This document shows positions 1 to 59,757 of a stretch of DNA of 59,757 nt, piece after piece. Source of the DNA: Chloroflexota bacterium. Lineage in GTDB: Bacteria; Chloroflexota; UBA5177. Each line of letters starts with the position of its first letter. Positions within the stretch are counted from its first letter, which is position 1. The stretch covers positions 1 through 59,757 of the forward strand of contig JANWJD010000057.1 in assembly GCA_025449555.1 (NCBI GenBank), read 5' to 3'. The position numbers were made by a program, and so were the translations under genes. The notes under the pieces were generated by a model that saw nothing but the letters and a program-made list of their open reading frames with translations, made no database searches and had not been told where the DNA came from.

Positions 1-1594
1 AACTCCCGCCGTGCAGGTTGTTTCGAAAGACGGAGCATCCTGGGATGCCGTGGGGCACGCCGCCGCGAGCGCCGATGATCGAGTCGCCTCGTATCTCCGC
101 TTGAAACGCGAAGCAGCCACCATGACTCGACGATTCACGACCATCTGCAGTCGCATAGCCCGTTTGGAAGCAGCGCGCGACGTTGCGGGTACCCACCACC
201 GGCAAGCCGAGATCACGGTTGACACGATTCAGACTGAATTTCGGGCTGGTCAGAAACGCTACACGGAACTGGAAGCCAGGCTAGCCGGGCTACAACGACA
301 ACGCCTCGATTTGAAGAACAGGTCTTCTGCGCTCATTGCTGAACTCTCACAATTGGAAGAGTCACAGAGTTCGCTCACCACTGAGTACGCGCGTTGGGAG
401 GTTTCGCAAGGGGAGCTGAACGCCGTAGCACAGGATCTCAAGCGACGAGTGGACGACGCGACTACTAGAGTTGCAGCCGTTCGCTCTACCGTATCCGAAC
501 TCGAACATGAGAGACGGGAGGCGCGGCAAAAGTACGAAGTGGCGCTGGCTACGCTCCATGCGCAGTCGCAACTCCATGCGGCGATTCAATCTGAAAGTAT
601 TCGCCTGCAGAGCGAATTGACGACAGGCACCGCCGACGCAGCGGAAATGGATCGGAACACGCGTCGCTTCGAAGGCGACCTTGCGGCCGGGGTGGAACAG
701 GTGGAACGACTCGATCGACTGCTGACTGAGCATTCAGCCGGTCTCACACAGGCGCGCGCCGCCAGGCCGGCACGACGTATCTCCAGTGAACGAGTACGCG
801 AGGCTCGGGTGGAGGTTTCGAACCTGGTGCGTCAGGATGAGCGGGCGCAAGCGGAAACCCTCAATGCCGGCCACCGGCTCGACGCATTGCGGGCAGAGAT
901 GGCCGACGATCTGCAGGTGGGCCCAACCGACCTACGTCCGTCAGACGCGGAGCCACCGTCGGACGGAGAGGTCAAACGGTTGCGAACGCGCGCCATGCAG
1001 TATGCGGATGCCGATCCCTCGGTTGTGGCGGAGGCGGCCGAACTTGCCGAGCGTCACACCTATTTGCTCAAGCACGTCGACGATTTGCGCGACGCTGGGG
1101 AAACGCTCCGAGTCATGATGGAGGTCGCGGATGACGAGATGCGTACCCAGTTTGACAGAGCATTCGCCTCGGTAAGTGAAGAATTTTCGCGTGTCTTCGA
1201 AGTGATGCTACGCGGGGGCGAGGCCAGGCTCGATCAGCTGGACGGCGGAGGAATCGAAGTGGTTGCCCAGCTCCCGGGCAGGCGAAGTCGATCCAGCTCT
1301 GCCTTCTCGGGCGGTGAGAGGTCCCTCATCGCCTCATCACTGCTCTTTGGCGTCCTTCGAATGCGACCCGCACCATTCTGCGTCCTTGACGAAGTCGACG
1401 CCGCCCTCGATGAGGGAAACGTAGATCGCTATCTGGCGGCGCTCCGGGACATAAGCCTGAAGACGCAAGCCATCGTCGTGACCCACAATCGCGCCACGAT
1501 GGCAGCCGCTGATGTTTTGTACGGACTGACCATGGACTCCGAAGGAACCTCGAAAGTGCTCTCGTTACGACTCGAGGCGCAAGCGGCCGGTTAA
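1..1594 (+). CDS. smc: Chromosome segregation protein SMC, C-terminal part (5' end outside window)
   Basis: Long coiled coil followed by the ABC-head signature FSGGERS, Walker B/D-loop FCVLDEVDAALDEGN and IVVTHN; the frame is open to the window edge. Confidence 0.93.
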   Translation, partial: TPAVQVVSKDGASWDAVGHAAASADDRVASYLRLKREAATMTRRFTTICSRIARLEAARDVAGTHHRQAEITVDTIQTEFRAGQKRYTELEARLAGLQRQRLDLKNRSSALIAELSQLEESQSSLTTEYARWEVSQGELNAVAQDLKRRVDDATTRVAAVRSTVSELEHERREARQKYEVALATLHAQSQLHAAIQSESIRLQSELTTGTADAAEMDRNTRRFEGDLAAGVEQVERLDRLLTEHSAGLTQARAARPARRISSERVREARVEVSNLVRQDERAQAETLNAGHRLDALRAEMADDLQVGPTDLRPSDAEPPSDGEVKRLRTRAMQYADADPSVVAEAAELAERHTYLLKHVDDLRDAGETLRVMMEVADDEMRTQFDRAFASVSEEFSRVFEVMLRGGEARLDQLDGGGIEVVAQLPGRRSRSSSAFSGGERSLIASSLLFGVLRMRPAPFCVLDEVDAALDEGNVDRYLAALRDISLKTQAIVVTHNRATMAAADVLYGLTMDSEGTSKVLSLRLEAQAAG

Positions 1595-1614
1595 GGGTGG
1601 CTTCTCGGCTTTGT

Positions 1615-1836
1615 TTAGACGTTGACGTGTGCGAGAGCGACCGAAATGATCAGAAACGCGAGCGCGACCCCGATGCTGACATTGAACAGGATGCGTTCTG
1701 CTCCACGTCGGGTGTGGAAGACGCTGCCTTCCTGACCGAAGACGCTACCCAGACTGGTGCCGCGCGACTGCATCAGGATCAATGTGATCAGGCTCCCCGC
1801 CAGGATCAATTCGGCGATTCGAAGAGTAGTTTTCAC
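1615..1836 (-). CDS. secG: Preprotein translocase subunit SecG (short form)
   Basis: 73 aa, two TM helices, loop LMQSRGTSLGSVFGQ...HTRRGAERIL; GTG start with TGAGG upstream. Confidence 0.9.
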   Translation of the reverse strand: MKTTLRIAELILAGSLITLILMQSRGTSLGSVFGQEGSVFHTRRGAERILFNVSIGVALAFLIISVALAHVNV

Positions 1837-1884
1837 AGAAGTGCGTGCCTCATGCTAGAAAAATGCCCGTCTGGCGGGCCTACG

Positions 1885-1893
1885 AGTATACCA
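1885..1893 (-). promoter_or_regulatory. Candidate extended -10 promoter (TGG-TATACT) for secG
   Basis: Minus strand reads gTGGTATACT about 50 nt upstream of the secG start; motif match only. Confidence 0.45.
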
Positions 1894-2013
1894 CGGTGGG
1901 CACGTACCTTCGGTCGATTCGTCAAGGACAAGGCGCGAGGTAGCATGTGAAGTGACGTCCGGTCGACACGACCTTCAAGTCTCAAGCGTAAAAGTCCCTG
2001 ACGGGGAGCGTGA

Positions 2014-2739
2014 ATGGAAACAGGACCTGACCAAAATACACCAATGTATGAAAGACCCGACCTCGTATTCCTCCTCGACGTCGACAACACTCTGCTTGAC
2101 AATGACGCACTGAAAGTGGAGATCTCTTCTCGCATCGAGGCCACGGTCGGCAAACAGCCGGCGGAACGCTTCTGGACGATCTATGAGGAGGTACGCCAGG
2201 AAGAGGAGTACGTCGATTACCCGGAGACGCTGTCCCGCTTCGTTGCTGAGTGCGGTGCGTCGGCCAGAGGCGATCGGGTGCAGGAAATCCTCGACACACT
2301 GTCGTTCGCGCGGTTTCTCTACCCGGGCGTCATGGAAACGCTGCAGTACTTGTGGACTCTGGGCACGGTGACGATTCTCTCGGATGGCGACCAGGTGTTC
2401 CAGCGACAAAAAATCCGAAAGAGTGGGCTCGAGGATGCGGTCAAAGGCAACGTGATGATCTACATCCATAAGGAAGATCATCTTTCAGAAATATTTGCCC
2501 GATATCCCGCCAAGCATTACGTGATCGTGGACGACAAGGCGCGAATCCTCTCCCTCCTGGAAGCGACCGGGCCAGAGACATTTACCACCGTGTTCGTGCT
2601 CCAGGGCCATTACTCGCGAGAAGTCGGATTCCAGCCGCCGCCGGATGTCGTCATCCAGCACATCTCGGATCTGAGATCGTTCTCCAAAGAACAGTTCCTG
2701 CATCCGACCCGGCGAGTACGATCCCCTCTAAATTCCTAG
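2014..2739 (+). CDS. HAD-family hydrolase
   Basis: Motif I LDVDNTLLD, motif II ILSDGD, motif IV IVDDK; GGGGAG upstream of ATG. Confidence 0.8.
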   Translation: METGPDQNTPMYERPDLVFLLDVDNTLLDNDALKVEISSRIEATVGKQPAERFWTIYEEVRQEEEYVDYPETLSRFVAECGASARGDRVQEILDTLSFARFLYPGVMETLQYLWTLGTVTILSDGDQVFQRQKIRKSGLEDAVKGNVMIYIHKEDHLSEIFARYPAKHYVIVDDKARILSLLEATGPETFTTVFVLQGHYSREVGFQPPPDVVIQHISDLRSFSKEQFLHPTRRVRSPLNS

Positions 2740-2982
2740 AAACCACAACGCGGCGATGACCAGGAACGCTCCTGCAAGATCCGGGGCGAGCCGCAGATCA
2801 CCGAACCGAGTAAAATTCCAACCCAACACCTCAGCTGCGGCTTCCGCTCCCAAGATCCCAATCAGCACGACGAACCAATAACCGAGAATCCGCCAGCCAA
2901 AGCGACGGCTGAGGAGCTGGTAAATCAGGGCAATGGTCAAAGCGCCCACGATCGCCAATACGAGCCAGGGAGGCAGCGTCAC
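2728..2982 (-). CDS. Small multi-TM hypothetical membrane protein
   Basis: 84 aa, about three hydrophobic segments; start overlaps the S41 peptidase stop (GTGA), suggesting translational coupling. Confidence 0.7.
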   Translation of the reverse strand: MTLPPWLVLAIVGALTIALIYQLLSRRFGWRILGYWFVVLIGILGAEAAAEVLGWNFTRFGDLRLAPDLAGAFLVIAALWFLGI

Positions 2983-4169
2983 TGCGCCTTTTTGACGAGA
3001 TATCGCTCAGCCGCGGTAAGCTGCGGATCGTCGCTGCCGCCGGATACTACGCCCGTCTCGGCCACATAAATGTCCGGCTTGATGCCGACGTTGCCGATCG
3101 AGCGCTTATCCGGCGTGAGCCAGAGCCGGTCGGTAATTCGGATACTCGATCCATCGGCGAGAGAGTACACGCTTTGCATCGAGCCCTTGCCATACGTGCG
3201 CGTGCCGATCAGTTCCGCTCGATGGTTGTCGCGTAAAGCGGCAGCAGTGATCTCGGCGGCACTGGCACTGTCGGCGTCGACCAGAATCGCCAGGGGCACG
3301 TGAGGAGCCTGCTTGCTGGGGAGCACGGGCAACGCCTGAAGTTGGTGGTTGGTCCCTTCTTCGTATGCAACCGTCCCATGCGTGAGGAACTGGCTCACCA
3401 CTCTCTGTGCCGCGTCGACGTAGCCACCCGGATTGCCGCGGAGATCGAGGATAATGCCGCGCAAGCGATGGGTCGTCAACTGCGCCAGAGCCTGCGCGAC
3501 CTCAGCATTGGTGGTATCTCCGAAGCTCAAGATCTGTATGTACCCGAGGTCGTGGGGCAATATGCGACCGTACGCGGTGATGGCGGGTATCTGTGCCCGT
3601 TTGACACGCACGCTGAACGGCCGGCTGTGACCACGCACCACCGTTAGCACCACAGTTGACCCGGTGCGGCCATGAATCCTGGCTATTGCAGCGTCCCCGC
3701 TCATGCTCGATACGGAAACTCCACCGATCCTGGTAACCAGGTCATTTGCTTTCAGTCCAGCCTGCGTGGCCGGTGTGTGAGGAAGCGGTGCCACGATCTG
3801 CAAATCGCCGTGATACGGCACGACGATGGCTCCTATGCCGCTGAAGTTCGACCCGTTCAATTGATGATCGGCGGCCTGGTTTTGAGGAGGTGAGAGGAAA
3901 AGCGTGTGGGGATCACCGGTTGCGGCCAGCATACCGTCAATAGCGGCGTACACCAGGTGATGCGCGTCGAACGGTCGGAAATAAGAGCGTTGAGTGACGA
4001 GGTGGTAGGCGTATAAAAATTCGCGCACGTTCGGGTCGGATGTGTCGGCGGACGAAGCAACTCGTCGCTGCTCGACGGCAGCTCCCGCAACAAACCCAAC
4101 CGCGAAGATGATGGAGAGCAGAGCGCCGATCGCAAAACCGAGAAAGAGGCCGCCGCGTCGCGCATTCAT
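2979..4169 (-). CDS. S41-family carboxyl-terminal processing peptidase with PDZ domain
   Basis: N-terminal TM anchor; GDPHT, FSGIG (PDZ), ILDLRGNPGG, catalytic SASAAE and TYGKG motifs. Confidence 0.9.
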   Translation of the reverse strand: MNARRGGLFLGFAIGALLSIIFAVGFVAGAAVEQRRVASSADTSDPNVREFLYAYHLVTQRSYFRPFDAHHLVYAAIDGMLAATGDPHTLFLSPPQNQAADHQLNGSNFSGIGAIVVPYHGDLQIVAPLPHTPATQAGLKANDLVTRIGGVSVSSMSGDAAIARIHGRTGSTVVLTVVRGHSRPFSVRVKRAQIPAITAYGRILPHDLGYIQILSFGDTTNAEVAQALAQLTTHRLRGIILDLRGNPGGYVDAAQRVVSQFLTHGTVAYEEGTNHQLQALPVLPSKQAPHVPLAILVDADSASAAEITAAALRDNHRAELIGTRTYGKGSMQSVYSLADGSSIRITDRLWLTPDKRSIGNVGIKPDIYVAETGVVSGGSDDPQLTAAERYLVKKAQ

Positions 4170-4207
4170 GCTGTGATTGTATCCGTGAGGGCGTGAAACA
4201 TGCGTCC

Positions 4208-5333
4208 CTATGCTTCCTGGGCTAGCGAAACGTCAGAATACGGGTTCGCGCGCAGATATGCTTCGATGAAGGGATCTAAATCACCGTTCAGCACCGCAGT
4301 CGTATTGCTGGTCTCGTGCTGGGTGCGCAGATCTTTGACCATGTTATATGGATGTAAGACGTAGGATCGAATCTGATTCCCCCAACCGGCGGCCACGTGC
4401 TCGCCCTTCAAACGGGCTTGCTCCGATTCGCGTTCCTCCAGTTGGCGCTCCAGCAATTTCGCCGCGAGAATCCTCATGGCGACCTCACGATTCTGCAGTT
4501 GGGATCGCTCGTTCTGGCAGGTGACCACGATTCCGGTGGGAAGATGCGTCAGACGCACCGCCGAATCTGTCTTGTTGACGTGCTGTCCGCCCGCCCCCGA
4601 CGAGCGATACGTATCGACCCGTAGATCGTCCGGACTGATGGTAATGGCATCGTCAGCTTCCTCAATCTCGGGCAAAACCTCCACCAGAGCAAAACTGGTA
4701 TGGCGCCGGTGAGCCGAGTCGTAGGGTGACAGCCGCACCAATCGATGGACCCCGCGTTCCCCGCGTAGGTGGCCATAGACGTACGGTCCGTCGATTTGCA
4801 GCGTGGCACTCTTGATACCCGCTTCCTCGCCCTCTGAGCGCTCCAGTATCTGTACGGCGAATTTATGCTGCTCGGCCCAACGGATGTACATCCGGAGAAG
4901 CATGTCTGCCCAATCCTGGGATTCGGTGCCTCCCGCACCGGCATGCACCGACACAATCGCGCCGTTTTCTGCGTACTCGCCGGAAAGTAGCGTCTGGAAT
5001 TCGAGCCGGTCAACGTGCTCCTGGATGCCTTCCAGATCACGTTCTACCTCGGTAATGACGGCGGCATCGTTCTCCTCCGCCGCCAACTCGAGGAGGTCCT
5101 GCGCCCCGATAGCGTCATTCGAGAGCTGCTGCCACTCATCCACGCGAGTCTTGAGCATGGTGAGCCGGTGCATCTTCTTGCCGGCTGCCTTCGGATTGTC
5201 CCAGAAATCCTGGGCCGCGCTCACTTCTTCGAGCGAGGCTATTTCTCGCTGCGCACCAGCAACGTCAAAGATGCACCTTTAGATTGGCAAGGCGAGTCAA
5301 GAGATCGTCGAGCGCCGATCGAATGTCTTCCAT
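4208..5333 (-). CDS. prfB: Peptide chain release factor 2, translated via programmed +1 frameshift (about 374 aa)
   Basis: ORF1 ATG at 5333 gives MEDIRSALDDLLTRLANLKVHL, then CTT-TGA-C at 5270-5264; the +1 frame continues DVAGAQREIASLEE...DFWDNP; SP(Y) and GGQ motifs present. Confidence 0.95.
5264..5280 (-). promoter_or_regulatory. prfB programmed +1 ribosomal frameshift signal
   Basis: AAAGGTG-CAT-CTT-TGA-C: internal SD-like element, slippery CTT and UGA stop. Confidence 0.92.
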
Positions 5334-5335
5334 TG

Positions 5336-7978
5336 TTATGTACGTCCATGACAGTGTTTGTATTTTTTTCCGCTTCCGCAGAAGCAGGGTTCGTTGCGGC
5401 CGATCTTACCGCCCGGAGTCACCCTGGCTGGGGTTTTTGCGCGCTTGGAATGCGCGGCGGCTGCTTGCGCGGTCTGTTGTGTCGCCTGACCGTTCTGGGC
5501 ATGCGCGCCGTTTCCATTCGACGCCTGGTCGGTCGGTACGATCGTGGCTTCTTGCAGGATCAACGCCGCGGTCGGTTGGAACAATAGGTGATAAATCTGG
5601 TGCACCACGTTCTGACGGAACACACGCTGGAACTGCTGGAACATGTCGAAACCTTGCCGCTTGTAGGCTACCAGGGGATCTTGCTGGCCGAACGCCTGCA
5701 GCATGGCAGCTTCGCGCAATTCGTCCATGGCGTCCACATGATTGATCCACAGTCCACTCAGGGTGACCAGGAGAACGCGTCGCTCCCAGGCTCGCACCAC
5801 GTCGGGCGTGAGCGTCACTTCTCGTTCCTCATAGGTCGCGTGCGCCGCATCCATCAACGTGTCGGCCAGTTCGTCTTGCGAGTACGCTTCCATGGCCTCC
5901 GGGGTCAAGTCCGGCGACAACGGCATGATCGTCCCAATTGAGTTGTAGAGGTTGATGGTGTCCCATTCCTCAGAGTGCGGACCGGCGCAGTTGGAATCGA
6001 CCAACTCCGCCATCTCTTCCTCGATGAGTTGCATGATGATGTCCCGCACGTCCTCGCCGCGCAAGATGCGATTGCGATCCTCATACACGATGCTGCGCTG
6101 CTTGGCGAGCACGTCGTCATACTCCACCAGATGCTTCCGATAGTCGAAGTTCATCCCCTCAACCTTCGTCTGCGCCTGCTCGATCGTGCGAGTCACAAGC
6201 TTGTGTTCGAGTGGTTCGTCGCCGTCCATGCCGAATCGTTCGAGGATGGTCTTGACGCGCGGACCGACGAATCGGCTCATAAGCTCATCTTCCAGGGACA
6301 GGTAGAAGCGCGAGAACCCAGGGTCTCCTTGACGGCCGGACCGTCCTCGCAACTGGTTATCGATTCGCCGTGACTCGTGCCGTTCCGTGCCGATCACGGC
6401 AAGCCCACCGAGCTCCGTCACGCCCTCGCCCAGAATGATATCGACGCCGCGACCGGCCATGTTGGTAGCGACAGTGACGGCGCCCGGGCGCCCGGCTTCC
6501 GAGATAATTGCCGCTTCACGTTCGTGCTGCTTGGCGTTGAGGACGCGATGATCGATCCCGGCTCGATCCAACAGTCGGGACAGTTCCTCATTCTTTTCGA
6601 TCGAGGTCGTGCCGATAAGAACCGGCTGCCCATTATCATGGCGCTGCTTTACCTCGTCGACGATTGCTTTTACCTTGGCTCCTTCGTCCCGGAAGACGAG
6701 ATCCGGCAGATCCGCGCGCACCATGGGTCGGTGTGTTGGAATCGCCACCACATCGAGTCCGTATATCTTGTGAAACTCCTCCGCTTCGGTTTCGGCGGTA
6801 CCGGTCATGCCGGCCAGCTTGCCGTACATACGAAAGTAATTTTGCAACGTGACGGTCGCATGCGTCACATTCTCGCGCTGAATGTTGAGCCGTTCCTTGG
6901 CTTCCACTGCCTGGTGCAGTCCATCGCTCCAGCGCCGTCCCTGCATCATGCGCCCCGTGAATTCGTCGACGATCACAACTTCGCCATCCTGCACGACGTA
7001 GTCTTTGTCTCGTTGGTACAGCACGTGCGCGCGTACCGCCTGCTCCATATAGTTGACGAGCTGGAAGTTGTTCTCGTCGTACAGGTTTTGCACGCCGATG
7101 AGCCGCTCGAGCTTCGCTATGCCGTCGTCCGTGAGTGACACGGTGCGAGATTTTTGGTCCACCGTATAGTCGGACTCCGGTTGAAGCCGCGGCGCCACGT
7201 GCGCGAACTTGCGGTACATCTCGGATGACTCTTCCGCCTCGCCACTGATGATCAGCGGCGTCCGGGCCTCGTCAATCAAAATGTTGTCTACTTCGTCGAC
7301 GATCGCATAGTAATGTTCACGCTGTACGGTGTCCTCGAGATCCAGGGCCAGGTTGTCCCGTAGATAATCGAAACCGAATTCGCTGTTGGTTCCATAGGTA
7401 ATGTCGCAACGATACGCCGCCCGTCGCTCGATCGGACGCAAATGTTGAAGCCGTTCGTCGCTCGCCTGGTCGTTCAGGAAGTCGGCATCGAATTGCAATG
7501 ACATGTCGCCGGCGATGGCAGAAGTGGTCATATCCAGCGCGGCGAAAACGCGCCCCATCCAACCCGCGTCACGTCTCACCAGATAATCGTTCACTGTGAC
7601 CAGATGACACCCTTTACCGGCCAGGGCATTGAGGTACAACGCCGTCGTGGCGACAAGAGTCTTGCCCTCGCCGGTCTTGATTTCTGCGATTTTGCCCTGA
7701 TGGAGGACGATGCCGCCCAGGAGCTGGACGTCATAATGGCGTTGACCTAGGGTTCGCTTGGCCGCCTCTCGGACGGCTGCGAACGCCTCCACCATCAAAT
7801 CCTCCAGCGTGTCACCCGCGGACAGCCGCTCTTTGAAGGAAGACGTCTTGGCGCGCAGTTCATCGTCCGACAGCGCTTCGAATTCCGACTCCAGGTCGGT
7901 CATCTCGTCGACATAGGTCTGTAGCCGGCTTAAAAGTCGCTGATTCGGGTCTGTAACAAGTTTCGAAAATAGGCCCAT
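5336..7978 (-). CDS. secA: Preprotein translocase ATPase SecA
   Basis: GEGKT Walker A, IVDEVD, TNMAGRGVDI, QLRGRSGRQGDPG, C-terminal SEC-C GRNEPCFCGSGKKYKHCHG. ATG 7978 preferred over the ORF-track TTG 7996 (GGAG upstream). Confidence 0.97.
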   Translation of the reverse strand: MGLFSKLVTDPNQRLLSRLQTYVDEMTDLESEFEALSDDELRAKTSSFKERLSAGDTLEDLMVEAFAAVREAAKRTLGQRHYDVQLLGGIVLHQGKIAEIKTGEGKTLVATTALYLNALAGKGCHLVTVNDYLVRRDAGWMGRVFAALDMTTSAIAGDMSLQFDADFLNDQASDERLQHLRPIERRAAYRCDITYGTNSEFGFDYLRDNLALDLEDTVQREHYYAIVDEVDNILIDEARTPLIISGEAEESSEMYRKFAHVAPRLQPESDYTVDQKSRTVSLTDDGIAKLERLIGVQNLYDENNFQLVNYMEQAVRAHVLYQRDKDYVVQDGEVVIVDEFTGRMMQGRRWSDGLHQAVEAKERLNIQRENVTHATVTLQNYFRMYGKLAGMTGTAETEAEEFHKIYGLDVVAIPTHRPMVRADLPDLVFRDEGAKVKAIVDEVKQRHDNGQPVLIGTTSIEKNEELSRLLDRAGIDHRVLNAKQHEREAAIISEAGRPGAVTVATNMAGRGVDIILGEGVTELGGLAVIGTERHESRRIDNQLRGRSGRQGDPGFSRFYLSLEDELMSRFVGPRVKTILERFGMDGDEPLEHKLVTRTIEQAQTKVEGMNFDYRKHLVEYDDVLAKQRSIVYEDRNRILRGEDVRDIIMQLIEEEMAELVDSNCAGPHSEEWDTINLYNSIGTIMPLSPDLTPEAMEAYSQDELADTLMDAAHATYEEREVTLTPDVVRAWERRVLLVTLSGLWINHVDAMDELREAAMLQAFGQQDPLVAYKRQGFDMFQQFQRVFRQNVVHQIYHLLFQPTAALILQEATIVPTDQASNGNGAHAQNGQATQQTAQAAAAHSKRAKTPARVTPGGKIGRNEPCFCGSGKKYKHCHGRT

Positions 7979-8141
7979 GCCTGATGATTTCTCCAAATAC
8001 TACGTATCGCCGCCCACCGGCCAGTACGGCCCGCACGGACGGCGACTCTCACGCAGTTTAGCATAGTCCTGAGCCGGGCCAACAGTGCGTTTCGTCTCAT
8101 GTGGTAGGCGGCATGTGTACCCTGGAGAGCGGTTGAAATCG

Positions 8142-9137
8142 ATGTCTGAAGAGCCTTCGGAAGGCAGTCGACCGTCACCGGTCGGATCGGTAGTGGCCCT
8201 GCTTGGGCCTACCGCAGTCGGCAAGAGTCGACACGCGCTCGAGCTGTGCCAGGAGTTCGGCGGCGTCATCCTGAGTGCCGACTCTCGGCAGGTCTATCGG
8301 TACATGGATATCGGCACGGACAAGCCGACGCCGGCGGATCGTGCCCTGGTGTCGCACTATATGCTCGATGTAATCGAGCCCGCGGAAACCTATTCAGCCC
8401 AGCGATTCGCACGTGAAGCGGAAAGTGTCCTGAAGGCTATGGAGTTCCAGCGCCGGCCGATCTTCGTGGTCGGAGGATCGGGGTTCTATGTCTCCGTTCT
8501 CCTCGATCGGCGCTCGATGCCGTCGGTGTCGCCGGATCCCGCACTTCGAGCTCAGTTGCGCGCCGAAGCGAAGCTCATTGGTGCCCCGGAGTTGCACGCC
8601 CGGCTCCATGCAGTCGATCCGTTCTCAGCCTCACGCATTCACCCCCATAACCTTCCTCGCATTATCCGCGCGCTCGAAATTGTGGATCGCACCGGCAGAC
8701 CCGTGCCGGCAGAACCAGAGAGTCCTCCCATTCCTGCCCTGTATCTTGGCCTTGAGATGGAAAGGTCGGCTCTGCACCGCATAGCCGACCAGAGGATCGA
8801 CCGGCAGATGCAGCTGGGCTTGGTGCAGGAGGTCGAGATGCTGTTCACCATGGGCTATGTGCCCACGTTGCCGGCGCTGGACGGGCTCGGATATCGGCAG
8901 ATGATTCAATATCTGCATGGGGAGGTATCACGCGAGCAGGCGATGGAGCGGTACAGGGTCGCGACACATCAGTACATCCGGCGGCAGCTCACCTGGTTCC
9001 GTCGAGACCGCCGGATCGAATGGGTGCAGGTTAATCAGTCGACGGGATCAATCCTACGAGACCGGGTCCAACGCCATCTGACTACGGTTTCGGAGCCTGC
9101 TTCGTCGGGGGGCGATGAACTGCGCGCTGAAGTGTAG
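8142..9137 (+). CDS. miaA: tRNA dimethylallyltransferase
   Basis: GPTAVGKS P-loop, DSRQVYRYMDIGTDKP, VGGSGFY, YIRRQLTWF; ATG 8142 preferred over 8085. Confidence 0.95.
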   Translation: MSEEPSEGSRPSPVGSVVALLGPTAVGKSRHALELCQEFGGVILSADSRQVYRYMDIGTDKPTPADRALVSHYMLDVIEPAETYSAQRFAREAESVLKAMEFQRRPIFVVGGSGFYVSVLLDRRSMPSVSPDPALRAQLRAEAKLIGAPELHARLHAVDPFSASRIHPHNLPRIIRALEIVDRTGRPVPAEPESPPIPALYLGLEMERSALHRIADQRIDRQMQLGLVQEVEMLFTMGYVPTLPALDGLGYRQMIQYLHGEVSREQAMERYRVATHQYIRRQLTWFRRDRRIEWVQVNQSTGSILRDRVQRHLTTVSEPASSGGDELRAEV

Positions 9138-11754
9138 CCGCCCTGGCCGGTGAACCGGCAGACACAGCGAACAAGCGCACCGCATCGGCACCCGAGTCGG
9201 ACACTGCGACCAGCCCGTTTGGCAGAGCGGCAACTCCTACTGGCGTCGTGAGGTTCGTCGACCCGAAGACGCCGATCAACCCGCCGGTCGTGGTGAATTC
9301 GGCCACTCGTTGTTGCTGAGGCTGCGTGGCGAAAACGCGCGTGCCCGCCGCGTTCACGGAGACGTATGGCTCATCGTACGAGCCGAACGTCCACTCAGGC
9401 ACGCTCCACGAACGCAGGTATGCGCCGGACGGCGTGAATGCCTGCATACGTTGATTCCAGAAGTCGGCAACATAAACCGTGCCGTCCGCCGCCACGGCGA
9501 CTGAAGACGGTTCCTGGAACTGCCCGGGAGCTGTACCGGCGGAGCCCCACGATGTTAGATAGCGGCCCTGCAAGGTATAGACCTTAATCCGTTTATTCCC
9601 TGTATCGGCGATGTAGACCTTGCCGCTTCTGGATATGGCGATGCCGCGGGGGCCGTAATACTGCCCGATGGCGGGACCGAAGGCTCCGCCTCCCCACTGG
9701 CGGATAAACTTTCCGGCGGGAGTAAAGACTTCGATTCGCTGATTCCATGTGTCAGCCACGTAGACGTTGTGGTCCGGTCCCACTGCCAGCCCCTGGGGGG
9801 AATCCCGCTGACTGAATTGACCGCTTCCGGTTCCGGCCGTTCCCCAACTTCCCAGGTACGCTCCGGAGGAGGAGTAGCGAACCACTCGGTGCCCCAGGGG
9901 ATCGGCCACGTATATGTCCCCGTTGGCGGCTACAGCGAGACCCCTGGGACCTCGAACTCCGGTAACGCCAGGCGCAGAGCCGAAAGAGGCGCGCACGGTG
10001 GATTTCAAACTCGGTTCCTGGATGATGGGGGCCGATGACGGCGAAGGCGGAGCAATGCTGGAATACTGCTGCTGCCCCGGCACCAGGTCACGCCGCACCA
10101 TGAAATACATCCACCTGGCTCCGCGCTGCCCGAATGGTTGTCGATAGAACAACCAGTTCCACAAACTGCTCCATTCGCCGGACGTCGGCAGCACCTGGAC
10201 TGGGCCGCTCTTTCCCTGCAGCGTCTGGCTGAGGGCCGTCGCGTGGTCGGGGAACCACTGTTTGTAGTCTTCCGGGAACCACCAATTCCAGCGGTACTTT
10301 TGCACCACATAGTGTTTCAACAGAAATGCGCTGTTCGCATCGTACTGCGGCTCCAGCATCACCAGCGCCGAGCAATACTGCCCACCGCAGGCCGGGGTGC
10401 CAAAGGCCGACGTCTCTGACACGTTCTTGTAGTCGCGCAGGTACCAGATGAAGGGCCAACCACCCACATCGGTATTGTCCAGACCGATGGTGAGGTTCTT
10501 GCCCTGCCCGGTCTTATTCGCGAGGCCGTTCAATTCGCCCACGACTGTCGGGACATCCTGGGACGTCTGGACGTAGATCAGCATCTCCGTCGGATTGGCG
10601 CCATCTGCGTAACTCAACAGGAACATCGAATGGATTTCGACGAACAGCAGCACCAGAAATACTGGAAGCGACGCCAGCCACATGACTCGTCGCCGCGACT
10701 CGAAGGCTGCACCTAAAAAGAGCCCGGCAAGGAGGATGAACGGCAGAGTGATATGGATCGAGAGCCAGGGCATTTTCTCGCCTGCCCACGAGTACATGCC
10801 CAAACTGAGGAGAGCCCACCACACGAGGAAGGTCGACGTAAACGATCGGCGCACCGCCGCGTACACCACGCCGGCTATTCCGAAGACCACTGCCAGCTGC
10901 TCGTAGAGCGGGAGCACCAGCAGATAGTAAAACCACGGTTGCCCGCCCCGCGCCACCGAGTGCTGAGCCTTCCAGTACGTCAAACCACCCAGAATGTCTT
11001 TGCGATCCGGGCTCAAAATGCTGTGCTGGGTGTCCCAAATACCGTACGGATTGGTGAAAAACGTCGAGTACGTGAGCACCGTTATCACCACGAACACACT
11101 CAAGCTAGTAAGGAACGTGTCCAGCGAGGTGGCCTTGAGCGCCGAAATGACGGGTCCAGTGCCGCCCGAGAGGTACTCACGCAACCATTCAAAGAACAGA
11201 AACGTGCCGAAAATGAAGAACGTGATGTATGCCGCCTCCATCGACGCCATGGCGAGTGCCATGGCCGCGGCGGCGACATGCAGATATGCCGGGCGTGGAG
11301 CCTCGATGTAGAGCACGATGCACGTAAATAGCAGAAGGCTGAAGCACGCCAGGTAAATGTCATCGCGAATGAATCGCGCAAAGTAAACCATTCCCGGCGA
11401 CACACAAATCATGAGCGAGGCCAGCAATGCCCCGGGACGGGTCAGATACGATCTCAGGAAGTACGGAAGCACGACCAGTGCGGTCCCGAGCGATACCGCC
11501 AGGAGGCGCGCTGAGAACTCGCTCGCCCCGAAAAGCAGGTAAAACAGCGGCACAATCTCGAATTGCAAGGGGCCGTGCATCAGGGGATCGTAGCTATACC
11601 CCTGGCCCACGAAAAACTTCCACGCGTAGTAGGCGTGCAAGCTCTCGTCGTGGTGCATGGCTCGGGCGCCGACGTCCCATATTCGAAGCGTGAAACCCAG
11701 CACAAGAATCGTGGCGTAGGCGATCAGTTCCCAGTGAGCCACGAGTCCGGCCAC
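9082..11754 (-). CDS. TIGR03663/Agl23-like GT-C membrane protein fused to a C-terminal NHL-repeat beta-propeller (true start possibly CTG at 11832)
   Basis: RAMHHDESLH, YDPLMHGPLQF, EKMPW, WWFPEDY motifs; more than 10 TM segments; repeated P.GLAV...G.IYVAD..N.RI NHL units. Confidence 0.82.
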   Translation of the reverse strand: MAGLVAHWELIAYATILVLGFTLRIWDVGARAMHHDESLHAYYAWKFFVGQGYSYDPLMHGPLQFEIVPLFYLLFGASEFSARLLAVSLGTALVVLPYFLRSYLTRPGALLASLMICVSPGMVYFARFIRDDIYLACFSLLLFTCIVLYIEAPRPAYLHVAAAAMALAMASMEAAYITFFIFGTFLFFEWLREYLSGGTGPVISALKATSLDTFLTSLSVFVVITVLTYSTFFTNPYGIWDTQHSILSPDRKDILGGLTYWKAQHSVARGGQPWFYYLLVLPLYEQLAVVFGIAGVVYAAVRRSFTSTFLVWWALLSLGMYSWAGEKMPWLSIHITLPFILLAGLFLGAAFESRRRVMWLASLPVFLVLLFVEIHSMFLLSYADGANPTEMLIYVQTSQDVPTVVGELNGLANKTGQGKNLTIGLDNTDVGGWPFIWYLRDYKNVSETSAFGTPACGGQYCSALVMLEPQYDANSAFLLKHYVVQKYRWNWWFPEDYKQWFPDHATALSQTLQGKSGPVQVLPTSGEWSSLWNWLFYRQPFGQRGARWMYFMVRRDLVPGQQQYSSIAPPSPSSAPIIQEPSLKSTVRASFGSAPGVTGVRGPRGLAVAANGDIYVADPLGHRVVRYSSSGAYLGSWGTAGTGSGQFSQRDSPQGLAVGPDHNVYVADTWNQRIEVFTPAGKFIRQWGGGAFGPAIGQYYGPRGIAISRSGKVYIADTGNKRIKVYTLQGRYLTSWGSAGTAPGQFQEPSSVAVAADGTVYVADFWNQRMQAFTPSGAYLRSWSVPEWTFGSYDEPYVSVNAAGTRVFATQPQQQRVAEFTTTGGLIGVFGSTNLTTPVGVAALPNGLVAVSDSGADAVRLFAVSAGSPARAATLQRAVHRPPTKQAPKP

Positions 11755-11848
11755 GCGCTGCCATGAAGGCGCGAGGGGACGGTCTAGCCAGGTACTTCTG
11801 TCGGTGGTCGGCGAGATTGAGAAGTCAGCCAGGTGGGTACCCCCCGTG

Positions 11849-13882
11849 CTAGTACGGACTCACCAGTCCGCGCTTCACATAATAGTAAAACGAAACAGAC
11901 TGCTTGTCCCCGAACGGTCGACGTTGCACGAACCACTGATAAATCACTTTCCAATCACCCGGGTTGACGATGTCTTTGCCAAATGAAGACCAAGTGAGCG
12001 ACTTGTAGTCCTCAGGGAACCACCAGCGAAGCCGATATTTGTGTCCCGTATAGCTGTTTTTGATCTCCGGATACAGCGCAGCCTGATGCGTCTCGTCCAC
12101 GATGATGACGGGGTTCGTGGAGAACGGAGGCTTGAGCAGGCCCGGGGATGCCGGGTAACCCACGTTTGGCATAGAGCGCAGATACCAGGCGAACGGCCAG
12201 GTATCCTCGGTATCGATCGTCACGTGCAAGTCGTTTCCACCCGTTACTTTGTTCGAGATGGACAGGATGTCGTTGGCGACCTTCGGCGTGTCGGGCGAGC
12301 TCTGCACGTACACCATCATTTCGACCGGGTCGGCCCCGTTCACAAAGTTGACTTCGTACGTGTTGTGAAGTTCCACCACCATGAGCAGGCCCAGGACCAC
12401 CGCCGTCACCCAGCGCACCATCGAGCTGAGCTGGAAAAGTTGGACGATGAACATGGCAGCCAGCAGCGTAAATGGGAGCAACGAGTGCACCATCAGCCAG
12501 GGAAACTTTTCTCCGGCCCAGGAGTACACGCCAAAGGCCAGGACGGCCCAGTAGGTGAGAAACGTCGTGAATGCAGTCGGATGGCGGGCGAACCAGATGA
12601 TCGCGCCAACTCCGAAAATCACCGCGATCTGTTCATATAGCCCAAACAGGAGCGAATAGTAAAACCACGGTTGACCACCCCGGTGCACGCCGTGTTGGCT
12701 CAACCAGTAGAACAGCCCCCCGATGATGTCCTTGCGACATGGATTCAGTGGAAACGAGTTATACGAACACTGCCCATGATTGAACAGAGCCTGTGAGGAG
12801 TCCCAGATGCCGTGCAGGTTGGTGCCGAATGTGGAGAAAAGCACAAATAAAACCGCGACTACGATGGTCGCCGCGTTGACCCACTGCTGCCGGTTGGGAG
12901 CACGTACAGCGTCGGTAAACGGGGTTTCATTGACGGCTTGAGTTTGCAGGGTGACCTGCCGGCTCACCAGCGCAAGCAGGCCAAGGCCCAATATCAGCGG
13001 AACGGGCAGGTAGAGCCCGGTGAGAACGGTCAATACGAATGCGAGGAGAAGTACGATTAGGAAGCCGTACAGAACACCGGCACGTATTCGATCGGTCCCG
13101 CCGGTTCGATTCCACAGATTGACCAGCCCCTGCAGTCGCCGGCTACGCGGCAGATGCTCCGACCCGAGTGCGACCAACAGAAACGTGCCCAGAATGAACA
13201 GGGTGATATAGGTGTTCTCCATTGCACTCAGCGACAGTGCGATGGAAGCTACTCCCATGTAGAGATAGCGGATTCGGTGCGTTCGCATGAACGAGAACAG
13301 GGCGATCGCCATCGTCATGCCGAAGAGGCACGACAACATGTCGTCGCGCTCCAACCGCGATGTGTAAACAAAGGCGGGAGAAATCGCGATCAGCCCCGCC
13401 GCGACCAGGGCGGCTCCCCGACCCATCCAATGGCGCAGAAAGAACGGAAGTCCCACCAGCACTGTGCCGAATAGGATCGACAACAATCGGCCGCTCACGT
13501 TCGAGACCCCGAACAAAAAGTAGAACAGAGCCGTGAGTGGGAACTGGAGCGGACCGTGGTAGACCGGATCGTATTGATAGCCGGCGCCCTTGTAGAGATT
13601 CCACGCAAGCCACGCATGAACCGCCTCGTCTCCGTGCATGGCTCTGCTGCCCGCATCCCAGATACGTACGGCGAACGCCGCGAGGACGACTACGATGTAC
13701 AGTGTCTGTTCCGTGGTTACCGCCGGCAGCGAGAACTGCCTGTTTGCCACGGTTGCACGCGGTACCGCTGCCGCTGTTGCGGCTGCCGTGGGCGAGGACG
13801 GAAGAGACGGAGGGCTGATCTTCACCGAGCTACGCTCACGAAAGCGCGCCTTCCGACGCGCGGCCGAATCAAATCCGGCCAT
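11849..13882 (-). CDS. TIGR03663/Agl23-like GT-C membrane protein, second paralogue without NHL
   Basis: RAMHGDEAVH, YDPVYHGPLQF, EKFPW, WWFPEDY; clearly homologous to the downstream neighbour. Confidence 0.82.
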   Translation of the reverse strand: MAGFDSAARRKARFRERSSVKISPPSLPSSPTAAATAAAVPRATVANRQFSLPAVTTEQTLYIVVVLAAFAVRIWDAGSRAMHGDEAVHAWLAWNLYKGAGYQYDPVYHGPLQFPLTALFYFLFGVSNVSGRLLSILFGTVLVGLPFFLRHWMGRGAALVAAGLIAISPAFVYTSRLERDDMLSCLFGMTMAIALFSFMRTHRIRYLYMGVASIALSLSAMENTYITLFILGTFLLVALGSEHLPRSRRLQGLVNLWNRTGGTDRIRAGVLYGFLIVLLLAFVLTVLTGLYLPVPLILGLGLLALVSRQVTLQTQAVNETPFTDAVRAPNRQQWVNAATIVVAVLFVLFSTFGTNLHGIWDSSQALFNHGQCSYNSFPLNPCRKDIIGGLFYWLSQHGVHRGGQPWFYYSLLFGLYEQIAVIFGVGAIIWFARHPTAFTTFLTYWAVLAFGVYSWAGEKFPWLMVHSLLPFTLLAAMFIVQLFQLSSMVRWVTAVVLGLLMVVELHNTYEVNFVNGADPVEMMVYVQSSPDTPKVANDILSISNKVTGGNDLHVTIDTEDTWPFAWYLRSMPNVGYPASPGLLKPPFSTNPVIIVDETHQAALYPEIKNSYTGHKYRLRWWFPEDYKSLTWSSFGKDIVNPGDWKVIYQWFVQRRPFGDKQSVSFYYYVKRGLVSPY

Positions 13883-14014
13883 GGCACTCGGTGCAGCTAA
13901 CTGCGGCGCGTATTGGTGGGCTCACGGTTCGAGCGGGTGCGTGTACCGGACGGCACGAGTCGAAAGATGTCATAAGACGAGACATTCTACCCAAATGTGG
14001 AGAGCTGGCGAGCA

Positions 14015-15688
14015 TCACTGTGCCCGCTGTGTCTTTCCACTGGTCGTTTTCACGGCGACCTGTGCCCATGAACCCGAGCGGGGTATCACGCCGTAGCCGG
14101 TAAGCGACAAATTGTCGACTGAGGGCCGAATATACGTCAGCCGGTGAGGAATGTAAAGAGGAAGCCATGCTGCGTCCTGCACCAGGGACTCCTGGGCAGC
14201 GTTGTACAACTGCTGCTGGTGGCGCAGATTCCAGGTAACGTCCGCAGTGGCTACATACCAGTCGAACGCCTTGTTGGAGTAATGCATGTTGTTGTTGATG
14301 GCGTCCGATTTCCATTGCAAGGAAAGCCAATCGTGGGGGTCGGGGTAGTCGGCGGTCCATCCTGATAGGTAGAGTGGGAGCGAATTTTGCGCTTGCTTCG
14401 TCAGTAGGACGCTTTGCTCCAGCCCCTTGGTGTCGACGTGAATGTGGAGAGCGGTTCGCCACTGTTGGGCGACGGCTGCAACCAATCGCGCCAGAGTCGG
14501 CGAGGCGGCGTAGTACAGCGTGGTGGCAGGGAATCCCTTCCCGTTGGGGAAACCCGCGTCCTTCAGTTCAAGCCTGGCCCGGGCCACATCGTAGGGCAGC
14601 AATTTCAGCCTGGGATTGTAGCCCGCTTCATCCGCGGGAACATACCCGCCAAAGGGAGTCACAGAGTGTTTCATGGTCGCGGTTACGAGCGAATTTCGGT
14701 TGAGCGCCATGGTGAGTGCCCGACGCACGCGCTGGTCTCCGAAGGGTGTCACCTTCACGTTCATGTAGATGCCGTCGATGATGAGTGACTTCGTCTCACG
14801 GATTCCTTTCAACCCCACCAGTGCGCTGTCGTAGCTGAGATTCGCCACATCCGTGTTCTGACGAACGAAGTTGTACAGGTCGACACCGGTGCCTTGCAGC
14901 GTTCCGACCGAAATGACGACCTGTTTAACTCGCGGAGCAGGACCAGGAAAGTATTTGTTCGGTACCAGCACGAGCTTGCCGTTTGGAACCCAGGACTTCA
15001 GTCGGTACGGTCCACTTCCAATCGGGCTCGAATACCAGGACGTGTTATCCATCGGTCCCAGTTTTCGAATCGCCTTCTCGTCCAGTGCGTAGCTCGTCGG
15101 ATACGTCAATTCCATCAAGAAGTACGGAACCGGCCAGCGAGTCGTGATTTGCAGAGTGTGTGTATCGATCACCGAGATGCCGCTAACTGTTTTTGCCTTC
15201 CCGGTGAGGAAGTCGCCGGCTCCCTGGATATCAAGCAGATAGACTGGTGCCGTTGGAGACTTTATGCCCGCATCCAGACTCCGAATGATCGCGAATTTAT
15301 AGTCTTCCGCTCGCACCGGATCGCCGTTGCTGAATCTCAGATCAGGACGAAGGTGGAAAGTGTAGTGCCTGTGATCGGATGAAACCGAGTAGCTCGATGC
15401 ACCCGACGGCACAACTTTGTAAGTCGAGTCAAGTCGCACCAGCCCGGAGTACAGCAGATTCGCCAATTCGACGCTCTCTTCGTCCTCGACGAGCGCGGGA
15501 TCACCTCTCGGCCCGACCGCCAGCGCGATACGCAAGGAAACGACCGTGGGTTTCGGGGTTGGTTTGGCCGAAGTCTTGGTGGTCGATGGTTTTGGAGCAG
15601 ATGAATGCTGGCTCGCCTGGGTGATGGCAGGCAAGAGGCACGCAAACAGGACCAGGCCGGCTCCGCACGCTTTCCATCCAGTCTGCAA
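14015..15688 (-). CDS. ABC transporter substrate-binding protein, family 5 (OppA/DppA-like), orphan
   Basis: LYSGLV, YTFHLRPDLRFSNGDPVRAED, PIGSGPYRL, RVRRALTMALNR, GWTADYPDP; TTG 15688 lies 8 nt after GGAGGAG. Confidence 0.9.
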   Translation of the reverse strand: MQTGWKACGAGLVLFACLLPAITQASQHSSAPKPSTTKTSAKPTPKPTVVSLRIALAVGPRGDPALVEDEESVELANLLYSGLVRLDSTYKVVPSGASSYSVSSDHRHYTFHLRPDLRFSNGDPVRAEDYKFAIIRSLDAGIKSPTAPVYLLDIQGAGDFLTGKAKTVSGISVIDTHTLQITTRWPVPYFLMELTYPTSYALDEKAIRKLGPMDNTSWYSSPIGSGPYRLKSWVPNGKLVLVPNKYFPGPAPRVKQVVISVGTLQGTGVDLYNFVRQNTDVANLSYDSALVGLKGIRETKSLIIDGIYMNVKVTPFGDQRVRRALTMALNRNSLVTATMKHSVTPFGGYVPADEAGYNPRLKLLPYDVARARLELKDAGFPNGKGFPATTLYYAASPTLARLVAAVAQQWRTALHIHVDTKGLEQSVLLTKQAQNSLPLYLSGWTADYPDPHDWLSLQWKSDAINNNMHYSNKAFDWYVATADVTWNLRHQQQLYNAAQESLVQDAAWLPLYIPHRLTYIRPSVDNLSLTGYGVIPRSGSWAQVAVKTTSGKTQRAQ

Positions 15689-15748
15689 GTGCAACACTCC
15701 TCCGGAGACAGTGCCTCCGGTCGTACAAAGCGCAATGGGCGCGGAACG

Positions 15749-16255
15749 CTAATCTAAAACGGTCGAGTTACTGTGTCTGCCGAGCGTTCCAGTCCCGACT
15801 TTTATCTGGCCCCCCTGGATGGCAGAGGACCGGCGCGCTTTCAGCAGGGGAGCGGCCTGCCGCTTGATGGATGACTGTTGTGACGCCCACGCGATTTCGC
15901 TCGCGGACCGAGAGGAGTACCCAGCGTGCATGTTTACCGACAAAAGTACCAACACCGCGGCAATCGAGCTTCCGACGGCAGCCGGCGTCATGCGGCTCGC
16001 CGACAGAAATTTCCGAGCTGTGCTGCTTCGATGGCGGCGACGAACCGTGTCCGTAATCCTCTGCTCGGAAGCCGACGGGAGCGGAGCGCGATGCGCACCC
16101 CAGGCTCGCAGCATATCATCCAGAGCTCGCAGACGAGCTACTTCGCGCCTACAGGAGCCGCAATCACTTAAATGCTCGTTGACCCGTCCTCGCTCCAGCG
16201 GAGGCAGGTCTCCGTCAACGTAACGAGATAGCGTATCGAGTTCGCAGCACGTCAT
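15749..16255 (-). CDS. Zinc-finger (ZAS-type) membrane anti-sigma factor
   Basis: LSRYVDGDL...HLSDCGSC (HxxxCxxC), one TM helix, ATGA overlap with the sigma stop. Confidence 0.85.
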   Translation of the reverse strand: MTCCELDTLSRYVDGDLPPLERGRVNEHLSDCGSCRREVARLRALDDMLRAWGAHRAPLPSASEQRITDTVRRRHRSSTARKFLSASRMTPAAVGSSIAAVLVLLSVNMHAGYSSRSASEIAWASQQSSIKRQAAPLLKARRSSAIQGGQIKVGTGTLGRHSNSTVLD

Positions 16256-16809
16256 CCCACGGCTCCCAGCTCACCGGCCGCATATGCAGTCTTGAACATT
16301 TGTCGAGCGCGTGAGAGTCGCATGCGCACCGCCTCTGCGGAGATCCCCAGAATCTGAGCGGTCTCCTCAGAGGAAAAACCCTCCGCCAGCCGTAGCACCA
16401 GGCACAATGCGTAATCCGGTTTCATGTGGCTCAGTGCTGTCTGCACGGCCTCCTGCTCCGGCAAAGACTGTTCGCCGCCCAGGACCGAAAGCTGTGCCTC
16501 ATTTCGTGGAGAGTCGCCCCAGGGCATCCAGGACACTACCCTCTTGCGGCGCAAAACGTCTCGAAATCGATTGGACGCAATGCGATACAACCACGGGGCG
16601 ATGTTCGAATCCGGCCGCAGCTTCGGCAGAGACTCGTACGCGCTCAAGAACGTATCGTGGGTCAAGTCGTCCGCGAGCTCGCGACTCCCGCTCAGCCGAT
16701 ACAGATAGTTATAGATTTGTGCCTTGTGACGCTCGTAGATGAAGGTGAACGCATCTTCTTCCTGGCGTCGAAGCTGGTCGACAAGGGCTGCTTCCAAAGC
16801 GATCGCCAT
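16252..16809 (-). CDS. ECF RNA polymerase sigma factor
   Basis: Region 2 ADDLTHDTFL...WLYRIASNRFRD; region 4 LRLAEGFSSEETAQILGIS..AVRMRLSRAR; AGGAGG SD. Confidence 0.92.
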   Translation of the reverse strand: MAIALEAALVDQLRRQEEDAFTFIYERHKAQIYNYLYRLSGSRELADDLTHDTFLSAYESLPKLRPDSNIAPWLYRIASNRFRDVLRRKRVVSWMPWGDSPRNEAQLSVLGGEQSLPEQEAVQTALSHMKPDYALCLVLRLAEGFSSEETAQILGISAEAVRMRLSRARQMFKTAYAAGELGAVG

Positions 16810-17017
16810 ACTGCCTGTGCCCTCCTGTGCTCCTCAACGGACAACAGGCTGGGAACGTAACAGAAGTGGCCTCCTCCTGACACGGTAGTGCTGATATTTT
16901 GCTATGAATTGGCTTAAAACTCAAGGCCCTTCGCAAAGGCCGGCGATCTCACCCGTTTTTCAATCCTATTTTCTCCCAGATACACGGGGAAACCGCAAAA
17001 TTCATCTGATTTTCATC

Positions 17018-17047
17018 TTGACACTGGTGCCGATTGGGGCTTAAATT
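17018..17047 (+). promoter_or_regulatory. Candidate sigma70 promoter TTGACA-N17/18-(T)TAAATT
   Basis: Perfect -35 at 17018-17023 and an AT-rich -10 at 17041-17047, upstream of the GAGGAGG SD of ORF 17086. Confidence 0.55.
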
Positions 17048-17085
17048 ACCTCTACAGACCCCCGGGGGAGTGAGGAGGGAGTCAG

Positions 17086-17403
17086 TTGCAGCGTCGTTCG
17101 TCGCGCCGCGGTCCCATCCAGTTTGGCATGCACGTCTTTGACGCTCATGAGCAAATGTTGGGGACGGTGGTTCTGGCACGCAAGGACCACTTCGTGATGC
17201 GCCAAGAACTGGGCATCAACCAGTTGGTCGACGTGCCCGGAGTCGCCGTTGCGGGCGTCGTGGGCGGCATTGTGTTTCTCAGTCTGACTCCCGGCGAAAT
17301 TGAGATCTTCTGCCGCACGCTCGAACGCAAGGAGCGTGGTGCGTCGGGTTTCAGCTTGATGCCGCGCCTGGTCCCGCCTCAGAAGTTGGCTGAGCAGACG
17401 TAG
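17086..17403 (+). CDS. Small hypothetical protein, PRC-barrel/DUF2171-like
   Basis: IQFGMHVFDAHEQMLGTV...VPGVAV pattern resembles PRC-barrel families; strong SD GAGGAGGGAG before TTG. Confidence 0.6.
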   Translation: MQRRSSRRGPIQFGMHVFDAHEQMLGTVVLARKDHFVMRQELGINQLVDVPGVAVAGVVGGIVFLSLTPGEIEIFCRTLERKERGASGFSLMPRLVPPQKLAEQT

Positions 17404-17413
17404 GGCCTGCGGT

Positions 17414-18511
17414 TTATCGTCGAGCGTTCGCCGTAGGCCGGGTGCGTTCCAGCGCGTCACCGAGCACGAATCGGATGCGATCCGAAAGGTCTTCCTCACT
17501 TGCGTCCGGTGGGATGGCAACCCAGCGCACGTTCTTCCGGTTGCACACGATCCATCGCTCCAGGACCGAGGCCGCGTCCAGCTCGCTCTGCTGATGCTCC
17601 ACCGCGCCGATCACGGCGTTATGAGCGCGAACCCACCGCACTACCTCTGATGGATCCGATTCGATTCCGTTTCGCACAGACAACACGTGACCGTGCGCTA
17701 CGAGCAGCATTCGGTTGTTTCCGGCCGCCTCATCCGATTGTCGGATGACCACACAGCGGCATTGCATCGCCGCTTCGAGTATTGCGTGCTGTCGCTCGAT
17801 CGCTTTGAGACTGTCGAGCCGCTCCTGGACCTCGGCGGCACGTTCGAACAACAAATTCTCTGAGAGCCTGTCGCGTTTCCGTTCCAGCCATTCGGTCACT
17901 CGGTCGGTTCGTCCGTCGAGCATCTCGAACAGTTGGCCAATCGCATCTTGATGTCGTCGGCGATGTACCTCGTCCAGTGCAGGTGCCGCACAGGTGTGCA
18001 TCTGATAGTAGATACATGGCCGGCAGCGTGGTGCGGCGGCGGTGCACTTCCGCAGCGGGAGAACGGCGTGGAGGAATGCCATGGTCTCGCGCACACCTCT
18101 CCCGGTGCGAAACGGACCGAAATACAGTGACGCCGAATCGTCCTGGGTTCGCGATACTTCCATGAACGGATCCTGCCGGGCGCCGTCGAACTTCAGGAAG
18201 AACGGTTTCCGCGATGCGCGGAGTAATCGATTGAATGGAGGTTGCTCGCGCTTGATCAGGGCAGACTCGCGAAATAGCGCTTCGAGCTCAGTCGAGGTCA
18301 ATTCGTACTGGATGCTGCGGGCGCGCGAGAGGAGGTCCCGAGTGCGTCGATCGTGTGACGCCGTGGAAAAGTAGGACGACACCCTCGCCCGCAAATTGAC
18401 CGCTTTTCCAATGTAGAGGACCTCGTCGTCGCCATCTCGCCAGAAGTAAACTCCCGGCGACTCGGGCAACAATCTGGCTTCCATGCGCAATGCTGAGAGA
18501 TGGGGCTGCAT
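17414..18511 (-). CDS. GIY-YIG nuclease, UvrC N-terminal half (Cho-like), without UvrC C-terminal domains
   Basis: LPESPGVYFW...VLYIGKAVNLRARVSSYF, ALFRES..IK..QPPFN, Cys-rich region, UVR motif LLFERAAEVQERL; only 365 aa. Confidence 0.85.
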   Translation of the reverse strand: MQPHLSALRMEARLLPESPGVYFWRDGDDEVLYIGKAVNLRARVSSYFSTASHDRRTRDLLSRARSIQYELTSTELEALFRESALIKREQPPFNRLLRASRKPFFLKFDGARQDPFMEVSRTQDDSASLYFGPFRTGRGVRETMAFLHAVLPLRKCTAAAPRCRPCIYYQMHTCAAPALDEVHRRRHQDAIGQLFEMLDGRTDRVTEWLERKRDRLSENLLFERAAEVQERLDSLKAIERQHAILEAAMQCRCVVIRQSDEAAGNNRMLLVAHGHVLSVRNGIESDPSEVVRWVRAHNAVIGAVEHQQSELDAASVLERWIVCNRKNVRWVAIPPDASEEDLSDRIRFVLGDALERTRPTANARR

Positions 18512-18706
18512 TATGTACTGCCTGCGTTGTCAAGCCCACGGGCCAAATCGCTCGAAGATCCGGGGAGGCGACGAGCGGTTACGACGCTGCCAATGGGCGA
18601 GACAGGAGATGTCGTGTACCGAGACTATAGCAACGAAATGGATCGCGTGCCACGCGATCTGAAAATGTGGTAACGATACACTGTGGCGGGAGGGCGTACG
18701 AACATC

Positions 18707-19462
18707 ATGGACGGCCCGTTGGCATCGGGCGCGAGCAGCGGCTTTCAGGAACAGGGTCAGGCTTGGGACCCTCTTCGACCCGATATCGTTGACCTCTTGA
18801 CGATCGCCGAACAGGTCGAAATCGAGCCGATCTACTACGGCAGCAATCACACATTTCTCGTCTCGCTGGAGTGTGACCAGGCAGGACGAAGCCTCGCCGT
18901 ATACAAGCCGGCGCGCGGCGAGTACCCACTGTACGACTTCCCAAATGGAACCCTGTACCGGCGGGAGATTGCCAGCTGGGTAGTCAACGACATACTGGGG
19001 TGGAACGTGATTCCGCCCACGGTGAACAGCCATGGCGCGTACGGCGTCGGGTCACTCCAGCTCTTCATTGAGGGACACCAGAGCGGTGAGATAGCGTTGC
19101 AGGAGCTCCGCCGGCTGTGCCTGCTGGATGTCCTGTACAACAACGCCGATCGAAAGGCCGAGCACTGCCTCGTGGGTGACAGAGGGAAACTGTGGGGGAT
19201 CGACCACGGCCTCACATTTAACTATCAGCCGAAACTGCGGACGGTGCTGTGGCACTTTGCGGGATCACGGATCGCGGCTGACGATTTCGCCGATCTCAAG
19301 CGGCTGCGAATTGCCCTGGGTCGGAATGATGAAGCAGCTTCGAGCTTGCGAAACCTGCTTTCAAAACGCGAATGGGGTGCGCTCCTGGGGAGACTGGATC
19401 GATTGATCGCCGATGGATGTTTCCCTGATCCCCGCTACAAAGCGGTGCCGTATCGCTGGTAG
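18707..19462 (+). CDS. SCO1664-family protein (PI3/4-kinase-like fold)
   Basis: VYKP..GE.PL.DFP.GTL..RE.A, GSLQLF, YNNADRK..H, GIDHGLTF; ATG 18707 after GGAGGG (ORF track starts at 18683). Confidence 0.85.
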   Translation: MDGPLASGASSGFQEQGQAWDPLRPDIVDLLTIAEQVEIEPIYYGSNHTFLVSLECDQAGRSLAVYKPARGEYPLYDFPNGTLYRREIASWVVNDILGWNVIPPTVNSHGAYGVGSLQLFIEGHQSGEIALQELRRLCLLDVLYNNADRKAEHCLVGDRGKLWGIDHGLTFNYQPKLRTVLWHFAGSRIAADDFADLKRLRIALGRNDEAASSLRNLLSKREWGALLGRLDRLIADGCFPDPRYKAVPYRW

Positions 19463-19501
19463 GTGCGATTCGCGTCCCACAACCGCCCCCTATAATCAAA
19501 T

Positions 19502-20008
19502 GTGAATGACCGACGCTTGGACCTGGGGCCGGTTGACAGAGTGCGTGCTGAATCGTTTGGAGATCCCGGCCAACGCACCTTTCGTCTCCTCGCGCAAGCT
19601 GGCGAAGGGACTGTTTCATTGTGGCTTGAAAAACAGCAACTTGCGATGCTGGGGGCAGCTCTGGAGGATTTGCTCGAGCGGACTCCGCACCAGAGCGAAG
19701 CGTCCGTTTCCGAGCCTGATAGCTCCGTGTTCGTCGGAGAACTGGAAGTGCACGTGGGTTCTCTGGCTGTCGGCTACGACCCGGAAGGGGCGGGATTCTC
19801 GCTGGAAGCCGCAGACTTCACTTCAGCCCTCGGCCTGAGCAGCATCATTCTCAATGCTCGGCGAGACCAGTTCGCCTCCCTCGAGCAGGAAATATCCGAA
19901 ATCGTGTCTCAAAGTCGGCCCAGGTGTCCACTGTGCGGCCAACCTCTCACCGCGGATCCGCATTTTTGTCCCGAGTCAAACGGCCATGCTCGAGTCGGCG
20001 AAGTCTGA
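19502..20008 (+). CDS. DUF3090-family protein
   Basis: G.PGQRTF.L, WLEKQQL..L, C-terminal SRPRCPLCGQP...HFCP..NGH. Confidence 0.85.
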   Translation: MNDRRLDLGPVDRVRAESFGDPGQRTFRLLAQAGEGTVSLWLEKQQLAMLGAALEDLLERTPHQSEASVSEPDSSVFVGELEVHVGSLAVGYDPEGAGFSLEAADFTSALGLSSIILNARRDQFASLEQEISEIVSQSRPRCPLCGQPLTADPHFCPESNGHARVGEV

Positions 20009-20092
20009 CCGGCCAGGTCAGCTTCGAATGCCGGTGGCCGTAGATCGGAGCGCTCGGCAGTCACATGTTCATAAACGACGGAGGAGGATCCG

Positions 20093-20296
20093 ATGAGTTG
20101 GGAAATAAAAGTCTGGCACGAAGAAGCCGGCGAACGAGTGCGAATGGCAATTGAGGCGACGCCCAATGTGCCGGACGAAGTGGTGTCGACCGTGGCAAGC
20201 GCATACTGGCTGGAACAGATACAGGTCATGTCTGAGAACTGGGAAGATGCCGAACCCGTTGGGCCCGCCCCGACCGGTCTAGGTCTGCACGGTTAG
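20093..20296 (+). CDS. Small acidic hypothetical protein (67 aa)
   Basis: Perfect SD GGAGGAGG 5 nt before ATG; fills the intergenic gap; no recognised motif. Confidence 0.65.
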   Translation: MSWEIKVWHEEAGERVRMAIEATPNVPDEVVSTVASAYWLEQIQVMSENWEDAEPVGPAPTGLGLHG

Positions 20297-20368
20297 ACAG
20301 CTGGTTCGATTGGACCTCTATTCCCGCGCATCGAACTCTCGCTTGCTCGCGTCTGCCTGAACGCTCGC

Positions 20369-21472
20369 ATGGTCGAAGCGCATCGTCAGCAGTTTTTGCT
20401 GCCCGTGGCATACTGGCCCGCTCGAACCGCGACCTACTGGTGGGATGATTTTCGGCACGACGAGGTCGTGCGGGACTTCAACCTGGCGTCGGCCGCCGGT
20501 GTCTCCCACCTGCAGATCGCCGTCCCGTGGGAAGTCAGTCAGCCGCACTCGGATCGCGTGTCGTTGTCCCTGATGCGCGATCTCGATAGCGTGCTGCGAC
20601 TTGCGTCGGATGCGGGCATCCGTTGTATTACGTCGATCGCCGTGGCATCGATCTTCGAAGTGTTGACTCTGCCCCACTGGTTTTACGAACTCACAGCGGA
20701 CGAGCGCGAGCGTCCTGTACGGGTGATGCGACGCCTCTTCGAAGATTCCCTGGTGGTGCGAGGTACCGGCCGGTTGGTCGGTGAAGTGACCGAAGAGTTC
20801 GGCGATCACCCCGCGATTGAGGGCTGGATTGTTGGCGACGGCATGCTATCCGCCTCTCCGCCTCGCTCGGCCGAACACATCGATCAGTGGCTGGACCGAA
20901 TCGCTCCGGTCGTGCATCGTCACGGCCGCAGGATTTGGCACGGGGTGTCGGCCCGGGATGTTGCGCTGCTCCGATCGTTTCGGCCGCGCAGCCTGGCGGA
21001 GTCCGGTTTCGGGTTGATGGTGCACGTCGACTGGAAGCCCGGGTGGGCCCATGACACCCGGCGCTGGACGTCATTTCTCACGTCCTACGTTCGGGCGCTG
21101 GGAGGCTTGGCACCGCTTCTAGTCGGGACCGCCCGATATTCGGTCCCGGCGAGACACGCGCCGGAGGAGACGGTCATTGGTACGGTTCGTGACCTCGGCG
21201 CGGCCGGCGCGGCCGGTCTCATCTGGCCCGCGCTACTCGACTATGATCCCGACCTGCGCAGCCGATCCCCTTTCAACTCTGCACCGCACGAACTCACGCG
21301 CGGTTTGTTGTCGGTGCGCGAGGGACTGTCGCCATCTGCCCTTGCCTGGCTCCACGTCTCAGCCGGCCTCGGTTCAGTGGAAGCTCCCGTCTGGCTGCAA
21401 CTCGACGACGAATTGAGGGCGAGAGATCCGGAGGGATTCATGCGGCTGGCATACAACGAGTTTGTCGCCTAG
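20369..21472 (+). CDS. GH5/clan-A-like TIM-barrel protein, probably catalytically inactive
   Basis: YWP....YWWDDF..DEV..DF, HPAI.GW and C-terminal W..L.DY...L...P pattern of GH5-like proteins; the NE and EFG catalytic motifs are replaced. Confidence 0.65.
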   Translation: MVEAHRQQFLLPVAYWPARTATYWWDDFRHDEVVRDFNLASAAGVSHLQIAVPWEVSQPHSDRVSLSLMRDLDSVLRLASDAGIRCITSIAVASIFEVLTLPHWFYELTADERERPVRVMRRLFEDSLVVRGTGRLVGEVTEEFGDHPAIEGWIVGDGMLSASPPRSAEHIDQWLDRIAPVVHRHGRRIWHGVSARDVALLRSFRPRSLAESGFGLMVHVDWKPGWAHDTRRWTSFLTSYVRALGGLAPLLVGTARYSVPARHAPEETVIGTVRDLGAAGAAGLIWPALLDYDPDLRSRSPFNSAPHELTRGLLSVREGLSPSALAWLHVSAGLGSVEAPVWLQLDDELRARDPEGFMRLAYNEFVA

Positions 21473-21493
21473 GCGCCGACGGCTGCCTGTGCG

Positions 21494-21925
21494 TTATCCG
21501 CCTGGAGATCGGGCTTGTTGCAAGTTCTGATTCGAACCGAGAATCTCCGCGTCACTGCGTGCCATATCCACATAACTCATGCTCCTGGCGCCAAGGGCAC
21601 AGTCGGAGAATCCCTGACGTGCGTTGAGATACGCGGCTTGCAGATCGTGGCGAACTCTTAGATCCTTGCCCGGGCCCGGGGCTGCTGCCAACAGGCTCGA
21701 TCCTTTCAAGTCGGCCAGGGCCTGCGCACACGCCTTACCGGTCGAGGCCACGTCAGTCGGTGCAGCCGCGTCGTACGACGAGAGTACGGAACGCAAATTG
21801 TCAATCGCTCCCTGTTCGGTTGATGACGGGCTATTCGAGCCGCAGGCCGTCATCATCACGGCACAACTCAGCAGAAGGGCGAACCTCAGCCCTCGCGCCA
21901 CACGGCCCACGTCAGGCGAGCTCAC
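21494..21925 (-). CDS. Putative lipoprotein, helical, unknown function
   Basis: Basic N-region, hydrophobic core, lipobox-like MTAC followed by GSNSPSS; start overlaps the ispE 3' end. Confidence 0.6.
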   Translation of the reverse strand: MSSPDVGRVARGLRFALLLSCAVMMTACGSNSPSSTEQGAIDNLRSVLSSYDAAAPTDVASTGKACAQALADLKGSSLLAAAPGPGKDLRVRHDLQAAYLNARQGFSDCALGARSMSYVDMARSDAEILGSNQNLQQARSPGG

Positions 21926-22754
21926 AGGCCACCGAGCAGGCGACCGCGGTCCATCGCCCGGCCCCTTTGGCGGCCTCGGTCACGCGCTGCGCCTCCGTCT
22001 GGCTGCCGCACAGTGCACCGATCGTCGGACCGCTGCCCGTCATAAATGCACGCCCGGGCGCCGCTCTATCCACATCCGAGAAGCAAGCACGTGCCTCAGG
22101 ATACCGAAGGAAAACCGCACGTTGCAGACCGTTCAGGCCCAACGTCACCGTCGCGCTCTCGCAGATGCGAGTTGCCACCTCATGTGTGACCGATCCGTCG
22201 GTCCAATCGTCGGGGGATAACAGTCCGAAAATATCACTCGTCGAGACCGAAACGGCTGGTTTGACCAGCGCATACCACGCGGATTCAGGTTCGGGAAGGG
22301 GATAGACGTACTCACCTCGGCCCGTCACCAGCGACGTACCGCCGTACAGAAAGAAAGGCACATCTGACCCGAGTCGTGCCGCGATTTCCACCAGTTGTTG
22401 CAGCGAGAGATTCAGTGCCCACCGATCGTTGAGGAACGTGAGGGTTGCAGCGGCGTCGCTGCTTCCTCCTCCCAACCCCGCAGCGTGCGGGATCGCTTTG
22501 TGCAGTACAAGACTACCGCCTGGACGAGTCGGCGCCAATTGTTGCACGAGGTCTGCCGCCCTTTTGACCAGATTGTCGTCGCCATTGAGGACTGGATCGG
22601 ATGCGGAAAACCGGAGATTGACGTCGTCTTCAAATTCAATTTCATCCCAAAGACTGACGGTTTGAATGACGGACGAGAGGTCGTGATACCCGTCGGATCT
22701 TTTCCCCAGGACTTCGAGCGACAGGTTGACCTTGGCGTAGGCGCGAAATCGCAC
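21912..22754 (-). CDS. ispE: 4-diphosphocytidyl-2-C-methyl-D-erythritol kinase
   Basis: AKVNLSL, DGYHDL, IPHAAGLGGGSSDAA, GSDVPFF, MTGSGPT. Confidence 0.95.
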   Translation of the reverse strand: MRFRAYAKVNLSLEVLGKRSDGYHDLSSVIQTVSLWDEIEFEDDVNLRFSASDPVLNGDDNLVKRAADLVQQLAPTRPGGSLVLHKAIPHAAGLGGGSSDAAATLTFLNDRWALNLSLQQLVEIAARLGSDVPFFLYGGTSLVTGRGEYVYPLPEPESAWYALVKPAVSVSTSDIFGLLSPDDWTDGSVTHEVATRICESATVTLGLNGLQRAVFLRYPEARACFSDVDRAAPGRAFMTGSGPTIGALCGSQTEAQRVTEAAKGAGRWTAVACSVACELA

Positions 22755-22758
22755 AGGT

Positions 22759-23523
22759 CTAACTATTCCGCTCGAAAATAATCCGGAGCCCGACCAGTGT
22801 CAGATCAACATCGATATGGTGCACGCTTTTGGCCAGAGGTGAGACCGTAGTCGCCAGTCCACCGGTTGCAATCACCTTTACGTCGCCTCCCAATTCCATC
22901 GAGATACGGTGCACCATGCCGTCGACCAGGCCCGCGTATCCAAAGAGAATCCCCGATTGCAGGCTTGCGACGGTTGAGGTGCCAATGGCGGAAGACGGCG
23001 GATGAAGCGCCACTCTAGGAAGCTGCGCAGTTTGCGACAACAACGCATCTTCGGAAATTTCAAGGCCCGGTGCAATGGCTCCGCCCAGGTACTCGCCACG
23101 GGCGGAGATGACGTCGAAGGTGGTAGCAGTGCCGAAGTCCACGACCACCGCCGGCGTGCCATACAGTTCAATGGCGGCAATGGCATTGGCGAGACGGTCT
23201 GCTCCGACTGCGGTCGGCGGTTCATAACAAACCTGAATGCCCAAGTCGAGCTCGTGTGATACCGTCATGGCCTCAATGTGCCAGTACTGTTCGAGTGCCT
23301 GGTTCAGAGTCTGGAGTGCCGCCGGCACGACACTGGCGATGATCACGCCGTCGACTCGGTCGAGCTCGATGTTCGCGGCTTGAAACAACGATCGCAACAA
23401 AACAGCGTATTCGTCTGCGGTGCGCCGTGCTTCAGTGGTGAGACGCCAGCGCGCAATCAACGCATTATCGACGAACACGCCTGCCACGATGTTGGTATTT
23501 CCGACGTCGAGTGCCAGCAGCAT
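22759..23523 (-). CDS. coaX: Type III pantothenate kinase
   Basis: LDVGNTNI, VGADR, VVDFGTATT, GGAIAPG; start corrected to ATG 23523. Confidence 0.95.
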   Translation of the reverse strand: MLLALDVGNTNIVAGVFVDNALIARWRLTTEARRTADEYAVLLRSLFQAANIELDRVDGVIIASVVPAALQTLNQALEQYWHIEAMTVSHELDLGIQVCYEPPTAVGADRLANAIAAIELYGTPAVVVDFGTATTFDVISARGEYLGGAIAPGLEISEDALLSQTAQLPRVALHPPSSAIGTSTVASLQSGILFGYAGLVDGMVHRISMELGGDVKVIATGGLATTVSPLAKSVHHIDVDLTLVGLRIIFERNS

Positions 23524-23579
23524 GAACTCTCTCAAACGGGTGCTACCATTGGTCCAGCCTATCATTCACCCGGAGAGAC

Positions 23580-23840
23580 ATGTTCATCATCGGAGTGCTC
23601 ATCGGACCCGCCCTGGCCATCCTGGTGGCTGATGTAGTACTGAAGCCGGGTCAGATCCAGCTCCGCTGGACGTGGGTCGCGGTAGCGGCTCTTATGGTGC
23701 TTATTGTCGTCATGCCGTTTTTCGTGGCCGAGTTGAAGTTCGGTCTCATCATCGGCTTGCCGCTCGGCCTACTCCTGGCTGCTACACCGATAGCTCTGCT
23801 GCCGGTCGAACGCACATCCGGGCCCGGAACACGGTTCTAA
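23580..23840 (+). CDS. Small multi-TM hypothetical membrane protein
   Basis: 86 aa, three hydrophobic segments, GGAGAG SD. Confidence 0.6.
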   Translation: MFIIGVLIGPALAILVADVVLKPGQIQLRWTWVAVAALMVLIVVMPFFVAELKFGLIIGLPLGLLLAATPIALLPVERTSGPGTRF

Positions 23841-23920
23841 CTGGTTGACGCCCACAGTGGTTCTGACTGCATTGGCCCGCGTCCACTCCCTCAATTCTTG
23901 TGTCCAGGAGTCAGCTATCG

Positions 23921-24706
23921 ATGGACGTCCTCACTGAGCCGCGCGTCTACCTTGTAGGCCGTACGAGTATCGACCAGGCAGCGGTCGACCAGTTCTTATC
24001 GGACGAAAGCACGGCGTGGGCAACTGATACCGACAATGGGTCCGAACTGATCTCGGAACTGGCCGGACGCGTTTGTTATCTCTCGTTCGGCGAAAAGCAA
24101 GGCCGGCGGTCCAATCGGGATTATCTGACGAATATCATTGCCATGGAGCACGGCAGCGTGCTCGAGCACTCCGCCTGGAATTTTATCGTGACTGGTGTGT
24201 CCCGTTCCTTCTCGCACGAACTCATTCGTCACCGAGCCGGCTGGGGCTATAGCCAGCTCAGCCAGCGATACGTCGACGAGTCAACCGCGAATTTCGTCGA
24301 GCCGGATATTATCGCGTCGAGCCAGGCATTGCACGATATCTGGTTCGAGGCCGTGCGATCGTCGCATGAGGCATATCGCCGCCTTGCCGAGGGCCTGGCC
24401 GAACTGATCGACCGGGAGTTTCCGGAACTGCCGCGACGCGACAAGCGAAAGCGGGCCAGGGAGGCCGCTCGCAGCGTCTTGCCGAACGCCACCGAGACCA
24501 AGATTTTTATGACCGCCAATGCCCGTGCGCTGCGGCATTTCATCGAATATCGCGGTGCCCCTGATGCCGAGCCGGAAATACGGAGGGTAGCGGTAGCATT
24601 GCTGGAAGTGATGCGGATCGAGGCCCCATCCATCTTTGGAGACTACGAAACCACGCTCCTGCCCGACGGCTCGATCGCAGCCGGCACGGTGCACAAGAAG
24701 GTGTAA
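23921..24706 (+). CDS. thyX: FAD-dependent thymidylate synthase
   Basis: AGRVCYLS, HGSVLEH, ThyX motif RHR...SQLSQRY, AREAARSVLP, EIRRVA; ATG 23921 after AGGAG. Confidence 0.95.
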   Translation: MDVLTEPRVYLVGRTSIDQAAVDQFLSDESTAWATDTDNGSELISELAGRVCYLSFGEKQGRRSNRDYLTNIIAMEHGSVLEHSAWNFIVTGVSRSFSHELIRHRAGWGYSQLSQRYVDESTANFVEPDIIASSQALHDIWFEAVRSSHEAYRRLAEGLAELIDREFPELPRRDKRKRAREAARSVLPNATETKIFMTANARALRHFIEYRGAPDAEPEIRRVAVALLEVMRIEAPSIFGDYETTLLPDGSIAAGTVHKKV

Positions 24707-24713
24707 CCGCGCC

Positions 24714-25742
24714 TCAAAAGTGGGACCATCCGCCGGGAGGAAGCTCCGCACGCTCCCCCGACTCAGTCACGAGAGTGACGCCTTCCTCCGCTGCGACCAC
24801 CTCCCCGATGACCGTCAACGGGACATCACCCATGGCTGCCTTTGCTGCAGGCAGGTCTTGCGGCGGCAGAGCCATGAGCAATTCATAGTCTTCTCCCCCC
24901 GACAGGGCCAGGGAAACCGGCGCCAGGCCGAGCGCATCGGCGACGGTGCGCGTCTGAGGGGCGATCGGCAGTCGATCCTGGTAAATCACAACTCCCACAC
25001 CGCTTGCACGGCAGAAGTGGCGAATGTCCCCCGCCAGTCCGTCGCTCAGGTCCAGCATGGCGCGCGGAATGTGAGCCGCTGCCAATCGTCGCGCCGGCGT
25101 CACGCGACAGGCAGGAACAGATGGTAACTCGTCCGCCCGGGCGACCATCGCCGGATCACTTTTCGTTCCACGTGAACCGGCCAATCGCCGGGCGGACGCG
25201 CCGCCCAGGCTTCCAGTGACCGCCAGGATATCGCCCGGTTGCGCGCCAGAACGCAGCACTACTTCGTCTCGCGGGACGCGTCCCAATACCGTAACGTCAA
25301 TGCAGATGGGCCCGCCAGTGCTCGTCACGTTTCCTCCGACTATTCCAGTCCCGGTGAGACCGGCCTCGTGGCCCAGGCCCTCATACAATCGATCGACGAA
25401 GGCGGTGGGACAGTTCGGTGGTAGAGCGAGCGATACGAGGGCATAGGTCGGTTCGCCCCCCATGGCCGCAATATCGCTGACGTTGATGGCGAGCGCTCGT
25501 CTCCCGATGACAAAGGGATCGATCTCTGTGCGTTCGAAGTGCACGCCCTCCACCATCATGTCGACCGTGGCCAGCGCGTAGTAGGGACAGCCAAGGTCAA
25601 GCACGGCCGCATCATCACCGATGCCGACGACGGCAGCAGAATCAGCGATCTCGCCCGCCAGCCGGTCGATCAATCCGAACTCTCCAATTTCCTGCAGGGA
25701 TTGAGGATTCGGTTGAGTCTCTTCCCCCGTGCCGGAGTTCAC
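24714..25742 (-). CDS. thiL: Thiamine-monophosphate kinase
   Basis: GEFGLI, GIGDDAA, VEGVHF, NVSDIAAMGG, DLSDGL, GGEDYEL; start uncertain (GTG 25742 chosen). Confidence 0.93.
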   Translation of the reverse strand: MNSGTGEETQPNPQSLQEIGEFGLIDRLAGEIADSAAVVGIGDDAAVLDLGCPYYALATVDMMVEGVHFERTEIDPFVIGRRALAINVSDIAAMGGEPTYALVSLALPPNCPTAFVDRLYEGLGHEAGLTGTGIVGGNVTSTGGPICIDVTVLGRVPRDEVVLRSGAQPGDILAVTGSLGGASARRLAGSRGTKSDPAMVARADELPSVPACRVTPARRLAAAHIPRAMLDLSDGLAGDIRHFCRASGVGVVIYQDRLPIAPQTRTVADALGLAPVSLALSGGEDYELLMALPPQDLPAAKAAMGDVPLTVIGEVVAAEEGVTLVTESGERAELPPGGWSHF

Positions 25743-25820
25743 GACTGTGGCCCCAAACCAACACCATGCGCGCTTTCCGTTACAGTGTCGGTAAGAAGTC
25801 CTGGGTATGGAGGTGACACG

Positions 25821-26225
25821 ATGAATCGCTCCGAAGTTGAAGGCTTTTTGACGACCCACGGGCGAGTCGTCGTGGCAACGCTCGGCCCGGAAGGTAAGAG
25901 CCAGATGTCGCTGGTACTCGCTGCCTATATGGACGATCAGATCATGTTTACCACGCCCTCGGGCACTCGTAAGGCGCGCAATCTTGCGCGGGATCCGCGG
26001 GTGACCGTCCTGGTGCTCGGAGACAACTTCTGGGATTACCTGACGATCGAAGGTAACGCGACGCTGGTCGGCCTGCCTGAGGCCCAGGGACTACTGCGGA
26101 CGGTGTATGAGCGCATTTCCGGCAAGCCACATCCGGACTGGGACGAGTACGACGAGGCAATGCGCCGGGATGATCGGGTTGTGGTCAAAATCATGCCCGA
26201 ACGAATGTACCCGCTTTCCGAATGA
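25821..26225 (+). CDS. PPOX-class F420-dependent oxidoreductase (split-barrel)
   Basis: VVATLGPEG..Q, K.RNL.RDPRVTV, Y.TIEG.A; perfect SD GGAGGTGA before ATG 25821 (ORF-track start 25539 is spurious). Confidence 0.85.
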   Translation: MNRSEVEGFLTTHGRVVVATLGPEGKSQMSLVLAAYMDDQIMFTTPSGTRKARNLARDPRVTVLVLGDNFWDYLTIEGNATLVGLPEAQGLLRTVYERISGKPHPDWDEYDEAMRRDDRVVVKIMPERMYPLSE

Positions 26226-26260
26226 ACTCTCGCAACAGGGCAAGAGCGAGGGTTCGATCT

Positions 26261-27556
26261 CTAGGGGTAGATTGATCGAGCATTGGAAGCGTCGGCCACG
26301 GTTTGCACCGCAAGAATGTACGCCGCAAGACGCATATCCACACTGTGCATCTCCCTGGCGGCCAGGACGCGGTGAAATGAGTGTCGCATGATCTTATGCA
26401 GCCGCTCGTTGATCTCCTCTTCGGTCCAGAAAAAGTGCTGTAAATCCTGGACCCACTCGAAGTAAGAAACCGTAACGCCGCCGGCATTGGCCAGCACGTC
26501 TGGAATCATAAAGATGCCCTTCTCGTTCAAAACGTCATCGGCTTCCGGCGTCGTCGGGCCGTTTGCGCCTTCGGTTATGATCCTGGCCTGTATGTCCTCC
26601 GCGTTCTCCAACGTGATCTGGTTCTCCATCGCGGCAGGCACCAACACGGTCACGGGCAAGGTCAACAACTGATCGTTGGTGATTCGGTCGGCGTGCGGGA
26701 ATCCCTCGATCGTCCCATGTTCCTGGGTGTATCTGGTGAGGTCGGCAACGTTGATGCCCTTGGGCGCGTAGAGCGCACCGGAGACGTCGCTGACTGCCAC
26801 GATTTTGCATCCCTGCTCCGCCAGCAACCGGGCTGAATTGCTTCCCACGTTGCCGAATCCCTGGACCGCCACCGTCGTCGTGTCTGCGGCGAGACCCAGG
26901 TGTTTCAGCGCCTCCATGGTGACGATCATGACTCCCCGGCCGGTCGCTTCGTCACGCCCCTGACTGCCTCCAATACTCAGGGGCTTGCCGGTGACCACGG
27001 CGGGCACGGAATACCCTTTGTGCATGCTGTACGTGTCCATCATCCAGGCCATGGTTTGGGCGTTTGTACCCATATCGGGCGCCGGGATATCACTCTCCGG
27101 TCCGATCAAAATCGAGAGCTCCGATGTGAACCGGCGAGTCAAATGCTCCAGTTCGATCTGGCTCAAACGCTTGGGGTCGACCACGACTCCGCCTTTTGCG
27201 CCACCAAAAGGAAGGTTGAAGATGGCACACTTCCAGGTCATCCACATGGCAAGCGCTTTGACCTCGTCAAGCGTCACTCCAGGGTGGTACCTGATACCCC
27301 CCTTGGTAGGACCGCGGTGGAGATTGTGCTGGACACGATATCCCGTGAACAGGCGGATCGAGCCGTCGTCCATGTGGACCGGGAAATTGACCGTCAGGAT
27401 CCTCTGCACATCGCGCAGGATCGTGCTAACCGACGGATCGATACTCAGAAATTGGGCAGCGATATCGTACTGCCGCTGAGCAGTTTCGAATGGATTTGGC
27501 CCCTTCGACGCGGCTTTCGAATATACCTGGCCCCGTTGGGCGATTTGCACCCGCAC
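26261..27556 (-). CDS. gdhA: Glu/Leu/Phe/Val dehydrogenase (glutamate dehydrogenase)
   Basis: GPTKGGIRYHP, MTWKC, GGAKGG, DIPAPD, EATGRG, QGFGNVG, EGANGP, ANAGGVTVSYFEW. Confidence 0.92.
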   Translation of the reverse strand: MRVQIAQRGQVYSKAASKGPNPFETAQRQYDIAAQFLSIDPSVSTILRDVQRILTVNFPVHMDDGSIRLFTGYRVQHNLHRGPTKGGIRYHPGVTLDEVKALAMWMTWKCAIFNLPFGGAKGGVVVDPKRLSQIELEHLTRRFTSELSILIGPESDIPAPDMGTNAQTMAWMMDTYSMHKGYSVPAVVTGKPLSIGGSQGRDEATGRGVMIVTMEALKHLGLAADTTTVAVQGFGNVGSNSARLLAEQGCKIVAVSDVSGALYAPKGINVADLTRYTQEHGTIEGFPHADRITNDQLLTLPVTVLVPAAMENQITLENAEDIQARIITEGANGPTTPEADDVLNEKGIFMIPDVLANAGGVTVSYFEWVQDLQHFFWTEEEINERLHKIMRHSFHRVLAAREMHSVDMRLAAYILAVQTVADASNARSIYP

Positions 27557-27713
27557 ACCATACCTTTCCGGCCAAATTGGCCAGCCTGTGGTTAGAGCGA
27601 AACAGGCAATCGGACCGACGCACGGTCACCCATACTATGCATCGCGTCTGTGCATCATATGCAAATCCCGGACCTTACATTCCGGTCACTTGTGCCACAG
27701 ACACAGCGCAACC

Positions 27714-28559
27714 TCAGTGCAGGCCACTCATCACGATCTGATAGCCACCGCCGGGATAGGGCGAACCGGAGAGCCGTAAAAGCAGAGCCTGTCCCGGCGC
27801 CAGGCCGGAGAACGAGGCGCTGGCCGACCCCCCCGATTTGTACTTGACGGTGGCCACGCCGGCAAAGGTCTTGCCACTCCGGTTCAGCACCGAAATCGTG
27901 CCGATTCCGCCCGATCCACTGGCGAAAGTGGCGTTGTAACCAACCACCAACCAGGTCGCGGGCAGCCCGCTCAAATTGGGTACCGCGGCCCCGCTCGTCG
28001 ATCCACTGCCGGCCGCGACAGTACCGCTGTTGCCCACTGAGCCGATCGAACTTACCGACGTGGGTGCAAGCCCGGGCGCGGATACAGCGCCGCTATTGGA
28101 AGCGCCGGCAGTACTCGTGTTCGGCACAGCAGTAGGCGCTGCCGTGGCCGACGCCCGATACGAAGCCGCCTGCCGGCGTGCAGTTGCGATCAACGCGCTT
28201 GCCTGCCGGCGCGCCTTCGAGTTGGCTGAAGCAACGATCGAGTGCCCCGCCGATTGTGCCTGTCGGACGATGGCTGTGGCCTGTGCCTGAGCCCTATGGA
28301 TATCCTGTGCAACCAGGGCACTGGTCGTCGCCGGCTTCACCGTCGCCGTGGCTTTGGTCGAGTTGCCCGATACCTTCCCGGCTACAAACGACCCGGCGCT
28401 GACGACGCCCACGACCGCAAAAAGCACGACGACTCCGGCTGCGAGGACGAGCGCCGCGTCCAGCCGTTTGCGACCGGATGGTCGCTCTGCTCTATTGACG
28501 ATGGCTCGGTCCACGATGCCCTCCTGCCGGAATTCTTCGGCATTATAGAGCACTCGCAA
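27714..28559 (-). CDS. Membrane-anchored surface protein: TM, Ala-rich helix, S/T/P linker, C-terminal beta domain
   Basis: Single TM LVLAAGVVVLFAVVGVV, helical AQAQATAIVRQAQ..., low-complexity linker, beta-rich C-terminus. Confidence 0.7.
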   Translation of the reverse strand: MRVLYNAEEFRQEGIVDRAIVNRAERPSGRKRLDAALVLAAGVVVLFAVVGVVSAGSFVAGKVSGNSTKATATVKPATTSALVAQDIHRAQAQATAIVRQAQSAGHSIVASANSKARRQASALIATARRQAASYRASATAAPTAVPNTSTAGASNSGAVSAPGLAPTSVSSIGSVGNSGTVAAGSGSTSGAAVPNLSGLPATWLVVGYNATFASGSGGIGTISVLNRSGKTFAGVATVKYKSGGSASASFSGLAPGQALLLRLSGSPYPGGGYQIVMSGLH

Positions 28560-28654
28560 GGCACCGTGACGGGATATTTTGCGTGCCTCAGATGCCCCGC
28601 AGACGCCCTACGTCGTTCGCCGGATCGACCACTCCGTCAGCCGCCCAATCGCAC

Positions 28655-30136
28655 TTATTTCAATTTGAAGCCGCGTTCGTTCAGCGCTGCGACCATAACT
28701 TTACGGGCGATCGGCGCTGCGTATTCAAAGCCCTCGCCGGAGAATTGATGGAGCACGGCGACTGCCACCACCGGATGCAGTGCCGGCGCAAAACAGATGA
28801 ACCATGCGTTGGCTCGATTACCCCCGCTCGCGGCAGTGCCGGTCTTTCCGGCCACCTGCACTCCTTGAATTTGCGCTTTGAAACCGGACCCGTGATTGAC
28901 CACAAATGACATGGCATTCGTAATGTCGGCGGCCGTCGCGCGAGTCATCACACGACCGAGCGGCCTGGGTGCGTACGTCCGCAACGCGTGGCCGCCTGGA
29001 GTCAGCACCGATTGGACCAGGTGTGGCGCCATCATGACTCCACCGTTGGCCACGGTTCCCGCCACCAGTGCCATTTGCAGTGGTGTGACCTTATCGACAC
29101 CAGCGCCAAACGCGCTCTGTGCTAACTCGGATTTCGAGGGGTACAATCTGCCGTTCGCGATCGAACTGACCGCTACCGGCAGATCAAATGGTATCGTGCG
29201 ACCGATCAGATATCGATGAGCGTACCGAATTAGGGTAGGAGCTCCGAGCGTGAGTCCGATGTGCGCGAACGTGAAGTTATCGCTAAAGGCCAGCGCCTGA
29301 CTCAAAGTGAGCGCGTGTAAATCGGACCGCGTCACGTTGGAAGGATACACACTGTTATCGAAGTACGGACTCGGGCCAAAAACGTCGGTTCCGGCAAAGA
29401 CATCGCTCAGGTGGAATCGTCCCGAATCAAGTGCCGCGGTCAGCGTGACGATCTTGAAGTCCGAGCCCGGTGGATAGACGCGAGCGACGGCGCGATTCAC
29501 TAATTGACCGGCAGGCGCCGTAACGCATCGTTGGTAGCGAGCACGTGAGTCTATGGCGGAGGACGGACATGAGGGCTTGCTTACCATGGCCAGCACCGCG
29601 CCGGTGCGCGGATCCAGCGCCACAACCGCGCCCGTGGCGTTGCCCAGCGCCGTGGTGGCGACTGCCTGAACGTGCCGGGAGAGCGTCGTCTGCACGGTAT
29701 CTCCGCGCACTACCCTTCCCAGGAGGTGCGAGACGGAAGACCGCCAGTCGCGCCGCGCGCTGACGGCATCCAGGAAACCGGAATAGAGATCTTCCAGGCC
29801 GTACCAGCGAGCGGCCGGTGATCGGTAGCCAAGAATTGGAGCCAGACCGGGTAGGGTGTACACGCGCTTTGCACCTCGGGCAGAGACGGTGCTGTAGGCC
29901 AGCGGATGACCGAATCGGTCGACGATGGCACCGCGAGCCTGCCCCGATGCTTCCACCCACTCTGCGCGCTGAGCCAGATCGTCGACGTGCGCCACTCCCA
30001 AAAATATGACCATGGCACATATGATGCATCCGATGAGCGGGACGATGGCAGGCCAATCAACCTTCAGATCGCGCGGATCACGATCCGGCACGGGTGCCTG
30101 TGCGCCGGGGTGAGGCTCCGCTTCAACGTCTGACAC
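28655..30136 (-). CDS. Class B penicillin-binding protein / transpeptidase (PbpA-like)
   Basis: RGAIVDR, GAVVALDPRTGAVLAM, SxxK (SDFK), SxN (SDN), KTG; GTG 30136 after GGGGAGGG. Confidence 0.9.
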   Translation of the reverse strand: MSDVEAEPHPGAQAPVPDRDPRDLKVDWPAIVPLIGCIICAMVIFLGVAHVDDLAQRAEWVEASGQARGAIVDRFGHPLAYSTVSARGAKRVYTLPGLAPILGYRSPAARWYGLEDLYSGFLDAVSARRDWRSSVSHLLGRVVRGDTVQTTLSRHVQAVATTALGNATGAVVALDPRTGAVLAMVSKPSCPSSAIDSRARYQRCVTAPAGQLVNRAVARVYPPGSDFKIVTLTAALDSGRFHLSDVFAGTDVFGPSPYFDNSVYPSNVTRSDLHALTLSQALAFSDNFTFAHIGLTLGAPTLIRYAHRYLIGRTIPFDLPVAVSSIANGRLYPSKSELAQSAFGAGVDKVTPLQMALVAGTVANGGVMMAPHLVQSVLTPGGHALRTYAPRPLGRVMTRATAADITNAMSFVVNHGSGFKAQIQGVQVAGKTGTAASGGNRANAWFICFAPALHPVVAVAVLHQFSGEGFEYAAPIARKVMVAALNERGFKLK

Positions 30137-30277
30137 GCGATTCGCCCTCCCCGATTGACCTCGACGCAAGCCCTTCCACCTCCATCCTCGCAGAAAATCT
30201 GTCTGGTAGCATGAGGCGGCTAGAGGATTTCAGCGGTCGCATCCTGCAACGTGGGTGATCTGAAGGAGAAGCACACC

Positions 30278-31099
30278 ATGGTCACTGAGGAAAGGGCTGA
30301 GAGTTCCGAACTACGTGCCGGCAGCCCACTCGGGCTCGACGTCCGGGGTGCTCTGGCATACATCCGGCTCAACAAGCCGAAGCTTAACTTGTACGATCAA
30401 CAGCTTATTACCGAGCTAAATGCTGCCATCGACGAGATCCGATTCAACGACGAAATCCGCGTCGTCATCCTTGCAAGCGATCTCGAAAAGGTCTTCTCCG
30501 CCGGCGCCGACATCCACATGCTCAAGGCAAGCGACCCCGGTTTCAAGGCTGCCTTCTGCCTCGGAGCCCAGGAAACATTGGCGAAGATGGAACGCACGCC
30601 GAAGATCTTTCTGGCCGCGATGCACGGGCACACGGTGGGAGGGGGCCTTGAAATCGCCCTTGCGACTGATATTCGCTTTGCGGCCGATAGCCCCGCGGTA
30701 CAAATCGGGTTGCCCGAGGTCAAGCTAGGGGTCCTGCCTGGAACAGGCGGGACGCAGCGTCTCTCGCGCTTGATCGGTAAATCCAGAGCACTTGACCTGA
30801 TGATTACCGGCCGGCTACTGACGCCGCAGGAGGCGCTCGAGATCGGTCTGGTGAATTACCTCTACCCGCCGGACCGTCTGATGGAAGAAGTCGAGAAGTA
30901 CGCGCACCACCTTCTCTCCGGCGCGACCAAAGCGATCGGATTGATCAAGCAGGCAGTCGTACAGGGTACAGAGGTCCATCTGGACGCTGGTTTCTTTATG
31001 GAACGTGAGCTTCAGAACCGACTCTTTGCCTCACATGATGCGCAAGAGGGCCTGCAAGCGTTCATCGACAAACGTCCCCCGGAATTCAACGGCAAGTAG
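30278..31099 (+). CDS. Enoyl-CoA hydratase/isomerase family protein
   Basis: FSAGAD, GHTVGGGLEIALATD, GLPEVKLGVLPGTGGTQRL, EGLQAFIDKR.P; ATG 30278 after AAGGAG. Confidence 0.92.
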   Translation: MVTEERAESSELRAGSPLGLDVRGALAYIRLNKPKLNLYDQQLITELNAAIDEIRFNDEIRVVILASDLEKVFSAGADIHMLKASDPGFKAAFCLGAQETLAKMERTPKIFLAAMHGHTVGGGLEIALATDIRFAADSPAVQIGLPEVKLGVLPGTGGTQRLSRLIGKSRALDLMITGRLLTPQEALEIGLVNYLYPPDRLMEEVEKYAHHLLSGATKAIGLIKQAVVQGTEVHLDAGFFMERELQNRLFASHDAQEGLQAFIDKRPPEFNGK

Positions 31100-31110
31100 G
31101 CGTTTCGACG

Positions 31111-31857
31111 TTGAACCCGGTCCCTGCAGTCGACGCAGCGACCGTCATCCTGGTCCGGGAGGGCCTGGACGCCGAGTTTCCATGGGAGCTGTTTCTGGTT
31201 CGTCGACCGGTGCGAAGCGACTTCGCGGCGGATGTGTACGTATTCCCCGGCGGCAAAGTCGACCCGGCCGACCGGGATCCGGAGCTTACGTCACTCTTCG
31301 ATGCGTCTCTGCCGGAAAACGCGCCCGATGGGCCGGCCTTTAGAACGGCGGCAGTTCGAGAACTGTTCGAGGAGGCAGGTGTGCTGTTGACCGCAAACCA
31401 CGATGCTCCCGGCCCGCGCGGATATGAGGACTTTCGTCGTCGCTTACAGTCGAGTGACGTCGATCTGAAAGCGATCGTCAGTACGCTGAAAACCAGGATT
31501 GGCGTGACAGCCCTGCACCCGTTCGCACACTGGATCACGCCGGAAACGATGCCTCGACGCTATGACACCTGGTTCTACCTTGCACATTTGCCGCAAGAGC
31601 AGTCGGCACGACATGACCTCGTCGAGACCGTCCACAGCGTGTGGATTTCGCCGCGAGACGCACTACGTCGAGCGAGTCTCGGCGCGTTTCCCCTGGTCTT
31701 TGTCACGCAGCGGCTCCTGGAGAGGATGGTGGCATATCAATCGATCGATGGGCTGCTCGAGTCCGTCTCGCCTGGGGACTTGCAGCCTGTGATGCCCAGG
31801 GTTGTGGATCGTGCCGATGGGACGGTGTTCCTGCTGCCAGGCGACTCGGGCTACTGA
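31111..31857 (+). CDS. NUDIX hydrolase (NUDT19-like subfamily)
   Basis: VFPGGKVD..D, AAVRELFEEAG, HWITP...PRRYDTWF. Confidence 0.85.
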   Translation: MNPVPAVDAATVILVREGLDAEFPWELFLVRRPVRSDFAADVYVFPGGKVDPADRDPELTSLFDASLPENAPDGPAFRTAAVRELFEEAGVLLTANHDAPGPRGYEDFRRRLQSSDVDLKAIVSTLKTRIGVTALHPFAHWITPETMPRRYDTWFYLAHLPQEQSARHDLVETVHSVWISPRDALRRASLGAFPLVFVTQRLLERMVAYQSIDGLLESVSPGDLQPVMPRVVDRADGTVFLLPGDSGY

Positions 31858-32699
31858 CGGAACTCGACCGGATACCACACCTCGCCTTCGTGCCGGACCT
31901 GCCCTTCACATTCCAGCTTCTGAAGGCCCGCATGCACCGATCCTGCCGCGAGTTCTTGCAACTCGAGCGGAGTGTCGGCGTAGAGGCGTGCCACCAGTGA
32001 AGGTATCGAGGACGGCACCTCGGTGAGCGCACCCAGCAGTTCTGCCTCTCGCTGTTGACGGTGTTCGATGTATTCCCGAATCTTGCCATCTGCGTCGTTC
32101 ACAATCGGTCCATGTCCCGGGGCTATGCAACGCGGATGCATCCGGCGCAGAACGTCGAGGGAAGCGACGTATGCGGTCATGTCACCTTCAGGCGGAGCAA
32201 CCAGGGTCGAGCCCTGACCCAATATCGTGTCGCCGGTAAATATGATGCCCGGCGGATCGAGGAAATACGAGACGCTATCCGGGGTGTGACCGGGCGTGGC
32301 CACGACTCGTAGGAGGCCGTTTTCGACGCCAAAAACCGCATCGGGCTGAAGGGTCGCATGATTCGTGGCGACATACAGTGGATACGGGGCCGAGTCGGCT
32401 GCGCGAATAGGCGCATGGAGCAGCTGCGCCAAATGCATCGCCCCCAAGGCGTGGTCCGGATGTCCGTGCGTGAGGAGGATCGCACTCACCGTGCGGTGGG
32501 TGGTGTTCACCCAGTCCACCAGAGACGACAGGTGTCGATCGTCGTCAGGACCAGGATCGACTATGTACGCCTGCTCCCGTCCCACGACATACGTGTTCGT
32601 GCCCTGGAGGGTCATCGGTCCGGCATTCGAGGCTGTGAAGCGATACGCGACTCCGAGGACCTCGGTCGGTTCGCTCGCCTTGCGGAAAGAACTGCTCAT
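31851..32699 (-). CDS. MBL-fold metallo-hydrolase (LACTB2-like) with C-terminal winged helix
   Basis: NAGPMTL.GTNTY, THGHPDH, TPGHT, FTGDTILG, PGHG. Confidence 0.88.
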   Translation of the reverse strand: MSSSFRKASEPTEVLGVAYRFTASNAGPMTLQGTNTYVVGREQAYIVDPGPDDDRHLSSLVDWVNTTHRTVSAILLTHGHPDHALGAMHLAQLLHAPIRAADSAPYPLYVATNHATLQPDAVFGVENGLLRVVATPGHTPDSVSYFLDPPGIIFTGDTILGQGSTLVAPPEGDMTAYVASLDVLRRMHPRCIAPGHGPIVNDADGKIREYIEHRQQREAELLGALTEVPSSIPSLVARLYADTPLELQELAAGSVHAGLQKLECEGQVRHEGEVWYPVEFRQ

Positions 32700-32815
32700 C
32701 CTTGCGACCGCTAACTCCGGATCTTCGCGTCCTCAGTTCGTCGGTGCGGCCCGCGCCGATAGCCACCAATTGAGAGTAGCGTCTACTATCAATCACTCCC
32801 CTGTAAAGGTTTCGT

Positions 32816-34150
32816 ATGGCCATCGAAGAACAAATCGTCTCCATGGACAAGCTGGTCGCACTTTGTAAGCGACGCGGCTTTGTATTCGGCAGCAGTGAGC
32901 TCTACGGAGGTCTGAGTGGCTTCTGGGACTACGGGCCGCTCGGCGTTGAGCTAAAACAGAACATCAAACGCGCCTGGTGGCGCGCAAATGTCCACCTGCG
33001 AGATGACGTGGTCGGGCTTGAGTCTGCACTCATCATGCCGTCGGCCATATGGGCTGCTTCGGGGCACCTGCAGAACTTTAATGACCCGTTGGTGGAATGT
33101 CAGAGCTGCAAACGCCGTTTCCGAGCGGACGATCTGGAGGGCGCAACAGTCTGCCCGCAATGCGGTGGGCCACTGAGCGAGGCCAGGCAGTTCAACACCA
33201 TGTTTCAGACTCAGGTGGGACCGGTTGCCGACGAAGGCTCGATCGCCTATCTCCGTCCGGAAACGGCTCAGGGCACGTTCGTGAACTTCAAGAACGTGCT
33301 GCAGTCGACGCCCCACAAGATCCCCTTCGGCATCGCCCAGATTGGGAAGTCGTTCCGCAACGAGATAACGACCGGAAACTTCATCTTCCGCAGCCGCGAG
33401 TTCGAACAAATGGAGCTCGAGTTCTTCGTCAAACCGGGAACGGACGATGAATGGTTTGACTATTGGCGCGACGAGCGCATGCGATGGTGGACCCATGACA
33501 TTGGCATCCGACCGCAAAACATTCGCCTGCGTGATCACGCAGTCTCAGAACTCTCTCACTACTCGAAGCAAACGTCGGATTTCGAATACCGCTATCCGTT
33601 TGGTACCCGCGAGTTGGAGGGCGTGGCGGACCGCACGGATTTCGACCTCAAGGCGCACATGGCGGGTTCCGGCATCGATCTCACGTACTACGACGACGAA
33701 ACGCAAGAACGGTATGTTCCCTATGTCATCGAGCCGGCTGTCGGCGTCGATCGGACGTTCCTGGTGGTATTGCTGGATGCCTATGACGAGGAACAAACGG
33801 GGCCCAAGCCTTCCGATCGACGCACGGTACTTCGATTGAAGTCGCAGCTGGCTCCATACAAAGTAGCGGTGTTCCCGTTGGTAGCAAACAAACCAGACCT
33901 GGTGGCACGTGCTCGCTCCATTTACGCCACACTCAAACCCGAGATGATGGTGGCCTGGGACTCGATTGGAAATGTTGGCAAACGGTACCGCCGCCAGGAT
34001 GAGGTCGGCACGCCCTGGTGCGTCACTGTCGATTACCAGACGCTCGAGGACAGCACGGTCACGGTGCGCGACCGGGACACGATGACGCAGGAGCGGCATC
34101 CGGTAGTCGGACTGAGCGACCTGTTCAGAGAGCGCCTGGTCGCGGGCTAA
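32816..34150 (+). CDS. glyQS: Glycine--tRNA ligase, alpha2 (homodimeric) type
   Basis: KRRGF..SSE.YGG..G.WDYGPLG, YLRPETAQG, FRNEIT.GNFIFR.REFEQME, VIEPAVG.DR, YRRQDEVGTP. Confidence 0.96.
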   Translation: MAIEEQIVSMDKLVALCKRRGFVFGSSELYGGLSGFWDYGPLGVELKQNIKRAWWRANVHLRDDVVGLESALIMPSAIWAASGHLQNFNDPLVECQSCKRRFRADDLEGATVCPQCGGPLSEARQFNTMFQTQVGPVADEGSIAYLRPETAQGTFVNFKNVLQSTPHKIPFGIAQIGKSFRNEITTGNFIFRSREFEQMELEFFVKPGTDDEWFDYWRDERMRWWTHDIGIRPQNIRLRDHAVSELSHYSKQTSDFEYRYPFGTRELEGVADRTDFDLKAHMAGSGIDLTYYDDETQERYVPYVIEPAVGVDRTFLVVLLDAYDEEQTGPKPSDRRTVLRLKSQLAPYKVAVFPLVANKPDLVARARSIYATLKPEMMVAWDSIGNVGKRYRRQDEVGTPWCVTVDYQTLEDSTVTVRDRDTMTQERHPVVGLSDLFRERLVAG

Positions 34151-34267
34151 CGCCGGGCCGGTCGCACCCCCACGGGTATAATGGCCGCGCAAGCGGGCCG
34201 ACGTACGCCCCTGAGTTGACATGTATATAACGGCGCGCCGTTGAGGATCGGAACAGGAGAAGGACAG

Positions 34268-37120
34268 ATGGCACAGACACTAACAGAGCAATCCGAAGGA
34301 ACTCGGTCCGGGAAGAAGTGGGTATATCTGTTCGACGAAGGGAACGCGTCAATGCGCGATCTCCTCGGCGGCAAAGGCGCGGGCGTGGCGGAAATGACCC
34401 GTGCCGGTCTTCCCGTTCCTCCCGGATTCACCATCACGACTGAAGCGTGCAACAGCTACCTGGCGGAGGGCGAACGATTTCCTGATGGGTTGTGGGAGCA
34501 GGCGCGCTCGGCACTCAAGACGATCGAAGAGAAAACAGGTCGTGGATTCGGCGACCCACATAATCCGTTGCTCGTGTCGGTCCGGTCCGGTGCAAAGTTT
34601 TCCATGCCGGGAATGATGGACACGGTATTGAACCTGGGTCTCAATGATGACACGGCACAGGGATTGGGTCGCCAGGCCGGTGATCAGCGATTCGCGTGCG
34701 ACGCCTACCGGCGCTTCATTCAGATGTTTGGGAAAATCGTGCTCGACATCGACCCCACATTGTTCGAGCATGCGCTCGAGGCCAAGAAGGAGCGGAAGGG
34801 CGTGGCCACCGATGCCGATCTTTCGGTGGATGATCTGCGGGAGCTGGTCGACGAATTCAAGTCGATCATTCGGAGCCAGATCGGCCAGGACTTCCCCACG
34901 GATCCCTATGAGCAGCTCAAAGCCTCTATCTCGGCCGTCTTCCGAAGCTGGAACGGCGACCGTGCCCGGGCCTACCGAGAGAACGAACACATCGCGGACG
35001 ATCTCGGTACGGCAGTCAACGTGCAAGCCATGGTATTCGGAAATATGGGAAACGACTCCGGAACCGGCGTGGCGTTCACGCGCGACCCGTCGACCGGAGA
35101 TGAACACCTTTTCGGCGAATATCTGATCAATGCGCAGGGCGAAGACGTGGTAGCCGGCATTCGAACTCCACGACCTATCAGCGCCCTGCACGAGGAAATG
35201 CCCGCTGCCTACGCCCAGTTCCAGGAAATTGCGACCCGCATGGAGCAGCACTATCGCGACATGCAAGACCTCGAGTTCACCATCGAGCGCGGTAAGCTGT
35301 ATATGCTGCAGACCAGAAACGCGAAGCGAACCGCAGCCGCGGCCGTAAAAGTGGCGGTCGATATGGTGAACGAAGGACTGATCACAAAGGACGAGGCGCT
35401 GCTGCGCATCGATCCGAAGCATGTCGTGCAGCTCCTCCTCCCGCGCTTCGAAGAGAGCGCCCGACAGGCAGCGGTCAGAGACACTCGATTGCTGGCCAGA
35501 GGTTTGAACGCGTCCCCCGGCGCTGCCGTCGGAAAGGCAGTCTTTGACGCTGACCGAGCCGCCGAACGCGGCGGCACGGGAGAGGCGGTCATTCTGGTGA
35601 GACCGGAAACGTCGCCCGATGACGTGCACGGCATGATTGCCTCAAAAGGCATCCTGACCGCGCGCGGGGGCGCGACCAGTCATGCTGCCGTGGTTGCACG
35701 CGGCATGGGCAAGCCGTGCGTGGCCGGAGTCGAAACACTGCGCGTTGACCTCGTTAATCGCAGCATGTCGGTCGATGGAAAGACGGTCCAGGAGGGCGAC
35801 ACGATCAGTATTGACGGCGCAACCGGCGAAGTTTTCCTCGGTGCCATCAATGCGATCGCCCCGAATTTTTCCGAAGAGCGAGAGTTGTCACAGATACTCT
35901 CCTGGGCGGACGACATTCGGCGTCTCGAAGTCTGGGCAAATGCGGATTATCCACGAGACGCGGAACGAGCGCGTGAGTACGGCGCCCAGGGGATCGGCCT
36001 GTGCCGAACGGAACACATGTTCTTCGAGGAGGAGCGTCTTCCGATCGTGCACAAGATGATCCTGTCCGCCGACGAGGCAGCTCGCATCGAGAATGAACTG
36101 AGCCAGTTGGAGGAGGAAGCCAATCGTGGCGGTCGCAAAGACCCGAGGCTTCAGGAACGGCTGGAAGCCGCTCGGAAGCGGGCTGAGACTTCCGAGGCGG
36201 TTCGAGCGTACCGGGAGGCGTTGACCCAGCTTCTTCCCATTCAAAAAGGAGACTTTCGAGGGGTTCTTGGCGCCATGCACGGGCTCCCCGTGGTCATTCG
36301 CCTCATTGATCCGCCCTTGCACGAGTTCCTGCCGTCGTACGACGAGCTTATCGCCGACGTCACAGCTCTGAGGATTCGTGGAAACAATCCGGCCGAATTG
36401 GCGGAGAAGGAACGCTTGCTGCAGGCGGTGGGGAGCATGCGCGAACAGAATCCCATGCTCGGCCTGAGGGGTATCCGCCTCGGCATACTCTACCCGGCCA
36501 TCATCGACATGCAGGTTCGGGCCATCCTGACCGCGGCCGTGGAGCTCCAACAGGAGGGACTGGATGTGCGGCCCGAAATAATGGTCCCACTGGTCGGCAC
36601 CGCGGCAGAGATGCGATTCGCGCGCGAACGCATCGAGCGGGTTGCGCAGGAGGTACTCTCCGAGACCGGGGTCAACCTTCACTACAAGATCGGCACCATG
36701 ATTGAGATTCCGCGTGCCGCCTTGACCGCGGATGAGATCGCGCAAGATGCAGAGTTCTTCAGCTTCGGCACGAACGACCTGACGCAGACAACCTTTGGCT
36801 ACTCGCGCGACGATGCGGAAGGAAAATTCCTGCTTCGCTACGTCGACCTTGGCATCTTGCCGACCAACCCGTTCCAGGAGCTCGATCGGACAGGCGTGGG
36901 CAAACTCATGCAGATGGCTGTCGAGTCGGGCCGAGCCACCCGACCGGATCTCGAAATCGGGATTTGCGGCGAGCATGGCGGCGACCCGAGTTCGGTCGAG
37001 TTCTGCAACTCCATCGGCTTGAACTATGTAAGTTGCTCGCCCTTCCGGGTTCCGGTGGCCCGACTGGCGGCAGCCCAGGCGGTGATCGCGCAGAACGCAA
37101 CCAAGTCGGACACGCGCTAA
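34268..37120 (+). CDS. ppdK: Pyruvate, phosphate dikinase
   Basis: LLGGKGA, PLLVSVRSGA..SMPGMMDT, TSHAAVVAR (catalytic His), RTEHMF, FSFGTNDLTQ, ICGEHGG; ATG 34268 after AGGAGAAGGA. Confidence 0.97.
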   Translation: MAQTLTEQSEGTRSGKKWVYLFDEGNASMRDLLGGKGAGVAEMTRAGLPVPPGFTITTEACNSYLAEGERFPDGLWEQARSALKTIEEKTGRGFGDPHNPLLVSVRSGAKFSMPGMMDTVLNLGLNDDTAQGLGRQAGDQRFACDAYRRFIQMFGKIVLDIDPTLFEHALEAKKERKGVATDADLSVDDLRELVDEFKSIIRSQIGQDFPTDPYEQLKASISAVFRSWNGDRARAYRENEHIADDLGTAVNVQAMVFGNMGNDSGTGVAFTRDPSTGDEHLFGEYLINAQGEDVVAGIRTPRPISALHEEMPAAYAQFQEIATRMEQHYRDMQDLEFTIERGKLYMLQTRNAKRTAAAAVKVAVDMVNEGLITKDEALLRIDPKHVVQLLLPRFEESARQAAVRDTRLLARGLNASPGAAVGKAVFDADRAAERGGTGEAVILVRPETSPDDVHGMIASKGILTARGGATSHAAVVARGMGKPCVAGVETLRVDLVNRSMSVDGKTVQEGDTISIDGATGEVFLGAINAIAPNFSEERELSQILSWADDIRRLEVWANADYPRDAERAREYGAQGIGLCRTEHMFFEEERLPIVHKMILSADEAARIENELSQLEEEANRGGRKDPRLQERLEAARKRAETSEAVRAYREALTQLLPIQKGDFRGVLGAMHGLPVVIRLIDPPLHEFLPSYDELIADVTALRIRGNNPAELAEKERLLQAVGSMREQNPMLGLRGIRLGILYPAIIDMQVRAILTAAVELQQEGLDVRPEIMVPLVGTAAEMRFARERIERVAQEVLSETGVNLHYKIGTMIEIPRAALTADEIAQDAEFFSFGTNDLTQTTFGYSRDDAEGKFLLRYVDLGILPTNPFQELDRTGVGKLMQMAVESGRATRPDLEIGICGEHGGDPSSVEFCNSIGLNYVSCSPFRVPVARLAAAQAVIAQNATKSDTR

Positions 37121-37141
37121 AGCAACCTTGGAAGCCCGCGG

Positions 37142-37161
37142 GGGATGGCACACGCCATCCC
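37142..37161. terminator. Hairpin between convergent ppdK and ubiE
   Basis: GGGATGGC-ACAC-GCCATCCC, 8-bp stem; no clear U-tract. Confidence 0.5.
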
Positions 37162-37211
37162 TCGCTTCCCTCGCGCCGGCAGTTTCAGCTCCGCCGCGAA
37201 ACGTGTCCAGC

Positions 37212-37916
37212 TTATTCCGGCTTGGTACCCCAGTGGAGTGCGACTGTGCCAAAGTTGAGATAGCGGTACGTCACGCCGCGCAGACCGGCTGACTGCATCA
37301 TGGCGCCCAGGGTTGGCGCATCGGGGAATTCGGACACCGACTCGGGGAGATACGTGTACGCATCTCGGGCTCGAGCCAGCACCTGTCCCAGCCGCGGAAT
37401 GACATGATCCATATAGTGGCGAGCCAGAAGATTGGCCGGAGGCGTCAATTCCAGAATGACCACACGTCTCCCCGGAGCAACCACCCGCGCCATCTCCCGA
37501 ATTCCGCGTAGACGGTCGTCCAGATTCCGCAGTCCGAACCCACACGTAGCCGCGGCAAATGAGTTATCCGAAAACTCAAGTTCCTGCGCATTGCCCACCA
37601 GAAACGAGACCGGCAGATGTCTTCCGGCGGACTTCTGGCGCGCCAGATGCAGCATCGGTTCAGAGAAGTCCACCCCGATCACGTGTCCCTTGGGCGCTAC
37701 CCTTGACGCGAGCTCGAAAGCAAGATCGCCGGTTCCGGTTGCAACATCAACCACCCTGTCGCCCGGACCGACGTTCGCGACTTCAACCGCATCCCGTCGC
37801 CAGCGCTGGTCCTGCCCCATCGTCATCACAAAATTCATGACATCGTATCGGTCGGCGATCGCCGCGAACATTTCAGACACGTACGCGCTACGAGATGTCA
37901 CCCACGGTTTCGACAT
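37212..37916 (-). CDS. ubiE: Demethylmenaquinone/ubiquinone methyltransferase (UbiE/MenG)
   Basis: MF..IA.RYD.MN, VDVATGTGD, GVDFS..ML, FGLRN, Y.YLPESV..FP. Confidence 0.9.
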   Translation of the reverse strand: MSKPWVTSRSAYVSEMFAAIADRYDVMNFVMTMGQDQRWRRDAVEVANVGPGDRVVDVATGTGDLAFELASRVAPKGHVIGVDFSEPMLHLARQKSAGRHLPVSFLVGNAQELEFSDNSFAAATCGFGLRNLDDRLRGIREMARVVAPGRRVVILELTPPANLLARHYMDHVIPRLGQVLARARDAYTYLPESVSEFPDAPTLGAMMQSAGLRGVTYRYLNFGTVALHWGTKPE

Positions 37917-37952
37917 CGTGTTCTGTTGGACCTTTCGAGGATGGGCAAGGCC

Positions 37953-38915
37953 CTACATCGCGGATGCTTCCGCCACCCGTGACGGCATCTGCACCGGCGT
38001 CAGCCAGCTGGAATACTTGGGATTGCGTGCCCTCGCCACATCGAAATACATGCTCTGGAGAGACGACGAAATTGGTCCAACTTCGCCGGTCCCAACTCGC
38101 CGCCGATCGACACTTGTGATGGGTGCTACCTGCACTCCCGTTCCACAAAGAAAAATCTCGTCGGCGGTGTACAGTTCGCTACGTCCCACCGAGCGTTCCA
38201 CGCAGCGCACGCCGAGTTCATCTCTGGCCAGCATCATGACTGCATTGCGCGTGTATCCCTCGAGGATCCCGTCGGCGACTGATGGAGTAACAAGTACGCC
38301 GTCCCGGACGAGGAAAATATTCGCAGCGCTGGCCTCTGAAACATAGCCCAGTTGGTTCAGCACGATCGCTTCGTCGTATCCATTCAGAATCGCTTCGTTC
38401 TTTGCGAGCGCGCTGTTGACATAATTCCCGGTGATCTTTGCACGGCCTGGAATGGCGTTGTCGTCGCTGCGCTTCCAGGAGCTGACACACACCGCGAGAC
38501 CTCGATCCATATCGACGTAGTTCCCGAACGGCGTAACCACGATTGCAGTATCGTCCGCGATTCCCTGCATAGATACACCGATGCTTTCTGAAGACTTATA
38601 GGCGAGCGGACGAATATAGACATCCTCTCGAAACCGGTGCATTCGACACAGCTCGGCCGTGTACTCCACCAGTTCGTCCGCGGTGTACGGCACGTCGATG
38701 AATATCATGCGGGTGTTCTTCAAGAAGCGTACGTAGTGCTCGCGAGCCAGCAAGAGAAACAAGTCTTCTTTATCGGGATTCCAGTAGCCTCGAATGCCTT
38801 CGAACACGCCGGTACCGTAGTTGAGTCCATGGGTCAAAACGCCCACCTTGGCGAGTTCGTAAGGGACGATCTTGCCTTGAAAGAAGGCGTACTTCTGCGT
38901 ACCTGTAGATGTCAC
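37953..38915 (-). CDS. ilvE: Branched-chain amino acid aminotransferase
   Basis: HGLNYGTGVFEG, AKITGNY (PLP Lys), GYDEAI, GILEGYTR, DEIFLCGT; GTG 38915 after GAGGAG preferred over 38963. Confidence 0.93.
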   Translation of the reverse strand: MTSTGTQKYAFFQGKIVPYELAKVGVLTHGLNYGTGVFEGIRGYWNPDKEDLFLLLAREHYVRFLKNTRMIFIDVPYTADELVEYTAELCRMHRFREDVYIRPLAYKSSESIGVSMQGIADDTAIVVTPFGNYVDMDRGLAVCVSSWKRSDDNAIPGRAKITGNYVNSALAKNEAILNGYDEAIVLNQLGYVSEASAANIFLVRDGVLVTPSVADGILEGYTRNAVMMLARDELGVRCVERSVGRSELYTADEIFLCGTGVQVAPITSVDRRRVGTGEVGPISSSLQSMYFDVARARNPKYSSWLTPVQMPSRVAEASAM

Positions 38916-39071
38916 GACGGCATTCTCCTCGAGCAGCACTGGACTATCAGTGAAGCGGGACACAATCAGTATAGAGTCGGTCTAGCGGTTGTTCCGAGTC
39001 GAGCGCCGACGCCGACGAAGCCTCGGATGCGATCGCCATTGACGCAGGCGATTCGCGCGCCAGGCGAGCAT

Positions 39072-39147
39072 TGGTGGGCGCGACAGGACTCGAACCTGTG
39101 ACCACGCGGATGTAAGCCGCGCGCTCTGCCGACTGAGCTACGCGCCC
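39072..39147 (-). tRNA. trnV: tRNA-Val (anticodon TAC), 76 nt, CCA encoded
   Basis: GGGCGCG/CGCGCCC acceptor stem, GCTC/GAGC D stem, CGCGG-CTTACAT-CCGCG anticodon arm, ACAGG-TTCGAGT-CCTGT T arm, ACCA end. Confidence 0.97.
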
Positions 39148-39329
39148 TTGCAGCCAACTCGATCGAACCGTCCATTGTATGAAATGCCGTCGGGCAGCCC
39201 CCAACCTTGTCCCGTGCGGGAGCAAAGGCGCAGGCGGCGGCGCAAAGGCATCGGCGTAGCGAGCGTTTCTATAATACTGCGACTTGAATACCCTCGGCTG
39301 CGCCGGCAGTCGATAGATGGAGAGAGGGA

Positions 39330-40535
39330 TTGAGCCAAAAGGAATCAATACGCGACGTCGACGTGGCCGGAAAGCGAGTTTTCGTGCGCGTGGACTTCAA
39401 TGTACCCATTCACGGTGGAACGATCTCCGACGATACGCGGATCAGAGCTGCCGTGCCCACGATTCAGTATTTGCTCGACCACGGCGCCTCCGTGATCCTC
39501 GCATCGCACCTCGGCCGTCCCGGGGGCCGGGTGCAAGATGATTTGAAGCTCGCCCCGGTGGCCGATCGGCTGGGTGAGATACTCAGGATCCCGGTTCAGG
39601 TGGCCCCTGACTCAGTCGGAGGCGAGACCGCGAGCCTCGCTCACGCGCTGCAACCGGGCGACGTTCTGATGCTTGAGAACGTGAGGTTTCATCCCGAGGA
39701 GGAGTCCAACGACGCCGGCTACGCCCGTGATCTGGCCGAGCTTGCCAACCTGTACGTCGATGATGCTTTCGGCTCAGCGCATCGCGCGCATGCCTCAACC
39801 GAGGGCATCACTCACTTCCTGACGTCCGTGGCCGGCTTGCTCATGGAGCGGGAACTCACTGCGCTCGGCAGTGTGATCAACCATCCCGACAGACCGCTGG
39901 TTGCCATCATTGGTGGCGCCAAGATATCGAGCAAAATCGGCGTATTGACACACTTGCTGGATCTCACCGATTCATTTCTGATCGGCGGAGGCATGGCGAA
40001 CACGCTGCTGAAAGCGCAGGGCCACGAAGTCGGTGACTCCTTGATCGAGGAGGACAAGCTCGACGAGGCACGGTCCTTTCTCGATCTGGCGCGCTCGCGC
40101 GCACGCCAGGTCGAATTGCCGCGGGATGTGGTCGTCGTGCGCGAGGTGTCAACCGAAGCGGAGCGAAAGACCGTTCGAGTTGAAGACGTGGAGACGGGTT
40201 GGAAGATAGTCGACATCGGTCCCGACACGGTGGCCTCGTTCGGTGACTTTATCGGCCATGCGGGGACGGTCGTGTGGAACGGCCCCATGGGCATCTTCGA
40301 GCTCGAGCCATTTGCGGCCGGCACTCGTGCCGTGGCGCGCGCGGTAGCTGCGAGTAATGCCAGGTCGATTGTCGGTGGAGGAGACTCCGTGGCCGCAGTC
40401 GAGGAGGCCGGCCTGGCAGACCGTATGACTCACATCTCTACCGGTGGCGGGGCCTCACTCGAGTTTCTCGAAGGGCGGACACTTCCCGGTGTTGCTGCCC
40501 TACAGGACGCACCAGTAAGGGGGGTAACGCCATGA
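39330..40535 (+). CDS. pgk: Phosphoglycerate kinase
   Basis: RVDFNVP, SHLGRP, LENVRF, DAFGSAHR, GGAKIS, WNGPMG, GGGDS, STGGGASLE. Confidence 0.97.
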   Translation: MSQKESIRDVDVAGKRVFVRVDFNVPIHGGTISDDTRIRAAVPTIQYLLDHGASVILASHLGRPGGRVQDDLKLAPVADRLGEILRIPVQVAPDSVGGETASLAHALQPGDVLMLENVRFHPEEESNDAGYARDLAELANLYVDDAFGSAHRAHASTEGITHFLTSVAGLLMERELTALGSVINHPDRPLVAIIGGAKISSKIGVLTHLLDLTDSFLIGGGMANTLLKAQGHEVGDSLIEEDKLDEARSFLDLARSRARQVELPRDVVVVREVSTEAERKTVRVEDVETGWKIVDIGPDTVASFGDFIGHAGTVVWNGPMGIFELEPFAAGTRAVARAVAASNARSIVGGGDSVAAVEEAGLADRMTHISTGGGASLEFLEGRTLPGVAALQDAPVRGVTP

Positions 40536-40888
40536 AAGTTCCAGAGTCGGACGATTCGCAGCCTGTCTCGTGGTTAACGATCCGGGCTGCAACACCCGTT
40601 TTTTCATCGGACGGCGAAGAGGTGGGAAGCGTCCATGAAGTGTTGGGTTCAGAGCAAGCAGATATCTTTCACGGCATTGTCGTACGGTCCGGACTGCTCG
40701 GTAAAGACGCAGTAGTGCCTGGAGAGAAAATCAGCGGCATGACCGACAGCCGCATCGACCTCAGTCTCTCGGCCGAGGAAGTGCGCGCTCTCGAGCCGTT
40801 CAGAGAAGAAGAGTCCTATCACCTGGGCATCATCGGAATCTTCCGCCACAGGATTGGATGGGTGTCGGAAGGCCGTGATCCCGAGTAG
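40532..40888 (+). CDS. PRC-barrel/DUF2171-like hypothetical protein
   Basis: TPVFSSDGEEVGSVHEV...DIFHGIVV; ATGA overlap with the pgk stop. Confidence 0.65.
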   Translation: MKVPESDDSQPVSWLTIRAATPVFSSDGEEVGSVHEVLGSEQADIFHGIVVRSGLLGKDAVVPGEKISGMTDSRIDLSLSAEEVRALEPFREEESYHLGIIGIFRHRIGWVSEGRDPE

Positions 40889-41032
40889 GAGGGGAGTAGC
40901 AGCGTTACGAATTGGGCCAGTGCCGCGTTAGTTGGTAGACACATTGCCCATCTATACCGCGATGCCGGATCGTGTCGATGGACCCTGCGAGGTTGGTTCC
41001 GGCTCATACGCCCTGAGGAGGGATAGAAGCGC

Positions 41033-42403
41033 ATGAAAAACGGGTTGAGACTGATCGTACCGGTGCTGGGAGCGGGTGCCCTGATCACGTCAGTGTTCTC
41101 CGGAGCTCTGGCAAGCCATTCGCCTGCTCCCCGCGAATTTCTTCGCACTGCGGTGAAATCGTACACGGTGAACGGAAAATTGACCGTCACGGACGTATTG
41201 CGTGTCAACAAAAATCAAAGCGTGTATGGGCGTCAGTACGCTCACGGCGGGCTACAGATCTGGAAGGGAATGACGGTGACCAACGGAGGATTAACGGTCA
41301 CCAGCGGAGGCGTGACGGCCGACGCTTTGAATGTCAAAGGAGCGCTGAGTGCCGCCAGTGCCACGCTGGCCGGCAACTTACAGACCGGTACACTCCAGTC
41401 AGGAGCGATCAATGGGTCAACCCTCGCGTTGACCGGCGCCGCCACGATCGGTGGAGTATTGAACGCCGCCGGAAGAGTAACCGGCAATGGCGTGGACGCG
41501 GGATCCGGCGGCCTGACGACGACCGGCAATATAGCGGGGTCCGGCTTTAGCGCTTCATCGATTACTGACTCTGGAGCTCTGTCGGCCGGTAGTTTGACCA
41601 CGAGCGGGTCGCTTTCCGCCGGCAGCGCGGCGTTCAGCAACCTCCAGGTCTCAGGCGCCGTGAATTTCACGAATGCCACCGTGACGGGCCTCAATTTGAG
41701 CAGTCTCAACCTGAGCGGATCGACTCTATCATCCCTCACGCTCGGTAACACCTCGAGTTCGTCCGCCCCACTCAACCTGGGCGCGAACGGCCGAACGATC
41801 GCGCTGGGTGTAAGCAGCAACGGGGCACTGGCTCTTGATAACCTCGCCGTCAATTCAAGTCTGGCCGTCGGAGGCAGCGCGTCGATCGGTGGAAATCTCT
41901 CGATCGGGGGAAGTGGTGGACTCACGACCGGCGTGGTGACTGCCCCGACCCCATCCGGCTCGTCGACTCCGAGCACGCTGGCGCTTGCCGGCAGCACGAT
42001 CGCACTCAACGGAAACACGATTCACAACGGAAACACGACACTGGCGCAAGGCAAAGATCTCATTCTCTCCACCTCGATCGGAGCAGCCACCCACGTCACG
42101 GCCGCGGGCGATACGGATGTGGCTGGAGTGCTCTCCGTCACTCCTGCAGCCAGTGTTACCAGCCCGGGTCCCGCTGTCGGGACGGCACAGTACAACTTTA
42201 CCGAGCCCTATACGACGGCACCGAACGTGGTCGTCTCTGCCTCCAGCAACCCGCTGCAGAGCGCACAGGTCCCGGCCGTATGGGTGACGTTGAATGTCAA
42301 CTCGAGCAGCCAGTACACCGGCTTCATCCTGCACTACCAGGTGCCGTCCACCACTTCTAACCCGGCCACGGTCACGTACAACTACCACGTAATCGGTTCA
42401 TAA
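41033..42403 (+). CDS. Secreted Gly/Ser/Thr/Ala-rich beta-repeat protein with possible lectin/fibre-tip C-terminal domain
   Basis: Signal peptide ending GALA; Cys-free, almost uncharged repetitive core; C-terminal YNFTEPYTTAPNVVVSA...YHVIG; SD GAGGAGG. Confidence 0.75.
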   Translation: MKNGLRLIVPVLGAGALITSVFSGALASHSPAPREFLRTAVKSYTVNGKLTVTDVLRVNKNQSVYGRQYAHGGLQIWKGMTVTNGGLTVTSGGVTADALNVKGALSAASATLAGNLQTGTLQSGAINGSTLALTGAATIGGVLNAAGRVTGNGVDAGSGGLTTTGNIAGSGFSASSITDSGALSAGSLTTSGSLSAGSAAFSNLQVSGAVNFTNATVTGLNLSSLNLSGSTLSSLTLGNTSSSSAPLNLGANGRTIALGVSSNGALALDNLAVNSSLAVGGSASIGGNLSIGGSGGLTTGVVTAPTPSGSSTPSTLALAGSTIALNGNTIHNGNTTLAQGKDLILSTSIGAATHVTAAGDTDVAGVLSVTPAASVTSPGPAVGTAQYNFTEPYTTAPNVVVSASSNPLQSAQVPAVWVTLNVNSSSQYTGFILHYQVPSTTSNPATVTYNYHVIGS

Positions 42404-42430
42404 CCACTGCGAGCAACCACGCGACATGGA

Positions 42431-42464
42431 GGCGGGGCTGCTGCGCAAGCCGCAGTGTCCCGCC
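42431..42464. terminator. GC-rich hairpin between convergent genes
   Basis: GGCGGG...TGCG-CAAG-C-CGCA...CCCGCC imperfect stem-loop downstream of both flanking genes. Confidence 0.4.
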
Positions 42465-42590
42465 GCCCGGCGTCCTGCCTCATAATCGATCCCGATGCGA
42501 CCACATATCCGTGGCGTCGTGCCGCCGTGCCACCTGAGTCTCCCTCGGGTTGACACGCGCTTGCCCCCGGCCTACTCCGATTGCCTGCGT

Positions 42591-44765
42591 TCAGCCGGAC
42601 GTCGCCGGCATACGTTCTTCCGAAACCGCGTGATGGTTGGCTCCGGCCGGGTGAACGACGATGTCGAATTCATCCGGGTTATCCATAATCTCCATGAGAA
42701 CCGACGTTCCGTCACGCACCAGGCGCAGACTGAGGTGGGAGCCTCCCACACAGAGGTCACGAACGGCGATCTCATTCAAGCAGGATGGAAGAGCGGGAGT
42801 AAGATCGACGCGCTTGGCAAACGGCGCCGCGGCCACACCGAGAATCGTTTGCAATAACGAAAAGATAGCTCCCGCCGACCACGCTTGGGGACGGCACGCA
42901 TCCGGTTGTCTCGCCAGTACGCCACCCACTTCCCGACTTACTCCTGCGTACACCTCGGGCCACCGCCGGTACTCGAACGAGAGCGAAGCATCGATCAGGG
43001 AGTCGAGCACTGCTTGCGTCTCTATGACATAGCCGTACTTCTTCAGCCCTGACGCGATCAATGCATTCTCAAACGGCCAGATAGAGCCGTTGTGATAGCT
43101 GAACGGGTTATAAGCCGGTTCCGCATTGGACATGGTCCTCACGCCCCATGAGGTGAACAGTCGCTCCGACATCAAGGTATCGATGAATGCGGCGGCGTGC
43201 TCCTCGTCGATCAGCCGCGCCCACAGGCACTCGGCAGGGTTGGACGTGATCGAGTCGACCTGCCGATGGTGGCCGTCGAGGGCCATTGCATAGTAGTTCT
43301 TGTCAGGCATCCAGAAGTCCTGGTTGAACTTCGTTTTCAAGACCGCGGCTCTGGTTGCCAGCCGGTATCCTTCCTCGGCCATCGACTCAGAGGCCGGCAT
43401 CGCGCCGTAGACTTCGGCCCAAATGTGGAGCGCCCGATAGAGGTCCCCTTGCACCTCCGCGAGGCTGACCGGGTGGTCGGTGACCATGGTACCGTCGGAG
43501 TAAGCGACCGCCGTGGAGCTGTCTTTCCAACCCTGATTGAATAGACCCACCGTGAGGGCGGCGGAGCTTACCTTGGGCGGTGTGTGGGCCTGGTACTGCA
43601 CGTAACCCGAACCATCGATATCCCCGTACCTATCGATCCACTCCCATGCTGCGTCGAAATTCGGCTTCAACTCGTGGTACAGAGATAGATCACCGGTCCA
43701 TCGGAGATACTCCCCGGCCAGCACCAGAAACAAGACCGTCGAATCTACCGAACCGTAGAACAGGCCAAAAGGCACCTCTTTCAAGCGAGCAAGCTCGCCT
43801 GTGTGCATCTCGTGCATGATCTTCCCTGGCTGTTCGTAGTTCCAGGGATTGACCTCCTTACCCTGTCGCGCGGCCAGAAACCGAAGCACGTTGCGCGCAA
43901 GCTGTGGATTCCACGTCAGAGTCTCGAGTCCAGTGATCAGCGCGTCCCGCCCAAATGGCACGGCGAAACGAGGAAGACCGGCGGCCGGCACCCAGGCATC
44001 ATCAAATTCGGTCAGCAAGACCTCGAGGTCGTCGATGCTTCGGGCAATGATCGCATCGATCGTTACATTGCTGGTGAAGAAAACAGCGGCGTCGTCGAAC
44101 CACTCCGGCTTCGGTGTGCGCACCACATGTGGCTGGGGCTGCAGGCTCACGCCTTCTGGAGCTTCTTCCACCAGACTGATTTCTAGCATGATCACCTGGC
44201 GCTCTGCACGGTCGAGACCGACGTCGAATCGCAGGCGACCATCCTCGAAACTCTTCATGTTGGGTTTCACGTCGACGCGGGTGCGGCGTGTCACTTTGTC
44301 CAGGCCGATGTACTGCAGTTCAAGGTGGTCGGGCGAATGTTGCACCGGGAGCGTCTCGCCACGTTTCAGGCGTTTTACCCCTCGCGCTTCGAAAGAATCG
44401 AAGAAATCGCTTCCGACGGCGATTTCGAACAGGAACTCAACCGGCTGAAGCGACCAGTTGACCAGCGTGATTTCCACCTGGATTGCCGCTTCTCCGATCG
44501 TGTTCCGCTGCAGACAACCGATCGCGCGAGCCGGGATGGTTTCGAGCGCGGGATTCGTGTGCAAATATGAAGCTTGAAAGAGGATTTCCTCACTTGAACC
44601 CATGAGAACCGGAGGTTCTCCACCGATGAAGAGCTGAAAGTTGCTGAGGTACCGAGTGTCGGCCAGAAACAACCCCTGACTGGCACTCGACCCAGGATCC
44701 ATCGAGCCGTCTTCATGAGTCGCCACCACCACCGGGCCTCGCTTGACTATTCGACGATGCTGCAC
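42591..44765 (-). CDS. Amylo-alpha-1,6-glucosidase / glycogen-debranching-like glycoside hydrolase
   Basis: GLFLADTRYLS N-domain, AAGLPRF..PFGRD, EQPGKIMHE, YGSVDST.LF, NQGWKDS, SYHNGSIWP, CRPQAWS; perfect SD GGAGGTGAT. Confidence 0.9.
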   Translation of the reverse strand: MQHRRIVKRGPVVVATHEDGSMDPGSSASQGLFLADTRYLSNFQLFIGGEPPVLMGSSEEILFQASYLHTNPALETIPARAIGCLQRNTIGEAAIQVEITLVNWSLQPVEFLFEIAVGSDFFDSFEARGVKRLKRGETLPVQHSPDHLELQYIGLDKVTRRTRVDVKPNMKSFEDGRLRFDVGLDRAERQVIMLEISLVEEAPEGVSLQPQPHVVRTPKPEWFDDAAVFFTSNVTIDAIIARSIDDLEVLLTEFDDAWVPAAGLPRFAVPFGRDALITGLETLTWNPQLARNVLRFLAARQGKEVNPWNYEQPGKIMHEMHTGELARLKEVPFGLFYGSVDSTVLFLVLAGEYLRWTGDLSLYHELKPNFDAAWEWIDRYGDIDGSGYVQYQAHTPPKVSSAALTVGLFNQGWKDSSTAVAYSDGTMVTDHPVSLAEVQGDLYRALHIWAEVYGAMPASESMAEEGYRLATRAAVLKTKFNQDFWMPDKNYYAMALDGHHRQVDSITSNPAECLWARLIDEEHAAAFIDTLMSERLFTSWGVRTMSNAEPAYNPFSYHNGSIWPFENALIASGLKKYGYVIETQAVLDSLIDASLSFEYRRWPEVYAGVSREVGGVLARQPDACRPQAWSAGAIFSLLQTILGVAAAPFAKRVDLTPALPSCLNEIAVRDLCVGGSHLSLRLVRDGTSVLMEIMDNPDEFDIVVHPAGANHHAVSEERMPATSG

Positions 44766-44792
44766 CCTATATCACCTCCGCAGCTAGATGTA

Positions 44793-45017
44793 TCAAGGGT
44801 AAAGGCTGTCACCGTTTCTCCACAGGTAGATCGCCTGCGTGGGACATTCTTGCGCCGCGGCCAGGAGACGTTCCTCACTTTCCTCCTCAGGCTCGAGCAC
44901 TTCGGCCTTCATACTCTGGTCCAGCCCAAACGCCTGAGGCGCCAGAACGAAACATGGACCGCTGCCCACGCACAACGACCGGTCTATGGTCGCGTGGATC
45001 CCATGAATCTTTTGCAA
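44793..45017 (-). CDS. Single-cluster ferredoxin, probably [3Fe-4S]
   Basis: IDRSLCVGSGPC (CxxSxxC) and ECPTQAI; SD GGAGAGGAG. Confidence 0.88.
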   Translation of the reverse strand: MQKIHGIHATIDRSLCVGSGPCFVLAPQAFGLDQSMKAEVLEPEEESEERLLAAAQECPTQAIYLWRNGDSLYP

Positions 45018-45106
45018 TTCTGTCTCCTCTCCGGGTTGCCCCTGGGCGAATTATGTCCGTAGTATGGTGGGTTGATGAGGGATAGATTTTTCAAGCGAAC
45101 CGCCCA

Positions 45107-46393
45107 TTGACCCGCAACGCCGTTCTCGGCGGAGGCGCACTGGGGCTCACTGCAGCCTTACGACTCGTCCAACGGGGCGAAGAAGTGACCCTGTACGAAC
45201 GCGAGCCCGTTCCCGGCGGTCTCGCGGCCGGGTTCCGGGTTGGGCCGTCGTATCTGGAAAAGTTCTATCACCATCTTTTTCGCTCCGATACGCACGCTGT
45301 CGCCATGATCGAGGAGCTTGGGCTGGGTGACAAATTGGTCTGGCCGCGTCCCCTGACCAGCACACTGATTGGGGGCAAGCCGCAGCAGCTCGACTCCGCC
45401 CTCAGCCTGCTACGATTCACCCCGCTGCCGTTCCAGGATCGGTTGCGCCTCGGTTTCGCCCTGCTCTACCTGCGACGTGAGCCCAATTATCACCGGCTCG
45501 AACACACTACGGCTGAAGCCTGGATCCGCCGCTACATGGGTGAACGTGTCTTTGAGGTGCTCTGGCAACCGCTCTTGCGCTCCAAGTTTGGCGACCGTGC
45601 CTCCGAAATCGCCATGCCATGGTTCTGGGCCAGAACGCACTTTCGCAGCACGTCCCTGGGATACCTGCGCGGCGGGTTTCAGCAGTTATACGATTCCCTC
45701 GTCGGCGCGATCGAAACTCTCGGCGGAGCGACGTGTTTTGGCACGGAGGTGCAGGCGATCATCCCTCATTACGACGGAACCTTGTCGGTTCGAACGGCTG
45801 CGGGCGAGGAGCGCTTCGACCGCGTCATCTCGACCCTTCCGACCAGGCTCACTATCAATTTGACCCAGGAACTGCAGGGAGAGTATGAGCGACAGTACGG
45901 AACGCTGCAGTCGTACGGCGCACATTGCGCTGTCCTGATGCTCGATCGACCGCTGACGGATATTTATTGGTTGAACATCAATGATCCTGGATACCCGTTC
46001 CTCGCTTTGGTGGAACACACCAATTACATGCCGCCGGAGGATTACGACGGAAAGCGCATCGTCTACCTGGGAAACTATCTTCCCATGACCAACGAATTGT
46101 TCTCCATGTCTCCGGAAGACATCCTGGCGCGCTACGTTCCCGCCTTGAAGCGGGTCAATCCTTCCTTCGACGAGAGCTGGATTACCGAGTACCAGATGTT
46201 TAAAGCGCCGTTTGCTCAGCCGATCGTCACGCTCGGTTACCCCGATCGATTACCCGCGCATCAAACTCCGGTGATGAACCTCTACCTGGCCAACATGTCG
46301 CAGGTCTACCCACAGGACCGGGGTCAAAACTACAGCATTGCCATGGCAGAGAGACTCATTGAGAGCCTCCCTGTTGCCACGTCGCGTTTATGA
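45107..46393 (+). CDS. NAD(P)/FAD-dependent oxidoreductase (amine-oxidase/PPO-like superfamily), substrate unknown
   Basis: Rossmann GGGALGL..A...E...PGGLA, LEKFYHHLF, LGYLRGGF, YP.DRGQNYSI. Confidence 0.85.
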   Translation: MTRNAVLGGGALGLTAALRLVQRGEEVTLYEREPVPGGLAAGFRVGPSYLEKFYHHLFRSDTHAVAMIEELGLGDKLVWPRPLTSTLIGGKPQQLDSALSLLRFTPLPFQDRLRLGFALLYLRREPNYHRLEHTTAEAWIRRYMGERVFEVLWQPLLRSKFGDRASEIAMPWFWARTHFRSTSLGYLRGGFQQLYDSLVGAIETLGGATCFGTEVQAIIPHYDGTLSVRTAAGEERFDRVISTLPTRLTINLTQELQGEYERQYGTLQSYGAHCAVLMLDRPLTDIYWLNINDPGYPFLALVEHTNYMPPEDYDGKRIVYLGNYLPMTNELFSMSPEDILARYVPALKRVNPSFDESWITEYQMFKAPFAQPIVTLGYPDRLPAHQTPVMNLYLANMSQVYPQDRGQNYSIAMAERLIESLPVATSRL

Positions 46394-47505
46394 CCGCTCC
46401 TCACAGCTACGATCCCTTGCGGTTCGAACGGGTGCACATCCGCACGGACGAGGCGCTGAAAGCCCTTGCTCCGCGTTTCGAGTCGGCCGATGCGGTCGGG
46501 ATCGACATCGAAATGGGTCAACACGTCGAGCGGCGCCCCGGAGGAATACAGGAGTGGACCCATATTCTGGCATTGATCCAGATAGCGTCCGAGTCCTTGA
46601 GCGTACTGATCGATCCGCTGCGCTGCAACGACCTCTCGCCCTTGCGTCCCCTCCTCGCCGGTAACACCCGTAAGGTCTTCCTTGGTGGTGGGCAGGATTC
46701 CGCCCTGCTGGACGCGGCCGGCATCCCGGCTCACAATATCGTCGACGTGGGCGAGATCGCGCTTGCCGTCTTTGGGCGGCGAGAAGACGGCATGGCCGCG
46801 CTTGCCCGGCGTATCTTCGATCTGAGCCTGGATAAGTCGGTCCGGCGGACCGACTGGCTGCAGCGCCCGCTCAATCCGGCGCTATTGGCGTACGCCTATC
46901 GCGATGCAGAACTTACTCTCCTGATCTACCGATGGTTCCAGGAGCACTATCCGGAGGCAGTGGACCTGCACGAGCGCACGCTGCTGGATGCCCGACTGTC
47001 GGACGATGTTGCCCCCTGGATCCTCGCAGCGCTCTCGGGCAATCGCTCGGGGCCCGATCCACTGGCCGTGGTCATGGAGCACGGATTCGACCCATCGCGA
47101 GATCGTGACGTGCTCACCGAGGACATGCGCCTCGCGTTAGCTGAAACCACTGCTCCGCGCCTGGTCAATAAGCTCGTACGCGTCTCGTCCGACATCGGAC
47201 TCTCTGACCTCGTGCCTCGCTTCATCGAGCTGACGGGCTCGCACTCTTCGCTCATCCGAACGGCGGCCGCTCGCGCCATAGGAATCCTGGGAACACCGGA
47301 AAGTGGCGAGACGACGCTCCTGAAACTCAAGGACGATCCGGTTGCCGAGGTGAAATCAGCAGCTGAAGCCGCGCTTCACGATCTGCGCGCTCCCCGCCAG
47401 GCGGTGACGGTCGACGAAGCGGAGGAGGACGAGCCGTCGCTCGATCCCGCGGCCATGTCGGCGTTGCAAAGCCTCATGCAGTCCATGCAGGTGGACGAAG
47501 CATAG
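46390..47505 (+). CDS. RNase D-like DEDDy 3'-5' exonuclease with C-terminal HEAT repeats
   Basis: ExoI GIDIE, LIQIA, ExoII GQD, LDKS...TDW..RPL, ExoIII YAYRD; HEAT-like IRTAAARAIG and DPVAEVKSAAEAAL. Confidence 0.75.
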   Translation: MTAPHSYDPLRFERVHIRTDEALKALAPRFESADAVGIDIEMGQHVERRPGGIQEWTHILALIQIASESLSVLIDPLRCNDLSPLRPLLAGNTRKVFLGGGQDSALLDAAGIPAHNIVDVGEIALAVFGRREDGMAALARRIFDLSLDKSVRRTDWLQRPLNPALLAYAYRDAELTLLIYRWFQEHYPEAVDLHERTLLDARLSDDVAPWILAALSGNRSGPDPLAVVMEHGFDPSRDRDVLTEDMRLALAETTAPRLVNKLVRVSSDIGLSDLVPRFIELTGSHSSLIRTAAARAIGILGTPESGETTLLKLKDDPVAEVKSAAEAALHDLRAPRQAVTVDEAEEDEPSLDPAAMSALQSLMQSMQVDEA

Positions 47506-47506
47506 A

Positions 47507-49315
47507 TCACGCCCCGGCTGCCTCTTGCTCCTGATACTGCAATTGGTAGAGCCGATGGTAGAAGCCTTGCTGAATGAGGAGTTGGTCGTGACTGCCTTCT
47601 TCCACTAGGCGCCCCTTGTGTAACACCAGGATGCGATCGACGTGACGGATGGTAAACAGGCGATGGGCGATGATGATGCTTGTGCGTCCTCTCATCAGGC
47701 GCTCCAGGGCGTCCTGAATCAGCGCCTCTGTTTCCGTGTCGACGCTCGAGGTTGCCTCATCGAGCACGAGCAAAACCTCTGGATCGAATGCAATGGCCCG
47801 CGCGAATGCGACCAGTTGTCGTTGTCCCGAGGAGAAATTCGCTCCCCGCTCGCGCACGATGTGATCGTAGCCATCCGCCAGGCGTTCGATGAACTTGTCG
47901 GCATTGACGAAAACGGCTGCATCGCGTACCTGCTCGTCGGAGATTCCCTGATTGTGCAGACGGATGTTGCTCGCGATCGTGCCGGAAAAAAGGACGGCAT
48001 CCTGCAGCACCGTTCCGATGTGCATGCGCACGTCGGAACGTTTCATATCTCGAATGTCGACTCCGTCCAGCAGAATCTGGCCCTGCTGGATGTCGTAGAA
48101 GCGCGACATTATGCTGATGAGCGAAGTCTTTCCCGCTCCGGTTGCACCGACGATCGCCACGCTTTCTCCAGCTCGAATGTGGAATGAAACGTCTTTGAGC
48201 ACCGGGTGGTCGGGATCGTAGCCAAACGTCACGTTTCTGAATTCGATGTCGCCCTGTACCCGTTCAAGATGCTGTGGGCGTGGCGGATCGGGCGGCTCCT
48301 GTTCTTCATCCAGCAATCCAAAGATGCGCTCTGATGCCGCCATGGCGGATTGCAAGATCGTGTACTTTTCGGCCAGATCACGGATCGGCTGAAAGGCGCG
48401 ATCGGTGTACTGGATAGCTGCTACCAGCGAGCCCAAAGTGAAGGCAGCTCCCCAATGGGACATGATGCCTTCCCCCCCGATTCCCAGGAGGAGGGCAGTG
48501 GAGAGTGCTCCCAGGAACATCACGATCGGAGAGAAGATCGAGTACGCAAAGATGGACCTCAGGTTGGCCGAGAGATAGTCGGCGTTGAGCGCGTCGAACT
48601 CGTTGAACATGGTAGTTTCACGGCCAAACAATTGAACGACAACCATGCCGGTGATGTTCTCGTTCAGGAACCCGTTCACGCGCGACAGCCGCACTCGTAT
48701 ATTGCGATAAATGACCCGCATGGTCTTCTGAAATATGCGGGAAATCACGGCAATAATCGGCATCACGGCCAGGGACACGAGAGCAAGTTGCCAGCTCACC
48801 ACGATGAACATCACGATGACGATGCCGATCAGCGTCGTGATGTCTCCCAGAATCGACACCACTCCCTGCGTGAGCAGGTCGTTCAGAGCGTCGATATCGC
48901 TCGTCATGCGAGTCATCAGACGACCCACGGGGTTCCGATCGAAAAAGCGGAGCGGCAGCCGCTGTAGGTGCGAAAAAATCTCACTACGGAGGTCGTACAT
49001 TACGCGCTGACCCACGAACTGTATGAAATAGTTCTCCCCATACCGCATGGCGAAGCCGAGAATCAAACTACCCACATACACTGCGAATATCAGCTTCAGT
49101 CCATCCGGCTTGTGCGGGACCATGTACTGGTCGATGGCGATTTTGGTGAGCCACGGGCCCGCCAGGTCCAGCACGCCGGTCCCCGTGAGCAGCAACAGAG
49201 AAAGCACCAGTTTGGAGAGATACGGACGCAGGTACGGCAGAAGTCGGCGCATCAAGCGGCCGTCGTACGCCTTCCCGAGGATCTCGTCCTCGTCGTGCTC
49301 GATATGCGGCTTCAT
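47507..49315 (-). CDS. ABC exporter half-transporter (TMD+NBD), subunit with intact Walker B Glu and His switch
   Basis: GATGAGKT, signature FSSGQRQ, LDEATS, IAHRL. Confidence 0.92.
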   Translation of the reverse strand: MKPHIEHDEDEILGKAYDGRLMRRLLPYLRPYLSKLVLSLLLLTGTGVLDLAGPWLTKIAIDQYMVPHKPDGLKLIFAVYVGSLILGFAMRYGENYFIQFVGQRVMYDLRSEIFSHLQRLPLRFFDRNPVGRLMTRMTSDIDALNDLLTQGVVSILGDITTLIGIVIVMFIVVSWQLALVSLAVMPIIAVISRIFQKTMRVIYRNIRVRLSRVNGFLNENITGMVVVQLFGRETTMFNEFDALNADYLSANLRSIFAYSIFSPIVMFLGALSTALLLGIGGEGIMSHWGAAFTLGSLVAAIQYTDRAFQPIRDLAEKYTILQSAMAASERIFGLLDEEQEPPDPPRPQHLERVQGDIEFRNVTFGYDPDHPVLKDVSFHIRAGESVAIVGATGAGKTSLISIMSRFYDIQQGQILLDGVDIRDMKRSDVRMHIGTVLQDAVLFSGTIASNIRLHNQGISDEQVRDAAVFVNADKFIERLADGYDHIVRERGANFSSGQRQLVAFARAIAFDPEVLLVLDEATSSVDTETEALIQDALERLMRGRTSIIIAHRLFTIRHVDRILVLHKGRLVEEGSHDQLLIQQGFYHRLYQLQYQEQEAAGA

Positions 49316-51078
49316 CGGTCCTCGACCAATTCGGACACTACGTCGTCGACCTCCAGTTCCTGCTGCAGCAATTCACGCCGATACATGCGGGCATAGAGTC
49401 CATCATTCAAGAGAAGTTCACGGTGCGTCCCTTGCTCCGCGACCCGTCCGGCATGCAGCACCACGATCTTGTCCGCATCCTTCACCGTCGAGATCCGCAT
49501 CGCGGTGATAAGTGTGGTGCGCTGTTCCATCACCCGCTTTAGTCGGGACAAAATCTCGGCCTGGGTATGAGTGTCCACGCTCGACATGGCATCGTCGAGA
49601 ATCAAGATGGTTGGATCGCGCAACACCGCCCTGGCGAGTGAGGTGCGTTGTTTCTGCCCTCCCGAAAGACTGACGCCGCGCTCTCCCACGATGGTGTCGA
49701 GACCTCGCGGAAACTGCTCCAGATCTTTGCTCAAGCGCGACGTCTCCAGGGCTTCCGACACCTCCTGCTCGGTCGCGTCCCGAACCCCAAACATCACGTT
49801 TTCGCGCAGCGTCGCAGAGAACAAAAACGTGTCCTGCGGCACATATCCGATCGCGCCGCGCAATGTTTCGAGTGGAATCCGGCGCACGTTCACGCCGTCG
49901 ATCAGTACTTCACCCTCGTCCGCTTCGAGGACCCGTGGAACCAGGCTCATCAAGGTGGTCTTTCCAACGCCTGTCATGCCGACGATGGCGACGGTAGTTC
50001 CTGGTTCAACCGTGAACGAAACGTCCTCCAGTACGGTCACGTCGTCATACTTCACGCCCACGTGCCGGAACTGGATAGCGCCGTGAACCTGAATTGAACC
50101 CAGCGTCCGCCCGCTGTCACGGATGGTGGGACGCCGGGTCATCACTTCCATCACCCTTCCCATCGACGCGGCTCCCTGCTGGAACATGTTAATGACCCAG
50201 CCGAGCGCGATCATGGGCCACGCCAACATGGCGAGATAGGCGTTGAATTGTACGAACTCGCCGGTCGAGATTTCTCGATTTGCCACCTCGGTTCCACCGA
50301 CGTAGAGCACCAGGGCCAGCGCGATGCCCACCACGAACGACATGAGCGGCCACATGATGCCCGACAGTCGGACGTAGCTGAGATTGCGCGTGACGTACTC
50401 CTCGTTGGTGCGCCCAAAGGCCTCGATCTCCAGATCCTCCTGTACGAAGGCCTTCACCACCCGGATGCCGGAAAAATTCTCCTGCGCATAGGTGGACACA
50501 TGGCCGAACTGGTCCTGCACCAGCCGGTACCGCCGCTGCAGTGTGCGGCTCACGACCGCCATCGTGATCGATACGAAAGGAAGCACCGCGAACGCGACCA
50601 GTGCAAGTTTCCAGTTGATGATCAACATCAGGATCGCCACGACGACCAGCATGATGATCGTGCTGATCAAACTGATCATTCCCATGCCGACAAACTGCCG
50701 CACAGCATTGAGATCGTTGGTCAGCCGGGCCATGAGATCGCCGGTATGCATCTCGCCGTAGAACGACTGGTCGAGCGCCTGCAGGTGACGGAATGCCGCG
50801 TTGCGCAGGTCGTATTCCAGGAACCGGGAGACACGATTCACCGTACTGCGTTGCACGAACGCAAAGATGGACTGTCCAACGGCCGCACCCAGGAAGAGCA
50901 GCACGTAGCGCAGCAGTTCCCCACCCGTTAAATGCTTCTGAAGGTGATCGATGGCCAGCCGGAGGATGTACGGCTGTATGACACCGAAAAACGTCCCGGC
51001 GAGGATCGCGATTACGCCGATTCCGATGCGCAATTTGTGTCGGCGTAAGTACGGCAACACGTGCCTAAGGTTCTGCAC
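49312..51078 (-). CDS. ABC exporter half-transporter (TMD+NBD), partner subunit with degenerate Walker B and switch
   Basis: GMTGVGKT, LSGGQKQR, LDDAMS, ITAMRIS; ATGA overlap with the partner gene. Confidence 0.92.
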   Translation of the reverse strand: MQNLRHVLPYLRRHKLRIGIGVIAILAGTFFGVIQPYILRLAIDHLQKHLTGGELLRYVLLFLGAAVGQSIFAFVQRSTVNRVSRFLEYDLRNAAFRHLQALDQSFYGEMHTGDLMARLTNDLNAVRQFVGMGMISLISTIIMLVVVAILMLIINWKLALVAFAVLPFVSITMAVVSRTLQRRYRLVQDQFGHVSTYAQENFSGIRVVKAFVQEDLEIEAFGRTNEEYVTRNLSYVRLSGIMWPLMSFVVGIALALVLYVGGTEVANREISTGEFVQFNAYLAMLAWPMIALGWVINMFQQGAASMGRVMEVMTRRPTIRDSGRTLGSIQVHGAIQFRHVGVKYDDVTVLEDVSFTVEPGTTVAIVGMTGVGKTTLMSLVPRVLEADEGEVLIDGVNVRRIPLETLRGAIGYVPQDTFLFSATLRENVMFGVRDATEQEVSEALETSRLSKDLEQFPRGLDTIVGERGVSLSGGQKQRTSLARAVLRDPTILILDDAMSSVDTHTQAEILSRLKRVMEQRTTLITAMRISTVKDADKIVVLHAGRVAEQGTHRELLLNDGLYARMYRRELLQQELEVDDVVSELVEDR

Positions 51079-51105
51079 TGTCCTCGTTCCTTCCCCGTGT
51101 ACGAG

Positions 51106-52008
51106 TTAGCCCTTGCGGACAAAAACTCCGTACGAGTCGAAGTCAAAATCGATGACTTCGAGCTTTTTCATTTTGAGCGCCGTCCGCAATCGATCAGAGC
51201 TGCCGGCCTCGACGGCGAAGACGCAACACCCCCCACCACCCGCGCCACATGCCTTGCCGCCCCGTGCTCCGTGCGCACGCGCGAAGTGGAAGAGATCATC
51301 CAGCTCCGGGCTGGTCACTGATGGATGAAGCTCCTTTTGATACGTCCAGTTCTCGTTCAACAAGTCGGAAAAGACCTCGATATTCTGTTGCGCGAGCGCA
51401 TCCCTCATCTCGTAGGCAACGCGTTTGAGCCCGTTCAGCGCGGCAAGCACCGGCCCATGTCCGGCTGTGTAGCGCGACCAGACGTGCTCGTGAATCGAGC
51501 CCGAGAGTCGGCTTTTTCCGCTGTAGACGAGAACCAGTCGTGACCGCATCTCGTCCTGAAAGGAAAGAGGCAAGTCCAGGGGCTGTGCCTCAACGGTCCC
51601 GCCGAACGAGAAAAAATGAATGCCGCCAAGCGCAGCGGCGTACTCATCTTGCTTCCCTCCGAGTATACCCAGCATTTCCGAGAGGCGACAAGCCATCTCC
51701 GCAATTTCAGACCGGCTTGACGTGTTGTTGATGCTCGTTTTCACCATCGCCAGCCACAGCACATTTTGAGCCGCCGACGAGCCCAATCCGGAACCGGAAG
51801 GAAGGTCAAGGGAGTACGACGCATAACTGCGGTCGCCGCGCAATGCATGCAGGATTCCGGTCGCATCCGGCCTGGCAATCTGTCCGGTGACGTAGCGAGT
51901 GATTGCAGCGTTCAGAACCGCTCCGCCCTTGTCTTCCGCGTAAAAGGGCACATCCGTCCAACCACCCGCGAAATCAATCCGAAGTGGCGCGCGAGCTTTC
52001 AATCTCAT
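51106..52008 (-). CDS. GHMP-family sugar kinase (HddA/heptose-7-phosphate kinase-like)
   Basis: APLRIDFAGGWTDVP, LPSGSGLGSS, GGKQD.YAAA.GG, GGKACGAGGGG. Confidence 0.85.
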   Translation of the reverse strand: MRLKARAPLRIDFAGGWTDVPFYAEDKGGAVLNAAITRYVTGQIARPDATGILHALRGDRSYASYSLDLPSGSGLGSSAAQNVLWLAMVKTSINNTSSRSEIAEMACRLSEMLGILGGKQDEYAAALGGIHFFSFGGTVEAQPLDLPLSFQDEMRSRLVLVYSGKSRLSGSIHEHVWSRYTAGHGPVLAALNGLKRVAYEMRDALAQQNIEVFSDLLNENWTYQKELHPSVTSPELDDLFHFARAHGARGGKACGAGGGGCCVFAVEAGSSDRLRTALKMKKLEVIDFDFDSYGVFVRKG

Positions 52009-52015
52009 GGCGCGC

Positions 52016-52465
52016 CTACAGATCCGCGCTGTCGAGAATGATGGTCACGGGGCCGTCATTCTCGATCGCGACCATCATACTGGCGCCGAAGACACCGTGC
52101 ATCACGTCATAACCGTGCGTGCGCAATCGCTCGATAAAGCGTTCGTACAAGAGACTTCCTTTCTCAGGGCGCGCGGCGCGAATGAAGCTGGGTCGTCGAC
52201 CTTTCCGCACGTCCGCATACAGGGTGAACTGCGAAACGACGAGCATCGCGCCACCGATCTCGGATGTGGACAGATTCATCTTTCCGTCCTGGTCCTCGAA
52301 AACCCGCAAGACGGCGATTTTATCCGCCACTCGGTCCACGTCCGCGGCCTCATCCGCCTCCTCGATGCCCACCAGAAGTGCCAATCCCCGGTCAATCGCT
52401 CCCACCACCGTTCCGTCCACGGCCACTGATGCCGTACGGACCAGTTGAGCCACTACTCGAACCAC
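52016..52465 (-). CDS. dtd: D-aminoacyl-tRNA deacylase
   Basis: LRVFED..GKMNLS, VVSQFTL, GRRPSF, FGASM.V...NDGPVT; GTG 52465 after AAGGAGG (ORF-track start 52876 is spurious). Confidence 0.95.
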   Translation of the reverse strand: MVRVVAQLVRTASVAVDGTVVGAIDRGLALLVGIEEADEAADVDRVADKIAVLRVFEDQDGKMNLSTSEIGGAMLVVSQFTLYADVRKGRRPSFIRAARPEKGSLLYERFIERLRTHGYDVMHGVFGASMMVAIENDGPVTIILDSADL

Positions 52466-52600
52466 ACGACCTCCTTCAGAGTGTAGCCACCGACCGTCGC
52501 CGGTGACTTCGAACGTCGGTTGGCATTGCGACTTCGCAGGCACAGTGTAGACATCTATACTGACTGTCGGACGCAGTACGCGCCCGGAAAGGCATGTGCG

Positions 52601-54187
52601 ATGTTTGTGCCTCTGACGCCACTCTCGTTCAAACAGCGTGCCGTTCGGTTGTACGGTAGCAAGCCATGTTCGGTTGATGGGGAGCGTCGCTTCACCTACA
52701 CCGACTTCGATCTTCGCACGCGCCGCCTGGCCGCCCGCCTGCGCGCCGCCGGCCTGCAGCCAGGCGAGCGCGTGGCATATCTGGCGTACAACTCGGAGGA
52801 ACTGCTCGAAGGATACTACGGCGTGCTGGAGGCGGGCGGGGTCTTGTTGCCGCTCAACGTCCGGCTGACTCCTCATGAACTGGCGTACATCCTGGACGAC
52901 GCAGGAGTCTCATTTGTCCTGGTCGATCCGGATTTTGTAAGCATCTACGAAAGTATCGACCGGCTGATGAACCTTCGCCCGACCGTGATCTGGCTTGGCG
53001 CCACGCCCGAGGCAAGAGATGAACCGGCGTACGAGCAGTGGATTGGTGCAATCGATCCAGCCGAGGTCGACGTGGCTGCGATCGACGAGAACGCCCTGGC
53101 GGAACTGTTTTACACCAGCGGCACCACGGCGCGGCCCAAGGGTGTGATGCTGACGCATCGCAGCCTCTATTTACCTGCGTTGAATGTGCTCACGACCTTT
53201 CCTGCCGACGACAGCGAGGTGCAGCTCCACACAATCCCGCTCTTCCACGTGAACGGGTGGGGCGTGCCGCAATTACTGACTGCGGTGGGAGGGAGCCATG
53301 TGATGATGCGTAAGTTCGACCCCGTGGCAGCCCTGCAGCTCATTCAACAGGAGCACGTCACGCGTTTCTACGCCGTCCCGACGATGATGACGATTCTTCT
53401 CAACCACCCACGGATTCACGAGACCGATCTCAGCAGCATGCGTTTCATCAAAATAGGCGGGGCGCCCGCTCCGGCGGAGATGATCAGCCGGGCCGAAGCT
53501 GCGTTTGGATGCAGGGTGATTGCAGGGTACGGGCTCTCCGAGACCTCACCGGTCATCACGCTGGCAGTGCCGAAAGCCTCGTTGGCCGGGGAGGACGACG
53601 AGACACGGTATCGACGCCAGGCCTCGACCGGTCTGCCGTTGGTAGGCGTGGAACTCGACATCGTCGATGACCGGGGCAATCCGCTTCCCTGGGACGGTTC
53701 CAGCGAAGGCGAGATCGTGGTCCGAAGCAATGTGGTCATGGAAGGCTATTGGAACGACTCTGACGCCACCCAGCGCGCCATGTGGGACGGTTGGTTTCAT
53801 ACCGGCGACGTTGCCACGATCGATCCAGAGGGCTACGTGCTGATCGTCGACCGCAAGAAAGACATCATCATCAGCGGCGGAGAAAATATTTCCTCGGTCG
53901 AGATCGAGAAGACGCTCTACGAATGTCCGCAGGTGCTGGAAAGCGCAGTCATCGCCGTGCCGGACGAGCAGTGGGGTGAAGTGCCGTTGGCCCTGGTCAC
54001 GGTGCGCCCCGGCGCTAGTGTCACATCCGAGGAACTCGCATCGTTTTGCCGCGATCGTCTCGCCTCCTTTAAGGTGCCCAAAGCCTTCGAGTTTGTGGAC
54101 GAGCTCCCCAAAGGGGGGACCGGCAAGATACTGAAAGCCCGCCTGCGAGAGCACTACTGGCAATCGATGGCGAAGCGAGTGAACTAG
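52601..54187 (+). CDS. Long-chain fatty-acid--CoA ligase family protein
   Basis: FYTSGTT..PKG, PLFHVNGW, YGLSET, GWFHTGD, DRKKDIIISGGENI, PKGGTGKI; ATG 52601 after GAAAGG. Confidence 0.92.
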   Translation: MFVPLTPLSFKQRAVRLYGSKPCSVDGERRFTYTDFDLRTRRLAARLRAAGLQPGERVAYLAYNSEELLEGYYGVLEAGGVLLPLNVRLTPHELAYILDDAGVSFVLVDPDFVSIYESIDRLMNLRPTVIWLGATPEARDEPAYEQWIGAIDPAEVDVAAIDENALAELFYTSGTTARPKGVMLTHRSLYLPALNVLTTFPADDSEVQLHTIPLFHVNGWGVPQLLTAVGGSHVMMRKFDPVAALQLIQQEHVTRFYAVPTMMTILLNHPRIHETDLSSMRFIKIGGAPAPAEMISRAEAAFGCRVIAGYGLSETSPVITLAVPKASLAGEDDETRYRRQASTGLPLVGVELDIVDDRGNPLPWDGSSEGEIVVRSNVVMEGYWNDSDATQRAMWDGWFHTGDVATIDPEGYVLIVDRKKDIIISGGENISSVEIEKTLYECPQVLESAVIAVPDEQWGEVPLALVTVRPGASVTSEELASFCRDRLASFKVPKAFEFVDELPKGGTGKILKARLREHYWQSMAKRVN

Positions 54188-54217
54188 TGGGTCACTTGGC
54201 TCGATCATGGCCATTGG
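54184..54217 (-). repeat. Isolated IS630-type terminal sequence (3'-end remnant)
   Basis: Reads CCAATGGCCATGATCGAGCCAAGTGACCCACTAG on the minus strand; encodes NGHDRAK*, like C-termini of this transposase group. Confidence 0.7.
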
Positions 54218-54236
54218 AAACTTGCTCGAAGAAGCG

Positions 54237-54701
54237 CTAAGTTTCGGGGGCCGCTGGCACCGGGATCATGTCGAAGCGCGCAGCCAGTGCGGTCCGTTCC
54301 TCGCTGGTTCCATTCCGAGCAGCCAGGTGCAGCGTTTCCTCGATATAGCGCTCGAAGCCGGCGGGATGATGCACGACCAGGATGGTCGCACGCTCACTGC
54401 TCGCGTTGTGAAAGGCGTGGATCGTCTCACGTGGGACAAAGGCGAAGGCGCCCGCGCCGGCGATATGACACTCCTCGCCGATGCGCAACACCACCTCACC
54501 TTCGAGGACGTAGAAGAATTCGTCGCGCCCGTGATGATAGTGAGGCCCTGCACCCACCATCCCTGGATCCATTCGTCCTTCCCAGATGCTGTACAGGTCG
54601 CCGGTCTCTGTTTCTGACGCCTTGACCGTGATGCCCGCGCCGGTGGAGCTGCCCGCAATCAACCGTCCTTCGCCTGGAGCTACGATGACCGCTTTCATCA
54701 C
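54237..54701 (-). CDS. Cupin-domain protein
   Basis: PHYHHGRDEFFYVLEG and G....VPRETIHAF.N cupin motifs; GAGGAGG SD. Confidence 0.88.
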   Translation of the reverse strand: MMKAVIVAPGEGRLIAGSSTGAGITVKASETETGDLYSIWEGRMDPGMVGAGPHYHHGRDEFFYVLEGEVVLRIGEECHIAGAGAFAFVPRETIHAFHNASSERATILVVHHPAGFERYIEETLHLAARNGTSEERTALAARFDMIPVPAAPET

Positions 54702-54824
54702 TCATGTTCCTCCTCATCCGCGTGATGAGATAACCGCTGCACGGTATGGGCCGTTTCCTGGCCTGGTACGCCCAATCCGAAACGATTGGTGTCGTGAGCG
54801 GGATGGCTCAACACCCCTATCGCG

Positions 54825-55217
54825 CTATTCAAGGTCGTCCCGCATCTTCGAGAGATCGGCTGCGATCCGCCGTCTGATGGCCCGAACCGCCATGCCGGTC
54901 ATGGGGTCGAGGCGGCTGTGCCCCAGGCCCTCAATCGATGCCGCCACCTGCGCACCGCCCGGCACCTCGTACACGGTGTAGCAAACACCGACCTGCCGCC
55001 CCCAGGAAAGGTTCACCACTTCCAGGGTCGGGTCCGACTCGGCAGTCTGGCCCTCCTTGCCAGGAGTCGCGGAGCGCAGGTGCGCGACGACGGTGGCGAG
55101 GGGCTGATTGATGACCGCGATCACATCGCGAACCGGCGTGGGGTGCGACACCTGAGAGAGGGCACCGGAGACCCCGACCCGCGCGAGAAGGTGAGTAGTG
55201 GCTGTGGACGCTGTCAT
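54825..55217 (-). CDS. Hypothetical protein, possibly SRPBCC-like
   Basis: 130 aa, AAAGGA SD; beta-rich core and C-terminal helix RRRIAADLSKMRDDLE. The family guess is weak. Confidence 0.55.
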   Translation of the reverse strand: MTASTATTHLLARVGVSGALSQVSHPTPVRDVIAVINQPLATVVAHLRSATPGKEGQTAESDPTLEVVNLSWGRQVGVCYTVYEVPGGAQVAASIEGLGHSRLDPMTGMAVRAIRRRIAADLSKMRDDLE

Positions 55218-55270
55218 GGTCTCATATCCTTTCGTCGTGCAGGTCGAGGCCCGGTGGCAAAGTTGGAGCG

Positions 55271-55319
55271 GATCTCACAGGAGGTGAGGGCCTCGTGAGC
55301 GGTCGCCTCCTGTGACATC
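55271..55319. terminator. Long inverted repeat downstream of the second cupin gene
   Basis: TCACAGGAGGTGA ... TCGCCTCCTGTGA, 13-bp stem with one G-U pair. Confidence 0.5.
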
Positions 55320-55320
55320 G

Positions 55321-55800
55321 TCACGCGCTCGGAGGGGGAGCGGGCGTAAGGCCATGGCGGCGCATGATCGCCATCGCCTTGGCGCGGTCAGGTGGGCCGC
55401 CGGCTGCGGCGTTGATCACTTCGGCCGACTCGCGGAAGAACTCTGGACCAATCGCTGCGGGACTGATGACGACCAGCGCCTTCGCATCCTCGCTGCCGTG
55501 GTTGGCAAATCCGTGCACCGCACCGCGAAGAATACAGAGCGCCTGCCCGGCACCCACCTCGATCGAGTCCCCCTCGACCGTCCAGGTGAGCATGCCCTCC
55601 CGGCCGTAGATCGTCTCTTCATAGGCATCGTGGCTGTGCGGCGGTGCCAGAAGCTTCTCGCCGGCCGGCACGGTCATCTCAAACACCGCAACACTCCCGT
55701 TCGAATCGGCACCGGTCACCAGGAACCGAAGCTGCAACGCTCCGACGCGAATCACCTCTGCGCTCGGATTTACCTGGGAGGTCGTGATCTGCTGTACCAT
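55321..55800 (-). CDS. Cupin-domain protein
   Basis: PPHSHDAYEETIY..EG and G.....RGAVHGF.N cupin motifs; AAGGAG SD. Confidence 0.88.
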   Translation of the reverse strand: MVQQITTSQVNPSAEVIRVGALQLRFLVTGADSNGSVAVFEMTVPAGEKLLAPPHSHDAYEETIYGREGMLTWTVEGDSIEVGAGQALCILRGAVHGFANHGSEDAKALVVISPAAIGPEFFRESAEVINAAAGGPPDRAKAMAIMRRHGLTPAPPPSA

Positions 55801-55815
55801 GGCGGGCTCCTTCTG

Positions 55816-55845
55816 GTAAACTAAATTTACTACAACATAGTAAAT
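55816..55845. promoter_or_regulatory. Candidate MarR operator in the divergent cupin/marR intergenic region
   Basis: ATTTACTA-caaca-TAGTAAAT (55825-55845) overlapping GTAAA-ctaaa-TTTAC (55816-55830). Confidence 0.65.
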
Positions 55846-55858
55846 GAGATGTACTCAG

Positions 55859-56317
55859 ATGTCAACCCCCGAATTTGGCCATCCCACAAATACGATGCTC
55901 ATTGGTGCGCTGCTCCGGTATCCGGCGCGGGCGGTCCAGCGCCGCCTCATCCAGGGACTCAACCACGCCGGCTTCGACGACCTGCGTTTTCCCCATATGG
56001 CGGTCCTGCAATATCCCGGTCCTGATGGCGTGCGCCCCACCGTCCTGGCGGAGCGGGCGGGTATGAGCAAGCAGGCGATGAACCAGCTGCTCATGAGCTT
56101 GGAGCGTCTCGGGTATATCACACGGGAGAACGCGCCGGGAGGGGGGCGAGCGCGCATCGTGCGGCTCACCCAGCGTGGTCACGCCGTCGGGGAACGGATG
56201 GTGGAACTGCTGGTTGAGGTGGAGGATGAGTGGCGCGAGGTATTGGGGGAGCAGCGATTCGCTGCGCTGAAGGAGATCCTGCTGGACGTGTGGGAGTCCC
56301 CGCTCGTGCGCTTATAA
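55859..56317 (+). CDS. MarR-family transcriptional regulator
   Basis: LAERAGMSKQAMNQLL.SLE..GYI.R...GG.RARIV.LT.RG winged HTH. Confidence 0.9.
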   Translation: MSTPEFGHPTNTMLIGALLRYPARAVQRRLIQGLNHAGFDDLRFPHMAVLQYPGPDGVRPTVLAERAGMSKQAMNQLLMSLERLGYITRENAPGGGRARIVRLTQRGHAVGERMVELLVEVEDEWREVLGEQRFAALKEILLDVWESPLVRL

Positions 56318-56464
56318 TGCCGGTCCAACCGGGAGACGGTGGCAGTCTGGAGCCAAATGCAGGGGACCGCCCGCATCGTGCTGCCCTTCGGTGATCACCA
56401 AGACAGACTGATGGACGTAGGCTGGAGGCAGGTATTCGCCGTCTCGCCTCTCCCAGAGTTCGCC

Positions 56465-57759
56465 ATGGCCGCTCATTAGGACGATCCCTTGCGTCCCCTT
56501 ACGTCCGATGAACGCCGGTATCTGGAGCGCGTCAGCTGCTCCCGTACTGACCCCGCTGCCCAGGTCGCGCGAGCCAAGGAACTCGTGGCGGTCGCGGATG
56601 GCGCAAGCTTCGAGGGAGCGGCACGCCTCGCTGGCCGCAAGAGCGGAGATGCTGTCGCCCACTTGGTCGCACGGTTCAACCGGGACGGGATTGACGTGCT
56701 GGTCGAGCGGCATGGTGGTGGCCAGCCCAAGCGCTACACGCACCGCGAACAGGAGCGGATTCTGTGCGAGGTGCGCCTCGAGCCGGATCGGGAGACGGAT
56801 AGGACGGCCAGTTGGTCGCTGTCGACGCTGCAGGCTGCGCTGCGTCGCGCTCTGGACGGCTTGCCGGGGGTCAGCACGTACACCATTTGGTGCGTCCTGC
56901 ATGATGCCGGGTTCACCTGTGACCGGGATAGCAGCTGGTGTGAGACCGGGACCGTGGTGCGCAAACGGAAGAGCCGCACCGTCACGGTCATCGACCCCGA
57001 TGCCACAGCGAAATAAACCCAATCGAGGCGGTGTATGCCCAGTCCCTCCTACCGATCTGGACGGAAGACGAGGCGGGGCCGTATCAGACCCTTCCCTATC
57101 ATGGGTCGCACTGGAATCCCGCTGGCCATCCCATCCGCTATCCCCACGAGTATGTGCGCAACGGGACCGCCAAACAGCTGACGCTCTTCCATCCCGCCAG
57201 TGGTGCGGTGCGCGTCAAAGGGGTGCGGAATGCTCAGAATGTGATTCTCCATCCCTGGCTGCAGGAGGAACTGACCGCCATTCTTGCGACTCTTCCCGAA
57301 CCGGAGCTGCTCCCAGCAGAGGAGAATCGCCGCTGCTGGACGCGGTGGCAGGAGGGGTTAACCGTCCGCATCACGTTGCCCCAGGAACTGCCTCCCTTGC
57401 GGATGCTGCTCGTCTGGGACAACCTGACCGGGCATCACACGCCTGCCTTCATCCTCTGGCTCTTCGCCCACGGGATCATGCCCCTCTTTACTCCGCTGAG
57501 CGGATCCTGGCTCAATATGTGCGAATCAGTCCAGCGCATCCTGAAGCACCGGGCATTGGATGGGGCACATCCCAAGACGCCTGAGCAGATCATCGCCTGG
57601 CTGGAGGCAACGGCGCGGGGGTGGAACCGGGAGCCGACGCCGTTTGTCTGGGGAGGACAGCGGCACACTCATTCTCAGCGAGCACGCGAGCGACGCCATG
57701 CCCTTGGCGGGTCAGGCGGCTACACGCGGCAGCCGCTCCGGCGACGACGGGGAGCGTGA
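56465..57759 (+). pseudogene. IS630-family transposase, two-frame (-1 frameshift) type, inactivated
   Basis: HTH ORF A and DDE ORF B (EDEAG, WDNL, LNMCE) in the -1 frame; in-frame TAG at codon 5 (56477-56479); TAA inside the A-run at the frame junction (57014-57016). Confidence 0.85.
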
Positions 57760-57760
57760 C

Positions 57761-57790
57761 CGAATGGCTATGCCCAAGACAACTGGTCCA

Positions 57791-57794
<4 letters not shown>
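57761..57794 (+). repeat. IS630 right terminal sequence
   Basis: CGAATGGCTATGCCCAAGACAACTGGTCCACTAG, immediately after the transposase. Confidence 0.7.
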
Positions 57795-59680
<1,886 letters not shown>

Positions 59681-59757
59681 TCCATGAGACTCCGTCGCAG
59701 CACCTGCGCCATCCCTGGTGGCTGTTCCGGCGCGCCAAGAGGGGTCAGGGGTGCGCG

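Follow-up and report, generated by a model that had tools for sequence, protein, structure and literature searches.

Tandem TIGR03663-family genes, one fused to an NHL propeller, as a candidate pair for cell-surface glycosylation in a Chloroflexota bacterium

The genome of an uncultured Chloroflexota bacterium carries two adjacent genes for paralogous polytopic membrane proteins, one of which ends in a beta-propeller. What would such a pair do at the cell surface, would the two proteins do it together, and what is the propeller for? A preliminary description of the locus proposed a heteromeric transferase of lipid-linked sugars whose propeller selects acceptors. Here we consider the pair within the window, that is, the whole stretch of DNA analysed (59,757 nt), together with the rest of the genome and 80 related loci. 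The two proteins, encoded by the last two genes of a conserved module, may be outward-facing enzymes of GT-C fold that move a sugar from a polyprenyl-phosphate donor to an extracytoplasmic acceptor, a reading towards which we lean without great confidence. As a candidate for cell-surface glycosylation the gene pair is sound, but not new.

The gene pair and its family

The two open reading frames, A and B, are co-oriented with 94 nt between them, and both sit exactly where two adjacent polytopic paralogues had first been described. Their features are as follows.

9082-11754, minus strand: ORF A (paralogue A), 890 aa, GTG start
10606..11754, minus strand: membrane module of A, residues 1-383, with 11 predicted TM helices; AF2 pLDDT mostly >90
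11644..11649, minus strand: codons of the loop-1 acidic pair of A, D36-E37, invariant in 47 homologues
10087..10605, minus strand: external alpha/beta domain of A, residues 384-556, by AF2 secondary structure, with conserved WWFPEDY
10003..10086, minus strand: Ser/Pro-rich flexible linker of A, residues 557-584, sequence QQYSSIAPPSPSSAPIIQEPS; pLDDT <50 at 560-577
9160..10002, minus strand: six-bladed NHL beta-propeller of A, residues 585-865, with 24 strands; Pfam NHL 114.8 bits
9082..9159, minus strand: disordered basic C-terminal tail of A and stop codon; pLDDT <50 for residues 871-890
11849-13882, minus strand: ORF B (paralogue B), 677 aa, ATG start
Regions of B: basic cytoplasmic N-extension, residues 1-56; 13 predicted TM helices; external alpha/beta C-domain, residues 515-677
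13625..13630, minus strand: codons of the loop-1 acidic pair of B, D85-E86, invariant in 52 homologues

Over both halves of the membrane module A and B are 37-41% identical (BLASTP E 8e-80 and 4e-50), and each of the five motifs first noted as common to them is found in both proteins. RGGQPWFYY and WWFPEDY are the same in the two, while RAMHHDESLH, YDPLMHGPLQF and EKMPW of A correspond to RAMHGDEAVH, YDPVYHGPLQF and EKFPW of B. Among 47 A-type homologues, two residues of the external domain, W492 and Y497, do not vary, and a third, W491, is conserved in at least 90%. B has no propeller, and its end coincides exactly with the end of the external alpha/beta domain of A. At its 3' end A runs 56 nt into the convergent miaA gene (8085-9137), and a convergent overlap with miaA is also present in five relatives (L012, L013, L015, L020 and L101).

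Both proteins belong to the TIGR03663/Agl23 family, as had been suggested from the motifs. With a curated cut-off of 126.25 bits for the 435-position model, A scores 286 bits (residues 12-444, model positions 3-432) and B scores 266.5 bits, in two stretches with a two-helix insert between them. They also pass the PMT_2 profile (PF13231, cut-off 26.1 bits), at 37 bits for A and 39 bits for B. Membership in the other two families named as checks did not follow. For GT39, neither protein matches the PMT profile PF02366 or the MIR domain at E <= 0.1, only the broader PMT_2; for GT83, the ArnT equivalog NF009784 gives B 16.3 bits against a cut-off of 567 bits and does not match A. A search of PDB sequences with the membrane module found no relatives at the sequence level.

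What we take to be the invariant N-terminal residues of TIGR03663, following the TIGRFAMs description, are a DE dipeptide, an HGP tripeptide and two arginines. R24, R31, D36, E37 and H60-G61-P62 of A, and their equivalents in B, are invariant or at least 90% conserved among the 47 A-type and 52 B-type homologues. Of the 27 signature residues checked, all are present in A and 26 in B, which has Gly in place of H35 of A. The orthologues of A and B in L012-L020 keep 24-27 of them, always including D36, E37, G61/P62 and the basic residues.

The family is large (740 clusters at 50% identity, E <= 1e-30) and is present in about two thirds of the sampled Chloroflexota genomes. Many Chloroflexota genomes have one TIGR03663 gene, of about 590 aa and without a propeller, and of the 80 related loci examined, nearly all have the NHL fusion. 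Tandem TIGR03663 genes with one NHL fusion are common and already publicly annotated, as "TIGR03663 / flippase activity-associated protein Agl23", the second part being the NCBIfam name of the family. We found nothing relevant in the literature available to us on DUF2298, TIGR03663 or GT-C with NHL in Chloroflexi.

Predicted fold, topology and propeller

A GT-C fold had been proposed for both proteins, and structure prediction agrees with it: the AF2 models are confident (for B, pLDDT 86.9 and pTM 0.85), and all 28 of the PDB matches of the B model in Foldseek at E <= 0.001 are GT-C transferases, with probability 1.00. These include AglB, STT3, ArnT, ALG12 (target-normalised TM-score 0.66), ALG9, PglB and Pmt4, while no transporter or flippase fold matched B with an E-value better than 0.68. 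The modelled fold of the paired proteins is that of the GT-C enzymes. Oligosaccharyltransferases (OSTs) are the top structural matches of B (AglB, E 2.7e-8), with TM-scores of only about 0.4, and neither A nor B matches an OST profile. In the OSTs STT3, AglB and PglB, the last TM helix is immediately followed by a WWDYG motif, and there is also a DxD motif. WWFPEDY lies in the external domain about 110 residues past the last TM helix, and its equivalence to the WWDYG motif is putative.

The N-terminus of each protein is predicted to be inside, because of the helix counts (11 in A and 13 in B) and the positive-inside rule. On this topology the density of Lys and Arg in the loops of A is 6/32 inside and 9/111 outside, and in those of B 17/103 inside and 8/128 outside. 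With the N-terminus inside, the DE, HGP, RxxRD, RGGQPW and GEKxPW motifs, the C-domain and the NHL domain are all predicted to be outside. The Asp-Glu pair of each protein lies in the first loop after TM1, predicted to face outward, in keeping with the acidic pair in a first outer loop that had been noted at the outset. If this topology is right, the conserved residues would be gathered in one site.

The Ser/Pro linker and multi-blade NHL domain that had been recognised in A alone are both present in its AF2 model, in which the poorly modelled linker is followed, at residues 585-864, by 24 beta-strands that make up six four-stranded NHL blades. Sequence matches to the propeller in the PDB are Thin, TRIM71 and PknD; by Foldseek, target-normalised TM-scores are 0.86-0.90 to the NHL domains of TRIM2, TRIM71 and Thin, and 0.79 to the PknD sensor. 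The propeller is predicted to be outside the cell, on the same side as the conserved residues; in line with this, in three loci where the GT-C and NHL parts are separate genes, the NHL proteins begin with a signal-anchor helix. By analogy with the accessory domains of other GT-C enzymes, it may pick the acceptors, as the preliminary description supposed.

Origin of the pair and its neighbourhood

The sequences indicate that A and B arose by lineage-specific duplication of an intact gene. In the tree, the B clade is sister to the A clade of the same lineage; both copies are intact, and B lost its propeller cleanly at the linker. We considered the possibility that B is instead an orthologue of the Asp-less "U" paralogue of the Anaerolineae clusters. 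This was ruled out by the motif table, the tree and an AU test (p 0.0078, for a group named after the tree was seen), and a U-type gene is absent from the genome and its family. The Anaerolineae-type clusters, which consist of DUF2298, the degenerate U paralogue and TIGR03663::NHL and account for 41 of the 80 loci, likewise have an NHL-fused enzyme after a shorter paralogue. In the window, however, the upstream paralogue is a young, intact duplicate outside the U family, the DUF2298 of the genome is on another contig, and an orphan solute-binding protein gene is inserted before the pair.

Three co-directional genes and a candidate promoter precede B and A and are listed here.

16835..16861, minus strand: candidate ECF-type promoter, inferred, GTTAC-N17-CGTTG, 25-52 nt upstream of the sigma gene
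16252..16809, minus strand: ECF sigma factor, 185 aa, with Sigma70_r2 and r4_2 domains; TIGR02937 88 bits
15749..16255, minus strand: anti-sigma factor, 168 aa, zf-HC2 (Pfam, E 7e-9), with one TM helix
14015..15697, minus strand: exported OppA-like family-5 solute-binding protein (SBP_5), 560 aa; SBP_bac_5 227 bits

The conserved order is ECF sigma, anti-sigma, SBP_5, B and A; this module, together with the duplication of an intact gene and the survival of both copies intact, is what is lineage-specific here. The sigma gene is upstream of B and A in seven relatives (L012, L014, L015 and L017-L020), with 66-97% identity. The anti-sigma gene overlaps it by 4 nt and keeps its place in L012, L014, L015 and L020. 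The SBP_5 gene, an orphan in having no adjoining ABC permease or ATPase genes, is directly upstream of B in the window and in L012, L014, L015, L020, L101 and L102, and in the last of these its stop overlaps the start of B by 4 nt. Its top NCBIfam matches are OppA and GsiB, with scores far under their cut-offs.

The motif GTTRC-N17-CGTTG is found at the same place before the orthologous sigma gene in all five close loci (the window, L012, L014, L015 and L020), about 1.3 matches per window being expected by chance. It is present only before the sigma gene, with no second copy before SBP_5, B or A. A terminator-like hairpin (16941-16925) is just upstream of the candidate promoter, and no terminator-like sites were found in the gaps between the genes of the module; counts in the promoter and terminator scans were not above shuffled expectation. 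The arrangement is consistent with control of the pair by the ECF sigma factor. We do not claim that this sigma factor is an orthologue of the one in the Anaerolineae clusters, as the two are only 28% identical, which is generic for ECF sigmas.

The pair does not lie in a glycosylation island, the neighbours being genes for SecA, PrfB, a Ctp protease, MiaA, a GIY-YIG protein and others. Next to the pair, the window has no gene for a GT2 or a flippase, and no RNA elements or tRNAs were found at 8.8-17.6 kb. The Ser/Thr/Pro-rich stretches reported for the ORFs at 14015, 27714 and 41033 are present, and these proteins could be substrates for glycosylation; in SBP_5 the linker, which follows the signal peptide, is variable among orthologues rather than conserved.

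Genes that might serve the donor side are found elsewhere in the genome. A Dpm1/AglJ-like GT2 on contig C44 is 43% identical to the fusion-adjoining GT2 of a related locus (L032), and there are also five LPG_synthase_TM "flippase-like" proteins and one GtrA-like protein. Contig C130 has two TIGR03662 (Chlor_Arch_YYY / DUF2298) genes, one at 505.8 bits and one at 428.5 bits with neighbouring same-frame stretches, so TIGR03662 and TIGR03663 co-occur in this genome without adjoining each other. The GT2, flippase-like and DUF2298 genes are on other contigs, amid housekeeping genes, and their linkage to the pair is drawn from relatives: among the 80 related loci, TIGR03662/DUF2298 is a neighbour in 41, a flippase-like membrane protein in 15, a GT2 in nine and an ECF sigma in 13.

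Transfer, flipping and cooperation

In the reading that we prefer, a cytoplasmic Dpm1/AglJ-like GT2, for which the gene on C44 is a candidate, would load a hexose onto polyprenyl phosphate, and the lipid-linked sugar would then get to the outer leaflet. There A and B would transfer the sugar, using the loop-1 Asp-Glu pair and a ring of conserved outer-loop Arg, His and Glu residues, to an extracytoplasmic acceptor, perhaps an envelope protein, glycan or lipid. The propeller of A, hung outside the membrane by its flexible Ser/Pro tether, is likely to bind either the acceptor or a protein partner. Beyond what the data establish (membership in TIGR03663, a GT-C fold, signature residues kept by both copies, the propeller, the synteny and the course of the duplication), this reading depends on what we infer: the orientation in the membrane, the kind of donor used, the activity of a transferase and not of a flippase, joint working of A and B, what the propeller does, and regulation by the ECF sigma factor. 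We know of no donor, acceptor or product for any bacterial TIGR03663 member.

GtrA/GtrB/GtrC, ArnC/ArnT and Ppm1/Pmt are three-component systems for periplasmic glycosylation, comprising a polyprenyl-phosphate sugar synthase, a flippase and a GT-C transferase. The window pair resembles them in its GT-C fold and external loop-1 acidic residue (TM-score to ArnT 5f15 0.47 query-normalised and 0.58 target-normalised), and the genome has Dpm1-like GT2, GtrA-like and flippase-like proteins, which are clustered with GT-C genes in some relatives. Unlike them, the window proteins are outside GT39 and GT83 and have no MIR domain, and the parts are dispersed in the genome. The likeness of B to the GT83 enzyme ArnT (5f15/5ezm) is at the fold level only.

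It is plausible, though in our judgement probably not the case, that A and B are independent active transferases for different acceptors or sugars and not an obligate heteromer, their tandem arrangement reflecting only recent duplication and shared regulation. The signature residues are kept in both copies, so neither looks like a non-catalytic partner; the duplication is lineage-specific, with a clean loss of the propeller of B at the linker; and the lone genes of about 590 aa suggest that the module can work alone. An apparent B::A fusion, a 1624-aa frame in genome G073, is no fusion, as the DNA contains two genes, the first closed by a stop codon and the second opening with its own ATG after a gap of 3 nt. 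B is, however, in the upstream place of the old degenerate U paralogue, which is absent, so that it looks like a partner replacement. All the relatives seen also share this gene order, the genes being 3-96 nt apart, and yeast Pmt1-Pmt2 (PDB 6p25) is a precedent for GT-C heterodimers. Pmt1 and Pmt2 are a paralogous GT-C pair, each with a loop-1 Asp-Glu, and carry an accessory domain on the luminal side that is believed to engage the substrate. They resemble the window proteins in fold alone (E 1.6e-3 to 9.5e-3, TM-score about 0.25), their accessory domain is an internal MIR beta-trefoil rather than a C-terminal NHL propeller, and an A-B heterodimer is putative.

A broader conjecture, which we regard as a long shot, is that at least the bacterial members of the Agl23 family are not flippases but outward-facing GT-C transferases that need a paralogous partner, that the degenerate partner was lost in this lineage, and that the pair was rebuilt by duplicating the NHL-fused enzyme. 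With the OppA-like protein as an acceptor or presenter, the pair would form an undescribed envelope glycosylation machine under ECF sigma control. The locus is a natural experiment on whether members of the family are transferases or flippases, offering two intact young paralogues, with and without a propeller, behind their own sigma/anti-sigma switch.

Agl23 of Haloarcula hispanica, reportedly the subject of Lu et al. 2020 (Mol Microbiol 114:762, cited in PMC11182771), is in the same TIGR03663 family, for which both window proteins exceed the cut-off more than twofold, and has the same signature residues. TIGR03662 members are also present in the window genome and in the haloarchaeal and methanogen control genomes. 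The window pair differs in being bacterial, duplicated in tandem, NHL-fused in one copy, and preceded by genes for an ECF sigma factor, an anti-sigma factor and an orphan SBP_5, and it is not part of an N-glycosylation (agl) cluster. The published role of Agl23 is that of a flippase, whereas the anatomy of the window pair argues for an outward-facing transferase.

We think it unlikely that A and B are themselves flippases or scramblases that bring polyprenyl-phosphate(-diphosphate)-linked sugars to the outer leaflet, with another enzyme (for example, the DUF2298 proteins) performing the transfer and the outer-face residues binding the head group on release. Experiments on the TIGR03663 family are confined to archaeal Agl23, and they point to translocation of lipid-linked sugar, not transfer: the H. 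hispanica protein rescues a yeast rft1 deletion and, when purified, translocates M5GN2-PP-Dol and M5GN2-PP-Phy in proteoliposomes (Chen et al. 2024, PMC11182771). The NCBIfam name points the same way, as does the co-occurrence of TIGR03662/DUF2298, which could be the transferase. Nevertheless, the proteins have the fold of GT-C transferases and match no known flippase fold, and flipping has no need of a strict loop-1 Asp-Glu, a conserved external domain or an external propeller. Separate LPG_synthase_TM genes are moreover present in 15 of the 80 related clusters, and the genome has its five, as well as the GtrA-like protein. The lost "utilisation" of Dol-P-hexose reported for the agl23 mutant would also be expected if a Dol-P-hexose-dependent transferase were lost. 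Should the transferase reading be true, the family name misleads the annotation of thousands of genes and the Chloroflexota have a major unexplored route of envelope glycosylation; should it be wrong, the pair is one more member of a catalogued family.

It is rather improbable that the propeller is a sensor or a catalytic domain (PknD-, lyase- or lactonase-like) that links signals from the envelope, or a further reaction, to the GT-C module: its structural neighbours do include the PknD extracellular sensor and peptidyl-hydroxyglycine lyase, it weakly matches the SGL/gluconolactonase and Vgb lyase profiles, and the genes are behind an ECF sigma/anti-sigma pair, but its conserved residues are the generic NHL repeat consensus (ADTWNQR, ADTGNKR), the SGL, Vgb and ScyF matches are partial, with Vgb lyase and ScyF/ScyE under their curated cut-offs, and a lyase-like metal-binding His triad was not identified (without examination in 3D).

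Two Agl23-like paralogues and their history

The preliminary description reported two adjacent, co-oriented membrane-protein genes on this contig, and both lie exactly where it placed them, 94 nt apart. The features considered here are:

9082-11754 (-): A, 890 aa, GTG start; GT-C protein with a C-terminal NHL propeller
11849-13882 (-): B, 677 aa, ATG start; paralogue of A lacking the propeller
14015-15697 (-): SBP_5, an OppA-like family-5 binding protein
16252-16809 (-): ECF sigma gene
17018-17047 (+): sigma-70-like promoter match
17086-17403 (+): 105-aa ORF without a Pfam match
40904-40930 (+): match to the candidate ECF promoter motif

A and B are 37-41% identical across both halves of the membrane module (BLASTP E values of 8e-80 and 4e-50), and the five motifs said to be shared were all found in both. 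Each scores more than two-fold above the curated TIGR03663 cut-off of 126.25 bits (286 bits for A and 266.5 bits for B) and each passes the Pfam PMT_2 cut-off, while the NHL repeats of A score 114.8 bits. In every feature that could be tested, both are members of TIGR03663 and of the GT-C superfamily; neither belongs to GT39 (PMT) or GT83 (ArnT), and their kinship to the oligosaccharyltransferases is at the level of fold only. They are the sole true TIGR03663 members in the source genome, a Chloroflexota MAG that is 84% complete and comprises 3.68 Mb on 293 contigs, where six other GT-C-like genes reach only 23-31 bits.

Within the Agl23 family, the locus belongs to a bacterial branch that is well catalogued. 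More than 597 related stretches came up in a scan of species-representative genomes; the best 80 of these are mostly from Chloroflexota, and nearly all of the 80 carry the GT-C::NHL fusion. Of 301 genomes sampled from the phylum, 199 have a TIGR03663 score above the cut-off, and in an exhaustive search 740 clusters, formed at 50% identity, reached E <= 1e-30, the public records being named "TIGR03663 family protein" or "flippase activity-associated protein Agl23". The pair as first described is common and already annotated; what is unusual is its form here, in which both paralogues are young and intact, an orphan binding protein accompanies them and an ECF switch precedes them. Five of the loci (L017-L020 and L052) come from MAGs labelled "Proteobacteria" or "Sphingomonadaceae", yet in the A part of the tree as well as the B part they nest inside Chloroflexota clades, and they have the same synteny; probably the record labels are wrong or the bins are mixed.

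Of the 27 signature positions that we tabulated, all 27 are kept in A and 26 in B, where H35 is replaced by Gly. The orthologues of A and B in loci L012-L020 retain 24-27 of them, and D36, E37, G61/P62 and the basic residues are among those retained in every case. A different kind of upstream paralogue, which we call U, occurs in Anaerolineae-type clusters (DUF2298, U, TIGR03663::NHL); it has lost the Asp, has HSP in place of HGP, and is degenerate at RGGQPW and E326. In the maximum-likelihood tree the B clade (SH-aLRT 100) is sister (99) to the A clade of the same lineage, the A and B sub-trees mirror each other, and U forms a separate, older clade. An intact enzyme was thus duplicated within this lineage, giving rise to A and B. 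Grouping B with U costs 44 log-likelihood units (AU p = 0.0078, for a group named after the tree had been seen), and we rejected it. No U-type gene was found in the 84%-complete source MAG or in its family. Since every other member of the intact clade carries or adjoins a propeller, B most parsimoniously lost its own; its C-terminus coincides exactly with the start of the linker in A.

Predicted structure and topology

AlphaFold2 models built from homologue alignments reached pLDDT 86.9 and pTM 0.85 for B, and pLDDT 88.5 and pTM 0.65 for A, the lower pTM arising because a disordered linker (residues 560-577) joins two bodies. The suspected GT-C fold was borne out: all 28 PDB matches of the B model at E <= 0.001 in Foldseek are GT-C glycosyltransferases, namely AglB, STT3, PglB, ArnT, ALG12, ALG9 and Pmt4, and the first entries outside this class are transporters at E >= 0.68 and probability <0.1. 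The C-terminal body of A is likewise modelled as the propeller that had been claimed, a canonical six-bladed NHL propeller with target-normalised TM-scores of 0.86-0.90 to those of TRIM2, TRIM71 and Thin and 0.79 to the extracellular PknD sensor.

By helix count, A has 11 membrane spans and B has 13, with a B-specific extra helix pair at residues 268-317; B also has a basic N-extension of 56 residues. With the N-terminus inside, the K/R density of the loops is 19% inside versus 8% outside in A, and 16.5% versus 6% in B. This orientation would put every conserved polar motif (DE, HGP, RxxRD, RGGQPW and GEKxPW) on the outer face, with the alpha/beta C-domain that bears WWFPEDY and the propeller also predicted to lie outside. 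An external propeller has independent support from three loci (L037-L039) that encode the GT-C module in one gene and the NHL domain in its neighbour, since the NHL protein begins with a signal-anchor helix in the two that were translated (L037 and L039).

Transferase or flippase

Several families recur beside these genes.

Recurrent neighbours in the best 80 loci, from more than 597 related stretches
TIGR03662 / DUF2298: 41/80
Second TIGR03663-like gene, upstream: about 25/80
LPG_synthase_TM "flippase-like" protein: 15/80
ECF sigma: 13/80
Dpm1/AglJ-like GT2: 9/80

In the source MAG such genes are dispersed rather than clustered with A and B. A Dpm1-like GT2 lies on contig C44 amid trp and rRNA-methylase genes, elsewhere in the genome are the genes for five LPG_synthase_TM proteins and one GtrA-like protein, and contig C130 (L098 9568-16766, -) has a 1659-aa PMT_2::DUF2298 fusion followed in tandem by a 740-aa DUF2298 protein. 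This last tandem is flanked by hflX and fabI-like genes.

The best-supported reading is that A and B would be a pair of outward-facing, polyprenyl-phosphate-sugar-dependent glycosyltransferases, transferring sugar from the lipid donor at the outer face. Several features speak for it: the GT-C fold; the Asp-Glu pair of loop 1, strictly conserved and surrounded by basic and acidic residues of the outer loops; a conserved domain and a tethered propeller, both external; and candidates for a donor synthase and a flippase that are encoded separately. Its chief competitor comes from the literature, where Agl23-type proteins are seen as lipid-linked-sugar flippases: the role described for H. hispanica Agl23 is that of a hexose-P-dolichol flippase, and once purified it translocates M5GN2-PP-Dol in liposomes (PMC11182771). 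Flipping would need no catalytic-type loop and no propeller, and the reported mutant phenotype ("utilisation" of the lipid-linked intermediate) is, we infer, also to be expected from loss of a transferase. The two activities could coexist. The transferase-versus-flippase question raised by this locus is a real and testable one.

The proposal that A and B form a heteromer is circumstantial, drawing on the conserved adjacency of the two genes, on the fresh duplicate B holding the position that a degenerate partner holds elsewhere, and on the precedent of Pmt1-Pmt2. The single apparent B::A fusion, a 1624-aa frame in another genome (G073:C93; L100 1833-6587), was an artefact of frame listing: the DNA has two ORFs with a stop codon and 3 nt between them. 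The propeller of A may serve as an acceptor selector, a role proposed by analogy with other GT-C enzymes and their MIR, TPR and CBM domains. The proteins suggested as substrates for the pair are indeed exported and of low complexity. Some orthologues of the co-operonic SBP_5 have its S/T/P linker and others lack it, so the linker is not a conserved target.

A conserved module and its candidate promoter

A and B end a co-directional module conserved in the family, consisting of the ECF sigma factor, a zf-HC2 anti-sigma factor, the orphan SBP_5, B and A, with miaA convergent. In a deeper branch (L017-L019) the sigma gene is directly upstream of B and A. Gaps are 3-96 nt from B to A and -4 to 104 nt from SBP_5 to B where start codons are reliable. 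No genes for an ABC permease or ATPase accompany SBP_5, and its position directly upstream of B is kept throughout the family; in L102 its stop codon overlaps the B start, which suggests translational coupling.

A candidate promoter motif, GTTRC-N17-CGTTG, precedes the sigma gene by 25-55 nt in five of five close loci and was found nowhere else in the module; immediately before it comes a terminator-like hairpin. This arrangement fits a single transcription unit from sigma to A, although generic promoter and terminator counts were not above chance expectation. The sole other match in the window (GTTAC-N17-CGTTA, 40904-40930) is followed some 130 nt downstream by ORF 41033, which encodes a secreted G/S/T-rich repeat protein named in the preliminary description among the possible substrates; with about 1.3 matches per window expected by chance, it is only a lead.

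The roughly 600-nt spacer between the GIY-YIG and sigma genes contains the 105-aa ORF, divergent from the sigma gene and with the sigma-70-like match just upstream. Its amino-acid identity in L014, L015 and L020 is 87-92%, versus only about 55-60% for A and B. The convergent 3' ends of A and miaA overlap by 56 nt (9082-9137), and overlaps of 4-56 nt are also seen in L012, L013, L015, L020 and L101.

Follow-up and report, generated by a model that had tools for sequence, protein, structure and literature searches.

A MarR-regulated cupin cassette joined to a broken IS630-family transposase gene in a Chloroflexota genome

The 3.6-kb segment between a gene for an acyl-CoA synthetase (acs) and a uvrA-like gene in the Chloroflexota DNA analyzed here (a stretch of 59,757 nt, hereinafter the window) is a real IS630-family mobile unit, which combines a MarR-regulated cupin cassette with a broken transposase gene. 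We propose that it represents the fusion of a mobile insertion cassette and an IS630-family insertion sequence (IS), a reading to which, taken as a whole with its routes of fusion and fossil status, we give a probability of roughly two in three. Briefly, we advance the following plausible mechanism. The cassette consisted of an operon coding for a cupin, a 130-aa SRPBCC-like protein and a second cupin, together with marR in the divergent direction, all enclosed by a left and a right repeat. The IS, for its part, encoded a transposase in two frames, with the HTH in OrfA, the DDE domain in OrfB and slippage on an A-run to connect them. Where the two meet, loss or degradation has affected both the cassette's right repeat and the left repeat of the IS, which makes up its first ~40 nt. 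This might have come about in two ways: the IS could have landed in the CTAG regenerated at the end of the cassette, with the abutted ends being deleted later, or the cassette could have landed in a TA about 41 nt inside an IS. Only two good termini remain, namely the left repeat of the cassette and the right repeat of the IS, and therefore a cognate transposase would be expected to cut and paste the whole 3.6 kb en bloc into a TA, preferably one within CTAG. The ends, their family, the junction, the transposase lesions and the differing flanks are direct observations, whereas movement of the whole unit, the way in which its parts were joined and the role of the cargo are inferred.

Outer ends and insertion site

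A search for repeats across positions 53900-58100 recovered, as the longest inverted repeat, two 35-nt arms (54181-54215 and 57763-57797) that are 74% complementary. The initial annotation had claimed an inverted match of 25/34 between the two ends and a CCACTAG at both of them. Indeed, an ungapped count between 54184-54217 and 57761-57794 gives 25/34 identities, CCACTAG terminates both arms, and in a scan of the 59.7-kb window the reverse complement of the right end matches at 22/34 or better only at 54184. None of 200 shuffles of the 10 kb upstream reached 25/34, the maximum of 23 being attained once. The outer ends read TA-GTGG...CCAC-TA, lie in CTAG at both sides and have the same termini as full-length IS630 relatives. 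Both are genuine IS630-family terminal repeats set on a TA within CTAG; the targeting of TA and CTAG by IS630 is documented (PMC2170065), with the CTAG preference being credited to Tenzen & Ohtsubo 1991 as cited there. The apparent duplication of TA carries no information, since a TA adjoins all IS630 ends. Natural pairs of left and right ends in the IS630 family sampled here are only about 65-75% identical, and therefore 25/34 falls within the normal range.

The initial annotation interpreted the termini as two inverted right ends, which holds for the right side and is less clear for the left. The left end matches a right-end fragment on contig C147, which precedes a transposase 3' end and is thus a proven right end, at 29/34 ungapped positions (29/31 by BLAST) and the right end of G008:C26 at about 30/34 (by eye), as against 26/34 for the left ends of G001:C1 and L076. 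By a small margin it thus lies nearer to the proven right ends than to the left ends, but the two types of end resemble each other too closely in this family for reliable distinction, and a contrast of 26/34 with 29-30/34 is indecisive as to type. The left end was also translated in that annotation as NGHDRAK*, the tail of another transposase. The arithmetic is right; however, it is not a coding remnant: family transposase stop codons lie just inside the 34-nt repeat (in G008:C26, ...RRRAA* and then GNGYDRDK*). In all five cassette lineages (5/5) transposase-coding sequence is absent after the left-end repeat.

The flanking genes converge on the element, with each stop codon overlapping one CTAG (Table 1), and an empty site, with the flanks joined across a single TA, would read acs...GTGAAC-TA-GGTCTCG...uvrA-like. 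With G as the first and C as the last letter of the element, both stop codons would remain intact after insertion in the shared CTAG; an element of this form can sit in a CTAG common to two converging genes. The uvrA-like C-terminus, AYVGNGNET*, is four residues longer than those of its closest orthologues (AYVGG*, AYVGT* or AYVSA*). The empty site in related genomes that the initial annotation proposed to look for was found in none of 41 relatives. Further, the acyl-CoA synthetase gene adjoins the uvrA-like gene in no relative, the former neighboring a gatD-like gene in G002 and the latter an RNase H-like gene in G001. The element may therefore have arrived here in a single en bloc insertion, or its two ends may derive from separate events or from a rearrangement.

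Table 1. Features of the cassette-IS unit and its immediate flanks, in window coordinates
Feature	Position	Strand	Remarks
Acyl-CoA synthetase gene (acs)	52520-54187	+	Left flank; stop TAG 54185-87 overlaps left CTAG
Left CTAG	54184-54187	.	TA 54185-86, presumed target dinucleotide
Whole unit, repeat to repeat	54185-57793		
Left terminal inverted repeat of cassette, outer left end of unit	54185-54218	+	TAGTGGGTCACTTGGCTCGATCATGGCCATTGG
Cargo gene 1, single-domain cupin, 154 aa	54237-54701	-	Pfam Cupin_2, E 7e-18
Cargo gene 2, 130-aa protein, small family	54825-55217	-	Matches neither Pfam nor NCBIfam models
Cargo gene 3, single-domain cupin, 159 aa	55321-55800	-	Pfam Cupin_2, E 2e-14
AT-rich operator-like motif	55815-55845	.	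Between divergent cupin2 and marR
Cargo gene 4, MarR-family regulator	55844-56317	+	Pfam MarR_2
Non-coding cassette tail	56318-56391	+	Common to transposase-less G005 and L101 and to L100
Degenerate inner right repeat of cassette, fusion point with IS	56392-56420	+	TGATCACCAAGACAGACTGATGGACGTAG
IS630-family IS body	56421-57759	+	Without about 40 nt of left end
OrfA (HTH)	56465-57016	+	Pfam HTH_32, E 7e-10
OrfB (DDE), -1 frame	57013/57031-57759	+	Pfam DDE_3, E 5e-7, 30 bits vs 28.6 cut-off
Right terminal inverted repeat of IS, outer right end of unit	57760-57793	-	Reverse complement TAGTGGACCAGTTGTCTTGGGCATAGCCATTCGG
Right CTAG	57791-57794	.	TA 57792-93, presumed duplicated target
uvrA-like gene	stop CTA 57791-93	-	Right flank; stop overlaps right CTAG

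Cargo, fusion junction and transposase

The 159-aa cupin has relatives in RemF and in quercetin 2,3-dioxygenase (YxaG; PDB 1y3t/2h0v, E 5e-7), in the latter case in the C-terminal cupin domain. The 130-aa protein has 11 homologous clusters in 5.8 billion proteins, and its structural model (pLDDT 64.5) weakly resembles the SRPBCC/START/Bet v1 fold: all listed Foldseek hits are weak (best E 3e-3), the best match being the TcmN aromatase/cyclase, with most of the listed hits being SRPBCC-type (PR-10, PYL). Searched alone against the genome collection it returned no match, and the alignment of its family recovered G005 and G006 only, both Chloroflexota assemblies. The operator-like motif, GGTAAACT..TTTAC..N..TAGTAAAT, contains overlapping GTAAA/TTTAC palindromes and is kept in eight related loci, with spacers that vary. 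The marR gene probably starts at 55859, which would yield 152 aa as in its homologues (152 aa). The cargo genes probably form an operon that is controlled by MarR and serves to act on some aromatic or phenolic compound.

The degenerate inner repeat at the fusion point aligns with the intact right ends of the cassettes in L101 (..CAATGCAACTGACCCACTA) and G005, and also with the window's own right end. In G005 and L101 the cassette is transposase-less and a short right repeat directly follows CCCTTCGG. On the IS side, full-length relatives carry TAGTGGGTCACTTG... 40-46 nt before a conserved GTAGGCT motif. That stretch is absent from the window, and about 40 nt of the IS left end are missing relative to G001:C1, G001:C3 and L076, in agreement with the initial annotation, which had seen no left terminus upstream of the transposase. 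The assignment to the IS630 family is given by the N-terminal HTH and C-terminal DDE (DDE_3) of the transposase and by terminal inverted repeats abutting TA; the NCBIfam IS630 model scores 53.5 bits on the window's transposase, below its cut-off of 100.

Comparison with G001:C1, G001:C3, G008:C26, L076, L089 and L100 reveals two lesions in the transposase: codon 5 of OrfA is a TAG nonsense codon (56477-79), where L100 and the relatives have CAG, and the A7 slippage run of the family, GAAAAAAAG, is broken and reads GAAATAAAC (57010-57018). Judged from these reading frames, the transposase is dead, and with a nonsense codon at position 5 and the slippage run lost the element is thus a fossil in this genome. 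The initial annotation had missed this inactive state. We also considered the frame change between OrfA and OrfB as a pseudogene lesion and rejected it, all family copies examined sharing the same -1 two-frame layout with an A-run; by this comparison it is the A-run that is damaged in the window, the frame change being normal for the family. Frameshifting or slippage is documented in IS630, including a Roseiflexus (Chloroflexota) IS630 with a -1 shift on an A-run as in the window's lineage (PMC5009743).

The 84%-complete assembly contains one copy of the element only and no second transposase gene. Matching the ends against the rest of the genome, a check that the initial annotation had put forward, retrieved two short solo right-end fragments (C147:7954 and C221:12611). 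As the assembly has no intact transposase copy, the suggestion of mobilization in trans by intact copies elsewhere is unsupported here.

The cassette across lineages and competing explanations

The cassette, in the order left repeat, cupin, 130-aa protein, cupin and marR, recurs in five diverged lineages, each time with this left repeat but with a left flank of its own. Besides the stop codon of the acyl-CoA synthetase in the window, these flanks are another, abutting right-end remnant in L031 (95.6% identity), a HicB-like gene in L078-80 (82%), an FAD oxidoreductase gene in G005 (78%) and, in L089 (77%), a complete divergent IS630 that abuts through a shared TA. The left repeat, the spacer and the junction with cupin1 are the same in all five, and homology stops at TA-G each time. 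As for the fusion itself, L100, a metagenome contig from an independent run (SRR7275280), is 90-92% identical to the window over cupin2, marR and the IS, has the same cassette-IS junction, and retains both codon 5 and the A7 run intact. L100 stops short of both outer ends, and the 3.6-kb unit with both ends is seen at the window locus only; metagenome contigs may be chimeric at repeats. An exact look-up of the L100 OrfA found no further copies. In L076 and L089 the IS adjoins marR in the opposite orientation, and therefore the association of the cassette with IS630 elements is recurrent and partly independent. For the L076/L078 element, an empty site with the flanks joined across a single TA would read ...GAGCCATC-TA-GAGCAGCC.... 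No empty site for it was found among the HicB-like contigs, 9/9 of which match the element-bearing L078 at >99% (7/9 in direct comparison with L078), and there is no record of its 202-aa flank protein. Neither G001 nor G002, the two genomes of the same genus, carries the cassette, which is present in 3 of the 12 genera of the order. The plasmid collection yielded no more than distant IS630 relatives (about 65% identity) and one remote match to cupin2-marR.

These comparisons bear on how the unit was assembled. The initial annotation had entertained a composite transposon, in which two inverted IS630 copies would have flanked chromosomal cupin and marR genes, the left copy then being deleted to its last ~35 bp. 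The similarity of the left end to the proven right ends of C147 and G008:C26 speaks for this, as does L089, where the cassette sits between two IS630-family copies. However, the left IS of L089 is complete, separate and divergent and merely abuts the cassette through the shared TA, and the resemblance to right ends is blunted by the likeness of the two end types. Moreover, the 34-nt repeat is followed by no transposase-coding remnant in the five lineages, the cassettes of G005 and L101 lack a transposase and are closed by a short repeat on either side, and the window keeps the cassette's own degenerate right repeat (56392-56420). A composite of two IS copies hence finds no support in these cassettes and is unlikely, whereas the accompanying claims of a MarR/double-cupin cassette bounded by IS630-family ends and of a transporter-IS-like unit, i.e., a cassette plus a transposase gene in a single pair of outer repeats, are sustained.

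It is more doubtful still that a solo IS630 end and an unrelated, decayed, 5'-truncated IS happen to bracket chromosomal genes that never moved as a unit. Solo right-end fragments do occur in the same genome, no empty site emerged among the relatives, and the marR-cupin2-cupin1 operon is widespread without IS ends in soil metagenomes (L084, L098 and L103); but coincidence sits poorly with a homologous repeat-cupin1 junction in five lineages whose flanks are unrelated, a cassette-IS junction identical in L100 and same-genus genomes without the cassette. Alternatively, the fusion could be real and the present flanks could have been brought together by an IS-mediated event, either recombination or deletion, that involved IS630 ends at two loci, instead of by one insertion into a shared CTAG. 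In favor of such a rearrangement, the colinearity of G002 with the window ends at the acs stop codon and is taken up by G000 contig C56 from position 1603, acs and the gatD-like gene are adjacent in G002, and the G+C of the uvrA-like block is 0.68 against 0.60 in the left flank. The end of C57 joins the start of C56 through the split uvrA-like gene, and therefore about 7.2 kb separate acs from the gatD-like gene in G000, these being the element together with the uvrA-like, VOC and AraC genes. Against it, the other breakpoint (C56:~1602) shows no IS630 end, and the three genomes of the genus all differ from one another in synteny, which gives no ancestral order to go by; we regard this origin of the flanks as improbable, too. 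Thus, the fusion of a cassette with an IS is the reading that we prefer.

Relation to known elements

Mobile insertion cassettes (MICs) are exemplified by the IS231-derived MIC231 of Bacillus cereus. The term, as defined in PMC3129680, covers passengers enclosed by IS-type inverted repeats, with no transposase and with dependence on one supplied in trans, and the cassettes of G005 and L101, with repeats at both ends and no transposase, fit it exactly. They differ from MIC231 in that their repeats are IS630-family repeats with a TA/CTAG target; the window copy, unlike these, carries a transposase gene and so is a MIC-IS fusion rather than a MIC. It equally recalls the transporter IS (tIS) of the ISfinder concept, an IS carrying passenger genes between its terminal repeats (PMC3129680): in both, a transposase gene and unrelated passengers share one repeat pair with no second IS copy, and the same fusion is found in L100. 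In contrast to a typical tIS, however, the cargo here is a repeat-bounded cassette with a degenerate but surviving inner end, the IS is without its own left repeat and the transposase is inactive.

Like IS630 and ISY100 of the IS630/Tc1/mariner assemblage, the element has an HTH + DDE transposase and imperfect terminal repeats with ends abutting TA, and the CTAG preference of IS630 is matched by a CTAG context at both ends. Whereas ISY100 is a single ORF, the window's lineage needs a -1 shift on an A-run between OrfA and OrfB, and at 3.6 kb with four passenger genes the unit exceeds the full-length copies of its lineage (about 1.4 kb). In the IS630-associated composite transposon (Tenzen & Ohtsubo 1991, as cited in PMC2170065), IS630 ends likewise move intervening DNA into the TA of CTAG. 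That construct has two complete IS630 copies, in contrast to the window, where nothing but a 34-nt repeat stands on the left and the genome has no second transposase. The natural element is hence a further example of the known cargo-carrying IS and mobile insertion cassettes, and no new kind.

Cargo-carrying cut-and-paste IS derivatives blur the line between IS and transposon and are rarely annotated. Here, a natural IS630 series extends from the stand-alone IS through the transposase-less cassette, abutted elements and the L100 fusion with an intact transposase to the decayed fusion of the window, and it hints at the way in which such elements come to acquire genes. In practical terms the value is modest, in the form of better annotation of Chloroflexota assemblies and of ends and a transposase that can be tested. 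More tentatively, and at somewhat less than even odds, we propose that soil Chloroflexota harbor a family of IS630-derived mobile insertion cassettes with a MarR-controlled cupin/SRPBCC-like operon. Since the CTAG target is restored at each IS630 end, elements would accumulate next to one another, L031 and L089 being examples, with the loss of inner ends welding cassette to IS and with cassettes recombining among themselves. If true, such pile-up and inner-end loss would constitute a natural route of cargo acquisition for IS630/Tc1/mariner-type elements. Within this joint reading the window may be viewed as a mosaic, its left part being like L078/L031 and its right part like L100/G005.

The cassette–IS element and its terminal repeats

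The segment is a mobile insertion cassette, i.e., a unit with IS-type ends that lacks a transposase, fused to an IS630-family insertion sequence; hence, it is a transporter IS, in which passenger genes and a transposase lie between one repeat pair. This kind of element is known, and the present case comes with a useful natural series of intermediates. The initial annotation had proposed a MarR/double-cupin cargo captured between two inverted IS630 right ends. Its view of a cassette with IS630 ends, of the transporter-IS type, stands; its reading of the left remnant as the coding 3' end of another transposase does not. In family members, the "NGHDRAK*" on which that reading drew is repeat sequence located past the stop of the transposase gene, and no transposase-coding remnant was found beside the left repeat in any cassette lineage.

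Features of the segment and its flanks in contig C57 (window assembly: 293 contigs, 84%-complete)
Feature	Position	Strand	Remark
Acyl-CoA synthetase gene (acs)	52520-54187	+	TAG stop inside CTAG at 54184-87
Left terminal repeat	54185-54218		34 nt
Cupin 1	54237-54701	-
130-aa protein gene	54825-55217	-	no family match
Cupin 2	55321-55800	-
marR	55844/55859-56317	+	divergent
Cassette tail			non-coding, 74 nt, 3' of marR
Degenerate cassette right repeat (by alignment)	56392-56420		reads TGATCACCAAGACAGACTGATGGACGTAG
IS630-family transposase	56465-57016 and 57031-57759	+	two frames
Right terminal repeat	57760-57793		34 nt
uvrA-like gene	57791-59680	-	converging; stop codon inside CTAG at 57791-94

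The inverted match of the outer ends (25/34), as first noticed, is the longest inverted repeat of the region and lies inside the range of natural left/right pairs of the family. Apart from the left arm, no site anywhere in the window has 22/34 or more matches to the right end in reverse complement, and shuffles of the upstream 10 kb (n=200) never reached 25 (0/200; maximum 23, seen once). Full-length IS630-family copies in the same-genus genome G001 (contig C1) and the related locus L076 terminate in exactly the TAGTGGGTCACTTG with which the left arm begins, and G001:C3 and L089 have it with variations; the window's own right end reads GCCCAAGACAACTGGTCCACTAG. The left end agrees at 29/34 positions over 34 nt (29/31 by BLAST) with a right-end fragment on contig C147 of the same genome that adjoins a transposase 3' end, at about 30/34 (counted by eye) with the right end of G008:C26, and at 26/34 with the left ends of G001:C1 and L076. 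These repeat matches mildly, though not decisively, favor the earlier identification of the left end as a right end.

As for the cargo, cupin 2 is similar to the C-terminal cupin of quercetin 2,3-dioxygenase and RemF, and the MarR-type regulator is weakly like HpaR. The model of the 130-aa protein is modest (pLDDT 64.5) and its listed structural matches are all weak (best E 3e-3), most of them, including the best, being SRPBCC/START/Bet v1-type proteins. Between the divergent marR and cupin 2 lies an AT-rich double palindrome (55815-55845; GGTAAACT...TTTAC...TAGTAAAT), an operator-like motif kept in eight related loci with varying spacers. Most likely, the cargo is an operon derepressed via MarR whose products act on a phenolic or flavonoid-like compound.

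The cassette as an independent, mosaic unit

A transposase-less form of the cassette occurs at an unrelated site. Window positions 54186-56392 are 78% identical to G005:C183, from another genus, where CAGTGGGTCGCTTG... forms the left limit of the cassette and ...CAACTGACCCAGTAG its right limit; the flanking FAD oxidoreductase and DUF488 genes are unrelated to the window's flanks. Metagenome contigs add four lineages. Past the left repeat, L031 (Ga0066662_10543121; 95.6% to the window) has another IS630 right-end remnant with one TA in common, L078-80 (82%) a HicB-like gene, and L089 (Ga0466952_0014314; 77%) a divergent, complete IS630 whose repeats are perfect and which has one TA in common; L101 (83%), whose contig ends before the left end, provides another right end without a transposase, ...CAACTGACCCACTA. 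The metagenome lineages reaching the left end all have the window's left repeat–spacer–cupin 1 junction, and homology to the window breaks exactly at the terminal TA in every cassette lineage. The cassette is found in 3 of the 12 genera of the order and is absent from both same-genus genomes, G001 and G002; relatives sharing the window's rare genes are labelled Chloroflexota. In soil metagenomes, the marR–cupin 2–cupin 1 operon is common in a form with neither the 130-aa gene nor IS ends, which makes the cassette an ordinary operon that has been captured. A variant in G006:C208 (L027) and L088 carries a VOC/glyoxalase gene instead of cupin 1 and adjoins an IS5-type transposase (DUF4096/DDE_Tnp_1), with no IS630 ends.

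The window's cassette is itself a mosaic, with L078 and L031 as its nearest relatives on the left and L100, an independent metagenome contig, and G005 on the right. Cupin 1 and the 130-aa gene (54237-55217) are 81-96% identical to L078/L031 and only 69-74% to L100. Such a patchwork implies recombination between cassette variants. Further, L076/L078 and L089 have an IS that adjoins marR and is oriented the other way; together with the mosaic, this indicates that the elements meet and recombine. In the IS beside marR at L076:3150-3200, the inner right terminus is degenerate (CGAGTGTGAACC vs CTAGTGG...) and the A-run is broken (CAACTAAAC), making it a second case of a decayed inner end and transposase in a cassette-associated IS.

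Fusion to the IS and decay of the transposase

The common cassette tail ends ...CCCTTCGG and is followed in the window by TGATCACCAAGACAGACTGATGGACGTAG, which, given two 1-nt gaps, can be aligned to the right ends of L101 and G005, which are intact, and to the window's own right end; this alignment identifies it as the degenerate right repeat of the cassette. The stretch passes directly into IS sequence whose counterpart in full-length copies is at about position 37-44. In L100, from an unrelated sequencing run, the junction is letter-for-letter the same, while cupin 2, marR and the IS (55321-57544) have diverged to 90-92% identity; hence, the fusion predates the divergence of the two copies.

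Full-length family copies are about 1.4 kb and adjoin TA. In all copies compared, OrfA (183 aa, HTH) and OrfB (about 241 aa, DDE) occupy frames 0 and -1 and share an A-run where they overlap (G001:C1 and G001:C3, GAAAAAAAG; G008:C26, CAAAAAAAC), so this layout is the family norm. It agrees with the slippage/frameshifting published for IS630 elements, including one from the Chloroflexota genus Roseiflexus (PMC5009743). In the window, codon 5 is TAG (CAG in L100 and relatives), and the A-run is broken (GAAATAAAC), creating the stop codon of OrfA. The IS's own left terminus, already noted as missing upstream of the transposase, is replaced by other sequence: the left repeat that relatives carry 40-46 nt ahead of a conserved GTAGGCT motif has no counterpart. 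Judging from these sequences, the element is now inactive in this genome. No second transposase of the same kind was found in its 84%-complete assembly, where the only right-end fragments are two solo ones of about 100 nt (C147:7954-8050 and C221:12611-12727), in each of which a repeat is joined to some 60-85 nt from the transposase 3' end. In L100, codon 5 and the A7 run are both intact, so that the fusion there has a transposase that is plausibly active; the window copy is a decayed descendant of the fusion.

The fusion could have arisen by two routes, both leaving only the outer termini intact. The IS might have entered a CTAG regenerated at the cassette end, with the abutted ends later deleted; the end-to-end abutment that this needs is seen in L031 and L089 (...GACCCAATAGTGGGAC... 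and ...GACCCACTAGTGGGTC...). As IS630-family ends there abut via one TA, a CTAG regenerated at an element end appears to attract further insertions. Alternatively, the cassette might have entered a TA at about position 41-42 of the IS.

Arrival at the present locus

In the same-genus genome G002, colinearity with the window extends as far as the acs stop codon; beyond it, G002 matches contig C56 of the window's genome from position 1603, at a gatD-like gene. One half of the uvrA-like gene lies where C57 ends, the other where C56 starts. Therefore, the window's genome has about 7.2 kb between acs and the gatD-like gene, comprising the IS630 element and a uvrA-like/VOC/AraC block of higher G+C (0.68 vs 0.60). 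This block is also present at other places in G001, where an RNase H-like gene neighbors the uvrA-like gene, and in G014. In G002:C59 (L009), the stop codons of the convergent acs and gatD-like amidotransferase genes overlap (TTAG).

An element ending in G...C that entered a CTAG common to two converging stop codons would restore TAG on both strands, and one such insertion is an attractive, if unproven, account of the arrival. The joining of the flanks via rearrangement rather than a single insertion is a live rival. An empty site was not found in the relatives compared, including G001 and G002. The window's uvrA-like protein ends AYVGNGNET* (57795-57812), four residues longer than its nearest orthologues (AYVGG*, AYVGT*, AYVSA*); at the original stop position it has GGA, and the TAG of the IS junction now serves as its stop.

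Of the split uvrA-like gene, C57 covers UvrA model positions 275-924 and C56:1-607 the N-terminal part, ending ...GGMCPRC. At the break (window 59640-59757), about 20 nt are common, after which C57 diverges over its last ~92 nt, which looks like an assembly branch or an insertion/population variant inside the gene.
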